Positions 1 to 64,000 of a stretch of DNA of 64,000 bases are shown piece after piece; the first letter of the stretch is position 1; each line of letters starts with the position of its first letter. The notes under the pieces are model-generated. The model had not been told where the DNA came from, made no database searches, and saw only the letters and a program-made list of their open reading frames with translations. This stretch comes from an uncultured Planctomycetota bacterium (GTDB taxonomy: Bacteria; Planctomycetota; Planctomycetia; Isosphaerales; Isosphaeraceae): contig CAWJTV010000041.1 in the NCBI GenBank assembly GCA_963845755.1, forward strand, positions 256,001 to 320,000. Reading direction: 5' to 3'. The position numbers were made by a program, and so were the translations under genes.

Positions 1-106
1 TGACGCTGAGGTCATTCAGGGACGTGCGGAGCAGCCCGCCGTCGAGCGGCCTGATGGCGACGAATGCACGGGGGAGGCCGGCCCGGGACGGAGCCCCGGT
101 GGAGGC

Positions 107-379
107 ATGGTCTTGGAAGACGCCAGCCCGAGCGTAACGAGCTACCAGGGACTCACAGTCCACGATCCCGATGAGATCGCCGCGCGGCTCGGGGGGATCA
201 ATATCAAGACGCTGATGGCGTTGATCCGCGCCCACGGTCTGGAGACCACGACGCTGGGCTACACCGAGCCGGCACGCAAGGGCGGTCGCCCGCGCCGCCT
301 CTGGGGGATGACCGACTCGCAGTTGGAAGCCCTCCTGGCCTTGCGGGATCGTGGCGGCGAGAAGAGCCCGCCGGTCTGA
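107..379 (+). CDS. Small hypothetical protein, possibly helix-turn-helix (excisionase/MerR-like) DNA-binding
   Basis: GGAGG just upstream of ATG 107; 90 aa; DPDEIAARLGGINIKTLMALIR resembles an HTH, followed by basic RKGGRPRR. Confidence 0.5.
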   Translation: MVLEDASPSVTSYQGLTVHDPDEIAARLGGINIKTLMALIRAHGLETTTLGYTEPARKGGRPRRLWGMTDSQLEALLALRDRGGEKSPPV

Positions 380-545
380 GCCGACCCGGTCGCCGACCGA
401 GTTCCTGGGGAACTGGCCTTCCGCGATTTCCGGTTTCGGGTTATCTCTTAGCCCCGCGCCCGGGCCCTGGGGCGGGTCCCGAGGGAGGGACGATTTCGGA
501 GAGAATCAGTTCGGGGTCGGGTGCTGGAGAGCGGATTGACTGCCA

Positions 546-2035
546 ATGGATCTCCCCTCGCCAAGGCCCGCCCGATCGGATGCCGGCCGATGGCCTGCGC
601 TCCGGAGCTTGTTCTCGGTCGTGTTCCTGCTCGCCTGTGCGGCGTGCCGGATGCTCGGCCTCCCGGGCCGCGATCCGGCCGGGACACCGCCCCCCGGGGG
701 CGCGGCCGTGCTCCGCGTGGAGGGGCGGCACTTCGTGGCGCCGGACGGCCGCATCGTCCTGCTCCGCGGGGTCAACCTCGGCGGTGGTAAGCTCCCTCCT
801 TTCATCCTGCTGGACGACCCGGCGGTCCTCGACCGCGTGGTCGAGCTCGGCTTCAATGCCATCCGCATGCCGTTCATCTGGGAGGCTTACGAGCCGGAGC
901 CCGGCCGTTACGACGACTCGTACCTGGCGCGGATGACGGGCGTCGCCGCGTCAGCCTGGGATCGCGGGCTCTACGTGATCGTCGACATCCACCAGGACGG
1001 ATTCGCCCGCACCGTGACCCGCGGCTGCGGCTGCGGCTTCCCGCTGTGGGCGGTCTCACCGCGCGCCAAGCCCCACGCGCCCGACAACGGCTGCGGTTGC
1101 AAGACCTGGGCCATCCAGGAACTCACCGATCCCGGCGTGCATCGTTCGTTCTCCGACTTCTATGCCGACACGTACGGTGTTCGCACGCGGTACCTCGCCA
1201 TGCTCGAGCGGGTCGCCGGTGCGTTCGCCGGGATTGCGGGCGTCGTCGGCTACGACCCGCTCAACGAGCCGTGGGGGGACGAGCGTCGCGAGATTGCGCC
1301 GCTGTACCGCGACGCGGCCGCAGCCCTCCGCGCCCGGCATCCGTCGGCCATCCTCTTCCTCGAGGCGCGGGGACCGGCCGCCGCGGGATTCCGGACCCGG
1401 CTCCCGGAGCCGGGCTTCGGCAATGTGGCGTTCGCCCCACATTATTACCATCCGCTGGCGATCGTTCGCGAAGACTGGGGCGGACAGACCGCCGCCATCA
1501 ACCGGGCGTTCAACCGGATGGAGGAGAAGGCGAACGAATGGTGCGCGCCGCTGATCCTCGGCGAGCTCGGCATCCCGGGCGACGCGCGCCGCGCCGGCGA
1601 CTACGTGGACTATCTCTACGACCGGCTCGACGCCGCACTCGCATCGGGTTTGCAGTGGAGCATCGCGCCCCGCTGGACGGTCGAGAACCGAGACGGATGG
1701 AACTGCGAAGACTTCAGCTTGCTCGATGGTGCCGGCGTGGTCCGGCCCAACTACCGGCCGCGCCCCTATCCCCATCGAGTGGCCGGTGTGCCCCGTTGCC
1801 TCCGATTCGAACCGCACGCATCGCCGCGGGGATGCCCACGACTCGAGTTCGCCTGGGACAACCGTCCCGAGCTTGGTCGAACCGAGCTGGTCGTTCCGGC
1901 CGGAGTCTTCCCCGCGGCGCACAGGTCACGATCGAGCCCGACGATGCGACCTGCCACTGGGACCCGTCGGGACGGCTCCTGTTCTGCAGCGCCCCCCGTC
2001 CCGTGACCATCCGGGTCGTCGTCGAGATCCCTTGA
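546..2035 (+). CDS. Glycoside hydrolase family 5 (endoglycoceramidase-like), probably exported; one frameshift near 1910
   Basis: LRGVNL, DIHQD, acid/base PLNEPWG, APHYY, nucleophile LGELG and RPYPHRVAG; the C-terminus (GAQVTIEPD...VVVEIP*) continues in the frame ending at 2035 after a C-run. Confidence 0.85.
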
Positions 2036-2096
2036 ACTTGATCGGCGATGCGGAGGTGACCGGTGTCTCGCGTCCCATCGCCACCAGACACCCGGA

Positions 2097-2990
2097 TCAC
2101 TGCTCGAGGTTGAAGAGCTCACCACCGGCGCGGGTGATCAGCGCATACCAGGTCTTCCGGTCCAGCTTAGCGGACAGGTGACGGACTGAGCCGTCGCACA
2201 GCGCGACGTAGAGTCGCCCGTCATGGGTCGAGCCGCTGTAGATCTTCCGGGCCAGCGGATCGTTCCCGGCATAGGCCGGGGCCGTGTTGACGTCGAACTC
2301 GCTGCCGCCCCAGCCACCGACGGCCCAGCCGAAGCTGTCGCGCTTCTCGACGAAAGCCAGCGTGTTGGACGTGCCGTCGGTGATGTCCAGGACGCTGATA
2401 TTGCGCGCCCGCGGCCTCCCGTCCTGAGCTTTGTCCTGGCAGTCGGGCGGCATGACGGTCATCATCACGCCGAGATACGACCCTTTCTGCTTCGCGAAGT
2501 CCTCGCCCCAGGGACCACGACCGCCGCCCCAGTTAGCCCCGTAGTGCCCCTTCGCGAAGGTCGATCGGCTCTCCGGGTATCGCACTTCCGCGGCCCGCAC
2601 CAGATTGATGTCGGGGTTATCCGGACAGAGGAACGTATCCATCTTATGGCGGACCACCGTATGATTTGCGGCGTGCCAGTTCTCCAGGTGGAAGTTATAC
2701 ATGTTGTAAAGAGGCGCCTGTTCGACATACGGCAAGATGATCGTGAAAACGCCGTGCCCGTTGCCGTGGCCCTCGCCCTGGACCTGGCTCATCGGGAAGC
2801 GGTTCCATGCTGTGTGGTAATTGTGGATGGCCAGGCCCATCAGTTTCAGGTTGTTCTCGCAACTCACCGCCCGGGCCGCGGCCCGGGCCTGTTGAACCGC
2901 CGGCAGCAGGAGCGCCAGCATGACGCCGACAACGGCCATCACGACCAGCAGTTCGATCAGCGCGATGCCCGCGCGGGTATTTCGTCGCAT
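2097..2990 (-). CDS. DUF1559 family prepilin-type N-terminal cleavage / H-X9-DG protein
   Basis: MRRNTRAGIALIELLVVMAVVGVMLALLLPAVQQARAAAR...CENNLKLMGLAIHNY; ITDGTSNT; H-DGRLYVALC-DG near the C-terminus. Confidence 0.92.
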   Translation of the reverse strand: MRRNTRAGIALIELLVVMAVVGVMLALLLPAVQQARAAARAVSCENNLKLMGLAIHNYHTAWNRFPMSQVQGEGHGNGHGVFTIILPYVEQAPLYNMYNFHLENWHAANHTVVRHKMDTFLCPDNPDINLVRAAEVRYPESRSTFAKGHYGANWGGGRGPWGEDFAKQKGSYLGVMMTVMPPDCQDKAQDGRPRARNISVLDITDGTSNTLAFVEKRDSFGWAVGGWGGSEFDVNTAPAYAGNDPLARKIYSGSTHDGRLYVALCDGSVRHLSAKLDRKTWYALITRAGGELFNLEQ

Positions 2991-3446
2991 CGGTGTGTCC
3001 TCCCAGGTCGAAGACTTTCTGGCGGGTCGATCGAAGGGGCTATACTCCAATCGTAGCCAGGGATTCCGGATCGGGCCAGATCTCGGCATTCGCTCCTTCG
3101 AAAAAGATCGTGGGGTTCTCGGCGAGCACGGGACGACCGGGGCTTGCGCCTCGCTGCTCACAGAGCACCTACCAACCGCCTTCGAGGCTCCTCGTACACC
3201 CTTTCATCACTAAAGGAATGAATCGGGCGAATCGATACACGATTCTTGAAAAAGTCCTGGATCACGGTTGACCCTTCGACGCCGTCCCTCCGGGTCGATA
3301 AGATGGAGCGGGTCCGGAACATCCCGGCATCGCATCAACGGTTCCACGAAGATCGCGATGTTCCCATTCCAGTACCATCCTTCCCAGAACGGCCGCGGCG
3401 CCCCGCCTACCGCGTGGCCGATCATCCAGGAAAGCGAGGTTCCACT

Positions 3447-4745
3447 ATGAGGAGATGGGTCGCATTGGTAATGGTCCTCTCGGGGATGCTGTTTCTTGCA
3501 GGGGTGTTGAGCAAGGCCGAGGAGCCCTCCAAGCCGATCCGGGCACTGCTGGTCCTCGGCGGATGTTGCCATGATTACGCGCATCAGAAGGATGTCCTCA
3601 CGCGCGGGATCTCCCAGCGCGCCCACATCGAGTGGACCGTCGCTTACGATCCCAGCACGTCCAACGCGCACAAGAATCCCGTCTACGACAATCCCGACTG
3701 GGCCAAGGGCTTCGACGTCATCGTGCACGACGAGTGTACTTCGCACGTCAACGACATGGGTTCCATCGAGACCATCCTCAGGCCCCACAAGGAAGGGATC
3801 CCCGCCGTCGTGCTTCATTGCGGCATGCACTGCTACCGCACCGAGGGCTGGCAGAAAAAAGCGACCCCCTGGATGCAACTGACCGGCGTGGTCTCCACGG
3901 GGCATGGCCCGCAGCAGCCCATCTCAGTCACCTATCTGGACAAGGCCAATCCGATCCTCGCGCCGCTGAGCGACTGGATCACCGTCAACGAGGAGCTCTA
4001 CAACAATGCGATTGGCCGGCTCGAGCCGACCGCCCACGCGCTGGCGCGGGGCAAGCAGGGCAAGGCCGAGTCGATCGTCGTCTGGACCAACACCTACAAC
4101 GGCAACACGAAGGTTTTCAGCACGACACTGGGCCATAACACCGCGACGGTCGCCAACCCGCGCTACCTCGACCTGATGACGCGCGGCTTGCTCTGGTCCG
4201 TGGGCAAGCTCGACGAGACACATCTGAGGGATGTGGCCGATCTGGTCCCCGAGGATCTTTCGCGAGGGAGGACGGCGACGGCCTCCTCGACCCAGGGCAA
4301 GGACCACCGTCCCGGCGCCGCCGTCGACGGCAATCCCGAAACCTGCTGGTGCGCGGACGGCCCCACCAGCCCGCAGTGGTGGCAGGTCGACCTCGGGAAG
4401 CCCGAGGACCTCACTGGCATGCGCATCCTCTGGGAGCAGGACGGGGTCGCCTACCAGTACAAGGTCGAGGGCTCGGAGGACGGCAAGTCGTGGACGATGC
4501 TCTCGGACCAGACCAGGAGCCGGCAGCGGGACCGGGACCGCACGCACGAGTTCCTCGCCCGAGGCGTCCGGTACGTCCGGGTGACGGCCACCGGTCTGGC
4601 GGACGGCGTCCGGGCCAGCATCGTCGAGGTCCAGGTCTACGGCACGAACAAGGTCCCGGCGGTCGGCGCAGTGCCACGCCGGTTGGGGCGATCCGGCCCG
4701 GACGGCCTGTTGAGCGAACACAGGTCGCCCGAGGGCTCCCGGTAA
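3447..4745 (+). CDS. Secreted ThuA-like domain plus F5/8 type C (discoidin) domain protein
   Basis: Signal peptide MRRWVALVMVLSG; ThuA motifs LGGCCHDY, HCGMH, EELY, TTLGH; discoidin motifs AVDGNPETCW, WWQVDLG, RYVRVT; GAGG before ATG 3447. Confidence 0.8.
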   Translation: MRRWVALVMVLSGMLFLAGVLSKAEEPSKPIRALLVLGGCCHDYAHQKDVLTRGISQRAHIEWTVAYDPSTSNAHKNPVYDNPDWAKGFDVIVHDECTSHVNDMGSIETILRPHKEGIPAVVLHCGMHCYRTEGWQKKATPWMQLTGVVSTGHGPQQPISVTYLDKANPILAPLSDWITVNEELYNNAIGRLEPTAHALARGKQGKAESIVVWTNTYNGNTKVFSTTLGHNTATVANPRYLDLMTRGLLWSVGKLDETHLRDVADLVPEDLSRGRTATASSTQGKDHRPGAAVDGNPETCWCADGPTSPQWWQVDLGKPEDLTGMRILWEQDGVAYQYKVEGSEDGKSWTMLSDQTRSRQRDRDRTHEFLARGVRYVRVTATGLADGVRASIVEVQVYGTNKVPAVGAVPRRLGRSGPDGLLSEHRSPEGSR

Positions 4746-5360
4746 CTCCGGCAGAAGTTCGCCAGCCTCAATGGCGGGACCTATGGCGACTTCGTCGTCC
4801 GCGAGTCGGGCGACGAGGTCGCGCGCGGCGACGCGCATGGCGGCCTGACTATACTCCCCTGGGAGGAGATCGATGAACGGGCCAAGGGCTCGGTACGATC
4901 AAGACCACCGGCCTGGCCGACCCCTTGACGATCCTGGCCTTCGCTTTATTGTTTGTTGGCCTATCTGGAGTCGCTTAAGTCGTAGGGCGGGCATCACCCA
5001 GGGATCTCTTGATCGCTCGTTCGACTGGCCCGAACGACCTTCCGACCAGCTATAGATCCGAGGAAGGCTCAGGCCGGCCGCTCGGCCGTGAACGTGTTTC
5101 TAGCCGCGCTTCGCTTTTGGGACGCCCGGTGTTCCGTGACCATTCACTCGGTTCCTGCGACAATGCGTCATGGACAAGGGGAATGTGCGTATTGTGCGGG
5201 CTAGGCAAGAGAGTCTGTATCGGTCGTGTCACCAGACGGGACCGGAAAACGTCTCGGACGCGACCGAATAAACTGGAAACCTGGCCCCTCAGCCGACATG
5301 ATGTACAGATAGAGAGTTCCACCTTACGACAACGCAGCCTGAGATGATCGCCCAACGACC

Positions 5361-8300
5361 ATGAGCGCGGCAAGCATCCAGCAACAGCGCAGCCGACAGG
5401 CCGTCGGGTCTGCCCTGACGCCGTTCGGGTACGATGCGGACTGCATCCGGTTCGATTGGCCATTGCCGAATGCTGAAGCAATTCAGCAATACAAGTCCCA
5501 AGACCGAGGAGATCCCGGACACCCTCCCAGCGGTAGCGTGCGTATCCTCGACGTCCTAGCGTTCTCCGACCCACGGAGGCAGGACTGGAACACGTCCGCT
5601 GTTGCGGCGGACCTTACCCAGGATGACATCGTCTGCAACGGTTCCAGCCGAGAGAAGGCGAGGGAACTCTTCCGTCTGACGGCCGCACCGATTAATCTCC
5701 TGGGTAGTCTCAGCCGGCGCAAGGTCGATGTCTGGTTCAACTGCCACGATGGTATGATCGGTGCCGAAGAGGTGGACCTGGATGTCGATGCGCTGAAGGG
5801 TGTTTTCAGGCAACACCGCTCCGCCGTCCAGCGCGACCTCCTAGCTCAACTACGACAGGAGCAACGGCACCTCTTCGACGGTTACGTCTACGCCTGCCGC
5901 GACGAGCTCGCCACGTTTCTCCAGCGCGGCGTTTCCAAGGCGACCTGGATTGTTAGAGGCCACTCGTGGGGCCAGGACAAGGAGTCGCAGGCGGCCCTGC
6001 GGGAAGCGTTCTCGCGAGTGGCCCTGGCGTCCTCGCCGCGCGTATCCTAGAAGATAAAGGGGCACTTGGCGAGGGGCGAGGCCAGTCCGTCGAGTCGCGA
6101 CAGATCCTCCGCGACGCGCACGAGATGGGACTCGTTTTTTGACACGGTGCTCGACGAAGACCTGCCCCAACTTGATGGGTGGTTCGAGCGAACTCGGGTC
6201 GATGAGATGCTACGCTGCCTGCTCAGTCATCTGACGGGGCCGATGAACTTCAGTCTGGTCACTCACGAGATGTTAGGCGATCTTTACGAGCGTGCCCTCG
6301 TCGCGGAGCGGAAGGTGGGAGGAGAGTCTTTTGTCAAACTCAAGGGGGTCCATTACACGCCGCTATCGATCACCCGACAGATCCTCGACCGCATTCCGCT
6401 TGAATTCCTCCCGCCTTCGCAGCGGTCGGTGTGCGATTTCGCTTGCGGCTCCGGGTCGTTTCTCCTCGCGGCGACGGAACGGCTGGCGAAGCTGTTCGAC
6501 CCGCGAGAGCCCGAGTCTCCGGAGGACGCGCTCTCGTACCTCAAGAATGCGGTGTTTGGCAACGACATCGACCGAGTAGCGATCCTCGTCGCGAGGCTGT
6601 CTTATTTGCTAGCGTACTGGAACAGGACGGACCTGGAGGGCAGCGTTCCATACCCTCATTTCCACAAAGGGGGCGATGCTCTGACCCTGGATTTGACCGC
6701 TGCTTTCGGTCGCCGCCCCCGCGTCATTGTCAGCAACCCTCCGTTTGATGTGGAAGGCCAACCGGCCAGTTCATTCTTGCTCCGGCGCACTGGAGATCTT
6801 GTCTCAAAACGAGGGGGTTTGGCCCAGCTACCTTGGAATGGTGATGCCCGGCGCTTTCCTGACCGGAGAACAGATATCAGAAGAAAGGCAAGGGAGAATC
6901 TTCTCAGGGTTACCGATCTCCTTGACGTCTGGGAGCTTCCTGAGCACGCCATCGGGCAGTATGCTGAAGCTCCAACCTGCGTGATCCTCGCGGAAGTGGG
7001 TAGCAAGCCATCTGGGCGCCGACTGGTGAGAGTTTCGCAGACATACAGTCGTCAGGTGGATGCGCTGTCCACACTCCGTGATGCTGCCGTCCCAACGTGG
7101 TCGTATGTTGCCTCACTCGGAGGGAGACAAGACAGGAACGGTCAGGAATCAGCAGTACTGGAGGGCCTCGCCTTTTCCACGATCGATGACCTCTGGGACC
7201 GAATGACGATCCATAAACTATTCCTGTCGATGTTAGCAGAGGCTGTCTGGGGATTTCTGCACACCAAGAAAAAGAAGAATTCTGATCCCGAGTTCTCATC
7301 CGAGGTTGAGGACGAAACTTTCGTCCCCTTCCTGAAACATCAAAGTGCTCTTGCCCCTTACGTAGTGACCCATGATGATTGGCTCGCTAGCCACGATGAT
7401 GATCAGCACTATTGGAAACGGGGAACCGGACCTCGACCTTGCCGAAAGGAACTGGCCGAAGTATGAGTCTGGAAAAGATCATTATTACGGCGCAGGGCAA
7501 CCGAAATGCCAAGTCCCAGCTCCTCGCTGCGATGGAGTTCGAGGGAATCTACCCGGGTAAGCACTTCCTTGCAGTTGTGCTCCGTGACGATTGGTCGGAC
7601 ATTATAGAGCGACGATACGCCCGTTGTCCGAGAGGAAGTGCTGATATTCTCCGTTGGCTGTGCACATCTTGAACAGCCCCCTTGGAGACGCCTGGTTCGC
7701 CGAGCAGTCTGGTCCAAGGGGGCCGCGAGCCGAGGTCGTCACGGGGATTCCCTTACCTCCATCGTACGATCCAGCGATTCCGGAAGCTGTAGCCTCAATT
7801 GCGGAACGACCTAGGCCACGAAATCTCCGTGAGTTTGCGACGTGGAATCCGGAAGCTGGGATCATCCCCGAAGACTCCGACCTCTTTGGTGAGGAGCCAG
7901 AGCAGGCCCGTCGCGACAATGATTATTGGCATGCCGTTCATCAACTAAATGAGCTCGTGGTCCGCAGCTACGGTCTGAGCCAGTTCGATCGCTCACGGGT
8001 GCTGGCCTACCTCCGCGGGATGACCGATCCCTGGGCCGATCACTTGAGTAGCGTGGCGACGCTGCCCCCCCACACATTCTTACGCGTGCTTCGGGGTAAG
8101 ACGATTGGCGTAGATCTGCTGCGCCAGGAACTGAAGGCCGAGCTCTCGTGGCGAACACTAGGAGGTGGCAAGACGGTCGCAATTCCGATCCCCAAGTTCA
8201 TGCCGGGCTGGGCGCTCGGCGAGGGCCAGGAATTCACCTGCCGCGCTCCCCGCGGATGCGTCGTTGGTGATGATCGAGGCGAACCCGTGGCTCCTGCGAG

Positions 8301-8383
8301 ATTTCCTGCCCGTTTCGTACAGTTACTTGAGCGTGGAGGCCCTGGAGGAGATGGTGGGTTATAAGAAGGTGGTCGGCCGATGA
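5361..8383 (+). CDS. Large (about 1000 aa) N6-adenine DNA methyltransferase, type IIG/Eco57I-like architecture; about 7-8 frameshifts
   Basis: Joined fragments give LAARILEDKG, LGDLYE, KGVHYTP, motif I DFACGSGSFL, GNDID, motif IV VIVSNPPF, GMVMPGAFL, and a TRD-like region (ILNSPL...LNELVVRSYGLS); the last fragment's TGA (8381-8383) overlaps the next ATG. Confidence 0.8.
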
Positions 8384-9468
8384 CAGGGGCTGCTTCAGGA
8401 GACCTCCGCGTCAGCATGCTGGACGTCGGCGAGGGGGACGCCATCGTTGTTTTTCTTCCCGGCACGCGCCGGGCGTTGGTCGTGGACGCCTTCGATGGCA
8501 AGCGTGTGGTCCGCGCCCTCGAAGAGAACGCGATCGACGAGATTGTTCTGTTCCTCAGCCACTCGGATCAAGACCATGTCGCAGGTGTCCAATACCTCCT
8601 CGACAACTTCCGCGGTCGCTTCCTGGCTTTTTTCTACAATAGGGACCGCCTAAACGCTCGGCTCGGTTCAACGTACGTCGAACTTCTCCGAAGCGTGGCG
8701 CGAGCAACGAGGGAGCAGGCAGCGAGAAATGAGAACGCCTGGAGCGGGGATTTCAACACCAATCTCAGCTCCGATATCCGGTTTCCTCAGCTCACGCAGA
8801 CACCCGTTTCCCTCGAAATCCTGCACCCGACGCACGACGAACAGAACAGCCTGCTGGGCACCTCGACTAACGAGACGTCTGGCATACTCCGGATTGTCTA
8901 CACGTTTCCGGACGAGGGGACGCGTAAGATTCTCTTGACCGGGGACGTGCAGCTAACCGGCATGTCTTGTCTCCTGCATCGCTTTCGGAACTCACCCGAC
9001 AGGCTGCGGGCGGATGTCCTGAAGTTCCCCCACCACGGGGCCTGGCCATCGGGCCACCCCGGGATCAGTCAATTTCGAGGAGTCGAGAAGCGCACCCTGA
9101 TGGACCTTCTGGAGGCGGTCGATCCCGAGATCGTCGTCCTTTCGGTCGGCACGGAGAACAATCACGGCCATGTACGTCCGGAGGTTTTCGCCGCGCTTGG
9201 CACGCTTCGGAGCCGGAAGCTACGGATAAAGCGATTCGTATGTACGCAGATCACGCGGACCTGCCTGCACGCGACCGCTCACGGCGTCGCGGCTGCGTGC
9301 GGCGGAGACGTCGAGGTCCGCATCGGCGAAGGCCTGCCAAGCCGCATCGAAGTCGTCCCCTCGGAACCTGACCACCTTTCACGCATCCTCTCCCTGACCG
9401 ATCGGAAACACGCTGCCTGCGCAGCTTTTCTACCCGATTCAGGGGCTTCGATCAGCAACCAGCGGTGA
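8380..9468 (+). CDS. MBL-fold metallo-hydrolase, ComEC/Rec2-like (putative nuclease), no membrane domain
   Basis: LDVGEGDAI, SHSDQDHVAG (HxDxDH), LLTGD, KFPHHG, SVGTENNHGH; intact ORF with ATGA overlap on the methyltransferase. Confidence 0.85.
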   Translation: MTGAASGDLRVSMLDVGEGDAIVVFLPGTRRALVVDAFDGKRVVRALEENAIDEIVLFLSHSDQDHVAGVQYLLDNFRGRFLAFFYNRDRLNARLGSTYVELLRSVARATREQAARNENAWSGDFNTNLSSDIRFPQLTQTPVSLEILHPTHDEQNSLLGTSTNETSGILRIVYTFPDEGTRKILLTGDVQLTGMSCLLHRFRNSPDRLRADVLKFPHHGAWPSGHPGISQFRGVEKRTLMDLLEAVDPEIVVLSVGTENNHGHVRPEVFAALGTLRSRKLRIKRFVCTQITRTCLHATAHGVAAACGGDVEVRIGEGLPSRIEVVPSEPDHLSRILSLTDRKHAACAAFLPDSGASISNQR

Positions 9469-9802
9469 ACCTCGCTCACGGATGACGCGCGGATTAGATC
9501 GGGCCGATTGCCTGAATTCTCGTTGGTGATCCGTGTCGGACTGTGTGATTCGTGGTGAAAAGCCAAACCGCTGACGATCACCGAGTGATCCCGGAATTCC
9601 TTGCATGAATTACGCCCACAGACACGGGGTGGGCTGAGTTCGCCGAGTCGATCCCCGCAGTGGTCACGAAACCGATCCAGTCGCGTTCGTGACGAGATTC
9701 CCGGACACTGTGGCCCACTCACGGCCGCGCGAAGACTCTCAATCTGTGCATGCGCGAACGGAGCCGGGTTGTGACCGTTTTGGCGAAGTCCTTGCCGATC
9801 GC

Positions 9803-12647
9803 TCACGGCCGCGCGAACGGATCGGCGGGAAAATCGAGATCCGTGCGCCTCAACCGCCATCGATTCGCCCGGGCCGTTTCACCCATCGACTCATAGAGCC
9901 GGATCACGCGATCTTCGTGAGTTTTGAACTCGCCCCACAAGTCCGCCGGGACCTGGTGTTCCGGATCTATCATCCATTGATGAGCAAGCGTCAATTCGGC
10001 TTCAGCCTCCGGATACGCCTTCCGTCCGAGCAGGCAGAACCCGACCGTGAACTCGGCGACGTACCGGTCGGCGCCGTCGGCGCCGTGCCGGAGCCAGTAC
10101 GCCAGGTGCTCGCGCGCAACGATTCCGCCCTGGCAAAATCGCCGGTAACCACATACAACCCGATCACCGCCCTGGTCCCCGCATCGGTGAGGCCATGGTC
10201 GGGGCCAAAGCGTGCGCGGGTGATCTCGAGCGCCTCGGTGAGGTACTGGCCGACCTTCTTCAAGTCTCTTTTATGAACATAGATTACAGCCAGTTGAGCG
10301 AGGACCGCGTCGGTCGTCAAATGGTTGCGGTCGAGTGCCTTTCGGCATGACTCGAGGGCTTCGAGCAGCAGGGGTTCGGCCTGATCGTTCTTCCCTTGTA
10401 AGAGGTAATTCTGTGCGAGCGTTGCCATGGTCACGAGCGTTGCGTGGTGTCCGTCTCCGAGGACGTGCCGCTGGCTGAGCAAGACGTCCTTCAAGATGGG
10501 TTCGGCCTCGGCGGGTTTCTGGAGTATCCCGTAGACGGCCGCCAGGTTCAAACGGGCCGTGAGCGTCAGAGGATGCTCCGGGCCGACCGACTCTTGCAAC
10601 CCTCGGACGGTGTCCTTCAGGATTCGCTCGCCCTCCTCCGGCTTCATTTGAGCGACGTAGAGCATGGCGAGGTCGTTGGCGGCGGCGAGCGTTTTCGGGT
10701 CTCCGGGACCCAGGACTTCCCGAAAAATCCGCAAGGCCGGTGCGAGGAGTTTTTCCGCCTCGCCATACTGCTCTTTCTGGTTATAGACTGCGCCGGCGGC
10801 TTGCATCGCGGTGAGCGTCTCGGAGTCGTTCGGCCCACGGGTGGCGTGGAGGCCCTCCATGGCGTGGACCAGGAGGTGTTCGGCCTCCGCCAGCTTGCCA
10901 TCCATCATGAAGAGCATCCCGAGCCGGGACTGCGCGACCAGGGTTTCGGCGGCGTCCGCGCCGAGCAGTCGGGTCCGCAATTCGATGACCCGCTCGAGTT
11001 GAGGTCGAGCTTTCGCGAACAGTCCGAGATCCAGGTAAGATTCGCCGATGGTCTGACGAATCGCCGCCTCGACCAGCGGTCGGCCGGCGAATCGGGCGCC
11101 GATGGTCTCGGCCGCGTAGTCCACGGCGGTGACGACTTTCAGGTCCGGGTCGGGCCTACGATCGATCCGGGCCTGGTTCTCGGCGCCGGCCTGGCCCAGG
11201 ATATCCTCCCGGAGGAAGGCATTGACGGCCCGGGAGATCTCCGTCTCGGTCTCGGCCCGATCTCGTTCCGAACGAGCGGTCGCCGCGGCACGCCGGGCAG
11301 ATCGTTCGGCGGAAGTGGCCCGGACGGCCTGCCAGGTGCTGCCGATTGCGCCCAGGAGCAAAGCGAGCAGGAACGCCGCGATCCAACGATTTCGCCGGCA
11401 CCAGCGCACACAACGCTCCGCGGGCGAGGCCGGGCGCGCCAGGGTTGGGCGGCCGTCCAGGAACCGCCGTAGATCCTCGGCCAGGTCGGCTGCGGTCAGG
11501 TACCGCCGGGCCGGCTGCTTCTCCAGGCATTTGAGGCAGATCGCCTCCAGGTCGCGCGGGATGCCGGGCTGGCGAGCGGACGGCGGGACGACCTCCTGGG
11601 AGAGGATCGCATGGAGGACCTGATGGGGCGTCTCGGCGCGATAGGGGGGCCGGCCGGCCAGGGCCTCGTAGAGGATCGCGCCCAGGGCATGAATGTCGGT
11701 GCGCGGGCCGATCTCGCCCCAGTCGGCCCGGACCTGCTCGGGCGCCATGTAGCTCAGGGTGCCCAGCATCATGCCCTCTTCGGTCTGGGTCGTGGAATCC
11801 TTGAGTTTGGCCAGGCCGAAGTCGGTGATCTTGGGCCGGCCGTCGGGGGTCAGCAGGACATTCGCCGGCTTGAGATCGCGATGGACGACGCCCTTGCCGT
11901 GGGCGTGGTCGATGGCACGGGCGAGGGTCTCGACCAGCTCGGCGGCGCGGCGGGGCGGCTGAGGCTTGCCGGCCAGGGTGCGCCCGAGATGGCTGCCGTC
12001 GACGTACTCCAGCGCCAGGTAGAATTCGCCGTCGTGCTCGTCGAAGTCGTGGATCTGGACGAGGTTGGGATGCTGGCATCGGGCCGCCGCGGCGGCTTCG
12101 CGGCGGAATCGGGCCAGGTGAGCGGGGTCATCGTCTCCGGAGTCCTTGAGCAGCTTGAGCGCGACGTGGCGATTGAGGGCGTCGTGCCGGGCGAGGTAGA
12201 CGACGCCCATACCGCCTCGGCCCAGGACGCGCTCGATCTCGTAGCCGGGGATTCGCGGCAGCCGGGCGTCGGACCACCGATGGCGAGCGGTGCCCGCGAC
12301 CGCAGGAGCGGCCCCGGCCGACTCGTCGCGCCGCAGGGTCGGCAGGGAGGCGGCCGCGTGGACCTCGAAGAGGCGGATCAAGGAGTCGGACAGCTCGGGG
12401 AACTCGGTGAGGTAATCCTCGGGCCGAGGGGTCTCGCCACGCTCCTGGCGGAGGACCACCTCCTGGTTGATCAGCTCGACGATGACGGTCGGCCGGTCGC
12501 GCATGGCGGGCTGGCGACCGAGGTAGAACTTCAGGGGATGCGGCGTGCCCCTGGTCCAGTCCTCCACCTGCCGCGCAACAGCTCCTCCAGCGCAGGGTCG
12601 AGGGGATCGGCCGCGCCCGGGCGGTAGCCGAAGGTCGTATCACTCAT
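9803..12647 (-). CDS. Hanks-type Ser/Thr protein kinase with a TM helix and TPR repeats; frameshifts near 12570 and in the 3' region (about 10000-10110)
   Basis: LGRGGMGVVY, VALK, HRDLKPANVL, DFGLAK, GTLSYMAPEQ, TM segment WIAAFLLALLLGAIG, kinesin-light-chain-like TPRs; reconstructed start MSDTTFGY (12647) and end FPADPFARP*. Confidence 0.9.
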
Positions 12648-13220
12648 CGCACCGATCCTCCAGGCCCAGGGCGAACATGATGCGTCTGGTCGCGCGGTCG
12701 AGCGTCTTGCGCACGGCGTCGGCGTTCTTGCCCAGCCGTTCGGCGACCTGATCCCATGACAGCCCCTCTTTCCTCAACTCGGCGATCGGACGCTCGCGGT
12801 CGGTCAGAAGGTGCTCTGCCTTCTGAATCAGCTCGCTCAAAGCGATCTGGCTGGCCGGTCCCGGTCCGGGTGCAATCGGTTCGATGCCGTCGATCCCGGG
12901 ACCGCCGACGGGCACGGGCGGAACTCGGAACTCGGGCTTGCGCGCCAGGTCGGCGACCTTGTTGCTCGCGATCCGCGCCAGGAGTTTCTTCAGACCGTCC
13001 GAGTCGGCGATCTCGTACTGACCGACCGCGGCCCTGACCAGGAAGCTGCCGAGGACCACCTGGCAGACATCCGACGAGTCGTTGACCCGCCGGATCCGCA
13101 TCACGCGCAGCCGCGCCGGACGACCCGGCGGATGTGGGGTTCATAGGTGTGGACGAACTCCGACGCGGCCAACTCGTCGCCCTGCCGGATGAGCTGGAGC
13201 AATTCTTGAAGTCGGCTCAT
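12640..13220 (-). CDS. ECF-type RNA polymerase sigma factor (kinase-associated type); frameshift near 13110
   Basis: MSRLQELLQLIRQGDELAASEFVHTYEPHIRRVVR, region 2 DSSDVCQVVLGSF, region 4 GLSWDQVAERLGKNADAVRKTLDRA; overlaps the kinase start. Confidence 0.85.
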
Positions 13221-14570
13221 ACTGGGACTCCGGATGCCGTCGTCCGTCACATCTGATTAGAGCAGGTCAGAACCCGGCTTTCCAGCAATCAGTCGTCATC
13301 TCGCCTTCCTTTTATGGCCGTGGGGGGCCCGACAGGCTAGAGCGCCTATCGGTTGGATCTGCGCACGCCCCAGGACGACGCGAAGCCCCCGCTAAACTTC
13401 AGGCTGAAAATAATTTCGGATTTTTTATCTGCCGCTGGGGCTGAGAGTTGGGGCGGCTCTCGGCCGAAATCCCCGCTAGGTGCATTAACGGTTTCCCAAA
13501 GTTGCGGCATCCTGAGAGTATGGCCCACGTGAGATCACTGCCGAAACGGACTCCCGGACCGCGCCTCCCGGTCCAGGTCGTCGTCGCAACCGGATATCAG
13601 CCAAAGAGATCGGGGAGTCGCGACCCGGGAAAAAGATGTCCCATTGTGCCACGTGATGACACCCGCATCGGTCGGTGAGTCCCGGAGCGGACCTGCGGTC
13701 GGCCGGGTGGCCAGATCGGGAGACCGTGCCCCAGCGCGGGCGCGGGCCACGCAACGGTGAGGCGCTTTAAAGTCGCCCAAACCGACAAATATCAATCACT
13801 CGGATCGGATTGCAGAACGATCGCATGCTAACATCAATGCTTTGTTGCAAGCACTTATTCGCTTTGGGGCCGAAATGCTGCCGATGCTTTCGAAGCAAAA
13901 TCCCTCCCTTTCGTTACTCCGAAGGCGTTAGTTGCCATCACCACGATCCGATTCTTCCCGTTCTCTTGCCACCCGCTCTGTGTTGAAACACTCCAACATC
14001 CTCCGGATCTCGTGTTGGCAAGAATCAACTGAGGCAGGGTTTCCGAGCCTCCAGACTTGCTTCCAACGCGTTTGTGCGGTAGACATTCGTTTGCAAATTC
14101 TCCTTTTTACAGTCGCCTTGTCCGTTTTTGGAGTCCGACCCGATGTCATAGCAAGGCGCAAGTTCACGGATCCTCTTCTTTGGTTGATCCGGATGAACAT
14201 CCACGGAGTCGGACACAGACCCGTCCCACTCCATGCGTGATAGCGTCAGATCGATGGAATCTCAAAGCGACTGGCCAGGCACCGGGGAAGGTTGGTTGAT
14301 GAGCGTCGGTTCGCTACGGCAGATCCTCGGGTTTGAACCCTGTTGCTTCGGGGCTAGCCCATCGGGCAGTAAGATTCGGGATTTCTCGCGAGGCGATTGT
14401 CCGATTGACGCATTTGGAACGCTTACCGAGTAGCGACGAACACCTGCTTCCGATCGTGCGGATCCGTAGCGACACCGCCGACCAGAGGGGAAGAGGGTGG
14501 GCGCTCTCTCTATGCGCCGCGGCGTAGGGACGATCGGGGTCCACCTCGAGGCAGACATCAGGAGCCGACT

Positions 14571-17500
14571 ATGAACGTCCGCTTGCCACGGCAGATTCGC
14601 GCACTTCGTTCGGAATCGTTTTCGCGGCGACGGTCGGGCAAGAGGGACGTCCTCCCCTTCCTCGAATGGTTGGAAGCTCGGCGGCTCCTCTCGACGTATC
14701 TGGTCCAGAACAACGACGATTCGGGGACGGGGTCGCTGCGCGCCGCGATCGAGGCGGTCAATCTCGATCCCGCGTCGAATGGCCAGGACATCATCGAACC
14801 CGGTTCGTCGAGCATCGGCACGATCGCGCTCCTGTCGTCGCTACCGGCCTTGACCCGGGGCGATGTGACGATCGAGGACCTCGACATCGACGGGAGCCAG
14901 GCGGGCTCCAACGCCGACGGGCTGGACGTCGAGGCCAACGGCATCGCGATCGCCGGTCTGGGGATCACCGGATTCAGCGCCACGGGCGTGGTGGTGTTCG
15001 GCGATCAAACCTCGATCACGGGCAGCACGATCACGGGGAACAGCGGGGCGATCGACATCTTCGGAGCCAGCAACAACACGATCGGCGGTGCAGGCGCTGG
15101 CGAGGGGAACGTCATCTCGGGGAGTGCCGGTGACGGTATCTATGCGGTCGGCGCGGGGACGTCCGACAATCTCATCGAGGGCAACCTCATCGGCACGGAT
15201 GCCAGCGGCACAGGCGCGCTGGCCAACGGACTCTGTGGGATCTACTTCGGCGACGCCGGGGCCGGCAACACGATCGGGGGTTTGGCAGCCGGCGCCGGGA
15301 ACGTCATCTCGGGGAATGGGCAGGATGGCATCGAGCTGACCGGTCAAGGGACGACGGGGACCGTCATCGCCGGGAACCGGATCGGCACGAATGCCTCCGG
15401 GACCGGGGCGATCCCCAACTCGTTCGGGGGCCTCTTGATCACCGACAGGGCCACGGCGGTCCTCGGGTCCGGAAATACGATCGCTGGCACGGTGTTGATC
15501 AACGACGGCGCCTCAGTGGACCTGACCGGGTCCTCGAATAGAATCTCGGGCACTGCCTGGCTCAGCCTCGGCGGGGGCTCCAGCGCGGCCCCGGGCGCGC
15601 TCAATGTCACCGGCCCCGCGAACTCGATCACCGGCGGCTTGTACGTCAACCACGGCATGTTGACCATCTCCGGCACCTCGCTCGAGGTCACCGGCCGCGA
15701 CACGCTCTTGAGCGGCAGCATCTCGGCCTCGAGTGGAGGTTCGCTGAATCTGGCCGGGCTGACCGCCCTCAACAATGCTTACGACCTGAGCCTCACCGCC
15801 AACGGCCCCGGGAGCAGCCTGGACATCTCCAACGTGTCGAGCATCAGCGGCACTGGCATCTCGATCACGGAGACCAACGGCGCCGAGCTGTCGCATGGAC
15901 GACAGCTTCACGACCCTCGATGGCGTGTTGTTCACGATCGATAGCACGAGCGACCTGGCCAATCTTCTGATCAACAACCTCACCGCGCTGACCGATGGCG
16001 GCCTCACCGTGCTGGGGGGGAACTATACCTTCCCGAACCTGGCCGACATCGACGGCTCGTCGCTGGACGTGGAGAACGGCGCCAGCCTCTCGTTGCCCGG
16101 AGTGACCAGCGAGACCAACGGCGCGGGTGTGAATTATGGACTGCCGTTCTTTGCCAACGGCGGCGGCAAGCTCAGCCTGGTGAAGCTGGCGACGATCACA
16201 GGCGACGGAGTCAATGTCTCGGCCGATGGGACGGGCAGCACGATCGACCTTTCGGGCCTGACGACGTTTGACGTCAACCCGGCCGGTGGCGCCCTGTTCG
16301 CCTCCAACGGCGGCACGATCGATCTGAATGCGAACCTCACCACCATCAACGGCGCCAACGTCTACATCGACGCGACCAGCACCATCACGCCGCTGACTCA
16401 GCTCACCGCCTTGACCGGCGGCACGCTCACGCTCAACGGCGTCGATGCCTCGAATGCGTTCCCGGACCTGGCGACCATCGACGGGCTGGGCATCCTGGTG
16501 GAGGAAGGCGGCAGCCTGTCGTTGCCGATGGTCACGAGTTATACCAACAACGGGTATCCGTTCAGCGAATCCCTCCAGGTCCAGGATCCCAACAGCGCGC
16601 TCAGCCTGCCGAACCTGGCCACGATCACCGGCAACGGCGTGAGTATCGTCGCCTCGGGGACGGGGAGCCGGATCGACGTGTCGGGCCTCACGAGCTTCGG
16701 CACGTACAACGAAGGTCTGTCAGTCACCGACGGCGCCACGGTCGAGTTGAACCCGGCCTTGACCAGTTTTGACAATCTCGATCTTACGCTGGACGGTACG
16801 GGGACTCTCCCGATCGGTCAGTTCACGTCGTTGACCGGCGGCACCATCACGATCGAGGGAGGCAACTACACTTCGTCGGGGCCATCCTGGTTCTCCAGCT
16901 TGACCGACATCGACGGCACGAGCTTGACCGTCTTCGGCGGGGGCGACCTCGCTCTGGGGGTAACGAGCTACAGCGACTACTGGAGCTCGACGTTCCAGGT
17001 TTTCGGCACGAACAGCGTGCTCGACCTCTCCGCCTTGACGATGATCGATGGCGACAACGGCGTCATGAGCCTGTTAGCTTCGGGCAACGGGAGCGAGATC
17101 GACGTTTCCGCCCTGACCTCACTCAATACGCCCCAGGGCGGGACCCTGAGCGTCACCCAATCCGGTACCATCCTCGACGGCTCGCTGACGGCCCTGCACA
17201 ACATGGCCGTCAACGCTCGATGGGACCGGGAAGTTGGCGACCCGACAATGGACCACCCTGACCGACGGCGAGCTGTCGATCTCCGGCGGCCGATACACAT
17301 CGCCCACGACGGGGACATCGTCGGGGTCAATTGCCAACCTCAGCAACATCAACGGGACGGGCCTCTACGTCTCGAACGGCAGCCTGACCCTCCCCGCCGT
17401 GACTTCCTACAACTCCGATGGGCGGCACATCGGCTTTGTAGCCTCCGGCTCGGGTGCGGTGCTCAGCCTGCCTCATCTGACGAGTGCCACTGCAGCCTAT

Positions 17501-20500
17501 TATTCGGGATCGGGATCAGGTCCGGGTTCGGGCCCGCCAGTCGGCGCGGCCGCAACCAGGAGCGGAAGCTCGGGCTATGGCGCCGCCTTGAACTTCAAGG
17601 CCAAGGGCGGCGGGCAAGTCCTGGCGCCGGCCCTGACGTCGATCACCGACGGGGATTATGCGTCCGATCGGCGCCCAGGCCATCGGTCCCAACAGTCTGG
17701 TCAACCTGTCGGCGGTGACGTCGTTCGAGACGTACAGCGGGACCATCGAGGCCCTCCAGGGCGGCAGGGTCGACCTGAGCAGTGTGACCAGTCTCCAGAG
17801 CGTGTCGATCACAGGGGACGGTGCCAGCACCCTCCTGATCGGCCGACTCGCCGCGTTGAATTACGCCAACCTGACGATCACGGGGGGGACGTTCGACGAC
17901 CCGACCCTGACCAACATCGACAACACGAGCCTCTACGTCTCCGGCGGCGCGATCCTGACCCTCCCCGGCATCTCAAGTTATGTCAACAATACATATTATT
18001 ATAGAAATACGTTTGGGGCGACGGACACCACCGCGGGCGGCGTCATCAGTTTGCCCAACCTGGCGTCGATCGGCGGATCCTATGGCGTAAAGATCGAGGC
18101 CGCGGGAACAGGCAGCCAGATCGACCTACCCAAGCTCACCTCATTCACCTCAACCTATTTCGGTGCGGCGCTGAGCGCAACTCAGGGCGCGACGGTCGAG
18201 GACGGCGGCCTGACCAGCTTGACGGGCGTGGCCGTGACGCTCGACGGCACGGGCAAGCTGGCCGTCAGCAGGTGGACGTCGCTGACCAACGGCACCCTGA
18301 CGATCACCGGGGGCGACTATGCCCCCACCGCAGGCGCGGTCACCGCCGACAACTCCTTCGCCAACCTCGCGGACATCGACGGCTCGGGGCTGTACGTCTC
18401 CGGCGGCGGCAGCCTGAGCCTGCCCGCCGTGACTTCGTATACCGACAATGACAACGACAAAGCCTTCCAAGTCATCGACACCACTTCCGGCGGCGTCCTC
18501 AGTCTGCCCAAACTGGCGACGATCGGCGGAGCTTATGCGGCACAGATCCAGGCCGCGGGCGCGGCCAGCCAGATCGATCTACCCAAGCTCACTTCGTTCA
18601 GCGCGACCTATCTGGGCGAAGCCGTGCTGAGTGTGACGCAGGGCGCGACGGTTGAGGACGGCGTCCTGACCAGCTTGACGGGCGTGGCCGTGACTTTGGA
18701 CGGCACGGGCAAGCTGGCCGTCAACCAGTGGACCGCGCTGACCAACGGCAGCTTGAACGTCACGGAGGGCGACTACGCCCCCACCGCGGGCGCGGCCACC
18801 GCCGACAATTCCTTCGCCAACCTCGCGGACATCGACGGCTCGGGGCTGTATGTGTCCGGCGGCGGCAGCCTGAGCCTGCCCGCCGTGACGTCGTATACCG
18901 ACAATAACAACGAGAAGGCTTTCCAGGTCACCAACACCACGGCGGGCGGCATTCTCAGTCTGCCCAACCTGACGACGATCACCGGAAATTATGGGGCTCA
19001 GATTGTAGCCGCCGGCGCGGCCAGCGAGATCGACCTGCCCAGGCTCACCTCGTTCAGCGCGATCTATTCAGGCACCGCCTTGCTGAGCGTGACCCAGAGC
19101 GCGACGGTCGTGGCCGGCGACCTCGCGACTCTCAACGCCGTGGCCGTGACGCTCGACGGGACGGGCACTCTGGCGGTCGGCCAGTGGACCACCTTGACCG
19201 ACAGCAGCTTGACGATCACCGGGGGCGACTACGCCGACAATACCTTCACCAACCTCGCGGACATCGATGGCTCGAGCATCTACGTGTACGGCGGGGGCAG
19301 CCTGGTCCTCCCCGCCGTCATCACGGATACGAACAACAACGGTTATGAATCCCTGCAGGCGTACCAGCCCAACGCGTACTACGGGCAGACGCCCACGGTT
19401 GGCGTGATCAGCCTGCCCGACCTGACGACGATCGGCGGGAATTATGGGCTTGAAATCCAAGCCGCGGGCAGCTCCAGCGAGATCGATCTGCCCCAGCTTA
19501 CCTCGTTCAGCGCAACCTATTCAGACGCGGCCTCGTTGAAGGTCACTCAGGGCGCGACGGTCGAGGACGGCGCCCTGACGACCCTCAACAACGTGGCCGT
19601 GACGCTGGACGGCACGGGCACGCTGGCTGTCAATCAGTGGACCGCGCTGACCAACGGCAGCTTGACGGTCACCGCGGGCGACTACGCCCCCACCGCGGGC
19701 GCGGCCACCGCCGACAATTCCTTCGCCAACCTCGCGGACATCGACGGCTCGGGCATCTACGTATACGGTGGGGGCAGCCTGACTCTCCCCGTTGTCACCA
19801 CCTACACCAACAACAACTACAGTTACGAATTCCTGCAAGCCGACCAGTTCACCTTCTACGACTATACCAACGGAACGTATTACGGCTCCGGGTCGGTGGG
19901 CGTGCTCAGCTTGCCCGCCCTGACGACGATCTCCGGGCAATACGTCTTCGTCCTGGCGGGAGGGACGGGGAGTGAGATCGACCTGCCGGTGCTGACCTCG
20001 ATTAACCTGATTGGCTCTGGCGGACTGAGCGTCACCAATGGCGCGACGGTCCATGACGGCAGCCTGACGACCCTCAACGGCGTGACGGTGTCGATCGATG
20101 GGAGCGCCACGCTGGACACCAGCCCGTGGGCCACGTTCACCAACAGCCACATGGACGTCACCGGGGGTTCGTACACGTTCAATCTCCTGACCCATCTGGA
20201 CGGTTCGAGCATCGACCTCGGCGGTGGAGCCACGGTCACGCTGACGGCCTTGACGAGCTATTCGAATCCGAACGGCTATGATACGACCTCTCTGCAGGCC
20301 AGCGGCGGGGGAACTGTGCTCAGTCTGCCGGAGCTGACCAGCCTGGGGACCGACAACAGCATCCTCGACATCCAGGCCCTCCAGGGCGGCCAGGTCCTGC
20401 TCCCGCTGCTGGGGGCGATCACCGATGCCAGCCCCTACGTCGAGATCGAGTCCGACGGCACCAGCGGCACGGGCGGCTCGGGAAGCCTGATCGACCTGTC

Positions 20501-23500
20501 ATCGCTCGCCAGCTTCGCGGGCAATGGCTATTACGCCAGCCTCCAGATCACCGACGGCGCCTCGGTGATCGATCCGAACCTGACCAGTTTCACCGACGTC
20601 AACCTGACCCTCGACCCGACCGTCACGTTCCCACTGACGCCGAGCGAGAATTTCACGGTGACCACCGGCGCGTCGATCTCGGTGACGACCGGCACCCTGG
20701 TCGAGCAAGGCAGCCTGACCATCCCGGACCGGGCAGCGGTCACGCTCAACGGCTCGCTGGAAGTCGACGGCTCCGGAGTGCTGGTGCTCACGCCGGCGGC
20801 CGCGCTGAACATCAGCGGCAACCTGACCGGCAGCACAACCAACGCCGACCGCTTCACGCCGCTCGGGACCGTGCTCTTCGACAACACGTCCGCAGCCCAG
20901 CAACTGGAAGCCATGTCGGCCGACCTGGGGTCCGAGCAGGCGGGGTTCGTCAACAATTTCGCTTACGGGACGATCAGCCTGGCGTCCGGCACCTACTTGC
21001 AGTTGGTGGACAATGCCCACAATTCCAGCGGGACCGGGGCCGAGGCCGTCTACGCCAACGGGTTGATCGTCCCCTCGGGCGCCACGCTCGACCTCAACGG
21101 CCTGCACATGTACGTCCGCGGGGCGGTGATCTCCGGTACCGTCCTCAACGGCACGGTCACGCTGATACCCGGCGGCGGTGCGCTCCAGGTCGGCACGCCC
21201 GTGGCCAGCGACCTGGTCGCCGCCGGTGCGATCGACAACTGGACCTTCTTCGGCCGGTCGGGTGAGACGGTGACCATCGCGGTCAATCCCGGCGGCTCCG
21301 GCGCCAACCCCGCCTTGAACCCCCAGATCGGGGCGGTATCGGTCGAGCTCCTGGACCAGTTCAATACCGTGCTGGCCCAGGGGAGCAGCAGCAACGGCTC
21401 GATCGTGACCTTGAGCGGCGTCACGTTCCAGGTTGACGGCATCTATACGCTCCGAGTCTCGGCGCCGAGCGGGTCGACGGCCACGGGCAACTACACGGTG
21501 GCGGCCTACGACGTCACGCCACACGTCCAACCACTGAGTCTGGGCCAGACCGAGGTCGGCACGCTCAACAGCGCGTTCGGCATCGATCAGTGGACGTTCT
21601 CGGCGGTGGCCGGAGAGCAGATCAAGTTCAACCTGGTCAATTCCACCTATGGCAGCGAAGTCTTCGACCTGACCGGCCCCGGCGGCTACACCGCGTTCTC
21701 CGGCCTCCAGGCCAGCTCCGGGCTGATCACCCTCCCTTCGACCGGGAATTACACGCTGGCGGTCGAGGGCACCGGCGGCACCGGCGGCAGTTATGCCTTC
21801 GAGGTCGATGAGCTGACGGTGACCGCCCTGACCCTGGGGACGATCTACCAGGGGACCATGGGCGGCTCCGGCCAGTCCGACCTGTACTCGGTGGTCGTCC
21901 CTTCGTCGCAGACGCTGTTCGTCAACCTGCAGGACAGCGCGACGGGGGCCGTGAACCAGCTCTACGCCAAGCTCGGCACACCGCCGACTCCGTCCGATTA
22001 CGAATACAGCTCGATCGCGCCGGGCGATGCCGATCAGCAGGTCCTGGTCCCATCGGCCGCACCGGGCACCTGGTACTTCCTCGTCTACGGCGCGTCGGCG
22101 CCGACCTCCAGCCCGTACACCATCGTCGCCACCGGCGCCGGTGCAACTCGCCAACGTCTCCCCCGGCTACTCGGCGTTCGGCGCCCCCGCGACGCTGACC
22201 CTCAGCGGCGCCGGGTTCGACCAGGCCACGTCGGTGACCCTGGTCCCGGCGGTCGGTCCGCCGACCGCATACACGGCCACCGGCGTCTCGATCGACACGC
22301 TCACACAGCTCACCGCCACGTTCAACCTGAGCAAGGTGCCCGAAGGGCTATATTCGGTGATCGTTACCCGCGCCGACGGCACGTCAGCCGAATTGACGGC
22401 CGCCTTCAGCGTGACCAGCCCCGGCGCGGCCCATCTCGTGACCAACCTGATCCTCCCGAGCGTGATGGGGCGCCACGAGTCCTCGATCATCGACATCCAG
22501 TACTCCAACATTGGCAGCCAGGCGATGCCGGCGCCGCTCCTGGTGCTCTCGGCGCCGCCGGAGACCATCGACGGCCAGACGATCGTCAACCTCCCCCTAT
22601 TCACGCTCAACCCGGCGCTCCAGGTCTCCGGCTTCTGGACCTCGGCGCTGCCGGCCGGCTACTCCAACACCGTGGAGATCCTCGGCAGCGGCAAGGTCCC
22701 CGGCGTGCTCGAGCCGGGCGAATCGATCACCGTGCCGGTCTACTATGCCGGCATGCAGCAGCCCTGGAGTTTTGCCGAGTCGAACTTCGACTTCAGCCTG
22801 CAAACCTATCCCCAGAGCGACAGCACGACGGTCAATTGGAGCAGCCTGCAATCCAGCCTCCAACCGCCGGACATGTCGAGTGCCACCTGGAATGTCGTCT
22901 TCTCCAGCCTCACGTCGCAGATCGGCACCACCTGGGGCAGCTTCGTCAAGGCCATGGACGATAACGCCACCTATCTGGGCCGGCTGGGCGAGGACGTCAC
23001 CGACGTGACGTCCCTCTGGCAGTTCGAGATCGAGCAGGCCGAGGGGCTCTCTCCGGTCGGGACCCTCGCCAGCCAGGCCGACATCTCGGTCCCGTCGGCC
23101 GGCGACCTGCTGGATTTCACCCGCCAGTTCGCCAACTCGCTCTTGACGCGCAATACGCTCGGCCCGTTCGGCTACGGTTGGACCGACAATTGGCAGTATT
23201 CGCTCGCGGTGGGCTCCGACGGCACGGTCACCGTCACCATGCCTTCCGGGCAAGAGCGCGTCTTCCAGCCCGACAGCCGATCGGCGGCCTACTTCTCCCA
23301 GCCGGGAGACCACGGGACCCTGATCCGGGAGGTCAATGGCTCCTTCCTGCTGGAGGAGGCCGACGGCACGACCGAGGCGTTCAACGGCAACAGTACGCTC
23401 GACTACATCCAGGACCAGAACGGCAACCGCGTCACGGCGGGCTACAGCGATGGACAGCTCGTCAGCCTCTCGTCGACGTCGGGCGAATCGCTGGCGATCG

Positions 23501-26500
23501 GCTACAACGCGGGCGGCACCATCCAGTCGGTCACCAGCTCCGATGGCCGCGCGGTCGATTACACGTACGACTCAACCGGCCAGTACTTGACCTCCGCCCA
23601 GTTGGTCGGCGGCCCGGTTACCCGCTACACCTACTCGACGGGCTCCGGGCCGTTGATCCTCCATGCCTTGACAGGCGTGATCAATCCGGACGGCAGCCAC
23701 GAGATCTTCGGCTACAACGCAGCCGGGCAGTTGGCCGTCCTGGCCGAGAACGGCAACGCGGATCGGCTGACCTTCAGCTATCAGCAGGGCGAGATCTCGG
23801 TGACAAACGCCGCGAGCGACGTCAGCAGTTACTACTACGATGACGAAGGAAACCTGTTGAAGTATGTCAACGCGATCGGCAACATCACGTTCGCCGCTTA
23901 CGACTCGACCGGCGATCTGACCAGCATCACCGGCGCCACCGGCTTGAAGGAATCCTTCACCTACGATTCCAACGGCAACTTGACCTCCGAGACCAACCCG
24001 CTCGGCCAGACCACGTCCTTCACCTACTCCGGCGTCGACAACCTGCTGGCCAGGATGACCGACCCCCAGGGCGCCGTGACCAACTTCCAGTACAACGCAA
24101 AGGGAGACGTCACCTCGGTCCAGTATCCCGACCAGTCGGTCATGGGTGTGACCTACAACGCGACCGGCGATCCCCTCTCGCTGACCGATCCGGGCGGCCA
24201 GCCGACGAATTACACCTACAACGCCGCGGGTCAGGTCGCGAGCGTGAGGCTCGACGACGGGACGCAGATGACCTACGGCTATAACGCGGCGGGCGAACTG
24301 ACCTCGGCCACCGATCCTTCCGGCGAGACGACGCTGACCTACAACGCGAGCGGCGCGCTCACCGGCGTCGCCTATCCCAGCGGCGAATCCCTCCAGTACA
24401 ACTACAATGGAGACGGCCAGCGGACCCAGATGGTCGAGATGTCCGGTTCGACCGCAATCGCCACTGTCAATTACAACTACACCAGCCTGGGACAGCTCGC
24501 CGGGTTGACCGACGGCCAGGGCAATCCGATCGTCACCTACACGTACAACAATTTGGGCGAACTGATCAAGGCGGCCAACGGCGATGGGACTAATACCAGC
24601 TATACCTACAACGCCGACGGCAACGTCCTGACCCTCATCAACTACGCCGCGGGCGGCCAGACGGTCGATAGCAGCTTCACTTACACCTACAACGCCCTGG
24701 GCCAGGTCACCGGCCTGGCCACGATCGATGGGAACTGGACTTACACCTATGACAGCGCCGGCCAGTTGACCGGCGCCGTGTTCACGTCGACCAACAGCTC
24801 CATTCCCAACCAGGATATCAGCTACACTTACAACGCCGCCGGCGATCGCACCCAGACGATCCTTAATGGCGTAACGTCCACCTACTCCAGCAACAGCGAC
24901 AACGAGTACACCTCGGTCACCTCGCCCGACGGCACCACGACCGACACCTACAACGCCAACGGCGACCTGGTCGCCGCGTCGAGCCCGTCGGGCACCACGA
25001 CCTACGCGTATAACTCGATCAATCAGCTCATCGGTGTGACCACCCCCACCGACACGTGGTCGTATCAATACGACGCGCTGGGGAACGTGATCGCGACGAC
25101 TCACAATGGACAGACGACCCAGGACCTGGTCGATCCGACCGGCTCCGGCAACCTCGTGGCGCAGTTCAACAGCTCGGGAGCCCTGCTGGACGGATACACG
25201 TATGGCCTGGGGCTGGTGAGCCAGACCACGCCCACGGCGACGAACTACTACGAGTTCGACGCGATGGGCTCGACGGCCGGCCTGACGACCGCCAGGACGA
25301 CGGCGGGGACGAGTACCCAGATCGCCGGCTACAGCTATCTCCCGTTCGGTGGGCTCCTCTCCAGCACAGGCACCGCCGCCAATCCTTTCACCTATGTCGG
25401 CCAGTACGGGGTTTCGGCCGATGGCAGCGGCTTGTACACCATGGGAGCGCGGACTTACGACCCGACCACGGGCCAGTTCCTCACCAACGACCCCACCGGC
25501 CTGGGCGGCGGTGATACCAACTTGCGCATTTATGCGGGCAACAACCCGATCGACCTGATCGACCCCTCGGGGGACGCGAGCCAGCGGCCTTCATTCCAGA
25601 TTCCCCCGGCGCCCGGCCCGGGCTACGGCTTGCAGTTGCCCGCGGACTATCAACAGTACACGACTACCCCGGCCCAGATCCAGCAGCTCACTCAGCAGTA
25701 TCAGGCGGCGTTGAAGGCATACCAGTTGCAGTTGGAGCAATACAATCAGCTTCCGGCTGCCCAGAAGGCCGGGACCGTGCCCCCGCCACCTCCGGCGTAC
25801 AACTTCCCGGTTCCCCTTCCCTCGGCCACGAGTACGGGAGGCGGGAGCGCCGCCGCCCCCCAGCAGCCCCGGGGCGCCATCCGGCGGCAGCGCAGGGTCG
25901 AGCGGCGGCACGGGGACTGGAGGGACCTCGGCCAGCAACGGTTCGACCGGCAGCAACGGCCCGACCAACCCCAGCAACTCCGGCGTCACCGGCATCATCC
26001 AGAGCGGCAACACGCAGACCGGCGGTAGTGGCGGCGAGGGCAGTTCCGCCGGCTCTGCGGGTTCCGACGGGAATCCCGGCGACGGCGGCGACGACGGCAC
26101 TGACGGCAACGATGGCACCGACGGCAACGACGGCTCCGCCGGCTCCGACGGGGCCGACCAGCAAGGGGACCAGAGCAACTGTTGCCCACCCCCTCCGCCG
26201 GGCCAGACGAAATCGCCGACCTCGACCGACCCCAATGCCGCGATCGGGCCCGCCGGCTATGGCTCGGCCAGTTACGTCGCCGACACGGGTCAAACCGTTC
26301 TGCCCTACCGGATCGACTTCGAGAACTCACCCACGGCCACAGCGCCGGCCCAGCAGGTCACGATCACCGACCAGCTCGACCCCAACCTCAACGCCAATTC
26401 GTTCCAGTTGACGGGCATCGGCTGGGGCGATTTCAACCTGTCGATCCCGGCCGGCAGCCAGACCTACCAGGCCACCGTGCCGATGACCTACAATGGCGAG

Positions 26501-29500
26501 ACCTTCGACGTCGTCGTCTCGGCCGGCATCAACTTCGCCACCGACCAGATCTACGCCAAATTCTACTCGATCGACCCCAACACCCAGCTCCCGCCCGACG
26601 TGCTCACCGGCTTCCTGCCCCCCGAGGACGGCACCGGCCGCGGCGAGGGATACATCAGCTACTCGGTCACGCCGGATACCGGGCTCGCGACCGGCACCGT
26701 GATCCGCAACGTGGCCGTCATCTCGTTCGACGATCAGACGACCATCAGCACCGACCAGGTCAACGACGAGGATCCCAGCCAGGGCGTCGATCCGTCCTTG
26801 CAGGACCCGATCACGATCGACTCGGTCGCGCCGACCAGCAGCGTCGTGCCGCTACCGGCAACCACATCCAGCACGCAGTTCACCGTGAACTGGTCGGGCC
26901 AGGACGACACGGGCGGCTCGGGCATTGCGTATTACACGATCTACGTCTCGACCAACGGCGGTCCGTACAATGTGTGGCTCGGCCACACCACGTTTATCTC
27001 GGCCACGTTCACGGCCCAGAACGGGAACACGTATTCCTTCATCAGTCAGGCGACCGACAATGTGGGGAACGTCGAGGCGTTCCACACCAAGGCCGACACG
27101 ACCATCTCGGTCACTTCGCCCTTGTCGCTCACCTCGCTCGCGTCGGTATCACCCAACCCGCGCAACACGGCGGTTTCCGCCATCGACGTCACCTTCAGCG
27201 AGCCGATCAATACCAGCAGCCTGACCGCCGGCGCACTGACTCTCACCGACAATGGCGGCTCCAACCTGATCGATAGTGGTGTCTCACTGGCCCTCGTCTC
27301 GGGCACGACCTCGACCTACGCGATCGGCGGCCTGAGCGGCCTGACCACGGCCCAGGGCCTGTACACCCTGACGGTCAATGCCGCCGATATCCAGGACAAC
27401 CACGGCAATTTCGGCAGCGGCACGCTGTCCACCACCTGGCTGATGGACACCGCGCCCCCGACCAGCACGGTCAGCCCGCTGCCGCAGATCGGGACCAGCC
27501 TCAATTTCAACGTCACGGTCACCGGCACGGTCCCCACCCAGCCGGTCGGCAGCCCGACGGTCAACATCGCCTCGTTCAACATCTACGTCTCCACCAACGG
27601 TGGCGCCTGGACCTACTGGACGACCGTCTCGCCCTCCAGCGGGACGCCGAACACCGCCTCGGCCGTCTATCCCGGTCAGAGCAATACGGCTTATGCGTTC
27701 TACAGCACCGCCACCGACAATGCTGGCAATACCCAGACCTACGCCCCGAAGGTCGAGGCCAGCACGGTGCTGCCGAACCTCAACACGCCGGTCACCGCCG
27801 TCGCGACCTCGAGCAGCGCCAACAGCAACGGCTTCTTCACCCTCAACCTGACCGGGACCGACGCGGGCGGCAGCGGCCTGACCTACTTCGATGTCTGGGT
27901 CGAGATCGATGGCGGGACGGCGGCGCCGATCAGCGCGCCGATCCCGGCCGGCCCGGCCAGCAGCTCCGGGAGCTATTCGGCCACCACGACCTACGTGATC
28001 CCCGCCGGCGATTTCGGTACGTCCCATACCTATGCGTTCTACAGCACGGGGATCGACGCGGCCGGCCTCCAGGAGGCGCCTCATTCCACACCCGACGTGA
28101 CGTTCAACAATCTGACCTTCGTCCAGCCGTCGCAGCTCCAGGTCGCGGGGCTGACGGTGGAGAACGGGGCCGTGGAGCGGTCGTTCATCCGGTATCTCGC
28201 CGTCAACTTCAACGAGCCGAGCAGTACGCTCAACACGATCGTCAACAACGCGTCAACGGACATCACGCTGACCCAGAACAACCTCAATAACAATGGCACG
28301 CCGGTCTCGGTCCCGCTGTCGTCGAGCATGATGACGATCAGCAGCAGCGTCATCCAGATCGACTTCGGCACCAGCGGCCTCGGTGGTAGCTCGAACACGA
28401 CGAAGGCCGACGGCTATTACACCTTGACAGTCACGGTGCCGGGACAGTCCTCCACGGTCCTGCATTTCTACCGATTGCTGGGCGACGTCAACGGTGATGG
28501 TTCGGTGTCCCAGGCCGATCTCAACGAGATCGCCGCGGCGCGCAACGAGTCGTCAACGACGATCGCATCCACGATCCTCCAGACCTCCACGGCGATCGCG
28601 ACGCAGATCAGCACGCTGTCACCCCATTTGCTACCGCTGAACAACGACGTCAACGGCGACGGCTCGGTCGCCACACTCGACCTGGGATTGGCGACGGCGT
28701 CGAAGGGGCGGGCGCTGAATCCTTCGCTGCTGGGCACGCTTTCGGCGGCCGTTACGACCACCGCGATGATCGCGGGGCTCCCCGGCTCCTCCTTGATGGC
28801 GACTCCTGCCGGCGGCTTCAACCTGGTCGCGGCCATCATGAATGCCGAGGAGGACGGCAATACCAGCGACACGATCAACGTACCCACTGGCGACTACCCG
28901 GTGCCGGACCTGGTGATCGAGAGCCTGAACAGCTCCGTGCCCCACAAGACGCTGACGATCATCGGCCAGGGCACGAGCCCGGGGCAGACCGTCGCCGACG
29001 GCGGGGGCGCCACGCGGGTCTTCGAGATCACCTCGAGCGTCACGGTCATCTTCAAGGACATGGCGATCGAGCACGGTCGGGCCACCGATGGCGGGAGGCT
29101 CGGCGGGACCGCCGCGCTGGGGGGCGGCGTGCTGATCGATGGCGGCCAGGTGACGATGAGCAACGTGTCGGTCGCCAATAACAGCGCCGTGGGCGCCGAT
29201 GGCGCCGCGGGCAAGGCTGCGACCGCCGTGGGGCAGAAGGGCGGCAACGGTGGCAACGGGGCCAATGCCGCCGGTGGCGGCATCTACCTGTCTGCCGGCA
29301 CGCTGAACATCACGAATACCACGATCGCCAACAATAAAGCCGTGGGCGGCCACGGTGGCAAGGGCGGGACCGGCGGCGGAGCTGGTGGTCCCGGTGCCAT
29401 TGGCAGTGCGGGGGGCAGTGGCGCCGACGGCGGCAACGGGTCCGATGGGTCCAGCGGCGCGCCCGGCGGGGCGGGCATCGCCGGGAGCTCCGGCAGCGCC

Positions 29501-32500
29501 GGCGGTGCCGGCGGGCTTCCCGGCGGCGGCGGTGGCGGCGGTGGCACATCCAGCAGCTCGACCACGTTCCCCTCCAGTTCCTCTTCCACCACCTCTTACA
29601 CCACGACCCCGCTTTCGGGCTCGGGTTCCCAGGGGAGCGGCGGCAGCAAGGGCGGCGGCGGCAAGGGGGCGGGAATGGCGGCAAGGGCAGTGGCGGCGGG
29701 ATCTACGTCGCCAATGGCACGGTCACGCTGACGAATACGACCGTCAGCGCCAACACCGCCCAGGGCGGCGATGGCGGCGATGGCGGCCTCCCGGGGGCAG
29801 CCGGAGTCGCGGGCAGCGGCGGGACCGGCGGCACCGGTGGCAAGGGGGGCCTGGGTGGCAACGGCGGCGCCGGCCCCGACGGCTCCGGGCCCGGCGCCCT
29901 GGCTCGGGCGGCGGCGCCGGTGGGACCGGTGGCGATGGCGGCGACGGTGGCAAGGGCAGCGCGGGTGGCAAGGGTGGTGGCGGTGGTGCCGGCGGCGCCG
30001 GCGGAGCCGGGGGCAATGGTGCCGGTGGCGGGCTCTATATCGCCAAGGGGAAAGTCACCATCGACAGCGGTGCTTTCCAATCGAATCAGGCGGTGGGCGG
30101 CAAGGGCGGCGATGGCGAGGATGGCGCCGATGGTTTCGATGGCGCCAAGGGTGCCAAAGGCGGCAAGGGCGGTGATGGTGGAAACGGAGGAAGCGGTGCC
30201 GATGGCGGTGACGGCGCGACCGGCGCGACGTCCTCCGGCGGCGGTGGCGGCGGTGGCGGCGGCACGGGCGGCTGGGGCGGCAACGGCGGCAAGGGTGGCG
30301 CCGGCGGTGGCGCCGGGGGTGGCGGCAAGGGTGGTGCGGGCGGGGCCGGCGGCAAGGGTGGCAACGGCCTCGGGGGCGCCATCCTCGTCAACGCGGGCAC
30401 GCTCACGTTCCAGACGAACCTCTCGACCATCACCGGAAATTCGGCCATCGGCGGCGATGGCGGCAAGGCCGGCGGTGGCGGCGATGGCGGCAAGCCTGGA
30501 GATGCCGGCGATGGGGGCGACGGCGGCGACGGCGGCGACGCGAACCATGGCGGCGGCGGTGGCGATGGCGGTTCCGGAGGCTCCGGCTCGATCGCCGGCG
30601 GGCCCGGTGGTGGTGGCGGTGGCGGCGGTGATGGCGGCTGGGGCGGCGATGGGGGCGACGGCGGCAAGGGCGCCAAAGGTGGCGGTGGCGGCGCCGGCGG
30701 CGCCGGCGGTGTAGGTGGGGTCGCGGGCTATGGGACCGGAGGCGGCATCGCCATCCTCGGAGGCACGGTCACCGTCAGCATCAATGTCACGGTCTCGAAC
30801 AACACCGCGATTGGGGGCCTGGGTGGCGAGGGTGGCCAGGGCGGCTCCGGCGAAGACGGTGAGGATGGTGGCGGTGGCGGCGATGGTGGCAAGGGCGGTA
30901 AAGGTGAGGATGGCGGCGATGGCGGCGATGGCGGCACGGGCGGTTCCGGCTCAATCGCCGGTGGTGCCGGTGGCGACGGCGGTTGGGGTGGCGATGGCGG
31001 CAGTGGTGGCGATGGCGGTGTCGGTGGTGACGGCGGCGCCGGTGGCAAGGGCGGCGCCGGCAACGGCGGCGGCGGCGGAAATGCCAGTGGCGGCGGGATC
31101 GCGGTCCTCGCGGGAAGCCTCACGATCTCGACGGGCCATACGCTCTCCTTCCTCAACAACGCGGCGGACGCCGGTGCCGGCGGAATCGGCGACATCGGCG
31201 GCAATGGTGGCAAGGGCGGCGACGGTGGCGATGGCGGCGGCGGTGGCGATGGTGCCGATGGTGGTAAGGGGGCTGATGGCGGGGATGGCGGGGATGGCGG
31301 CGATGCGACCGGGTCACCGCCAAGCTGCTCCACTTACTCCGGCGGGATCGGCGGATCCAGCGGGATCGGCGGTCTGGCCGGGACCGGCGGTGGCGGCGGA
31401 TCGGGCGGCAAGGGTGGCGATGCCGGCAACGGCGGCAATGCCGGCAAGGGCGGCAAGGGCGGCAAGGGCGGTACTGCCAGCGGAGGTGGGCTTTACGTGA
31501 GTGGCGGCAGCGTCACGGTTGCCGCTACGGTGGAAACCAGCCCCACCGGCCCTGTCGGGATCAATACCAACGGCAGCAACCCGGTCGGCCCGGTGTCGGC
31601 AACGCCGGCGCCCGCACCGACACCGCCGAAACCCGTGGGCTTTACGCCGGATCAGATCCGTGCGGCCTATGACCTGCCGCCGATCGTCAACGGCACGCTC
31701 CCGGCCGGCTGGAGCGGCGCGGGTCAGACGATCGCGATCGTCGTGGCGTTTGACGACCCCGGTCTGGCGGGTAACCTCCAGCATTTCGACAGCCAGTTCG
31801 GGCTCCCCGCACCGCCGAGTCTCCAGGTCCTCAACCAGAACGGCGCCGCGGCCCCGCTCCCCGGATCCACGGGGCAGTCCATCAGCACGTGGAATCAAGA
31901 GGAGGACCTCGACGTCGAATGGGTGCACGCGATCGCGCCGGAGGCCCGTATCGTCGTCATCGAAGTCAATTCGGGCAACCTCAGCGACCTGCTCGCTGGG
32001 GCCGGCGCCGCCGCGAAGCTCAGTGGCGTGTCGGTGGTGTCGATGAGCTGGACCAGCGGCGTGTCGGCCGCCGATGCCGGGCTCGACAGCAACTTCATGA
32101 CCCCGGCGGGAGCACCGGGCGTGACCTTCGTGGCGGCGACCGGCGACGTCGGCTCGGCCGTGACCTATCCCGCCTCGTCGCCGGACGTCCTGGCGGTCGG
32201 CGGCACGACCCTGTCTCTCGGTTCGTCCGGGTCCGGCGCCTCGGAGATCGCCTTCAACGGGGCCGGTTCGGGCATCAGTCTCTATGAATCAGAACCGTTG
32301 TACCAGGTTCAGATCGGGATCGATGGTGGCGGACGGTCCACGCCCGATGTCGCGTTCGACGCCAACCCCGCGACGGGCGTGGCGGTCTATGATGCCTCAC
32401 CCGGCGCCGCGGGCATTCAGGGTGACCCCTGGAGCGAGATGGGTGGTACGAGCCTGGGGGCGCCTGTCTGGGCGGCCTTCATCGCGATTGCCGATGGGAT

Positions 32501-33092
32501 GCGGGTCCGATCGGGCGGCACGGCGCTCAACGGCGCCAGCCAGACGTTGCCGGCCCTCTATCAGGCCCCCGGAACTGCCTTCCGCAAGACCGGAGCGTCC
32601 GAGTACAACGCAGGGACCGGACTGGGCTCGCCGGTTGCCGGTGTGTTGATCCCGTACCTGGCCGGCTTTGGCAATCAGGGTGGATCGGGCGGCGGAGGGG
32701 CGTCGAGCTTGGCGCAGAGGGTCCACCAGCGGTACGGCTAACCTCCCGGCCGTCACCGCGACGCCGGCCAACCTCATCGGCTCGGTGGCTCCGCTGCCGG
32801 ACCTGACAGAAGCCAGCGGCAACTCCGACAGTTCGCATTCCGCGGAACCCCGCGAACCAAACGCGGCCGGGCGCACCCGGTCGTCAAGAGACGCCGCGCC
32901 ATCCGCGTCGCATCCCGGACTTCCATGACCCCGGTCACGATGTCCAGGCCGGCGGCGTCTGGTCCCGAATCGCGGGCGAACGCCGTTGACCATGTGCTGG
33001 AACAGGACGAGGGCCTCTTGACCACCCGGGATGCTTCTTCCGAGGAAGACTGGTCCTCCGTGGCCATGGCGGGCCATCGTCGGAAGAAATAG
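14571..33092 (+). CDS. Giant (about 6170 aa) secreted multidomain protein: LExRxLL motif, beta-helix, LRR/L-domain-like repeats, PPC domains, RHS/YD repeats with core, Ig-like domains, dockerin I, Gly-rich beta-helix, S53 peptidase; about 9 frameshifts
   Basis: Overlapping ORFs 14571, 15895, 17234, 17658, 22027, 26408, 29355 and 32668 join with continuous domain logic; N-terminal LEWLEARRLLS; C-terminal AVDHVLEQDE...HRRKK* at 33092. Confidence 0.75.
18183..20080 (+). repeat. Intragenic tandem repeats of about 152 aa (456 bp)
   Basis: TQGATVEDG-type units start at 18183, 18639, 19095, 19548 and about 20037; some copies share long near-identical DNA (GDYAPTAGA.TADNSFANLADIDGSG). Confidence 0.9.
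23040..25572 (+). other. RHS/YD repeat region and RHS-associated core within the giant protein
   Basis: GPFGYGW, many YxYD/NxxGxL repeats, PFTYVGQYG, ARTYDPTTGQFLTNDP, NNPIDLIDPSG (DPSG at 25561-25572). Confidence 0.92.
31638..32670 (+). other. S53 (sedolisin/kumamolisin-like) peptidase domain within the giant protein
   Basis: FTPDQIRAAY, GAGQTIAIV, EEDLDVEW (Glu/Asp), ATGDVG, YPASSPDVLAVGGT, RSTPDVA, GGTSLGAP (Ser), TGLGSP. Confidence 0.9.
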
Positions 33093-33125
33093 CTGACCGG
33101 CTTCTTGACAACGGCGGTACTGAGA

Positions 33126-33176
33126 TTCCGAACTCCTTCACCGGCCGCACGAGGCGGCCGGTGAAGGAGTTCGGAA
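33126..33176. terminator. Perfect 23-bp hairpin downstream of the giant gene
   Basis: TTCCGAACTCCTTCACCGGCCGC-ACGAG-GCGGCCGGTGAAGGAGTTCGGAA. Confidence 0.6.
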
Positions 33177-33250
33177 GCGGACAAACGCGCTCTTTCTCTC
33201 GCTTCGTCTCGACCGCGGTCGCCTCGTGCGGCCAAGGTGTTGCTGGCGGA

Positions 33251-33302
33251 TTCCCAAGAGGGACTGGCTCCGAGCCTTCGAAGTGCCAGTCCCCCTTGGG
33301 AA
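33251..33302. repeat. REP-like imperfect palindrome (GGGACTGGC...GCCAGTCCC type)
   Basis: TTCCCAAGAGGGACTGGC...GCCAGTCCCCCTTGGGAA. Confidence 0.55.
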
Positions 33303-33462
33303 ACAGCTTGTTACGGAAGACATGGCTGTCTCGCCTAGCGGTCACTCCGAAGAGGCCGCCGATACGGACAACGATTGCGAGAGCGTGCCGGCATGCGTAC
33401 GCTGGGAATGTCCGCCGCCGGCATCCCTGGCGTGCGTGTCCGTCTTGAGCTGGTCGAGGGAG

Positions 33463-36400
33463 ATGACCGCGATGAGCGAAGGCACGATCCCGGTCCGAAG
33501 TGCGAACCCTTCGCTACCGCCTCCGATCCTCCGGGCGTTGGCACGGCTGGGCCTGCGGCTCCGCACGGCATTCCTGATCAAGGGCCTGGGCACCACCGCG
33601 TTGATCCTGGTCCTGGGAGCCGTCCTGGGCATGGCGGCCGAGTTCGTCTGGGTCTTGCCGCAGGGTTCGCGGTGGGCGATCTGGGGGATCTGGCTGATCG
33701 TGACCGGGCTGGCCTTCATCCTGACCACGTTGCGACCCCTGGTACGGCGGTTCAGCGCGTTCGACCTGGCGGCGGTGGCGGAGCAGGGACAGCCAGAGCT
33801 GGGCGAGCGCCTGACCGCAGCGGTGGCGCTGCTGGACCGTGGCATCCGTCCTCATGGCTCGCCCACCTTGATCGCCGCCCTGGCCGAGGACGCGGTCGCG
33901 AGATCCCGGGCGGTCCAGCCGGGCCGCGCCGTCTCCTGGTCGCGGGCCGTCCGGAGGCTGACGTTGGGGCTGCTCGCCGTCGGCCTGATCGCGGTTCCCG
34001 CCCGCCTCCTGCCGGAATCGTACGGGAGGATCGCCCGGCGGTTCCTCATGCCCTGGGCCGACCTCGACCGTGTGGGCCGGTTCGTCGTGACCATCGCGCC
34101 GGGCGATCATGTCCTGGCCACCGGCACCGACCTGACCGTCTCGGCGCGCGTCCGCCCGTGGTTCGGCATCGACACCACGCCGGATGCGGCCTGGCTGGAA
34201 TGGACCGCCGAAGGGGATGCCAGCCCACAGCGAGTTGCCATGCCGGCGGCGACGGAATCGGATCCGACGGCTCCGTCCGACACCTCGGCTCGCCGGTTCG
34301 CTCTGACGCTGCCCAGGCTGGTGCGTTCGATGACGTACCGGGTGATTTGTGGCGGGTCGTCGAGCCCACGTTATCGGATCACGGCGCTCGAGCCGCCGGC
34401 AGTCGCGACGATCACGGCCCGGGTCGAGCCGCCGCCCTATACCCGGCGAGCCGCAGCGATCGCCCGCGATCCGGCCCGGATCGACGCTTTCGAGGGGAGC
34501 CGGGTCACGCTCGACGTCACGCCGACCCGGCCCGTCCGCTCCCTCGAGATCGATTGGCCGCAGCCGGCGGGCGCGTTGCCGGTGCGCATCGCGGCGACCC
34601 TGCCCGACAGCGGCCGCAACGGCTCGGCGACCCTCGTGGCCGAGGCGTCCGGGTCCTACTCCCTGGCCCTGCGCGACGAGCACGGGATCGCCAACGCTCC
34701 CGAGCCTCCGCGCCGGGTGGTCGTCCACCCGGACGCTCCGCCGACGGTCACGTTGCCGGGGATCGATCTGGAGCAAGTCGCCGCCCCGGACGACCGGCTC
34801 GCACTCGGCTTCGCGGTGCGCGATGACGTTGCAGTCGCCTCGGTCGAGCTCCACTACGCCATCCGTCGCGACGGCTCGGCCGATGCCGAAGGCGAAGGGG
34901 AGAAGGGCCAGGTCGCCGTCGAGGTGGCCGGCCTGGGCACGCCATCGGTCCGAGGCGTGGCCATGCTGGCGTTATCCCCGTTACGGCTCGTGCCCGGTCA
35001 CATCCTGGCATACCGGCTCCGGGTCGCCGATAATCGGCCCGGGCCCCGGGGACCGAACGTCACCTGGTCGCTCCTGCATAGGGTCGCGATCGTCGCCGAT
35101 GCCGAACCGTTCCGAAAGCGCCTGAGCCGCCTGCGGCGCGAGTCGGTCGGGGCGAAGGTTGAGGCCCTGCGCAAGGCCGCCGCCGCCAATCGTCAGGATG
35201 TGGAACGGCTGCGCGAAGCCGCGGAGGCAGCCCGGCGTGGCGAGAGCCCATGGGACAAGACAGCCCAGAAGGCCGTTGAACGGGGCGAGGCCGGCACGCG
35301 CGACCTGATCGATCGCCTGGAGCTCCTCGCCCGCGAGTTCGATCGCGATCCGCGACACCAGTCGCTGGCCCGGCCCCTCCGCCAGACCGCCGAGCTCGAG
35401 GCCGAGTCCGCCCGCGCCCTGCTCGAACGCCTGCGCCAGGATGAGGATCCGGACCATCGTCCCGCTGCGCTCGAGCAGGCGCGCGACCGGCTCGCCGCCG
35501 TGGGCGACCGCCTGGGAGAACTCCGTCGTAAGTTGAATGAACGCGACCCGGATGAAGCGCACCTGGACCGGCTCTATACGCTGGCCCAGCGTCAGCAGCA
35601 GATGGCCAATGAAGCCGGGAACCTCAGCGACCGCGCCCAGCTCGATCGGCTCCAGGCCGGGCAGAACACCGTGCGCAACCAGCTCGATGGCCTGATCCGT
35701 GAGACTCCCGATCTGCGCGGCGCGTTCCTGCAGGTCGAGAGCCGGGAGGCCGATCGGCTGGCCCGTGAGGCCCACGCCCTGGCCGACCGCCAGCGCGAAG
35801 AATCCCGACGAGCCGCCGAGCCATCCCGGCACGCGCCCGAGCTCCGGGCGCTGGCCCAGGCCCAGCGCGCCCTCGAGGACGATGCCCGGCGCCTGGCCCT
35901 GGAAGTCGATCGTCCGCTGGCCGAGAATGGCCGGTCCCGGCTCAACATCGACAAGATCCTCCAGCCCATCGAGCCGCTCGAGCATGGGGACATCGACCAG
36001 GCCCGCCAGCGGCTCGACGGTGCCGAGTACGAGCTACGGCGGCTCGCCCAGGACCTCGAGGACGTGCCGTCCGATCCCAGGGCGCTGGCCGGCCGTCTGG
36101 CACGGCGCCAGGAGGCCCTCAATCGCGAGATCGACGAGGCCCTCCGTTCACGCCGGGACCAGGACAAGCTGAGCGCCGAGGAGAAAGCGGCGCTCGTTGC
36201 CCGCAGAGAGTCCCTCGCCCGTCGCGAGGAGGCGATCGTCGGGCTGGCCCGGACGATCCAGCCCCCGCAGGGCCAGGAAGGACGGAATCGGTTCCCCCAC
36301 GAAGCCGCACGCGAGGCCGTGAACAAGACATCGCGCGCCGTCGAGGCGCTGAAGCACCTCGGTCCGCAAGCGATCGGTGAGGCCCGGAACGAGGCGCGTC

Positions 36401-38435
36401 AGCGCTGGGACGGTTGGCGAACGACCTGCCGGACGCCGGGCGCCGTCAGGAGCCGACCCGCCAGAAGTTCGTCGAGGCGCGGCGGTTGACGAACGAGCTA
36501 TTCGGCCAGATCGCCCAGCACCTCCGCGAGACCGAGCCCCGTGCGGACAAGCCGGCGACCATGGCCCAGGTGGCCGAAGAGCTGGCCCGACGCCTCGGCG
36601 ATGCTGCGGACCGCCAGAGCCGGGCGATCGCCGCGCTCCGGGAGATGGAGCCCTCGCCAGGCCTCGAGCCGCAACGTGCCCGCGCCGTCGGCCGTGCCTC
36701 GGAGCTGTCCCGCGCGTTGAAGGACCTGCGCGATCCCTCGAAGCGCGAAGCGGCGCGGGCGGCCCTCCCCCTGGCCACGATCCGCGCACGCGCCGCCATG
36801 GACCGCCTGGAGGAGAAGCTCAACGGCCGCGTTCCCGCCGACGACCTGGCGGCCGAGCTGGCAGGCGATCAGCTCGAGGTCCAGGCCGCGGTCGCCCGCT
36901 CTTCGGGAAACCCGGCCGCGGCCGCCGGTGAACGCGCCGGGGCGGCCGAGGATCAGCGCCGTCTGGCCAACGCGCTGCGGAACCTCAAGGCTCCTGACGC
37001 GGTGCTGGCGCAGGCGGAGGCCGTGCGGCTCGCCGAGCGCGCCGCCCACGCCCTGGCCGATCCCGACACGAAGGATGCTGCCGCGGCCGTCCCTGCGGCC
37101 GTCGAGGCCGCGACCCACCTGGCCGACCGTCTGGCGGACCGTCCGTCACCGCAGGCGGAGGCCGCCGCGCTGGCCCGCGCCGAGCGCGCCCTGAATGACC
37201 CCGAGGCCCTGACCGACCCGGCCCGGTCCCTGGGCCGCCAGCGCGCCGTCGCCGCCGAGCTGGCCCGCCTGCCTCTGGATCACAAGGACGAGGCCGCGGC
37301 GCGAGTCCAGCACGCCGCCGAGCTGGCGGAACGCGCCGTCCTGTTCGACGACGATCGTGCCGGCGGGGGTCGGCCGGCTCCCGCCGAGCTGGCCGATGCC
37401 CAGGCTCGTGCCGCCGGAGCCCTCGAGGCGCTCGCCGCCGGTCCCTCCCGGCCCGGCCCGGCCCAGCAGGCTGCCAGGGTCGGCCCGCCCATACCCGCCG
37501 ATCCCGAGTTGGCTCTGAACCCGGGGCAGGTCGCGACCGCGAAGGACCTCGTCCGTCGCCAGCGGCAGATCCGGGAACGCGTGCAGGCGGTCCTCGGCCG
37601 GCACGTCGAGCCGCAGCAGAAGGCCCGCCGCGAGGCCGTCGCCCTGGGAGGTGCGCTCCGCGACCTGAGCGATCGGATTCGACCGCTCGGAGAGCGAAGC
37701 ATGTATCCCGCCGTCGAAGCCGCTCGGCACCTCCGCAACTATGCCCCGGCGGCCATGGACCAGGCGACCGAACGCCTGGCGCAAGGACAGCCGCCTTACG
37801 CCCGCGACGCCCAGCGCCGGGCCTCCGACATGGTCGAGCGGGGCGCGCAAATCGCCGAGGACATGGCTGCGGCACTCCGCGCCGAACTCCAGGCGGCCCG
37901 AGACGCGGCGCGCATCGGGGCCCCGGTCCCGGGCGACACACCTCCCGATGGGAATCCGCCGCTGGGCGCGGCGCGCGCGGCGATCCTCCGGGCCGCCAGC
38001 CGGCTCGTCCAGGCCCGCCGACCTGACCAGGCGGTGCAGGCCGGACCGGCCGCTCGCGAGGCCATGCGCGAGGCCGCCCGCGATCTTATGGCCGCCGCGC
38101 AGGCCGAGGAGGCGCGCCTCGCCAGATCGTCGCTCCCGGCCGATGAGATGGCCGAAGCCGAGCCCAATGCCGAGCCATCGCCGACCGAGCCCAGCGGCTC
38201 TCCGCGCGATCCCCAGAGTCGACCCGGCCGCCAGGCCGATGTGGATCTGGCCGAGTTCAAGGAATCCATCCGGCGCAAGACCGGGCGGGCCTGGGGCGAG
38301 CTTCCCGGCCACCTCCGGACCGAGATCCTCCAGTCGTCGCATGGGCGTTATCGCGAGGATTACGCACGACTCATCCAGCTCTACTTCCGCGAGATCGCCG
38401 CGGGAGCCGCCAAGGAATCACCGGCAGAACCGTAG
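33463..38435 (+). CDS. Large membrane-anchored coiled-coil protein (DUF4175-like); frameshift near 36410
   Basis: Three N-terminal TM segments, PELGERLTAAV, Ig-like part (PPPYT, DAPPTV, RDDVAV), long Ala/Arg/Glu coiled coil, C-terminal WGELPGHLR...YARLIQLYFREIA. Confidence 0.7.
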
Positions 38436-38489
38436 GTCAGGCTTTCCAGCCTGACAGAATCGGGCGTCAGGTTGGAAAGCCTGACCTAC
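38432..38489. repeat. GTAG-type REP inverted doublet
   Basis: GTAGGTCAGGCTTTCCAGCCTGAC-10 nt-GTCAGGTTGGAAAGCCTGACCTAC; its TAG is the stop codon of the upstream gene. Confidence 0.85.
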
Positions 38490-38502
38490 TGAGGACACGC
38501 TG

Positions 38503-39531
38503 TTGAAGACGTTCGTAACGCTGCTCCTGGCCGCGACCCTGATCCGTCCGCTGCCGATGCACGCGGCCGAGCCGGCGTCCCTGTCCGATGCCGCGATCTA
38601 CCGGGCGCTCGAGTATCTCCGATCGGCCCAGCGGCCCGACGGTGCGTGGGACTCGGGCAACTTCGGCCCGGCGACGTCGGTCACATCGCTCGCGGTGATG
38701 GCGTTCCTGGCCGCGGGTCACGTGCCCGGCGAGCCCGGCCCGTATCGCGAGTCGATTGAACGGGGAATCCGATACGTCCTGGACCACCAGCGTCCCAATG
38801 GCGTGATCGCCTCCCGCTCGAGCAACGGCCCGATGTACTGCCACGGCATCAGCACGCTCATGCTCGCCGAGGTCGTCGGCATGATCGACGATCCCGAGGT
38901 CGCCGGCCAGCTCCGGACCACGCTGGTCCGTGCGGTCAAGCTGATCCTGGCGGCGCAGGACCGCCCCAAGAATCGCAATCACGCGGGCGGCTGGCGCTAC
39001 CAGCCGACCAGCGACGACAGCGATATCAGCGTCAGTGGCTGGCAGCTCATGGCCCTCCGCGCCGCCCGGTCCGCCGGCTGCGAGGTGCCTTCCGAGAACA
39101 TCGATCGCGCCGTCGGCTACCTCAAGCGCTGTGCCGTGCGCGAGGGCGGCTTCGGCTACCAGCCCGGCGGCGGGCCGAATAATCCCCGCACGGGGACCGG
39201 CATCCTCGCCCTGGAGATCTGCGGCGAGCATTTCACCAAGGAGGCCGTCGCCGGCGCCGAGTACTTGCTCAAGCACCCGCCTCGGTGGTCCAGCACGTCC
39301 TTCTTCTACGAGGTGTATTACGCCGCGATCGCCATGTTCCAGATGGGTGACAAGTACTTCCTCTCCTATTATCCCAAGCTCGTCGCGATCCTGCTCGCCC
39401 ATCAGGGCAACGACGGGAGCTGGCTCTCCGACGACGGCCACGACCGCACCGGCGGCCGGAACTACTGCACGGCCATGGCGGTCCTCGCGTTGTCGGTGGA
39501 ATATCGCTATCTGCCGATTTACCAGAGATAA
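38503..39531 (+). CDS. Secreted prenyltransferase/squalene oxidase repeat protein
   Basis: Signal peptide; QW-like repeats QRPDGAW, QRPNG, QGNDGSW; MYCHGISTL, GGWRY, DISVSGWQLMAL; ends YLPIYQR*. Confidence 0.85.
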   Translation: MKTFVTLLLAATLIRPLPMHAAEPASLSDAAIYRALEYLRSAQRPDGAWDSGNFGPATSVTSLAVMAFLAAGHVPGEPGPYRESIERGIRYVLDHQRPNGVIASRSSNGPMYCHGISTLMLAEVVGMIDDPEVAGQLRTTLVRAVKLILAAQDRPKNRNHAGGWRYQPTSDDSDISVSGWQLMALRAARSAGCEVPSENIDRAVGYLKRCAVREGGFGYQPGGGPNNPRTGTGILALEICGEHFTKEAVAGAEYLLKHPPRWSSTSFFYEVYYAAIAMFQMGDKYFLSYYPKLVAILLAHQGNDGSWLSDDGHDRTGGRNYCTAMAVLALSVEYRYLPIYQR

Positions 39532-39585
39532 TCGATCTCCGGGCTCCTTCCTTTCCAACCCGCCCAGCCGAGCCAGGAGATGACC

Positions 39586-41653
39586 ATGACGCTGTTGCCC
39601 TCCGCAATTCCTGTGGACGATCACAAGACGGATGAGCCGGCACCGCGCCGGTTCAGGGCTCACCTTCGTGTGTCCCTCGCGGCGGCCATCGCCACCGCGA
39701 TCGTGGCGATGGCCATGCTGAGCGGACACGGGAGGTCCGCCCGAGGCGATGACAAGGGCTCATCGAAACCCGGGACTTCCGCGCCGGCGGCGGGGTCTTA
39801 CTGGGCGTTTATCTCGATGATCGACCGCGTACTGAAAAGCAACGACGACCGGCTGATCGAGCTCGTGAAGTCCGTCCTCGGGAACGGGGAGGCTCCCAAT
39901 CCGGGTTCGGATGAGCTCCCGGCCGTCGACCTTCAGGTCGAATCGGCCGAGGCCCGCTACAAGAGCGCCAAGCTCGATCGCGAGGCCGCCAAGCTCGCCC
40001 TGCGCGAATACGACAAAGGGACCTTCGTCCGGGAGCAAGCGATTGAAGAATCCGAGATCCAGTGTGCCCGGAACAAGTTGGAGGCGCGCGGAAAGCGGTC
40101 CCGGAAGCCAAGGAACGACTCGCCCACATCAGGGCGTTCTTGAAGAATGAGTCTGCCCTCGCGCTCAACGTCGAATACGAGTACATCGACCGCGTCGCTG
40201 CTGCCGAGTTGCTTGGAAGTAAGAGCGACGCTCGAGCTGGAACAGGCCGAAAGCAAGAAAAAGATACTGGAACAATACGTTAGGGGCAAGACCATCAAGG
40301 AGCTCATGAGCGAAGCTATTAAGGCCAGTTCCGAGGAGCTGGCCGGGCAAGCGACCTGGGAGCTGGAGAAAGGCAAACGCGCCGCGGTCGAACAGGATGA
40401 CAAAGCGACCTGAACTGACTGATGTCGAGAAGCACATCCTTTCGCTCGTCATGCAGGCGTTTTCGATCCAGGACGCGATCGAGGCGAAGCGGGGCCAGCT
40501 CGTCAAGGGAGGGAAAACCGACGAGTCACTCCAGGCGGCGCTCCGCGATCTGACCAACCAGTTCGAAGGGCTCGTGGACCAGGCGGCGATCGAACAGGGA
40601 TCGGCGCGGATCGCCAGGTTGAAACGGGAAATCCGCACAGGTGCCCGTTTTCCCGCCCCGCGAACCGGAGCGGTCGGGATTCTCGCCAGGATCCTGGACC
40701 GATCCGCGAAACCGACCCTGGGCGAGGAAACGCCGCGATCCCAGCCGGAAATCCCGACGCCCGAACTGACGTCCCACTCACCGGCCGCCACGCAGACCCA
40801 GCCGTCCTTGGACGAGATCTCGGAGCGCCTGATCGGCCTGGCCGGGCGCGTCCTGAAAGCTCCCGCGTCCGGCCAGGATCCTCGAGATCAGCTCATGACA
40901 CAGATGATCGGCGCTGCATCCGCCGAGACCGAGTACAAGAATGCCAAGTTAGTCCGTGAGGTCGCCGAGATCAAAGTCATCGAAAACACCGAAGGGGTTT
41001 TTCGTCAGGATCAGGCGACGGCGGACGGCGAGATCGTCCTCGCTCGCTCTGACATTCCTCGTGCTCAGGAACAGGCCCAGAACGCGAAAGACCGGCTCGC
41101 GCGCATCACGGCGCTCTCGGGAAACTCCCTTTCGGACCTCAGGCTCGTTCAATTCTACGCCGACCAGGTTGCTGCGGCCGAATTGAGGGAACGCAACGCC
41201 GAGGCGAGGGACACTCTCAAGCAGGCCGAAGCGAAGAAGATGATTCTGGCCAATTACACCCAGCCGAAACGGAAGAAGCAACTCGAGGCCGAAGTCGAGA
41301 AGTCCCGTGCCGAGGAGCTGGCCAAGCAGGCGGTGTGGGAGTCCGCGAAAACCCGGGAAGCTCGCCTGAGGAAGGCGATTCAACGACCGACGTCGGACAA
41401 CAACACCAAGCGGATCCTCGCCCTCATCGAGCGGGCGATCCCGATCGAGGAGCAACTCTATGGAAAAGCCATTCAGATCGCGAAGGGACAGCGAATCAAC
41501 GACCTGCTCAGCAAAGAAATCCATGATCTTACATATGAATTGATGGCCATTGTTGACGAAGGGGAAGCCCTGTGGTCGGCAGGCGAGCTTATCCGGTTGA
41601 AGCCGCGCGTCGAAGCGGCCATTCGTCCCGCCAACCCGGCGTCAGCGAAGTGA
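39586..41653 (+). CDS. Membrane-anchored coiled-coil protein with two HlyD-hairpin-like repeats (paralog 1); frameshifts at about 40090-40400
   Basis: Aligns by eye along its length with 41845-43905 (VSLAAAIATAIVA, ARGDDK, AKL.REVAEI, EVEK.RA.ELAKQA.WE). Confidence 0.65.
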
Positions 41654-41844
41654 CGAAAGTGATCACGGGGCAGGCCCTCCTTTCGGCGCGGTGCGGTGGC
41701 TGGAGTGGGCGGCCCGCTGGGCCGACGCACCCAGGAGAGCCCCGATCTGCCGGTTGCGTTGCGACCGACTCGATTTATCAGCGATAATCAATCTCTGGGC
41801 TCCGGCTTCCTCTCAAACCCGCCAGGCCGAACAAGGAGATCACC

Positions 41845-43905
41845 ATGACGCTGTCACTCGCCTCGACTACCGTTGACGATTGGAACACCGAAGCGTCGGT
41901 TCCGCGCCGGTCCAGGGCTCGTCTTAGCGTGTCCCTCGCAGCGGCCATCGCCACCGCGATCGTGGCGCTCGGCCTGATGAGCGGACCGGGAAAGCCTGCC
42001 CGCGGCGATGACAAGGACCCATCGAAACCCGGGGCTTCCGTGCCGGACCCGCGGTCTTACCAGGCGTTCATCTCGGAGATCCAGCGAATTCTGACGAGGA
42101 ACGAAGATCGGCTGATCGAGATCGTGAACCCCATCCTCGATAACGCGGAGGCTTCCGATCGCATCCGGACTGAAATCGTCAGCCTCGAACTTCAGGTCCG
42201 ATCGGCCGAGGCCCGACTCCATAGTGCCAATCTCGACCGCGAGGTTGCCGAGCTCACCCTGGATGAATACCAGAAAGTGGCCTCTGCCCAGGAAAAGGTG
42301 GCTGTGGAAACCGAGCTCAAGCGCGCCACTGACAGGTTGGAGAGAGCTCGGAAAGCGGTCTCGGAAGCGATGGACCGACTCGCCCAGATCCGTGCGCTCA
42401 TGAAGAAGGAGTCCGCCTCCGATAAGGACATGGAGAACAACTACACCTTCCGCGTCACGACGGCCCAGTTCGAGGAGAGAAGGGCGGAGGCGGCGGTGGT
42501 GGAAGCCGAGGTCAAGAAGAATGGATTCCTCCATCCCCGATGGAAGCAGCGCCTTCGCGACCTTCGCGCCGAGATCGAGAAGGCACGTGCCGAGGAACTG
42601 GCCAAGCAAGCGAGCTGGGAACTGGCGAAAGGTCGACTCGATCAAGCGAAGAAGTCGCTCAAACGGGCGGGGCTGACTGAGGTCCAGAGGTATCTCCTCG
42701 CTCTGGTTCAACAAGCGTTTCCGATCCAGGACGCGATCGAAGCGAAGCGGGATCAGCTCGCCGGAGGCGGTAAACCCGACGAGTCGCTCCAGACGGCGCT
42801 TCGAGACCTGACCAACCAGCTCGAGTCGCTCGGGGAGCAGGTGGGGTTGGAACAGGCGGGGGCACGATTCGCCAACCTCAAACCCCAGGTCCATTGGGCT
42901 GCTCGCCCCTCGCCTTCACGAACCGGATTGTTCGGGTTTCTTCGGGCCGCCAACCCGAATAAGCCGTCGAAGCCCGCCCTCGACGATGAAAAGACTCGAT
43001 CCCAGCCAGGGGCTCCGGCGCCCGAGAAGGCGTCACACCAACGGCTTGGTGCCGAAGCCCAGCAGCCTTTGAACGCCGTCTACGATCGGCTGATCGGCCT
43101 CGCCGAGCGGGTCTTGAAGGATCCTACCCAGGGGCAGCTTCAGGATCAACTTGTCAATCAGCGGATCGAGACCGAATCTGCCAAGGCCAGCTATCAGACC
43201 TCCAAACTGACCCGCGAGGTCGCCGAAATCGCCATAACCGAATACACGGGCGGGATCTTTCCGTCGGATCTGGCGACGGTGGAAATGGAAATCATCCCCG
43301 CTCATTCGGACCTGCAACGGGGTCGGGATATCGTCGAGTTCGCGAAGGACCAACTCGCACGGAGCAAGGAACGCGCGGCCAAATCTGTCTTGGACCTCCA
43401 TCGCCAATACTTCTATGCCGACGCGGTTGCCGAGGCGGAGCAGGAGGACCGCAAGCGCGCTGACCTGCTCGAGCAGTTCGAAGCCAAGAAGAAGCTCCTG
43501 CTCGTATACACCAAGCCGAAACGGCTGAAGGAACTTCAGATCGAGGTCGAAAAGGCCTGCGCCACCGAACTGGCCAACCAGGCGAAATGGGAAATCGCGA
43601 AGGCCCGGGAAGCTCGCCTGGAGAAGATGATCCATCGGGAAGATCCGGCCGAGGACCACCGGCGAGTCCTCGCCCTCATCGAAAGGGCGATCCCAATCGA
43701 GGAGCAAATCCGCGCGAAGCTCCCAAAGCTCGCGAAAGCGGAGAAACCCGACGACCTACCCCACAAGGAAATCGAAGATCTGACGAATGAACTGAGGGCC
43801 ATTGTCGACCAGGGGGAAGCGGTGCAGTCGGCGGGCGAGTTCGCCGGGCTGAAACCACGGATCGAAGAAGCCATTCGCCGGACGAACTCGGCGGCAGCGA
43901 AGTAA
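41845..43905 (+). CDS. Membrane-anchored coiled-coil protein with two HlyD-hairpin-like repeats (paralog 2)
   Basis: Intact 686-aa ORF, AAGGAG RBS, N-terminal hydrophobic helix, internal duplication. Confidence 0.75.
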   Translation: MTLSLASTTVDDWNTEASVPRRSRARLSVSLAAAIATAIVALGLMSGPGKPARGDDKDPSKPGASVPDPRSYQAFISEIQRILTRNEDRLIEIVNPILDNAEASDRIRTEIVSLELQVRSAEARLHSANLDREVAELTLDEYQKVASAQEKVAVETELKRATDRLERARKAVSEAMDRLAQIRALMKKESASDKDMENNYTFRVTTAQFEERRAEAAVVEAEVKKNGFLHPRWKQRLRDLRAEIEKARAEELAKQASWELAKGRLDQAKKSLKRAGLTEVQRYLLALVQQAFPIQDAIEAKRDQLAGGGKPDESLQTALRDLTNQLESLGEQVGLEQAGARFANLKPQVHWAARPSPSRTGLFGFLRAANPNKPSKPALDDEKTRSQPGAPAPEKASHQRLGAEAQQPLNAVYDRLIGLAERVLKDPTQGQLQDQLVNQRIETESAKASYQTSKLTREVAEIAITEYTGGIFPSDLATVEMEIIPAHSDLQRGRDIVEFAKDQLARSKERAAKSVLDLHRQYFYADAVAEAEQEDRKRADLLEQFEAKKKLLLVYTKPKRLKELQIEVEKACATELANQAKWEIAKAREARLEKMIHREDPAEDHRRVLALIERAIPIEEQIRAKLPKLAKAEKPDDLPHKEIEDLTNELRAIVDQGEAVQSAGEFAGLKPRIEEAIRRTNSAAAK

Positions 43906-43947
43906 CGAAAGCCAACGCGGGACAACGGGCGGTGGGAGATCTCGAGG

Positions 43948-44877
43948 ATGATCCGGATCAAGGACTTGCGCGTTGACTACGATAACGTCTGCGCCGTGCG
44001 CGACCTCACGATGGAGGTCGGGCCAGGCGAGGTCTGCGGCCTGATCGGTCCTAACGGCGCCGGCAAGACCACGACGATGCGCGCCATGCTCGGCCTGCTG
44101 GAGCCGACCTATGGCGAGATCGAGATCATGGGGGTCGACGTCCGCGAGCATCCCCGCGACGTCTGCCGGATCGTCGGCTTCATGCCCGACTTCCCGCCGG
44201 TCTACGAAGATTTGAAAGTCTGGGAGTTCCTCGACCTGTTCGCCGCCAGCTACGGGCTGAGCCGCTCCCAGCGCATCGACGCCGTGGCCGATCACCTCGA
44301 CATGGTCGGCCTGACCGAGAAGCGCGGGGCGATGGTCGTCGAGCTGTCGCGGGGAATGCGCCAGCGGCTGATGCTCGCCAAGACCATGATCCCCGATCCC
44401 CGCGTGCTTCTGCTCGACGAGCCGGCCAGCGGGATCGATCCCCAGGGCCGAATCGACCTCAAGAACATCCTCCGCCGCATGGCCGAGCAGAAGAAGACGG
44501 TCCTGATCTCCTCGCACATCCTCGCCGAGATGAACGAGTTCTGCACGTCGGTCACGATCATGGAACGGGGCCAGATCGTCGTGAGCGGGCGGATCGACGA
44601 GGTGAATCGGCGGATCCTGGGCGACTCGCTCCTCTCCGTCGAGGTGCTCTCCAACGTGGAACAATTCGAATGGATCGTCGGCGCCGACGATTGGGCCGGT
44701 CCGATCCAGCGCCGGGACGACCATACGTTTGAGTTTCGCTACCGGGGCGATGCCGAGGCCGCCAGCGAGCTGCTCGCACGGCTGGTGGGGCAGGGGGTCC
44801 GGATCTCCGGCTTCGCCCGCCGCCGGGATAACCTCGAAGATCTGTTCCTCAAGGTGGGGTCCAAGGAGCTTTCGTGA
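43948..44877 (+). CDS. ABC transporter ATP-binding protein
   Basis: GPNGAGKTT, LSRGMRQR, LLLDEP, ISSH. Confidence 0.95.
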   Translation: MIRIKDLRVDYDNVCAVRDLTMEVGPGEVCGLIGPNGAGKTTTMRAMLGLLEPTYGEIEIMGVDVREHPRDVCRIVGFMPDFPPVYEDLKVWEFLDLFAASYGLSRSQRIDAVADHLDMVGLTEKRGAMVVELSRGMRQRLMLAKTMIPDPRVLLLDEPASGIDPQGRIDLKNILRRMAEQKKTVLISSHILAEMNEFCTSVTIMERGQIVVSGRIDEVNRRILGDSLLSVEVLSNVEQFEWIVGADDWAGPIQRRDDHTFEFRYRGDAEAASELLARLVGQGVRISGFARRRDNLEDLFLKVGSKELS

Positions 44878-46428
44878 TGAACTGGGACGGCCTGCGTGAG
44901 TGGCTCGACAACCCGATCCTCGTCAAGCACCTGCGGTCGCGACTCCGGCCGCAAGCCGTCCTCTCGGCGCTGGTGGTGGTCCTCGTCCTTTGCCTCTGCA
45001 TCGCCTACGCTGGCTACGAGCTCGACATGTTTATCTCCGGCGGAGCGGCCGGGTGGTTGCTGTGCCTCCAGGTCATCATCCTGATCATCATGGGAGCGTC
45101 GCAGGTCAACGCGTCGGTCAACGGCGCGGCGCGCCTCCGGCATCCTCGACTTCCATCGCGTCACGCCGATGACGCCCACCGAGCTGACGTTCGGCTTCTT
45201 CTTCGGCGCGCCGATCCGGGAGTATCTGCTCTTCGCCGCGACCCTCCCCTTCCTGCTCATCTGCATGGCCTTCGGCGTCCCCAGCCCCCGCGCGGCGATC
45301 CAACTGATGATCCTCCTGATCACGACCGGCTGGTGCTTCCAGGGGATCGCGCTCTTGAACGGCCTCATCTCGAGATCCAGGACCGCCACCGGCAACGTCA
45401 TCGGTATCGTAATCATATTGATGTTTTTGTTCGTAAATATGGCAATAGGCGGCCGATGGTTTTCGATCAACCTGGCCGAGGGCGATCAGCGATTGAGCTT
45501 CTACGGCGTCTCGCTCCCCTGGATGCCGGTGATCCTGATCTACCAGCTCCCGTTCCTGTTCTTCATCCTGCTGGCGTGCTGCCGGAAGATGCAATCGGCG
45601 CGGCTCCATCCGCTCTCGAAGCCCCAGGCGATCGTCGCCATGGTGACGTTCGCAGCCCTGGTGCTGGGAGGGATCTGGCGACAGGAAGACTACGAGTATC
45701 GGGAGATCGTCGCCCTGTACATGCTCGCGATCCCGGCGATCTTGCTGACCATGATGGTCACGCCCAATCAGGCCGAATACTACAAGGGCCTGTGGCGGGC
45801 CCAGAAGCTCGGCGCAACCGGCTCCCGTGGTGGGACGACCTGTCGGTGAACTGGGTCGCGCTGGCGCTCATCGCGGGCATCGTGCTGGCTGTCGGCACGA
45901 TCGCCGGGACGTTTCCGGGAGTCACTTCGCCGGCCTACGGGCGATCGTGGGGATCGTATCCCCTGGCGCTGGCGACGGCGGTCCTGGTCGTCAGCTATTT
46001 CGGCCTGGCATTGCAGTACTTCTTGCTCCGATTCGCGGGGCGGGGCACGACCTACTTCGGCCTCTTCCTGTTCCTGACCTGGGCCTTGCCGATGGTTGCC
46101 GGCACGATCCACGGGTGGGCCTCGGGACCAATGCGGACGAGTGAGGCGGGGTATCCTTTCTACGCCTTGAGCCCGATCGCAGGGATCGGGATGGTTGCGA
46201 CCATCGGCGATGAGGGCTTCGCCACGGCCATCCAGTCCTCCGCCATCACGCCGGCCCTGCTGTTCACCTTCGTCTTCCAATACCTCCTGCTCGGCGGCAG
46301 AGCGCGTGATCAAGGCGGTCTACCTCGCGGCGGCGAACCTCGAGCCGCCGCCCGTGGCAGCCACGCCGTTCGATCCGGTCCTACACGACAAGAGCCAGGA
46401 ACCCGCGCGTGAGGAACCGGTCGTCTGA
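44877..46428 (+). CDS. ABC-2-type permease-like polytopic membrane protein; frameshifts near 45133, 45815 and 46300
   Basis: DNPILVKHLRSRLR N-terminus, many TM helices across the joined ORFs, start overlaps the ATPase stop. Confidence 0.75.
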
Positions 46429-46459
46429 GAACGGCGAATTGCGCCCGAGTCCGGTCGGA

Positions 46460-46883
46460 TCAACGCTTCGCCCTTGCCGGGAGCTTCCTTGCTGAACGGA
46501 GCGCAACCGCCGCGCAGCCGACCGCCAGCAAGATCACGCTCGAGGGCTCGGGTATGGAGGAAGTGGCGATGGTGATCGATCCCGCTTGAGTCGTCAAGGA
46601 GACGCCGGCGCCGGTAGAGTCCGAGAGCGATGGATCCGGGCCGATCCCCAGTGTGCCGCTCGTGCCGGCAACTGCGCCAGAGGCGACCGTGTACTGGACG
46701 TTCAACAGGCCGAAAACATCACCCACATTGATCGTCTGAGAACCGGAGGGATACAGAAAGTCAAAAACCTCAACGTCATTGCTCGACACATTAATATTAA
46801 ACGTAGATCCATTGAGGCTTGCCGAGTTTGCGCCGTAGAGGTAAGGCGTGACCTTTGCAATCGAAATTCCGGTGAACGACACG
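46460..46883 (-). pseudogene. 5'-truncated PEP-CTERM protein gene
   Basis: C-terminal IPEPSSVILLAVGCAAVALRSARK; no signal peptide; protein-like sequence stops at the edge of a palindromic element. Confidence 0.7.
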
Positions 46884-46990
46884 CTAAATGACTTTGCACG
46901 ATCCGGGGAGGGCGAGCCTCCGTGCGAGCCGATATTCATCAGGGGCTCGGACGGAGCCTCGCCCTCCCGGAATCACGCAAGGCCATTTAG
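46884..46990. repeat. About 107-bp MITE/REPIN-like inverted-repeat element
   Basis: CTAAATGACTTTGCACGATCCGGGGAGGGCGAGCCTCCGTGCGAGCC ... GGCTCGGACGGAGCCTCGCCCTCCCGGAATCACGCAAGGCCATTTAG. Confidence 0.8.
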
Positions 46991-47066
46991 AGCGCTTTAC
47001 GGTTGCATTGCGCACGTCTCCGGCGAGAGCGATCGAGCCCCACCCGAAGCCTTGGGGACGTCCTGC

Positions 47067-47256
47067 GGCGGCCTGAAGGGCCGCAGCAACCCAGCCTGGG
47101 GTGAAACCCCAGGACTCATGCGCCCTGCGCCCTTCTTGTGCACCCTGACGGGTGCCGGAGGGATCTCCTGCGGCCCTTCAGGCCGCCCGAGACGTGGGCG
47201 TGCCGTGGACCCCGGGTTTCACCCGGGGCTCGGCTCCCGCGGCCCTTCAGGCCGCC
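47067..47256. repeat. Composite REP-like element (GCCTGAAGGGC / CCTGGGGTGAAACCCCAGG type)
   Basis: Terminal inverted GGCGGCCTGAAGGGCCGC / GCGGCCCTTCAGGCCGCC, internal hairpins CCTGGGGTGAAACCCCAGG and CCCGGGTTTCACCCGGG. Confidence 0.75.
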
Positions 47257-47326
47257 GGAGATCGGCTGTTCTTGTGCGCAACCCATCTGTTAAGCGCTCC
47301 AAGATGTGAACGGCTACCCGCCGATT

Positions 47327-50254
47327 TCACGCGCCGACCGTCACCCGGCGGTTGCGGTGCAGCGAGTGATCGACGGCCGTTGACATCCTGGTGAAATCCA
47401 GCTCTCCGCCGGCGAATCGGTTTAACACATTCGCGGCCGCCAGGGGATCGCGAATGACGTCTCCATGCCGAATTCGCAATAAAGACACATCTTCCCGATG
47501 ACTCAACAGGCCCACGGTCTGGGCGATCAGGCGGTCGTATTCGCGGCGGAGGCGGTCGCGACGTTCGGGGGTGTCCTCGATCGATTCGCCGCGCCGGGCG
47601 ATCATTTTCGCTTGCGAGGCGAGGATCTCGTTGCAGTCGCGTTCGATCAGGACGACCCGGTAGTTGCAGCCGGGCGGGAGATGGCAGACGAGCGGGACGA
47701 CGACTTTCAACGCCTTGCCGCGCGCCTCGGTCAGCCAGCCTTGGTCGCGGAACATCGCCTTCACGGCTTCGTGTTCGAAGTAGCCCCTGGGGTTGTCCTC
47801 GTCGGCCTCGCGGAGCGTATCGGTGAGGATCGGCATCCCACCGGCGTGAAGCATTTGCATCACCATCGATGTGCCCGAACGCGGCAGGCCGCTCACGATC
47901 AAGACGTCGTCGCCCAGCGGCGGGAGGGGGGCGTCGAGGTGCGTGGGGATGAGGACAGGCGCGGGCGCGGCAGTCTCGGCCAGCTTCCCAGCCGCCACCC
48001 GCCAACCGCCGCCCACCACCCGCGCGGAGGGTTTCTCCGGCCGGTGGCGATGCATCTCGCGATACCAATGGAAATGCTCGGCCGCAGTCTCGGGGTCGTT
48101 GAGCCGGAACTTGAGCATTCGGGCGAGCATCAGATGGGCTTGGGGGAAGTGCGGGTTCTGCGACAGCGCGGTTCGGAAGCAGTCGGCCGCTCGGGCGTAT
48201 TCGCGGAGGCCCACCAACGCGACGCCCTGGAGGAAGTGGGCCATCGGCGAGAAATAGAGCCGGCCCAACGCCTCGCCGGCGGCGTCCGCGGCGCGCTGGT
48301 ACTCGCGGCGACGCAGGGCCAGCCGGGCGATGCCGAGATGGGCCTGGGTGTTGTCGGGGTCGATCGCCAGGGCTCGGTTGTAGACCGTCTCCGACTCGGG
48401 CAGCCGACGCAGCCGGAGCAGCAGGTCGGCGGTCTGGAGCAGGATCGACGGGCCGATGGTTTGCGTCGTGCCGAGGCGCTCGAGGATCTCCAGCGCGGGG
48501 AGCACGTGCTGCTCGGCCGCGAGCGATTGAGCCTGGAGCAGATCGGTGATCGCCGGGTGATACCGCTTGAGCCTCTGCGTTTTCTCGAGCTCCTTGCGCT
48601 CGTCGGGCTGGAGCAGGAACTCGCGCGGCTTATCGGGCTGCGCGTACGGGTTGAGCTCGTACTGAATCTCCTCGTCGCATTCCCGCGGGTCGGGCGTCTC
48701 ACCGGCGGCGGCCTTTTTCTCCTCATAGCGATGTTTCACCAGGTCGCGAAATTCAGCCATCCGCTCGAGGGCGGCCCGGAACAGCTCACGACGGCGACCG
48801 GCCATGTCGTCCACGATCTCGCGCATCTCCGCGACGTGGCCGAGGGCCTGGCACGAGAGGAAGCGTTTCAAGGCATAGCGCTGGTTGTCGGGATTGCGGT
48901 GGCAGAGATCGCGGGCGATCTCGAGCGCTTCGGCGTGCCGGTTGCCGTCCTGGTACGCTTCCAGCAGATTGAGACGCAGCTCATCGACCGTGTGCGCAAT
49001 GTATTCTTCGATGTTTTCGCCTGGCTTCTCGACATATCCGAGTGCGACGAGCTGTTCCATCGCCTCGGCGGCGGCGACGGGGTCGAGCCGGGTGTGAGGC
49101 GGGTGGCGGCCGTCGTTGCCGGGCACGTCGTCCCAGGTGGGAATCGTGCGGACCTCCGGTGGATTCTCGAACGCCGCCGTGATGACGTCGCCGTCCATAT
49201 CTTCGCCGACCGGCAGGTCGTAGAGCGTCAATACGGTGGGGGTGAGGTCGAGCACGTTCACGCCAAAGAGGGGTTCATCCTGCTTGATGCCGGGGCCGGC
49301 GATGACGAAGATGCCGTACGGGCTATGTTCGAAGGCGGGGCCGGCCGGGAAATCCGGAATGGCGCGGGGGCGGAGGTGGTCGGGGTGGAACCCGTGGTCC
49401 GACATGAGGATCACGGTCGTGTCGTCGGGCACCTTGCTCAGGAGGGTACCCAGCATCTGGTCGTGGAATTGATAGGCGGTCGTAACAACCTGGGAGTACC
49501 GCTCGAAATCGTCCTCGCTAACCCACTCCTGTCGCGGAGGGTGATACCGCATGAAGCCGTGGCAGAAGTGGTCGATCGCGTCGTAATAGACCGCGAAGAA
49601 GTCCCAGGGCTGATTGTCGAGCAGCCAGGTGGCGGCGGAGTGGATGCTCACGCATTCGGCGATCGTCTGGCCCAGACTGGAGAACCGCCGGTCCTTGACT
49701 TGATCGACCTTTTCGAGATGGGGAACGAACGGGACCATCATCGGGCCGAGCAGCTCTTGAGGATGCATGCGACACTCGGCCAGCGCCTCTTGTAATTCGG
49801 GCGGGTGGACGGTATTGGGCAACATCGGCCAGCCCTGGTCGATCGGCCGATGGGCTTTATGGTAGTGGTCCGACACCATCACGCCGTTGATCGGCTCGGC
49901 GGGATGGCTGGGCCACCAGCCGATGACGATGCTGCGATAATCGTTCTGGTTGAGGATGTTCCAGACGGTCTTGGTCGTGCGCGAGAGATTGGTGATCGGC
50001 CGGACGCCGCGGCCGTCGGGCGTGGGTTCGGAGAAGCCGTGAATGCCGTGCTTGAACGGACGCTTGCCGGTGGCGATCGACGTCCAGAGCATGGGCGAAA
50101 GCGGCGGGTGCAACGTGGCGCAGCGGCCCATGGCCCCGCGTTCCACCAGGTTTTGCAGATGCGGCATCTGGCCGGCATCCATCAAGGGATGAATCGCTTT
50201 CCAATCGGCGGCGTCCCAGCCAATGAACAGGACTTTTTTCTTGCTGGTCTTCAC
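47327..50254 (-). CDS. Alkaline-phosphatase-superfamily (NPP-like) + TPR + sulfotransferase fusion protein
   Basis: IGWDAADW, SPMLWTSIATG, DHFCH, MSDHGF; TPR helices; PAPS loop IVSGLPRSGTSMVMQML and DEDNPRGYFE; GTG start at 50254. Confidence 0.88.
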   Translation of the reverse strand: MKTSKKKVLFIGWDAADWKAIHPLMDAGQMPHLQNLVERGAMGRCATLHPPLSPMLWTSIATGKRPFKHGIHGFSEPTPDGRGVRPITNLSRTTKTVWNILNQNDYRSIVIGWWPSHPAEPINGVMVSDHYHKAHRPIDQGWPMLPNTVHPPELQEALAECRMHPQELLGPMMVPFVPHLEKVDQVKDRRFSSLGQTIAECVSIHSAATWLLDNQPWDFFAVYYDAIDHFCHGFMRYHPPRQEWVSEDDFERYSQVVTTAYQFHDQMLGTLLSKVPDDTTVILMSDHGFHPDHLRPRAIPDFPAGPAFEHSPYGIFVIAGPGIKQDEPLFGVNVLDLTPTVLTLYDLPVGEDMDGDVITAAFENPPEVRTIPTWDDVPGNDGRHPPHTRLDPVAAAEAMEQLVALGYVEKPGENIEEYIAHTVDELRLNLLEAYQDGNRHAEALEIARDLCHRNPDNQRYALKRFLSCQALGHVAEMREIVDDMAGRRRELFRAALERMAEFRDLVKHRYEEKKAAAGETPDPRECDEEIQYELNPYAQPDKPREFLLQPDERKELEKTQRLKRYHPAITDLLQAQSLAAEQHVLPALEILERLGTTQTIGPSILLQTADLLLRLRRLPESETVYNRALAIDPDNTQAHLGIARLALRRREYQRAADAAGEALGRLYFSPMAHFLQGVALVGLREYARAADCFRTALSQNPHFPQAHLMLARMLKFRLNDPETAAEHFHWYREMHRHRPEKPSARVVGGGWRVAAGKLAETAAPAPVLIPTHLDAPLPPLGDDVLIVSGLPRSGTSMVMQMLHAGGMPILTDTLREADEDNPRGYFEHEAVKAMFRDQGWLTEARGKALKVVVPLVCHLPPGCNYRVVLIERDCNEILASQAKMIARRGESIEDTPERRDRLRREYDRLIAQTVGLLSHREDVSLLRIRHGDVIRDPLAAANVLNRFAGGELDFTRMSTAVDHSLHRNRRVTVGA

Positions 50255-50323
50255 GGGGGCACCTGAATGGGGCGAGCAGCGCGGCCTTCGGCCGCGAGTG
50301 GCAAGTGATAAGTGATAAGGTGA

Positions 50324-50450
50324 ACCCAGGGTGCGCCTTCGGCGACCCTGGGCTTTGATGTGCAACCCCATTGGGGTACGGCCACGTCGGCTCCTTACGC
50401 CAACGGCGTTATACAGCAGAGCCCAGGGTCGCCGGAGGCGCACCCTGGGT
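50324..50450. repeat. REP-like inverted doublet (CCCAGGGT...ACCCTGGG type)
   Basis: ACCCAGGGTGCGCCTTCGGCGACCCTGGGCT ... AGCCCAGGGTCGCCGGAGGCGCACCCTGGGT. Confidence 0.8.
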
Positions 50451-50512
50451 CTGGGGGCCCCAAAAGACCCCCTACCCCACCAGGGTTGCCCAACAGCGAG
50501 TCGTAGCTTGTC

Positions 50513-50656
50513 GGGTGGGTTGAGCCGCGATTTCAATCGTGGCGTTAGCCCACCGGCACAAGAAGCGTTGGAGCCCACCGGCACAGCAACCCGGCAGGTC
50601 CGCCGACAGCCTGGAGACGGTGGGCCAGCGCCGCGATGCGGCTCGACCCACCCTAC
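50513..50656. repeat. GTAG-type REP inverted doublet
   Basis: GGGTGGGTTGAGCCGC ... GCGGCTCGACCCACCCTAC, with inner CCCACC/GGTGGG arms. Confidence 0.7.
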
Positions 50657-50672
50657 AGGCTGGGACAGGTTC

Positions 50673-51383
50673 TTACTCGGCAACCTTCGCCCTGGTCCTG
50701 GCGCGGCGGAGCGCGGCCAGGCCGACCGAGCCGGTGGCCAGCAGGCCCAGGGCCAGCGAGCTGGGCTCGGGGATCGCGCCGCTGCTCGTTTGTCCGGCGT
50801 AGATCGAGCCGCCAGACACGTCGTTGTACGCCCAGCCGAGGACTGTGATCTCGTTCGGATAGCCGGTACTGCCCGTGTCGGACACCTGGACCTTAATCCA
50901 CCCGAGGTCGCCGTTGGGAGCCTTGAAACCGACGTATCCCGTCACGACTCCTGGACCGAACGAGCCGTGGACAGCGCCGTTGTTGTTGGTCTGTACCGTC
51001 GCGTTGATTTTCGAGGCCAACACGTGAATCGGATTGCCAAACGAGTATTTCTTGGCGGCATTCCCACTCGCATTCTGGGCGAATCCCAGGGCCTTGCTGG
51101 CCGTCACGTGGGTGAAGCCGACGTATCCTTTGGCTGCGCCGCCACCGGCAAACAGCGATTCCTTGAATCCCCCTATGGTGATGAGCTTCGACTTGAATGT
51201 GGTAACGCCCAACGGTCGAGAAAGGGACTCGCTGATGGGTCCGCTGTAGACGATCCCGGCATCGGCGTTGGTGCCGGCGGCCAGCGAGGCGCCCCCGACC
51301 GCGGCGAACGTCCGCCACTTGCCGAGGTGCGCCCTCCATGAGGCGCTCTTCCCGTCGAGGACAAGGCGGGTTTTCGGGTTCAT
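50673..51383 (-). CDS. PEP-CTERM sorting-domain protein
   Basis: AAGGAG RBS, signal peptide ending NADA-GIVYSG, C-terminal IPEPSSLALGLLATGSVGLAALRRAR. Confidence 0.9.
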   Translation of the reverse strand: MNPKTRLVLDGKSASWRAHLGKWRTFAAVGGASLAAGTNADAGIVYSGPISESLSRPLGVTTFKSKLITIGGFKESLFAGGGAAKGYVGFTHVTASKALGFAQNASGNAAKKYSFGNPIHVLASKINATVQTNNNGAVHGSFGPGVVTGYVGFKAPNGDLGWIKVQVSDTGSTGYPNEITVLGWAYNDVSGGSIYAGQTSSGAIPEPSSLALGLLATGSVGLAALRRARTRAKVAE

Positions 51384-51478
51384 CGAATCGCGTTCTCCTT
51401 TTTTGGCTCACCACCGAGTGAACGGGTCAGGCAGGAGGGATTGCTCGTCGCCGAACGATTCCGAGGCAGCAGGCTACG

Positions 51479-51507
51479 ATTCCAGCAGGCCCAGACAGTC
51501 GTGTCAA
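51479..51507 (-). promoter_or_regulatory. Candidate sigma70 promoter for the PEP-CTERM gene
   Basis: TTGACA-17 nt-TGGAAT on the minus strand. Confidence 0.45.
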
Positions 51508-51743
51508 GTGTCTGCATTCTTGACTGCACGGGATAGCGGGATCACGTTTCCTAATCTCACCATTCGCGACCGCAGTTATTTACGTAGCTACATCATTCGG
51601 GGACACGTCCTCCGCGTGGCGGAAGCCGCCGCCCCGCGATGAACCCGGGCGGTCACGCCGGGCGTAGCGGCTTCACGCGGCGGCGTTCACTTACCCTCGA
51701 GGAGCTGGGAAATCCGAATTCGCGGCAGGTAAGGACGGTCCAC

Positions 51744-51975
51744 TCACTGCGCGGCGTCGGCTTTGGCGCGGCGGAGCGCGGCCAGGCCGACCAGGGCGAC
51801 CGGCCCGACGAACCCGAGCCCGCGCAGGTAGCCTGGCAGGCTGCAAACGACCTCGTGCCGGAACGAGTCGAGGTCGACCCGCCACAGCTTCCCCGCGCCC
51901 GAGTTGAGCACCCAGAGCCAGCCGTCGTGGAGGCGGGGCGAATGCGGCATACTCAGCCCGCGCAGGACGACCTCT
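51744..51975 (-). pseudogene. Internal fragment of a TIGR03032/DUF4915 family gene joined to a PEP-CTERM-like tail
   Basis: EVVLRGLSMPHSPRLHDGWLWVLNSGAG...LPGYLRGLGFVGPVALVGL; no start codon, N- and C-terminal parts missing. Confidence 0.75.
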
Positions 51976-52497
51976 CTAAGACCTGGTAGGAAAGACACCC
52001 ACGAGGGCGATGATGTAGTTCAGCACGAGGTACGGCTGCTGGTTCTCATGGGGTTGATTGCCGCCGGCGGGCGAGGTTGCCGCCGCGGACATCGCACCCG
52101 GCGGCGTCAACGTGCCGAAGGGTTGGTCGTTCGGCGGTTTGGCCCAGTCGGTCCCTGCGGGCGAATTGTTGTCGCCGCCCCGCCCGAAGGCGAGCGCGCC
52201 ATGAGTATGTGCGGCCAGCTGACTCGCAGTCAGCGTGACTGACGCCGTGCCGCCGGTCTGGCCCAGGACGTAAGGGCTCAAGCCCGCCCCCACGCCCGCG
52301 CCGATCGCCGCGGACCCCTGGAGGTTCGGGAGGCCGAAGGTTGTCGTCCCGTTCCCTCCGAACTGAGTGCCCAGCAGCGAGAACAGCGCCGTGTTCTGGG
52401 CGATCGGCAGGATCTGACCGTTACAGAACGCCCACCCCTGGGGGGCGAAGTTATACGGGACCGGAATCACCTGCCCTATGAACGGAGTTGCCGGCAT
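51976..52497 (-). CDS. Phage tail-collar domain protein (MdpB/microcystin-dependent type), copy 3
   Basis: FIGQV, NFAPQGWAFCNGQILPIAQNTALFSLLGT.FGG.G.TTFGLPNLQG, HTH (HxH), HENQQPYLVLNYIIALVGVFP. Confidence 0.92.
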   Translation of the reverse strand: MPATPFIGQVIPVPYNFAPQGWAFCNGQILPIAQNTALFSLLGTQFGGNGTTTFGLPNLQGSAAIGAGVGAGLSPYVLGQTGGTASVTLTASQLAAHTHGALAFGRGGDNNSPAGTDWAKPPNDQPFGTLTPPGAMSAAATSPAGGNQPHENQQPYLVLNYIIALVGVFPTRS

Positions 52498-52702
52498 CGG
52501 ATCATCTCCTGGTTTCTGAATCGTGGTTTCCAAAGGGGGGCTCGTTCCGAGTCCCCGAGGCGCTTGTCCTGGTCTTGAGAGAGCCACGTCACATGAAGTT
52601 ACTATCATGTCGTCACAGATCGACCCGGGTGCTGCCTCTCGATGGTCGGGTCGGCCATGGCTTCTGGAACGAATCCCGATCGGGGTGCGATTGCGGTGCG
52701 GA

Positions 52703-53224
52703 TCAGCTCCTCGATGGGAAGATCCCCTCCAGGGCGATGATGTAGTTGAGTGCCTGGTAAGGCATGATGTTGGGATGCGGTTGATTCCCACCCGCCGATC
52801 CGATGGCATTCGGGGCCATGGTGCCCGCGCCGAGCTCGGCTTTGTAGGGCTTGTCCTTGGAGGCCTGCGCCCAGATGCCGTTGACCGGCGTTTGGCTGTT
52901 GCTCCCTCCAGTGAAGCACAGCGCCTGGTGCGTATGACCGGGGAGCTGGTTGCTGTTGAGCGTCACGCTCTCGGAGCCGCCGATTTGTCCGATAGCGTAA
53001 TTGCTCAGGCCGGTCCCTTGACCCTGGTGGAGGGCGATGCGACTCTGCAAGTTCGGCAGGGCGAAGGTGCTTACCCCGTCGCCTCCATAGGTCGTGCCGA
53101 TCAAACTGAACAGCGCGGCATACTGGGAGATGGGCAGGAGTTGACCGTTGCACACTGCCCAGCCGACCGGCGCAAAGTTGAATGCAACCGTGGTGATCTG
53201 ACCGACAAAGGGGTCCACTGTCAT
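52703..53224 (-). CDS. Phage tail-collar domain protein (MdpB type), copy 2
   Basis: AAGGAG RBS; same motifs as copy 3; HTH (HxH); HPNIMPYQALNYIIALEGIFPSRS. Confidence 0.92.
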   Translation of the reverse strand: MTVDPFVGQITTVAFNFAPVGWAVCNGQLLPISQYAALFSLIGTTYGGDGVSTFALPNLQSRIALHQGQGTGLSNYAIGQIGGSESVTLNSNQLPGHTHQALCFTGGSNSQTPVNGIWAQASKDKPYKAELGAGTMAPNAIGSAGGNQPHPNIMPYQALNYIIALEGIFPSRS

Positions 53225-53274
53225 GCTCCTTCCCATCGTGCTCGCGGGGGCATCCGCGGCGGGATGATCGTTCG

Positions 53275-53784
53275 TTAGTTGCGAGAAGGGAATATGCCTT
53301 GAAGCGCGATGATGAAATTGACGACCAGGTACGGCTGAAGGTTGGAATGAGGCTGGGAGCCTCCATTCGGCGTGATCAAGCCGGTGAGCATCGACCCGTT
53401 GGGATTGGACCCGGTCTGGTAGAGCGTCTCATTGAAGGTCGATCCGGCCCAGACCTGACTGGCCGGCTCTCCGGTGGTGCCGGCTTGCGTGGAGCACACC
53501 GGAGGGTGCGAATGGGCGGCGATCTGGTTGATATTCAGAGTCACATTCTCGAGGCCGGCCGCGCTGCCCAGAGGGTAGCTCGAGCTGCTATGGACGGCGA
53601 CCCGGCTCTGCAGGTTGGGCAGCGCGAAAGTACTTATTCCATCGCCGCCAAAGGTCGTCCCCAGCAGCGAAAAGAGGGCTGTATTTTGGTTGATCTGGAG
53701 GATCTGTCCGTTGCACAACGCCCATCCTCTTGGGGCAAAGTTGAATGCGACCGGGGTGATTTCCCCGAGGTAAGGTTCTGCCAT
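53275..53784 (-). CDS. Phage tail-collar domain protein (MdpB type), copy 1
   Basis: GAGGT RBS; MAEPYLGEI, same motifs; HSH; HSNLQPYLVVNFIIALQGIFPSRN. Confidence 0.92.
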   Translation of the reverse strand: MAEPYLGEITPVAFNFAPRGWALCNGQILQINQNTALFSLLGTTFGGDGISTFALPNLQSRVAVHSSSSYPLGSAAGLENVTLNINQIAAHSHPPVCSTQAGTTGEPASQVWAGSTFNETLYQTGSNPNGSMLTGLITPNGGSQPHSNLQPYLVVNFIIALQGIFPSRN

Positions 53785-53871
53785 GGTGATCACCTCGCGA
53801 TGTCCACTGACCTGGGAGAGAAGATGCCGCCGCACGACTCCGCAATCGGTCCGAGCCAGCCCGAACGGCGA

Positions 53872-54186
53872 TCAGTTGAAGATGGCCTGATAGTGCAAGC
53901 CCTGCGGGTCCCCTTCGGGCCCGAGGGGCACCAGGAAGATCCCCAGGGTGCCCCGCGTAGGGTGCTCGATCGGATAGATCTGCTGGGGGAGCGAGCGGTC
54001 GAGCGGGCCACGGAAGATCAGGGAAAACGCCTGCGACCGGATGCCGGATGAGGCCGGCGCATGGCTCTCGCCGATCGCCGTGGCGTCGATCAATTCCAGA
54101 TCGAGCACGTCTCCCGAGTCCAACGAGAACCGGAACGTGCTATTCACGTGGTCAACGAAGTCGGAAACGGTCAACTGATCCAGCAT
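53872..54186 (-). CDS. DUF6916-like small protein
   Basis: LDLELI, FSLIFRGP, LPQQIY, HPTRGTLGIFLVPLGP, YQAIFN; in my recollection this family accompanies tail-collar triplets. Confidence 0.75.
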   Translation of the reverse strand: MLDQLTVSDFVDHVNSTFRFSLDSGDVLDLELIDATAIGESHAPASSGIRSQAFSLIFRGPLDRSLPQQIYPIEHPTRGTLGIFLVPLGPEGDPQGLHYQAIFN

Positions 54187-54312
54187 GAATCACCCTGCGG
54201 CCTCGGGTCGTGGAGGAGTCTGCAGAGGTTCCGGTTCGTAACTGAGAAAAGCATTCGACCTGCTCCCTGCGCTATTGGGAACGGTCTTGCTCCTCGCCGT
54301 TCTGACTCGCAT

Positions 54313-54341
54313 AGTTAATAGCACCTGGAACCGGCTGTCAA
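54313..54341 (-). promoter_or_regulatory. Candidate sigma70 promoter for the DUF6916/tail-collar operon
   Basis: TTGACA-17 nt-TTAACT on the minus strand. Confidence 0.55.
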
Positions 54342-54458
54342 GGATCCACGCCAAATTGAGAAACTTCGTCTGAAAAGGTCGAACTGGATCAGCTTCGTGC
54401 CGGCCGTCAATCCGACGACATCAGCGGCATCATGGAGTTGCGATCGGAGGGTACTGCC

Positions 54459-54995
54459 ATGGTTCGCCAGCCTTTGACAGACCGCGTGCAAGGGCCGTTG
54501 GCCGGCTCGATCGTCCTCCGTCCCGCTCTGCCCGCGGACGAGTCATTCCTGTACCAGGTTTTTGCGAGCACCCGCGCGGAACAGATCGGGCTCGGCGACT
54601 GGGACGACGCCCAGAAGACAGTCCTTCTGAAGATGCAGTTCGGCGCCCAGAACGCCGCTTACCGTCAGGGCTTCCCGGAAGCGGGATATGAGGTGATCCT
54701 CGTCGGCGGTCAGCCGGTTGGTCGCCTCTTCATCCACCGTGGCCCCGAAGCGATCCGCGTGGTGGATGTCGGCTTGTTGTCGGAGCACCGAAACCAGGGG
54801 ATCGGCGGCGCGCTCCTGAAGGCGGTGCTGGATGAGGGCGCTGAGGCCGGCCAGCCGGTACGCCTCCACGTCGAAACGTTCAATCGGGCCGTCAGGTTGT
54901 ATGAGCGTCACGGCTTTGTGCCGATCGGTAGCGACGGCGTCCACATCGAGATGGAGTACGTTGCCGGCATTCCCGACCCAGGCCACGTTCTTTGA
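54459..54995 (+). CDS. GNAT family N-acetyltransferase
   Basis: GGAGG RBS; LRPA, QFGAQ, HRNQGIGG (acetyl-CoA motif A), NRAVRLYERHGF. Confidence 0.9.
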   Translation: MVRQPLTDRVQGPLAGSIVLRPALPADESFLYQVFASTRAEQIGLGDWDDAQKTVLLKMQFGAQNAAYRQGFPEAGYEVILVGGQPVGRLFIHRGPEAIRVVDVGLLSEHRNQGIGGALLKAVLDEGAEAGQPVRLHVETFNRAVRLYERHGFVPIGSDGVHIEMEYVAGIPDPGHVL

Positions 54996-55009
54996 GGAGA
55001 CCGACCACC

Positions 55010-56155
55010 ATGAATTCCGGTCATCGTCCGATCCGATTGGGGATCCTTGCGATCGTTTTTCTCTCCGCTCCGATGGGCCTATCTCCTTCCCGGGCGCTGG
55101 GCGGAGACGATCGCGCGAGCGAGGAGGTCCGGCATCGGCTCTATGTCGCCGAGCCGGGCATCCGCAATTACCTCGAGTACGGCGGCCATGGGCTGCTGGT
55201 CTTTGACATCGACCACGGCCATCGCTTCCTCAAGCGAATCTCGACGGCCGGCCTCGATGAGAAGAGGACTCCGATCAACGTCAAGGGAATCTGCGCCAGC
55301 GTGCAAACCCGGCGAATCTACATCAGCACCATCCGGCAGTTGATGTGCCTCGACCTGGTCTCGGAGAAGCTCCTCTGGGAGAAGACCTACGAGCAAGGAT
55401 GCGACCGGATGGCGATCACGCCGGACGGGTCGCTGATCTTCCTCCCGTCCTTCGAGGGTCCGATCTGGTATGTCGTCCGAGCGGCGGATGGGGAGGTCAT
55501 CGCGCGGATCACGCCGAGATCCGGCTCGCACAACACGATCGTCGGGCCGAACGGCAAGGAAGCCTATCTGGCCGGCTTGAATTCGCCGAACCTGACGGTC
55601 GTCGACACGCGCACGCACCAGATCGTCCGCTCGGTCGGTCCCTTCGCCGCGAGCATCCGGCCGTTCACGGTCAACGGTCCGCAGACCTACTGCTTCGTGA
55701 ATGTGAACAATCTGCTGGGCTTCGAAGTGGGCGACTTGAGGACCGGGGAAAAGCTGTATCGCGTCGAGGTGAGCGGGTTTGAAAAAGGACCGACCAAGCG
55801 TCACGGCTGTCCCAGCCATGGCATCGGCCTGACGCCCGATGACAAGGAGTTGTGGGTGACCGACGCGGCCAACAGCCGGATGCATATCTTCGACGCAACC
55901 GTCATGCCCCCGAAGCAGGTCGCCAACATCATGGTCCGCGACCAGCCGGGCTGGATCACATTCAGCATCGACGGCCGCTACGCGTATCCGTCAACCGGCG
56001 ACGTGATCGAGACCCGATCGCGCAAGATCGTCGCAGGGCTCAAGGATGAGGCCGGCCGCGACGTCCAGAGCGAGAAGATGGTCGAGATCGACTTCCGCGG
56101 GAACGAGCCTGTCCGGGCTGGCGACCAGTTCGGAATCGGGCAGGTGAGAAAATGA
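55010..56155 (+). CDS. Secreted YncE/YVTN-like beta-propeller protein
   Basis: Signal peptide; blades MAITPDG, IVGPNG, GIGLTPDDKELWV, ITFSIDGRYAY. Confidence 0.75.
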   Translation: MNSGHRPIRLGILAIVFLSAPMGLSPSRALGGDDRASEEVRHRLYVAEPGIRNYLEYGGHGLLVFDIDHGHRFLKRISTAGLDEKRTPINVKGICASVQTRRIYISTIRQLMCLDLVSEKLLWEKTYEQGCDRMAITPDGSLIFLPSFEGPIWYVVRAADGEVIARITPRSGSHNTIVGPNGKEAYLAGLNSPNLTVVDTRTHQIVRSVGPFAASIRPFTVNGPQTYCFVNVNNLLGFEVGDLRTGEKLYRVEVSGFEKGPTKRHGCPSHGIGLTPDDKELWVTDAANSRMHIFDATVMPPKQVANIMVRDQPGWITFSIDGRYAYPSTGDVIETRSRKIVAGLKDEAGRDVQSEKMVEIDFRGNEPVRAGDQFGIGQVRK

Positions 56156-56225
56156 CTCTTTCGATCCATAAAAACCGAGGAGCCTGGCGCACTCCGGGGA
56201 ACCTGCCCTCACGCCGAACCGAGCC

Positions 56226-57224
56226 TCACCGTGCCGCCTGTCGCTTGAACAGGCGGGCCAAGGTTTCATCCAGGGCCTTGCCGCGGAGGTCGATGCGGAG
56301 GATGGTCCCCTCCGGATCGATCAGGTAGGTCGCGGGGATCGAGGTGACGCCGAGGGACTCGATGAGGTCGTTGGCGCCGCCCGCGTTGTGGACCTGCCGC
56401 CAGGGGATCTTGCGCACCTTGACGAAGTCAACGACGGCCGCCTTGGACTCGTCCAGGCTGATACCGATGATCTCGAAGCCGGCATCGTGGTACGACTGAT
56501 AGGCCGCCTGGAGCCGGGGCAACTCGGCGACGCAGGGGCCGCACCACGTCGCCCAGAAATCCAGGAGGACATACTTGCCCCGGTATGCCGCGAGGCGGAT
56601 CGCCTGACCCCGGATGTCCTCCGCCGTGAAGGCCGGCACGGGCTTGCCGATCTGATCCAGCCGCTTCAGGTCGGATTGCACCTTCTGGCGCAGGTTCGGA
56701 CTGTCTTCGAACCGCGCGAGTAGGGTCGTATAGACCTGCCGGGCGGCGGCGAATTGGCCCGCGGCGATCGCCGCGCTCGCGAGCGAGTCCGAGAAGCTCG
56801 AGGCGAACTCCTCCTGCTCGTTCGGGTCGAGACCCTGGATCAGCTCGCGGTGCCGGGCCAGGGCATCGTCATAGTGGCCGGCCTGGGCCTGGCCCATCGT
56901 GAGGATGATCTGCGCCAGCGCCTTGACGGGACCGTCCGGGTCAACTTTGAGGTATTGCCCGGCGAGCTCTTCGGTCTCGGCGAACCAGTCGTGCTCGATC
57001 GCCTTGTTGAAGAGCGCGGCGTACGCTTGCTCGCGATCGTCGGCCTTGGGGTTCTTGACGAGGTACTCGGCCAGCTCCCGAAGGAAGGCGCGGTCGTGTC
57101 GGGCCTGGATCTCGGCGACGCTCCGCGCAGGGGGCTCCGCGCCGGACGTCGCGGACACGGCCGCCAGAACCAGGATCGAGGCGATGAATGTGGTACTCGT
57201 TTTCACGATTTTGAACCTCTTCAC
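56226..57224 (-). CDS. TlpA-like thiol-disulfide reductase (redoxin) with an N-terminal helical domain
   Basis: GKYVLLDFWATWCGPC, IPATYLIDPEG; signal peptide. Confidence 0.9.
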   Translation of the reverse strand: MKRFKIVKTSTTFIASILVLAAVSATSGAEPPARSVAEIQARHDRAFLRELAEYLVKNPKADDREQAYAALFNKAIEHDWFAETEELAGQYLKVDPDGPVKALAQIILTMGQAQAGHYDDALARHRELIQGLDPNEQEEFASSFSDSLASAAIAAGQFAAARQVYTTLLARFEDSPNLRQKVQSDLKRLDQIGKPVPAFTAEDIRGQAIRLAAYRGKYVLLDFWATWCGPCVAELPRLQAAYQSYHDAGFEIIGISLDESKAAVVDFVKVRKIPWRQVHNAGGANDLIESLGVTSIPATYLIDPEGTILRIDLRGKALDETLARLFKRQAAR

Positions 57225-58728
57225 GCGAGGGTTGGTGTAGAACGGACCTCCCTTGTGGCGCCGGCATCTCGTCTTCGCGCCGGCCCCTCGGTTCGGGCCG
57301 GGTCTCCTGGACTGCGCCAGACCGTTCGTAATGGCTTACGGACCGCGGACCGCCGGCCAACGGACACCGAGCGAGCGATCAGCTCGCGCCAGAGGTTGCA
57401 GCAGAGGGTTTTCTCGTAGTTCGCGAGGAAGGCCGACCGGCCCCGCTCGCCCATCCGCCGCGCCAGGGTGGGGTCGGCCGCCAGACGAGTCAGCGAAGCG
57501 ACCAGTCCCTCGTCGTCCCCGGGCGCGATGGTCATGCCGCAGCCGACGTGCCGGATCGTATCGGCCGTCTCGCAATGCTCCGGCCCGACGAAGACGGCCG
57601 GCCGGCCCGCCGCCATCACGCCGTAGAGCTTCCCGGCGCGACGATCCCGGTCATCTGGGGCCGCATCGAGATCAGGTGGACATCGGCCATCGAGAGCGAG
57701 ACGTGCAACTGAGACCGCGGCACATATTCCAGAAAGCGCACGTTCGCCAGGCCCTCGCGTTCCTGGATGGCCTTCACCTCGCCCAATCGCGGCCCGTCCC
57801 CGACGAAAAAGAAGACGATGTCGTTCCGATCACGGAGCCGGCGCGCGGCCGCCAGGAATTCCTCGAACGAGTGGGCCAGTCCGAGGTTGCCAGAATACAT
57901 CGCGACGAACGCATCGCCCAGTCCCATCGACTTGCGGAGCCAGTTGGCCGCCCGCGGAATCGGGTAGATCTCGTCGCGACGGCTCCAGACCGGGATGGTC
58001 TGGATCCGGTCCGCCTCGACCCGTTTCAGGGCGATCCGGTCGGCCATGTACGGCCCGAGGACGACCACCCGGTCCGCCTGTCGGTAGACGAATCCGCTGA
58101 GCCAGTGAAAACCCCGGCTGACCGGATGGCGCGGGGACATCCGCCCCAACGCCAGGCTCGCATCCGGGTGCAGGTCCATGCTCCAGTAGACGTGCGGCGT
58201 CCCCTTGAGCCATTTCAGGAGCGTGCCGACGAGGCCGATGATCGGGGGCGTCGTGAGGGTGATTACGGCGTCGAAGCGGGGGAGGAGCATGGCCTTGATC
58301 ACGGCCCCCGCGTAGAAGCTCAGATAGTCGGTCATCCGGGCCCAGGTGCCGCGACGCCCGAGCGAGGTCGCGGGCATCCTATGGATCCGCACTCCTTCGT
58401 GGATTTCGGAGGAGGCCGGCTTCGGCTCGCCCGGCTGGTAGCGGCTCCGGGAGCACAGGACGTGGCACTCGTAACCGCGCTCCGCCATCGATTCGGCCAG
58501 GTCGGTCAGGTGCTGGGCCGTCGAGGCATGATCGGGCCAGTAATACTGGTTGATGAACAGGACCCGCTTGCCTGTACCTTCGAGAGAACTCCGGACGCCC
58601 GAGTGTGGAGCTGGCGGGATACGCCCCGCTCCGGGATCGATGCCGATCCGATGGCGGGCCGCTCGGTCCTGGGTCGTGGCTTCGGATATCGCGGGCAGGG
58701 TGCGTCGGAACCACCGTCGATGGCTCAC
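57221..58728 (-). CDS. Glycosyltransferase family 4 (WcaI-like); frameshift near 57625, start uncertain
   Basis: VLFINQYYWPD, TTPP, MDLHPD, MYSGNLGLAH, VGDG; continues as G.MAAGRPAV in the 57221-57619 frame. Confidence 0.85.
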
Positions 58729-58766
58729 CGTTTCCCTCCGTGGAGTCGGCGCATAGGAATGGCTCT

Positions 58767-58831
58767 GTAGGGAGCTCTGCGAGCACCGATGCCGTTCGCC
58801 GCGCCCGACCGGTGCCCACAGAGCTTCCTAC
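58767..58831. repeat. GTAG-type REP palindrome
   Basis: GTAGGGAGCTCTGCGAGCACCG ... CGGTGCCCACAGAGCTTCCTAC. Confidence 0.75.
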
Positions 58832-58842
58832 TCGACCGGAGC

Positions 58843-59772
58843 TCAGACGTTGGCGAACGGATTCTGGAACTCGATCAGCTTGACCGCGCGGACGAGCTCG
58901 GCGACGCCGCGATCGAGGTCGATTGTGGTCTCGAAGCCGCGCTTGCGGATCTTTTCGTAGGAGACTTCATAGTTGCGCTGATCGGCGTCGGTGCCGACCT
59001 CGGCGAAATGGAGGTAGTAATCGACGTGCTCGAGGATCTTACGCGCCACGTCCTCCTTGGTGAAGTTCATGCTCTCGTGGCCGACGTTGTAGACGTCGTC
59101 CTTGATCTCATTCCAGCGTTCCAGCGCGAAGATGAACGAGCGGGCCATGTCGCGGACGTGGACGAAAGTCCGCTTGAACCCCCCCTCGTAGACGATCAGG
59201 TTGCGGTTACGCACGGCCTGGTAGGTGAAGTCGTTGGGCATGAGGTCGAGCCGCATGCGATTGCTGACGCCGAACGCCGTGGCGAACCGGTAGGCGACGC
59301 CGTTTCCGGCATCAAGGACCATCTGCTCGGCCGCGGCCTTGGTCTCGCCGTAGAGCGTGATCGGCGCGCGGGGAGTCTCCTCGTTGCAGACATAGTCGGG
59401 GATCGATCCGTAGATGCTGCCCGTCGAGGCGAAGAGGAACTTCTGGTCGGGCTTGCGATGCCGGAGCAGGTTGGCGGTCCCGTAGACGTTGACGGCCTGG
59501 GCGACCTGCGGCTCCTTCTTGCACGCCGGGTATCCCACGATGGCGGCCAGGTGGATCACCGCGTCGATCCCGTCCAGGGCCGTCTTGACCGTCGCGGGAT
59601 CGCACACGTCGCCCTTGACCAGCTCGAAGAAGCGATTCGAGCAGCAAGGGAGCAGGCCGTGGCCGCCGAACTTCAAGGTGTCCAGGACCCGGACCCGATG
59701 GCCCTGGTCCAGCAGCATCGGGACCATCGCCGAGCCGACGTAACCGGCTCCGCCGGTAACGAGTATTCGCAT
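58843..59772 (-). CDS. NAD-dependent epimerase/dehydratase (extended SDR)
   Basis: MRILVTGGAGYVGS, HLAAIVG, STGSIYG, YGETK. Confidence 0.92.
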   Translation of the reverse strand: MRILVTGGAGYVGSAMVPMLLDQGHRVRVLDTLKFGGHGLLPCCSNRFFELVKGDVCDPATVKTALDGIDAVIHLAAIVGYPACKKEPQVAQAVNVYGTANLLRHRKPDQKFLFASTGSIYGSIPDYVCNEETPRAPITLYGETKAAAEQMVLDAGNGVAYRFATAFGVSNRMRLDLMPNDFTYQAVRNRNLIVYEGGFKRTFVHVRDMARSFIFALERWNEIKDDVYNVGHESMNFTKEDVARKILEHVDYYLHFAEVGTDADQRNYEVSYEKIRKRGFETTIDLDRGVAELVRAVKLIEFQNPFANV

Positions 59773-59982
59773 CGCAGGCTCCATCCTGGGTGTCTCGAAG
59801 CGCGCCTGGAACGTCGAGGGGGTGAGGGACTGAATCGTCCGGCAAGGCGAGACGGGCAAGTCTACACGCCAGGCCCTCGTCCTTGCGGGCTTTCCATCGT
59901 GTTGCTCAGGGCGACAGGCGATCGTCCGTGACTCCATGACGAGCGGCCTGCTCATCACCGGGAGTCGTCCTGTCCGGGCGAC

Positions 59983-60011
59983 ACTATCGCCGAGCCAGCA
60001 ACGCCTGTCAA
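59983..60011 (-). promoter_or_regulatory. Candidate sigma70 promoter for the epimerase-GT4-redoxin genes
   Basis: TTGACA-17 nt-GATAGT on the minus strand. Confidence 0.4.
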
Positions 60012-60129
60012 CGCCACTTTGCTGGGGTGGCTCGGTCGATTCCGATCCCATCCGTCCGGATGGACCATCCCCGGGAAAGCGATCGAGATCCCGCGCCGAG
60101 CGGCGACAGCTTGCCAGGTTTTCGACCGA

Positions 60130-60259
60130 TTCCAGGTGTTCCAGGTCTGCGAGATCTTGCAACCGACCGGCTGCCCGCTCGTTCTGCGATATCCTTGGTG
60201 TAGCGAGGATGCCCGTGGAAGGGGACGGCGTATCCGTCCAGGATCAGTTAACGGACGTT
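60130..60259 (-). pseudogene. Internally deleted nucleotidyltransferase (DUF6036-like) remnant
   Basis: NVR*LILDGYAVPFHGHPRYTKDI followed directly, in another frame, by NERAAGRLQDLADLEHL. Confidence 0.7.
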
Positions 60260-60452
60260 ATTCTTGATTAATAATTCGAAGAACTCTTTGAAAGCCGGGT
60301 TCCGTTCCATACTTCCAAAGGTGGTACTCCCTCCGGATGGATTCCAGCGCCGCCAGACGCTCCTGAGGCGTACGGGACTGCCAGAACGCCAAGTCGCTTC
60401 CCTGCTCCTCAGTCTTCACCCTTCGCACTTGGGTCCGATCGATACGCTCCAT
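60258..60452 (-). CDS. Small protein of a family usually encoded upstream of nucleotidyltransferases (putative antitoxin or partner)
   Basis: 64 aa; DLAFWQSRTPQERLAALESIR and FQRVLRII motifs; abuts the nucleotidyltransferase remnant. Confidence 0.65.
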   Translation of the reverse strand: MERIDRTQVRRVKTEEQGSDLAFWQSRTPQERLAALESIRREYHLWKYGTEPGFQRVLRIINQE

Positions 60453-60687
60453 GGCCGGCGCCGTTCCGTCGACGTGATCGCCAATGTCGTGCTATTCATT
60501 ATAGCAGGGAACCGGCCGTCGGTCTTCACCGGCTTCCCGGTATAATCTCGAGATTCGGACGTTGAGCGGTTCACAGGAAACCGGTCGTTCCCCGTAGGGT
60601 GAACCCACGAACGCGGTTTGAAAGGTCCCGTCCGACCGGGCATGGCAAAGTCCGAAGTCCAGTTGATGCAAACGGAGGATGGTGAGA

Positions 60688-62527
<1,840 letters not shown>

Positions 62528-62543
62528 GCCGCCAGGGAATGAA

Positions 62544-62577
62544 ACGAGATCCCGGATCCGAGCATCCGGGATCTCGT
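62544..62577. terminator. 14-bp hairpin between convergent genes
   Basis: ACGAGATCCCGGAT-CCGAGC-ATCCGGGATCTCGT. Confidence 0.6.
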
Positions 62578-62608
62578 CGGTTCGGTGTGGCCTCGAGCTC
62601 GGGGACGT

Positions 62609-63252
62609 TCAATTCTGCTCGTACTTGATCTCGAAGGGGGTGCCGAGGATCTCCTTCCAGGACTTCTGTTGCTCGTCGTTCAGCTTGGCGACGACCTTCT
62701 CGAGCGTCTTCTTGCGCAGCTCGGTCATCTTCTTCATGCGCTCTTCCTGGTCGTCCTGGTTCTCCTGGAAGATCGTGCGCATCTCCTGCATCGACTCCGT
62801 GTTGATCGTTTCAATGTCTTTCTTTTGATCGTCCGTCAGGTTCAACTTCTTGGTGACCTCCGGATCCGTGAAGGCTTGCGCCCACGCACCTGGTGGGAGA
62901 TCTCCTTGAGCCGAGTGATCTGCTCGGGCTTGAGGAACTCGCCGGCCGCCTTGAGTGTCGCCGCGTTGACTTCGCGGTTGATCTCCGTGAACTTGGCACG
63001 CCGCTCTTCGGGCTCGAGGTCTTGAAGGCCCTGGAACTTCTCGCGCATCTCCTCACCGGTCTTCTCGGAGAGCTCCTTGGCCTTTTCGACCTGCTTGTCA
63101 TCGAGCTTCAGCTCCTTCTGGACGCTCTCATTGCCCAGCAGGAAGTGCAGGCTGCCGCCCATGCGGCCGAAGCCGCGGCCTTGTGCGGAGGCCGAGGTGG
63201 TCAGCAGGGCGACGAGGCCCAGACCGAGGAGGGACGTCAACATGGTTTTCAT
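62609..63252 (-). CDS. Secreted helical protein with Spy/CpxP-like (LTxxQ) repeats; frameshift near 62880
   Basis: Signal peptide MKTMLTSLLGLGLVALLTTSASA; VQKELKLDDKQ, LKPEQITRLKEI, LNLTDDQK, LNDEQQKSWKEILG. Confidence 0.75.
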
Positions 63253-63361
63253 CGGGTCGAACTCCTGGAATTGATGGCGGAAACTCGGGACATAGGATCG
63301 TTGCGGAAGGGATCCATCAGACGGGAATCGGAAATCGGACGTCCCCCAACCCAGGCGAGCA

Positions 63362-63389
63362 AGATCCCGGAACCGCAGGTCCGGGATCT
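63362..63389. terminator. Hairpin related to the one at 62544
   Basis: AGATCCCGGA ... TCCGGGATCT. Confidence 0.45.
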
Positions 63390-63475
63390 CGCCAAGGTCG
63401 TGGTTGGGATGGCACCGATCCCATCCGGCCATGCTAGCGACGGGACCGGCTGGGAGAAGCGACCGTCCGTCTCAG

Positions 63476-64000
63476 TTATTGAGGACGGGGCTCGTAGACG
63501 ATGGTGAACGGGGCGCCGATGAGTTCCTTCCAGGTCTTTTGCTGCTCGTCGTTCAGCTTCGACGTGGCCTGGGAGAGCGCCTCCTTGGTCACTTCCTGCA
63601 TCTTCTTCATCGCGGCTTCCGGGTCGCTCTGGCGGTCCTCCCGGCTGGGCATCTTCTCGCGCATATCCTGGGCGATCGTCTGGATGTCGCTCTTCTGGCT
63701 GTCGGTCAGGTTGAGCTTCTTGGCGACCTCCGGATCGCTGAAGGCCATGAGTCCCTGCTGCTGATAGGCGATCTGCTTGAGCCGGGCGATTTGCTCGGCC
63801 TTGAGGAACTCGCCGGCGGCCTTGAGCGCTGCGTCGTTCCTCTCCTTCGTGAGTTCCCGACGCTTGTTCTGTTGCTCTTCGCCCTCGAGTCCCTGGAGGG
63901 CCTCACGGATTTCTTGGCCTTTCTCACGGTCCTTGTCGGCCACCTCCTTGGCCTTCTCGATCTGCTGATCGTCGAGCTTCAGCTCCTTCTGAACGCTCGC
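63476..64000 (-). CDS. Paralog of the preceding LTxxQ-like protein; 5' end lies outside the window
   Basis: SVQKELKLDDQQIEKAKE, LKAEQIARLKQI, LNLTDSQK, LNDEQQKTWKELIGAPF. Confidence 0.8.
   Translation of the reverse strand, partial: ASVQKELKLDDQQIEKAKEVADKDREKGQEIREALQGLEGEEQQNKRRELTKERNDAALKAAGEFLKAEQIARLKQIAYQQQGLMAFSDPEVAKKLNLTDSQKSDIQTIAQDMREKMPSREDRQSDPEAAMKKMQEVTKEALSQATSKLNDEQQKTWKELIGAPFTIVYEPRPQ

Follow-up and report, generated by a model that had tools for sequence, protein, structure and literature searches.

The window analysed here is a 64,000-nucleotide stretch of an assembly from an uncultured Planctomycetota bacterium (contig CAWJTV010000041.1, positions 256,001 to 320,000). 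On its forward strand lie two genes (Table 1) that a first-pass annotation had put forward as a candidate defence system: an N6-adenine methyltransferase, here called the chassis, and a stand-alone ComEC-type hydrolase of the metallo-beta-lactamase (MBL) fold. Both methyltransferase motifs named in that annotation, I and IV, are present in the sequence, and the methyltransferase stop and MBL start do overlap in an ATGA (8380-8383).

Table 1. Features of the chassis-MBL locus (window coordinates).
Feature	Position	Strand	Remarks
Type IIG/IIL-like N6-adenine methyltransferase (chassis)	5361..8383	+	~1005 aa in intact homologs
Restriction-nuclease-like N-terminal domain (MmeI_N/HSDR_N-like)	5361..5885	+	predicted catalytically dead
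Frameshifts in the methyltransferase	near 6031, 6119, 6789, 6880, 7443-7455, 7474, 7665, 8260	+	about 8
Motif I, DFACGSG, SAM binding	6435-6455	+	C, G, S, G invariant in 38 homologs
Motif IV, NPPF	6735-6746	+	invariant in 38 homologs; N invariant in 113
Variable target-recognition region and terminal helices	7150..8025 (approximate bounds)	+	TaqI_C matches in homologs; low conservation
Junction and C-terminal ~110-aa beta domain, predicted effector-docking	8026..8383	+	from alignment, tail profile and structure model
Stand-alone ComEC-type MBL-fold hydrolase	8380..9468	+	intact, 362 aa; predicted nuclease/phosphodiesterase effector
MBL metal-ligand motifs	HSDQDH 8560-8577; GD 8941-8946; HHG 9031-9039; HGH 9163-9171	+
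MBL Cys/His tail, inferred zinc site	9241..9420	+	C288, C295, C307, H332, C347

The chassis gene of the window is not a single open reading frame. Aligned in a frame-aware manner with its three nearest intact homologs (1005-1006 aa), it shows eight frameshift events and no in-frame stops; with P0094 as reference the events number nine, of which two adjacent ones represent one, and 795 of 995 aligned residues are identical (80%). The frameshifts are probably long-read errors. One soil read run, with a small share, gave three 151-base contigs, none spanning a frameshift, one of which differs from the window by a single base at 9486, outside both genes.

The head of the chassis gave leads to MmeI_N (0.91) and HSDR_N (0.87), both being scores without E-values, and its fold is assigned from these leads together with the general motif pattern of such nucleases; structure prediction models it as an alpha/beta domain. 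The first nuclease Asp is partly kept (65 of 113 rows), no (D/E)xK is found in the head, and at the expected Lys no residue occurs in more than 13 of the 113 rows, with no conserved E or K. We predict that this nuclease-like head is catalytically dead. TaqI_C matches to the recognition region come from two sister-clade homologs (E 1.5e-5 and 5.4e-5). The junction that follows reads DPW in the window and RP or RPG in relatives, and the beta domain beyond it is confined to MBL-paired chassis. In the model this domain has five strands and a helix that follows the third, which would make it OB-like by topology only; its match to ribosomal S1 (E 0.026) stands amid many chance matches. Neither the degenerate head nor the separate C-terminal domain figured in the first-pass annotation.

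The downstream gene is, as had been described, an intact soluble MBL protein, a 362-aa open reading frame with the full set of metal ligands of the ComEC-type fold (HxDxDH, D, HH and H) and a Cys-rich tail. It keeps 67 of 71 conserved positions, and the five Cys/His positions of the tail are at least 90% conserved in 68 sequences. Its closest solved relatives are ComEC nuclease domains (9ic4, E 6.6e-17), and the membrane Competence domain is absent from the chain, for which Pfam gives Lactamase_B only.

Spread and surroundings of the pair

The block is AT-richer than its flanks, as first read from the letters: its GC content is 0.596 vs 0.664 and 0.675 on the two sides and 0.644 +/- 0.023 for the genome, where only 2.5% of 3448 tiles have GC as low. 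The four flanking genes scanned (a GH5 hydrolase, DUF1559, ThuA+F5/8 and a Ser/Thr kinase-TPR protein) likewise agree with the earlier observation that no HsdR, HsdS, helicase or restriction enzyme lies nearby, and none of the four is a nuclease of any kind.

That the two genes form a conserved cassette is borne out by metagenomic loci centred on the MBL, of which 58 of 80 (not dereplicated) have a chassis immediately upstream; ten are too short to tell and 12 are without one, these comprising 11 distant MBLs (at most 92 bits) and one gene half that lies behind an insertion. Methyltransferase and MBL occur in the same order at 68 of 175 loci from several phyla. A close MBL was found in one genome of 61, that of the window, which carries MBL, PIN and HNH versions of the chassis. 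Intact versions occur on plasmids of cultured strains; plasmid copies adjoin transposases, and one adjoins Tn3 and recombinase genes. Intact pairs include WP_281009617.1 and WP_281009618.1 of Pseudanabaena galeata (MBL), CAD6438282.1 and CAD6438284.1 of Rhizobium sp. Q54 (RES), and WP_331375624.1 and WP_331375623.1 of Sinorhizobium chiapasense (PIN). Given the single genome of 61, the low GC and the plasmid copy, the locus is patchy and mobile.

Defence-type Pfam neighbours occur at about 8 of 33 loci, a hand-picked sample with no control set, and most neighbours are housekeeping genes; some chassis copies adjoin Shedu, AbiE, OLD, BrxC-like, DUF499/DUF1156 or type IIG genes. The viral contigs searched gave two weak matches and the phage records searched none. 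Relatives of the N-6 DNA methylase form 377 clusters at E<=1e-30, not all of them of the chassis family. In the abstracts and text passages searched, neither the pair nor any fusion of a methyltransferase with an antitoxin is described.

Chassis tails and partner genes

Related chassis are coupled to partner genes of several types (MBL, PIN, HNH, RES and HEPN-like), and beyond the conserved junction the tail varies along with the partner. In an alignment of 11 proteins, conservation of the chassis extends as far as an invariant RP, past which the tails diverge by partner type. Of the 69 distinct tails compared, 60 find a match at E<1e-3, and each of these 60 has its best match at a locus whose partner is of its own type (43 MBL, 10 PIN, 7 HNH), a figure that overstates independence because kin share tails. 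A profile built from the 43 MBL-type tails does not pick up any of the 21 tails that belong to other partner types. Close relatives can differ in partner: the chassis of Rhizobium sp. Q54 pairs with RES, whereas relatives 45.7% and 42.5% identical to it pair with PIN, and a FastTree phylogeny of 103 rows cannot be labelled by partner with fewer than six changes. Judged from these sequence comparisons, what is new here is a methyltransferase acting as a chassis whose tail and partner are exchanged jointly.

Some of the tails resemble antitoxins. The RES-paired tail matches Xre_MbcA_ParS_C (E 1.5e-4) and Xre-MbcA-ParS_M (E 0.011), both under Pfam cut-offs, and the gene adjoining this Xre/MbcA-type tail is a RES gene (E 1.5e-16). 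The tail of the PIN-paired chassis L183 matches two small stand-alone proteins of the window genome (E 6.8e-10 and 2.5e-9), both directly preceding a VapC-like gene. For the HNH-type tail the match to a stand-alone protein is weak (E 0.096), and searches with the HEPN tail and a second PIN tail gave no stand-alone protein. The window-type tail has no match to a known antitoxin or solved structure, nor was it found as a stand-alone protein, all eight short matches being methyltransferase fragments.

The correspondence between tail and partner has exceptions: the MBL-paired chassis L190 and L202 are without the window-type domain, and in three distinct PIN-paired chassis the tail is missing altogether. 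Four non-methyltransferase proteins encoded upstream of distant MBLs end in a domain that the L202 tail matches (E 2.2e-13; 42.2 bits vs 5.8 bits for the best of 500 shuffles), and the window-type domain aligns with another group of this kind (hhalign probability 67%, E 5e-5). Beta domain and MBL thus also occur together behind front ends of other sorts. A seeming match between the L202 tail and the window-type domain was circular and disappeared once L202 was left out. Homology of the window-type domain to receiver-type and DUF3006 domains is not claimed because the hhalign probability is just 6-7%, and locus L159 is not counted as a natural fusion since its first MBL motif is missing, in a manner that looks like deletion. 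Complex prediction for the 150-aa tail of L016 and the MBL of that locus scored 0.01, which weighs neither way.

Sensor, restriction enzyme or addiction module?

What do these pairings imply for function? The earlier annotation had offered two mechanisms, an RM-like system in which the MBL replaces the restriction nuclease and a methyltransferase guarded by an abortive-infection effector. The second fits better, because close chassis relatives pair with PIN, RES and HEPN-like proteins and carry antitoxin-like tails. Because tail and partner change jointly, and the partners that come in are of known toxin types, the pair probably constitutes an anti-invader system not described before, with the methylase both holding a toxin and setting it off. 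More specifically, we see an even chance that the chassis is a sensor fused to an effector-binding domain, which restrains and then releases a toxic effector. In a healthy cell the tail would bind the separately encoded ComEC-type nuclease and keep it silent; foreign DNA or an anti-restriction protein would engage the methyltransferase, the engaged chassis would release or switch on the MBL, the MBL would cut nucleic acid, and the infected cell would stop growing or die. For the MBL-paired tail, we infer both the binding and its inhibitory nature; the tail of the window could instead be an activator or DNA-binding helper. The observations behind this scheme are the domain order, methyltransferase motifs that are intact, the absence of (D/E)xK, the tight gene coupling, the joint swap and the antitoxin matches of the RES tail and one PIN tail.

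The main rival for the MBL version, which we regard as fairly unlikely, is restriction with an outsourced nuclease: the methyltransferase would mark host sites, and at unmethylated sites it would recruit and activate the MBL through the tail, foreign DNA alone being cut. A layout of type IIG/IIL, in which the methyltransferase motifs are intact and the recognition region is variable, would suit this rival, as would the kinship of the MBL to ComEC nuclease domains, and a recurrent beta domain with MBL fits a helper as well as an inhibitor. HNH is a DNase family and HNH partners are common in the window genome's chassis family; this rival may apply to the HNH version too. However, PIN, RES and HEPN families act on RNA or NAD+ and are unable to replace a restriction nuclease, nor are such proteins known as site-directed DNases; since the same chassis pairs with them, and there bears antitoxin-like tails, it would need two different modes of action.

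Whatever the mechanism, the family could be real and the window copy a decaying pseudogene, which we consider unlikely. About eight frameshifts in 3.0 kb compare with about six breaks in 12-14 kb of rpoB, rpoC, secA and gyrA of the assembly, a roughly fivefold excess, and the MBL of a close relative is split by an insertion. Yet the chassis is free of in-frame stops, the MBL is intact, and only 1 of 155 conserved positions differs beyond out-of-frame stretches or residues shared with the reference; moreover, essential genes of the assembly, both paralogous chassis and copies in other large-contig assemblies are also broken. Should the frameshifts be real, an intact MBL would sit beside a dead restraining protein, which argues against a free-standing toxin.

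Quite unlikely, in our view, is an addiction module without an anti-phage role, in which a methyltransferase-antitoxin fusion ties the methylase or its mobile element to the cell by post-segregational killing. Antitoxin-like tails, plasmid copies beside transposases and the many non-defence neighbours are all consistent with it, but a dead head and a recognition region kept in 113 divergent homologs would be needless for addiction alone, and some copies stand beside the Shedu, AbiE, OLD and similar genes listed above. That an orphan methyltransferase lies by chance beside an unrelated ComEC-like hydrolase, a link absent from curated models, is refuted by the conserved same-order coupling across several phyla and the ATGA overlap.

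Beyond the window, the sensor-effector reading can be widened, to a view that we hold tentatively and at somewhat less than an even chance. Here a disarmed RM enzyme would serve a widespread unnamed immune class as universal sensor, capturing toxin-binding halves of antitoxins at one junction and firing RNases (PIN, HEPN), DNases (HNH, MBL) or an NADase (RES) on meeting DNA that lacks methylation or an anti-restriction protein of a phage. Beta domain and ComEC-type MBL would then be an antitoxin-toxin pair that had gone unrecognised, one that receiver proteins have also taken up and that exists free as DUF3006 plus MBL. If true, this would show restriction-modification leading directly to toxin-antitoxin immunity, with a sequence-reading methyltransferase wired to interchangeable toxins via captured antitoxin domains; a few hundred proteins annotated just 'N-6 DNA methylase' would gain a function, ComEC-type MBLs and their beta-domain partners would join the known effector modules, and the whole would constitute a naturally modular switch triggered by DNA sequence. 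The system is directly testable because intact versions occur on plasmids of cultured strains.

Comparison with known systems

The pair had been proposed as undescribed, and against curated defence models neither gene reaches a cut-off; PADLOC gives weak generic matches only, such as 'PDC-M48' at 19.6 bits. The MBL shares an HxDxDH-type site and a KxPHHG motif with the ComEC nuclease domain (9ic4, 30bt), 6A-MBL, Avs1a, Lamassu LmuA and RT-associated MBL, and is set apart by being soluble and stand-alone with a Cys/His tail. Its scores are under every cut-off (6A-MBL 39.8 vs 220, ComEC 39.9 vs 190, Avs1a 13.9 vs 420), and across the loci compared no partner gene of these systems is conserved beside it.

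Type IIG/IIL RM enzymes (MmeI, Eco57I-like; RM.BsaXI, 8w0p) hold a nuclease-fold head, helical linker, NPPF core and recognition region in one chain, as does the chassis, whose head in contrast is without (D/E)xK, and which has an added swappable C-terminal domain and, tightly linked to it, an effector encoded by another gene. BREX BrxX/PglX (9ewz) and MADS MAD2 are likewise large adenine methyltransferases in defence; their profiles match weakly, in the core only, and far under the cut-offs (23.6 vs 400 bits and 22.5 vs 720 bits). Across the loci compared, no conserved HsdR, HsdS, BrxC, PglZ or other MAD gene stands beside the pair, unlike in type I RM, BREX and MADS. Ambrosia (AbrR-AbrA-AbrB-AbrC-AbrD) also links an N6-adenine methyltransferase to a separate nuclease effector (10.1101/2025.09.30.679545); as described there it has five genes, with a HATPase-histidine kinase and a receiver between methyltransferase and nuclease, whereas the chassis-MBL pair is two directly overlapping genes without these. 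The L202 tail is shared with MBL-bearing cassettes of this kind. PARIS has a partner protein that keeps hold of a toxin until a phage cue brings about its release (PMC13276650).

The toxin-binding antitoxin domains of RES-Xre/MbcA and VapBC resemble the ends of sister chassis. The toxin-antitoxin-like order, where a gene of antitoxin type precedes one of toxin type and overlaps it, is seen in the RES-paired and one PIN-paired relative, the window tail being without an antitoxin match. Unlike type II toxin-antitoxin systems, however, the antitoxin-like part is fused to a methyltransferase of ~780 aa rather than to a small DNA-binding domain or an ATPase.

A methyltransferase-MBL gene family and its copy in the window

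Homology searches named Planctomycetes as the source of the closest homologs of the window pair, a methyltransferase gene followed by the gene of a ComEC-type MBL protein, which points to a planctomycete origin. For the MBL, 93 matches include 58 homologs at 40-82% identity; for the methyltransferase piece, 47 matches include 38 long homologs at 35-74%. A methyltransferase lies immediately 5' of the MBL in 58 of 80 MBL-centred metagenome loci, with no room for one in ten and none in twelve, 11 of these being distant MBLs; among the eight best methyltransferase-centred genome loci, an MBL follows in six and the contig edge in two. The conserved neighbourhood that the first-pass annotation asked to be checked is thus present, and the pair is, judged from gene order and homology, a real gene family. 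Its distribution is rare and patchy: profile matches in seven sampled genome groups number 14/401, 9/351, 3/301, 4/201, 1/201, 2/301 and 9/121, counts that include some weak matches to ordinary type IIG-like proteins. A gene for a MerR-type regulator (helix-turn-helix) precedes 12 loci, and such a gene lies upstream in one branch of the MBL version. At 75-77% identity, the nearest MBL relatives from the metagenome loci, L099 and L100, are two halves of one gene that an insertion of 1.9 kb or more splits near residue 193.

The sequence motifs and ATGA overlap reported by that annotation were found again, as were the 362-aa MBL, intact, and the reduced GC; the methyltransferase has its motifs, and its gene is broken into pieces by frameshifts. 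Against intact 1005-aa homologs it shows some eight frameshifts and no in-frame stop, at 80% identity. Across 38 homologs 155 positions are conserved, and 138 are present in the window copy; of the 17 missing, 15 lie within or border the two out-of-frame stretches, another matches the residue of the reference itself, and the last is a genuine change. Since stops are absent, identity is high and all but two misses trace to out-of-frame stretches, the frameshifts look like sequencing error rather than decay. The assembly (14.3 Mb in 49 contigs) does carry indel errors, with the reading frame broken in each of rpoB, rpoC, one secA copy and gyrA, about six times in 12-14 kb altogether. However, frameshift density in the methyltransferase is 2.7 per kb, about five times that of these housekeeping genes, and no reads spanned a break; for these reasons we retain a pseudogene as an unlikely alternative.

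An AlphaFold model of P0094 (pLDDT 91.4, pTM 0.92), one of the three closest intact methyltransferase homologs, begins with an alpha/beta head; a helical region, the core of the methyltransferase and a recognition region follow, and a five-strand C-terminal domain stands apart. The head resembles MmeI_N and HSDR_N (a match without E-value); an Asp is kept in 65 of 113 homologs, and because the following strand bears no conserved E or K, its nuclease site is predicted to be dead. The window MBL retains every metal ligand and the Cys/His tail, and its closest solved structures are ComEC nuclease domains.

Exchangeable partners and their tails

Sister methyltransferases are followed by a PIN, HNH, RES or HEPN-like gene, the last labelled by eye where Pfam gave none, at a spacing of mostly -24 to +10 bases. 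The genome of the window (G000) alone holds three such methyltransferases, paired with MBL, PIN and HNH-like genes respectively; the PIN-paired copy has a GC of 0.526 and is surrounded by IS and toxin-antitoxin-like genes, and HNH, as in the third copy, is the common version in this genome's family. Alignment holds up to an invariant RP (the chassis); past a short linker, the tails vary with the partner. Among 69 distinct tails, in a comparison restricted to rows with an assigned partner and excluding ten remoter PIN-paired proteins, 60 have a match, six have none and three chassis have no tail. The best match comes from a locus of the same partner type in 60/60, an agreement inflated by kinship among tails. 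Cross-type matches are confined to six rows, each of which joins the same HNH tail to one of three PIN tails, and fit a shared 27-column linker. RES- and PIN-paired chassis are as close as 42-46% identity, and in a chassis tree (FastTree; long branches flagged) PIN adjoins HNH, MBL adjoins HEPN and the partner label changes at least six times. At the sequence level, the partner of the chassis is swappable. A distant clade, mostly Alphaproteobacteria, is tail-less with a PIN gene next, and these PINs have an N-terminal extension. Behind another distant chassis-like methyltransferase lies a 161-aa protein without a match in Pfam, NCBIfam or PADLOC, possibly a further effector type.

Coordinates of features (L numbers, homologous loci; C numbers, contigs of G000)
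Feature	Location	Remarks
Methyltransferase of the pair	window 5361-8383
MBL of the pair	window 8380-9468
Junction and window-type domain	window 8026-8383	the domain is a ~110-aa C-terminal beta domain
Ser/Thr kinase-TPR gene	window 9991-13104	opposite strand, outside cassette; sigma-factor-like ORF (label by eye) upstream
Very long Gly/Thr/Ser-rich surface-protein-like gene	window 14571-22964	apparent frame splits at ~15.9 and ~17.7 kb
Second chassis, frameshifted	G000 C13:203853-206955 (L191, L230, L235)	~60-aa tail, overlapping PIN gene
Third chassis, frameshifted	G000 C32:88061-91374 (L233, L234)	helical tail, overlapping HNH-like gene
DUF3006-like gene before MBL	L007, L008, L011, L013, L015, G000 C11:431478-432191
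MerR-type gene upstream	L121, L126, L128, L129, L138, L145, L151, L152, L162, L168, L172, L173, L217
Tail-less PIN-paired clade	L033, L034, L037, L039, L040, L046, L054, L059, L065, L084
161-aa protein	L038:3291-3773
Half of interrupted MBL gene	L099:567-1178

Xre/MbcA/ParS antitoxins are known partners of RES toxins, and the RES-paired tail matches their middle and toxin-binding domains (E 0.011 and 1.5e-4, both too weak to reach the cut-off). Two stand-alone G000 proteins, each immediately before a VapC-like gene (VapC and ribbon-helix-helix labels by eye), match the tail of the L183 chassis over their C-terminal half, and the HNH-type tail weakly matches (E 0.096) a protein immediately before an HNH-like gene. 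The window-type domain is present in 43/45 MBL-paired tails and in 0/21 with other partners; family searches matched it to no known family, and a sequence search found no stand-alone form.

Upstream genes were inspected at 23 distant MBLs. The tail of the L202 chassis matches the C-terminal domain of four proteins encoded there (E 2.2e-13), and the window-type domain likewise matches that of four upstream proteins (hhalign 67%, E 5e-5). At L002, L003, L004 and L006, MBL loci from related genomes with no methyltransferase within the available stretch, unannotated upstream ORFs carry a C-terminal beta domain akin to the tail in the window. Elsewhere small DUF3006-like genes directly precede the MBL, with Pfam DUF3006 in all four scanned. 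From these matches, the arrangement of a small beta domain followed by a ComEC-type MBL recurs with different front ends, homology among all the domains not being claimed.

Candidate mechanisms and known systems

One chassis combines with RNase-, NADase- and DNase-type partners via tails specific to each partner type, some of which are antitoxin domains, and on this ground the simplest account, to which we give about an even chance, is a sensor-antitoxin fusion with presumed binding, toxicity, trigger and protection. The methyltransferase would mark self and scan DNA, the tail would hold the effector, and an invader cue would free or activate it. Two other systems bear on such a scheme: one published analysis makes the case that, in BREX-related helicases, nuclease domains without activity serve as sensors (PMC12839542), and another source gives, in PARIS, a precedent for a toxin released by an anti-restriction protein (PMC13276650). 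For the MBL version, the beta domain may help rather than inhibit, which makes a restriction-like recruit-and-cut mechanism a serious if less likely rival. Pure addiction is less likely still.

No NCBIfam model reached its cut-off for the pair, PADLOC gave only weak generic matches, and no published description was found in a literature search largely confined to papers available without subscription, and to main texts; the pair's initial designation as undescribed agrees with these results. The chassis-MBL pair falls outside type I restriction-modification, type IIG/IIL, BREX, MADS, Ambrosia, 6A-MBL, Avs1 and Lamassu. Read as a sensor-antitoxin fusion, the chassis system would be expected to operate in the manner of toxin-antitoxin sensor systems, with an unusual architecture.
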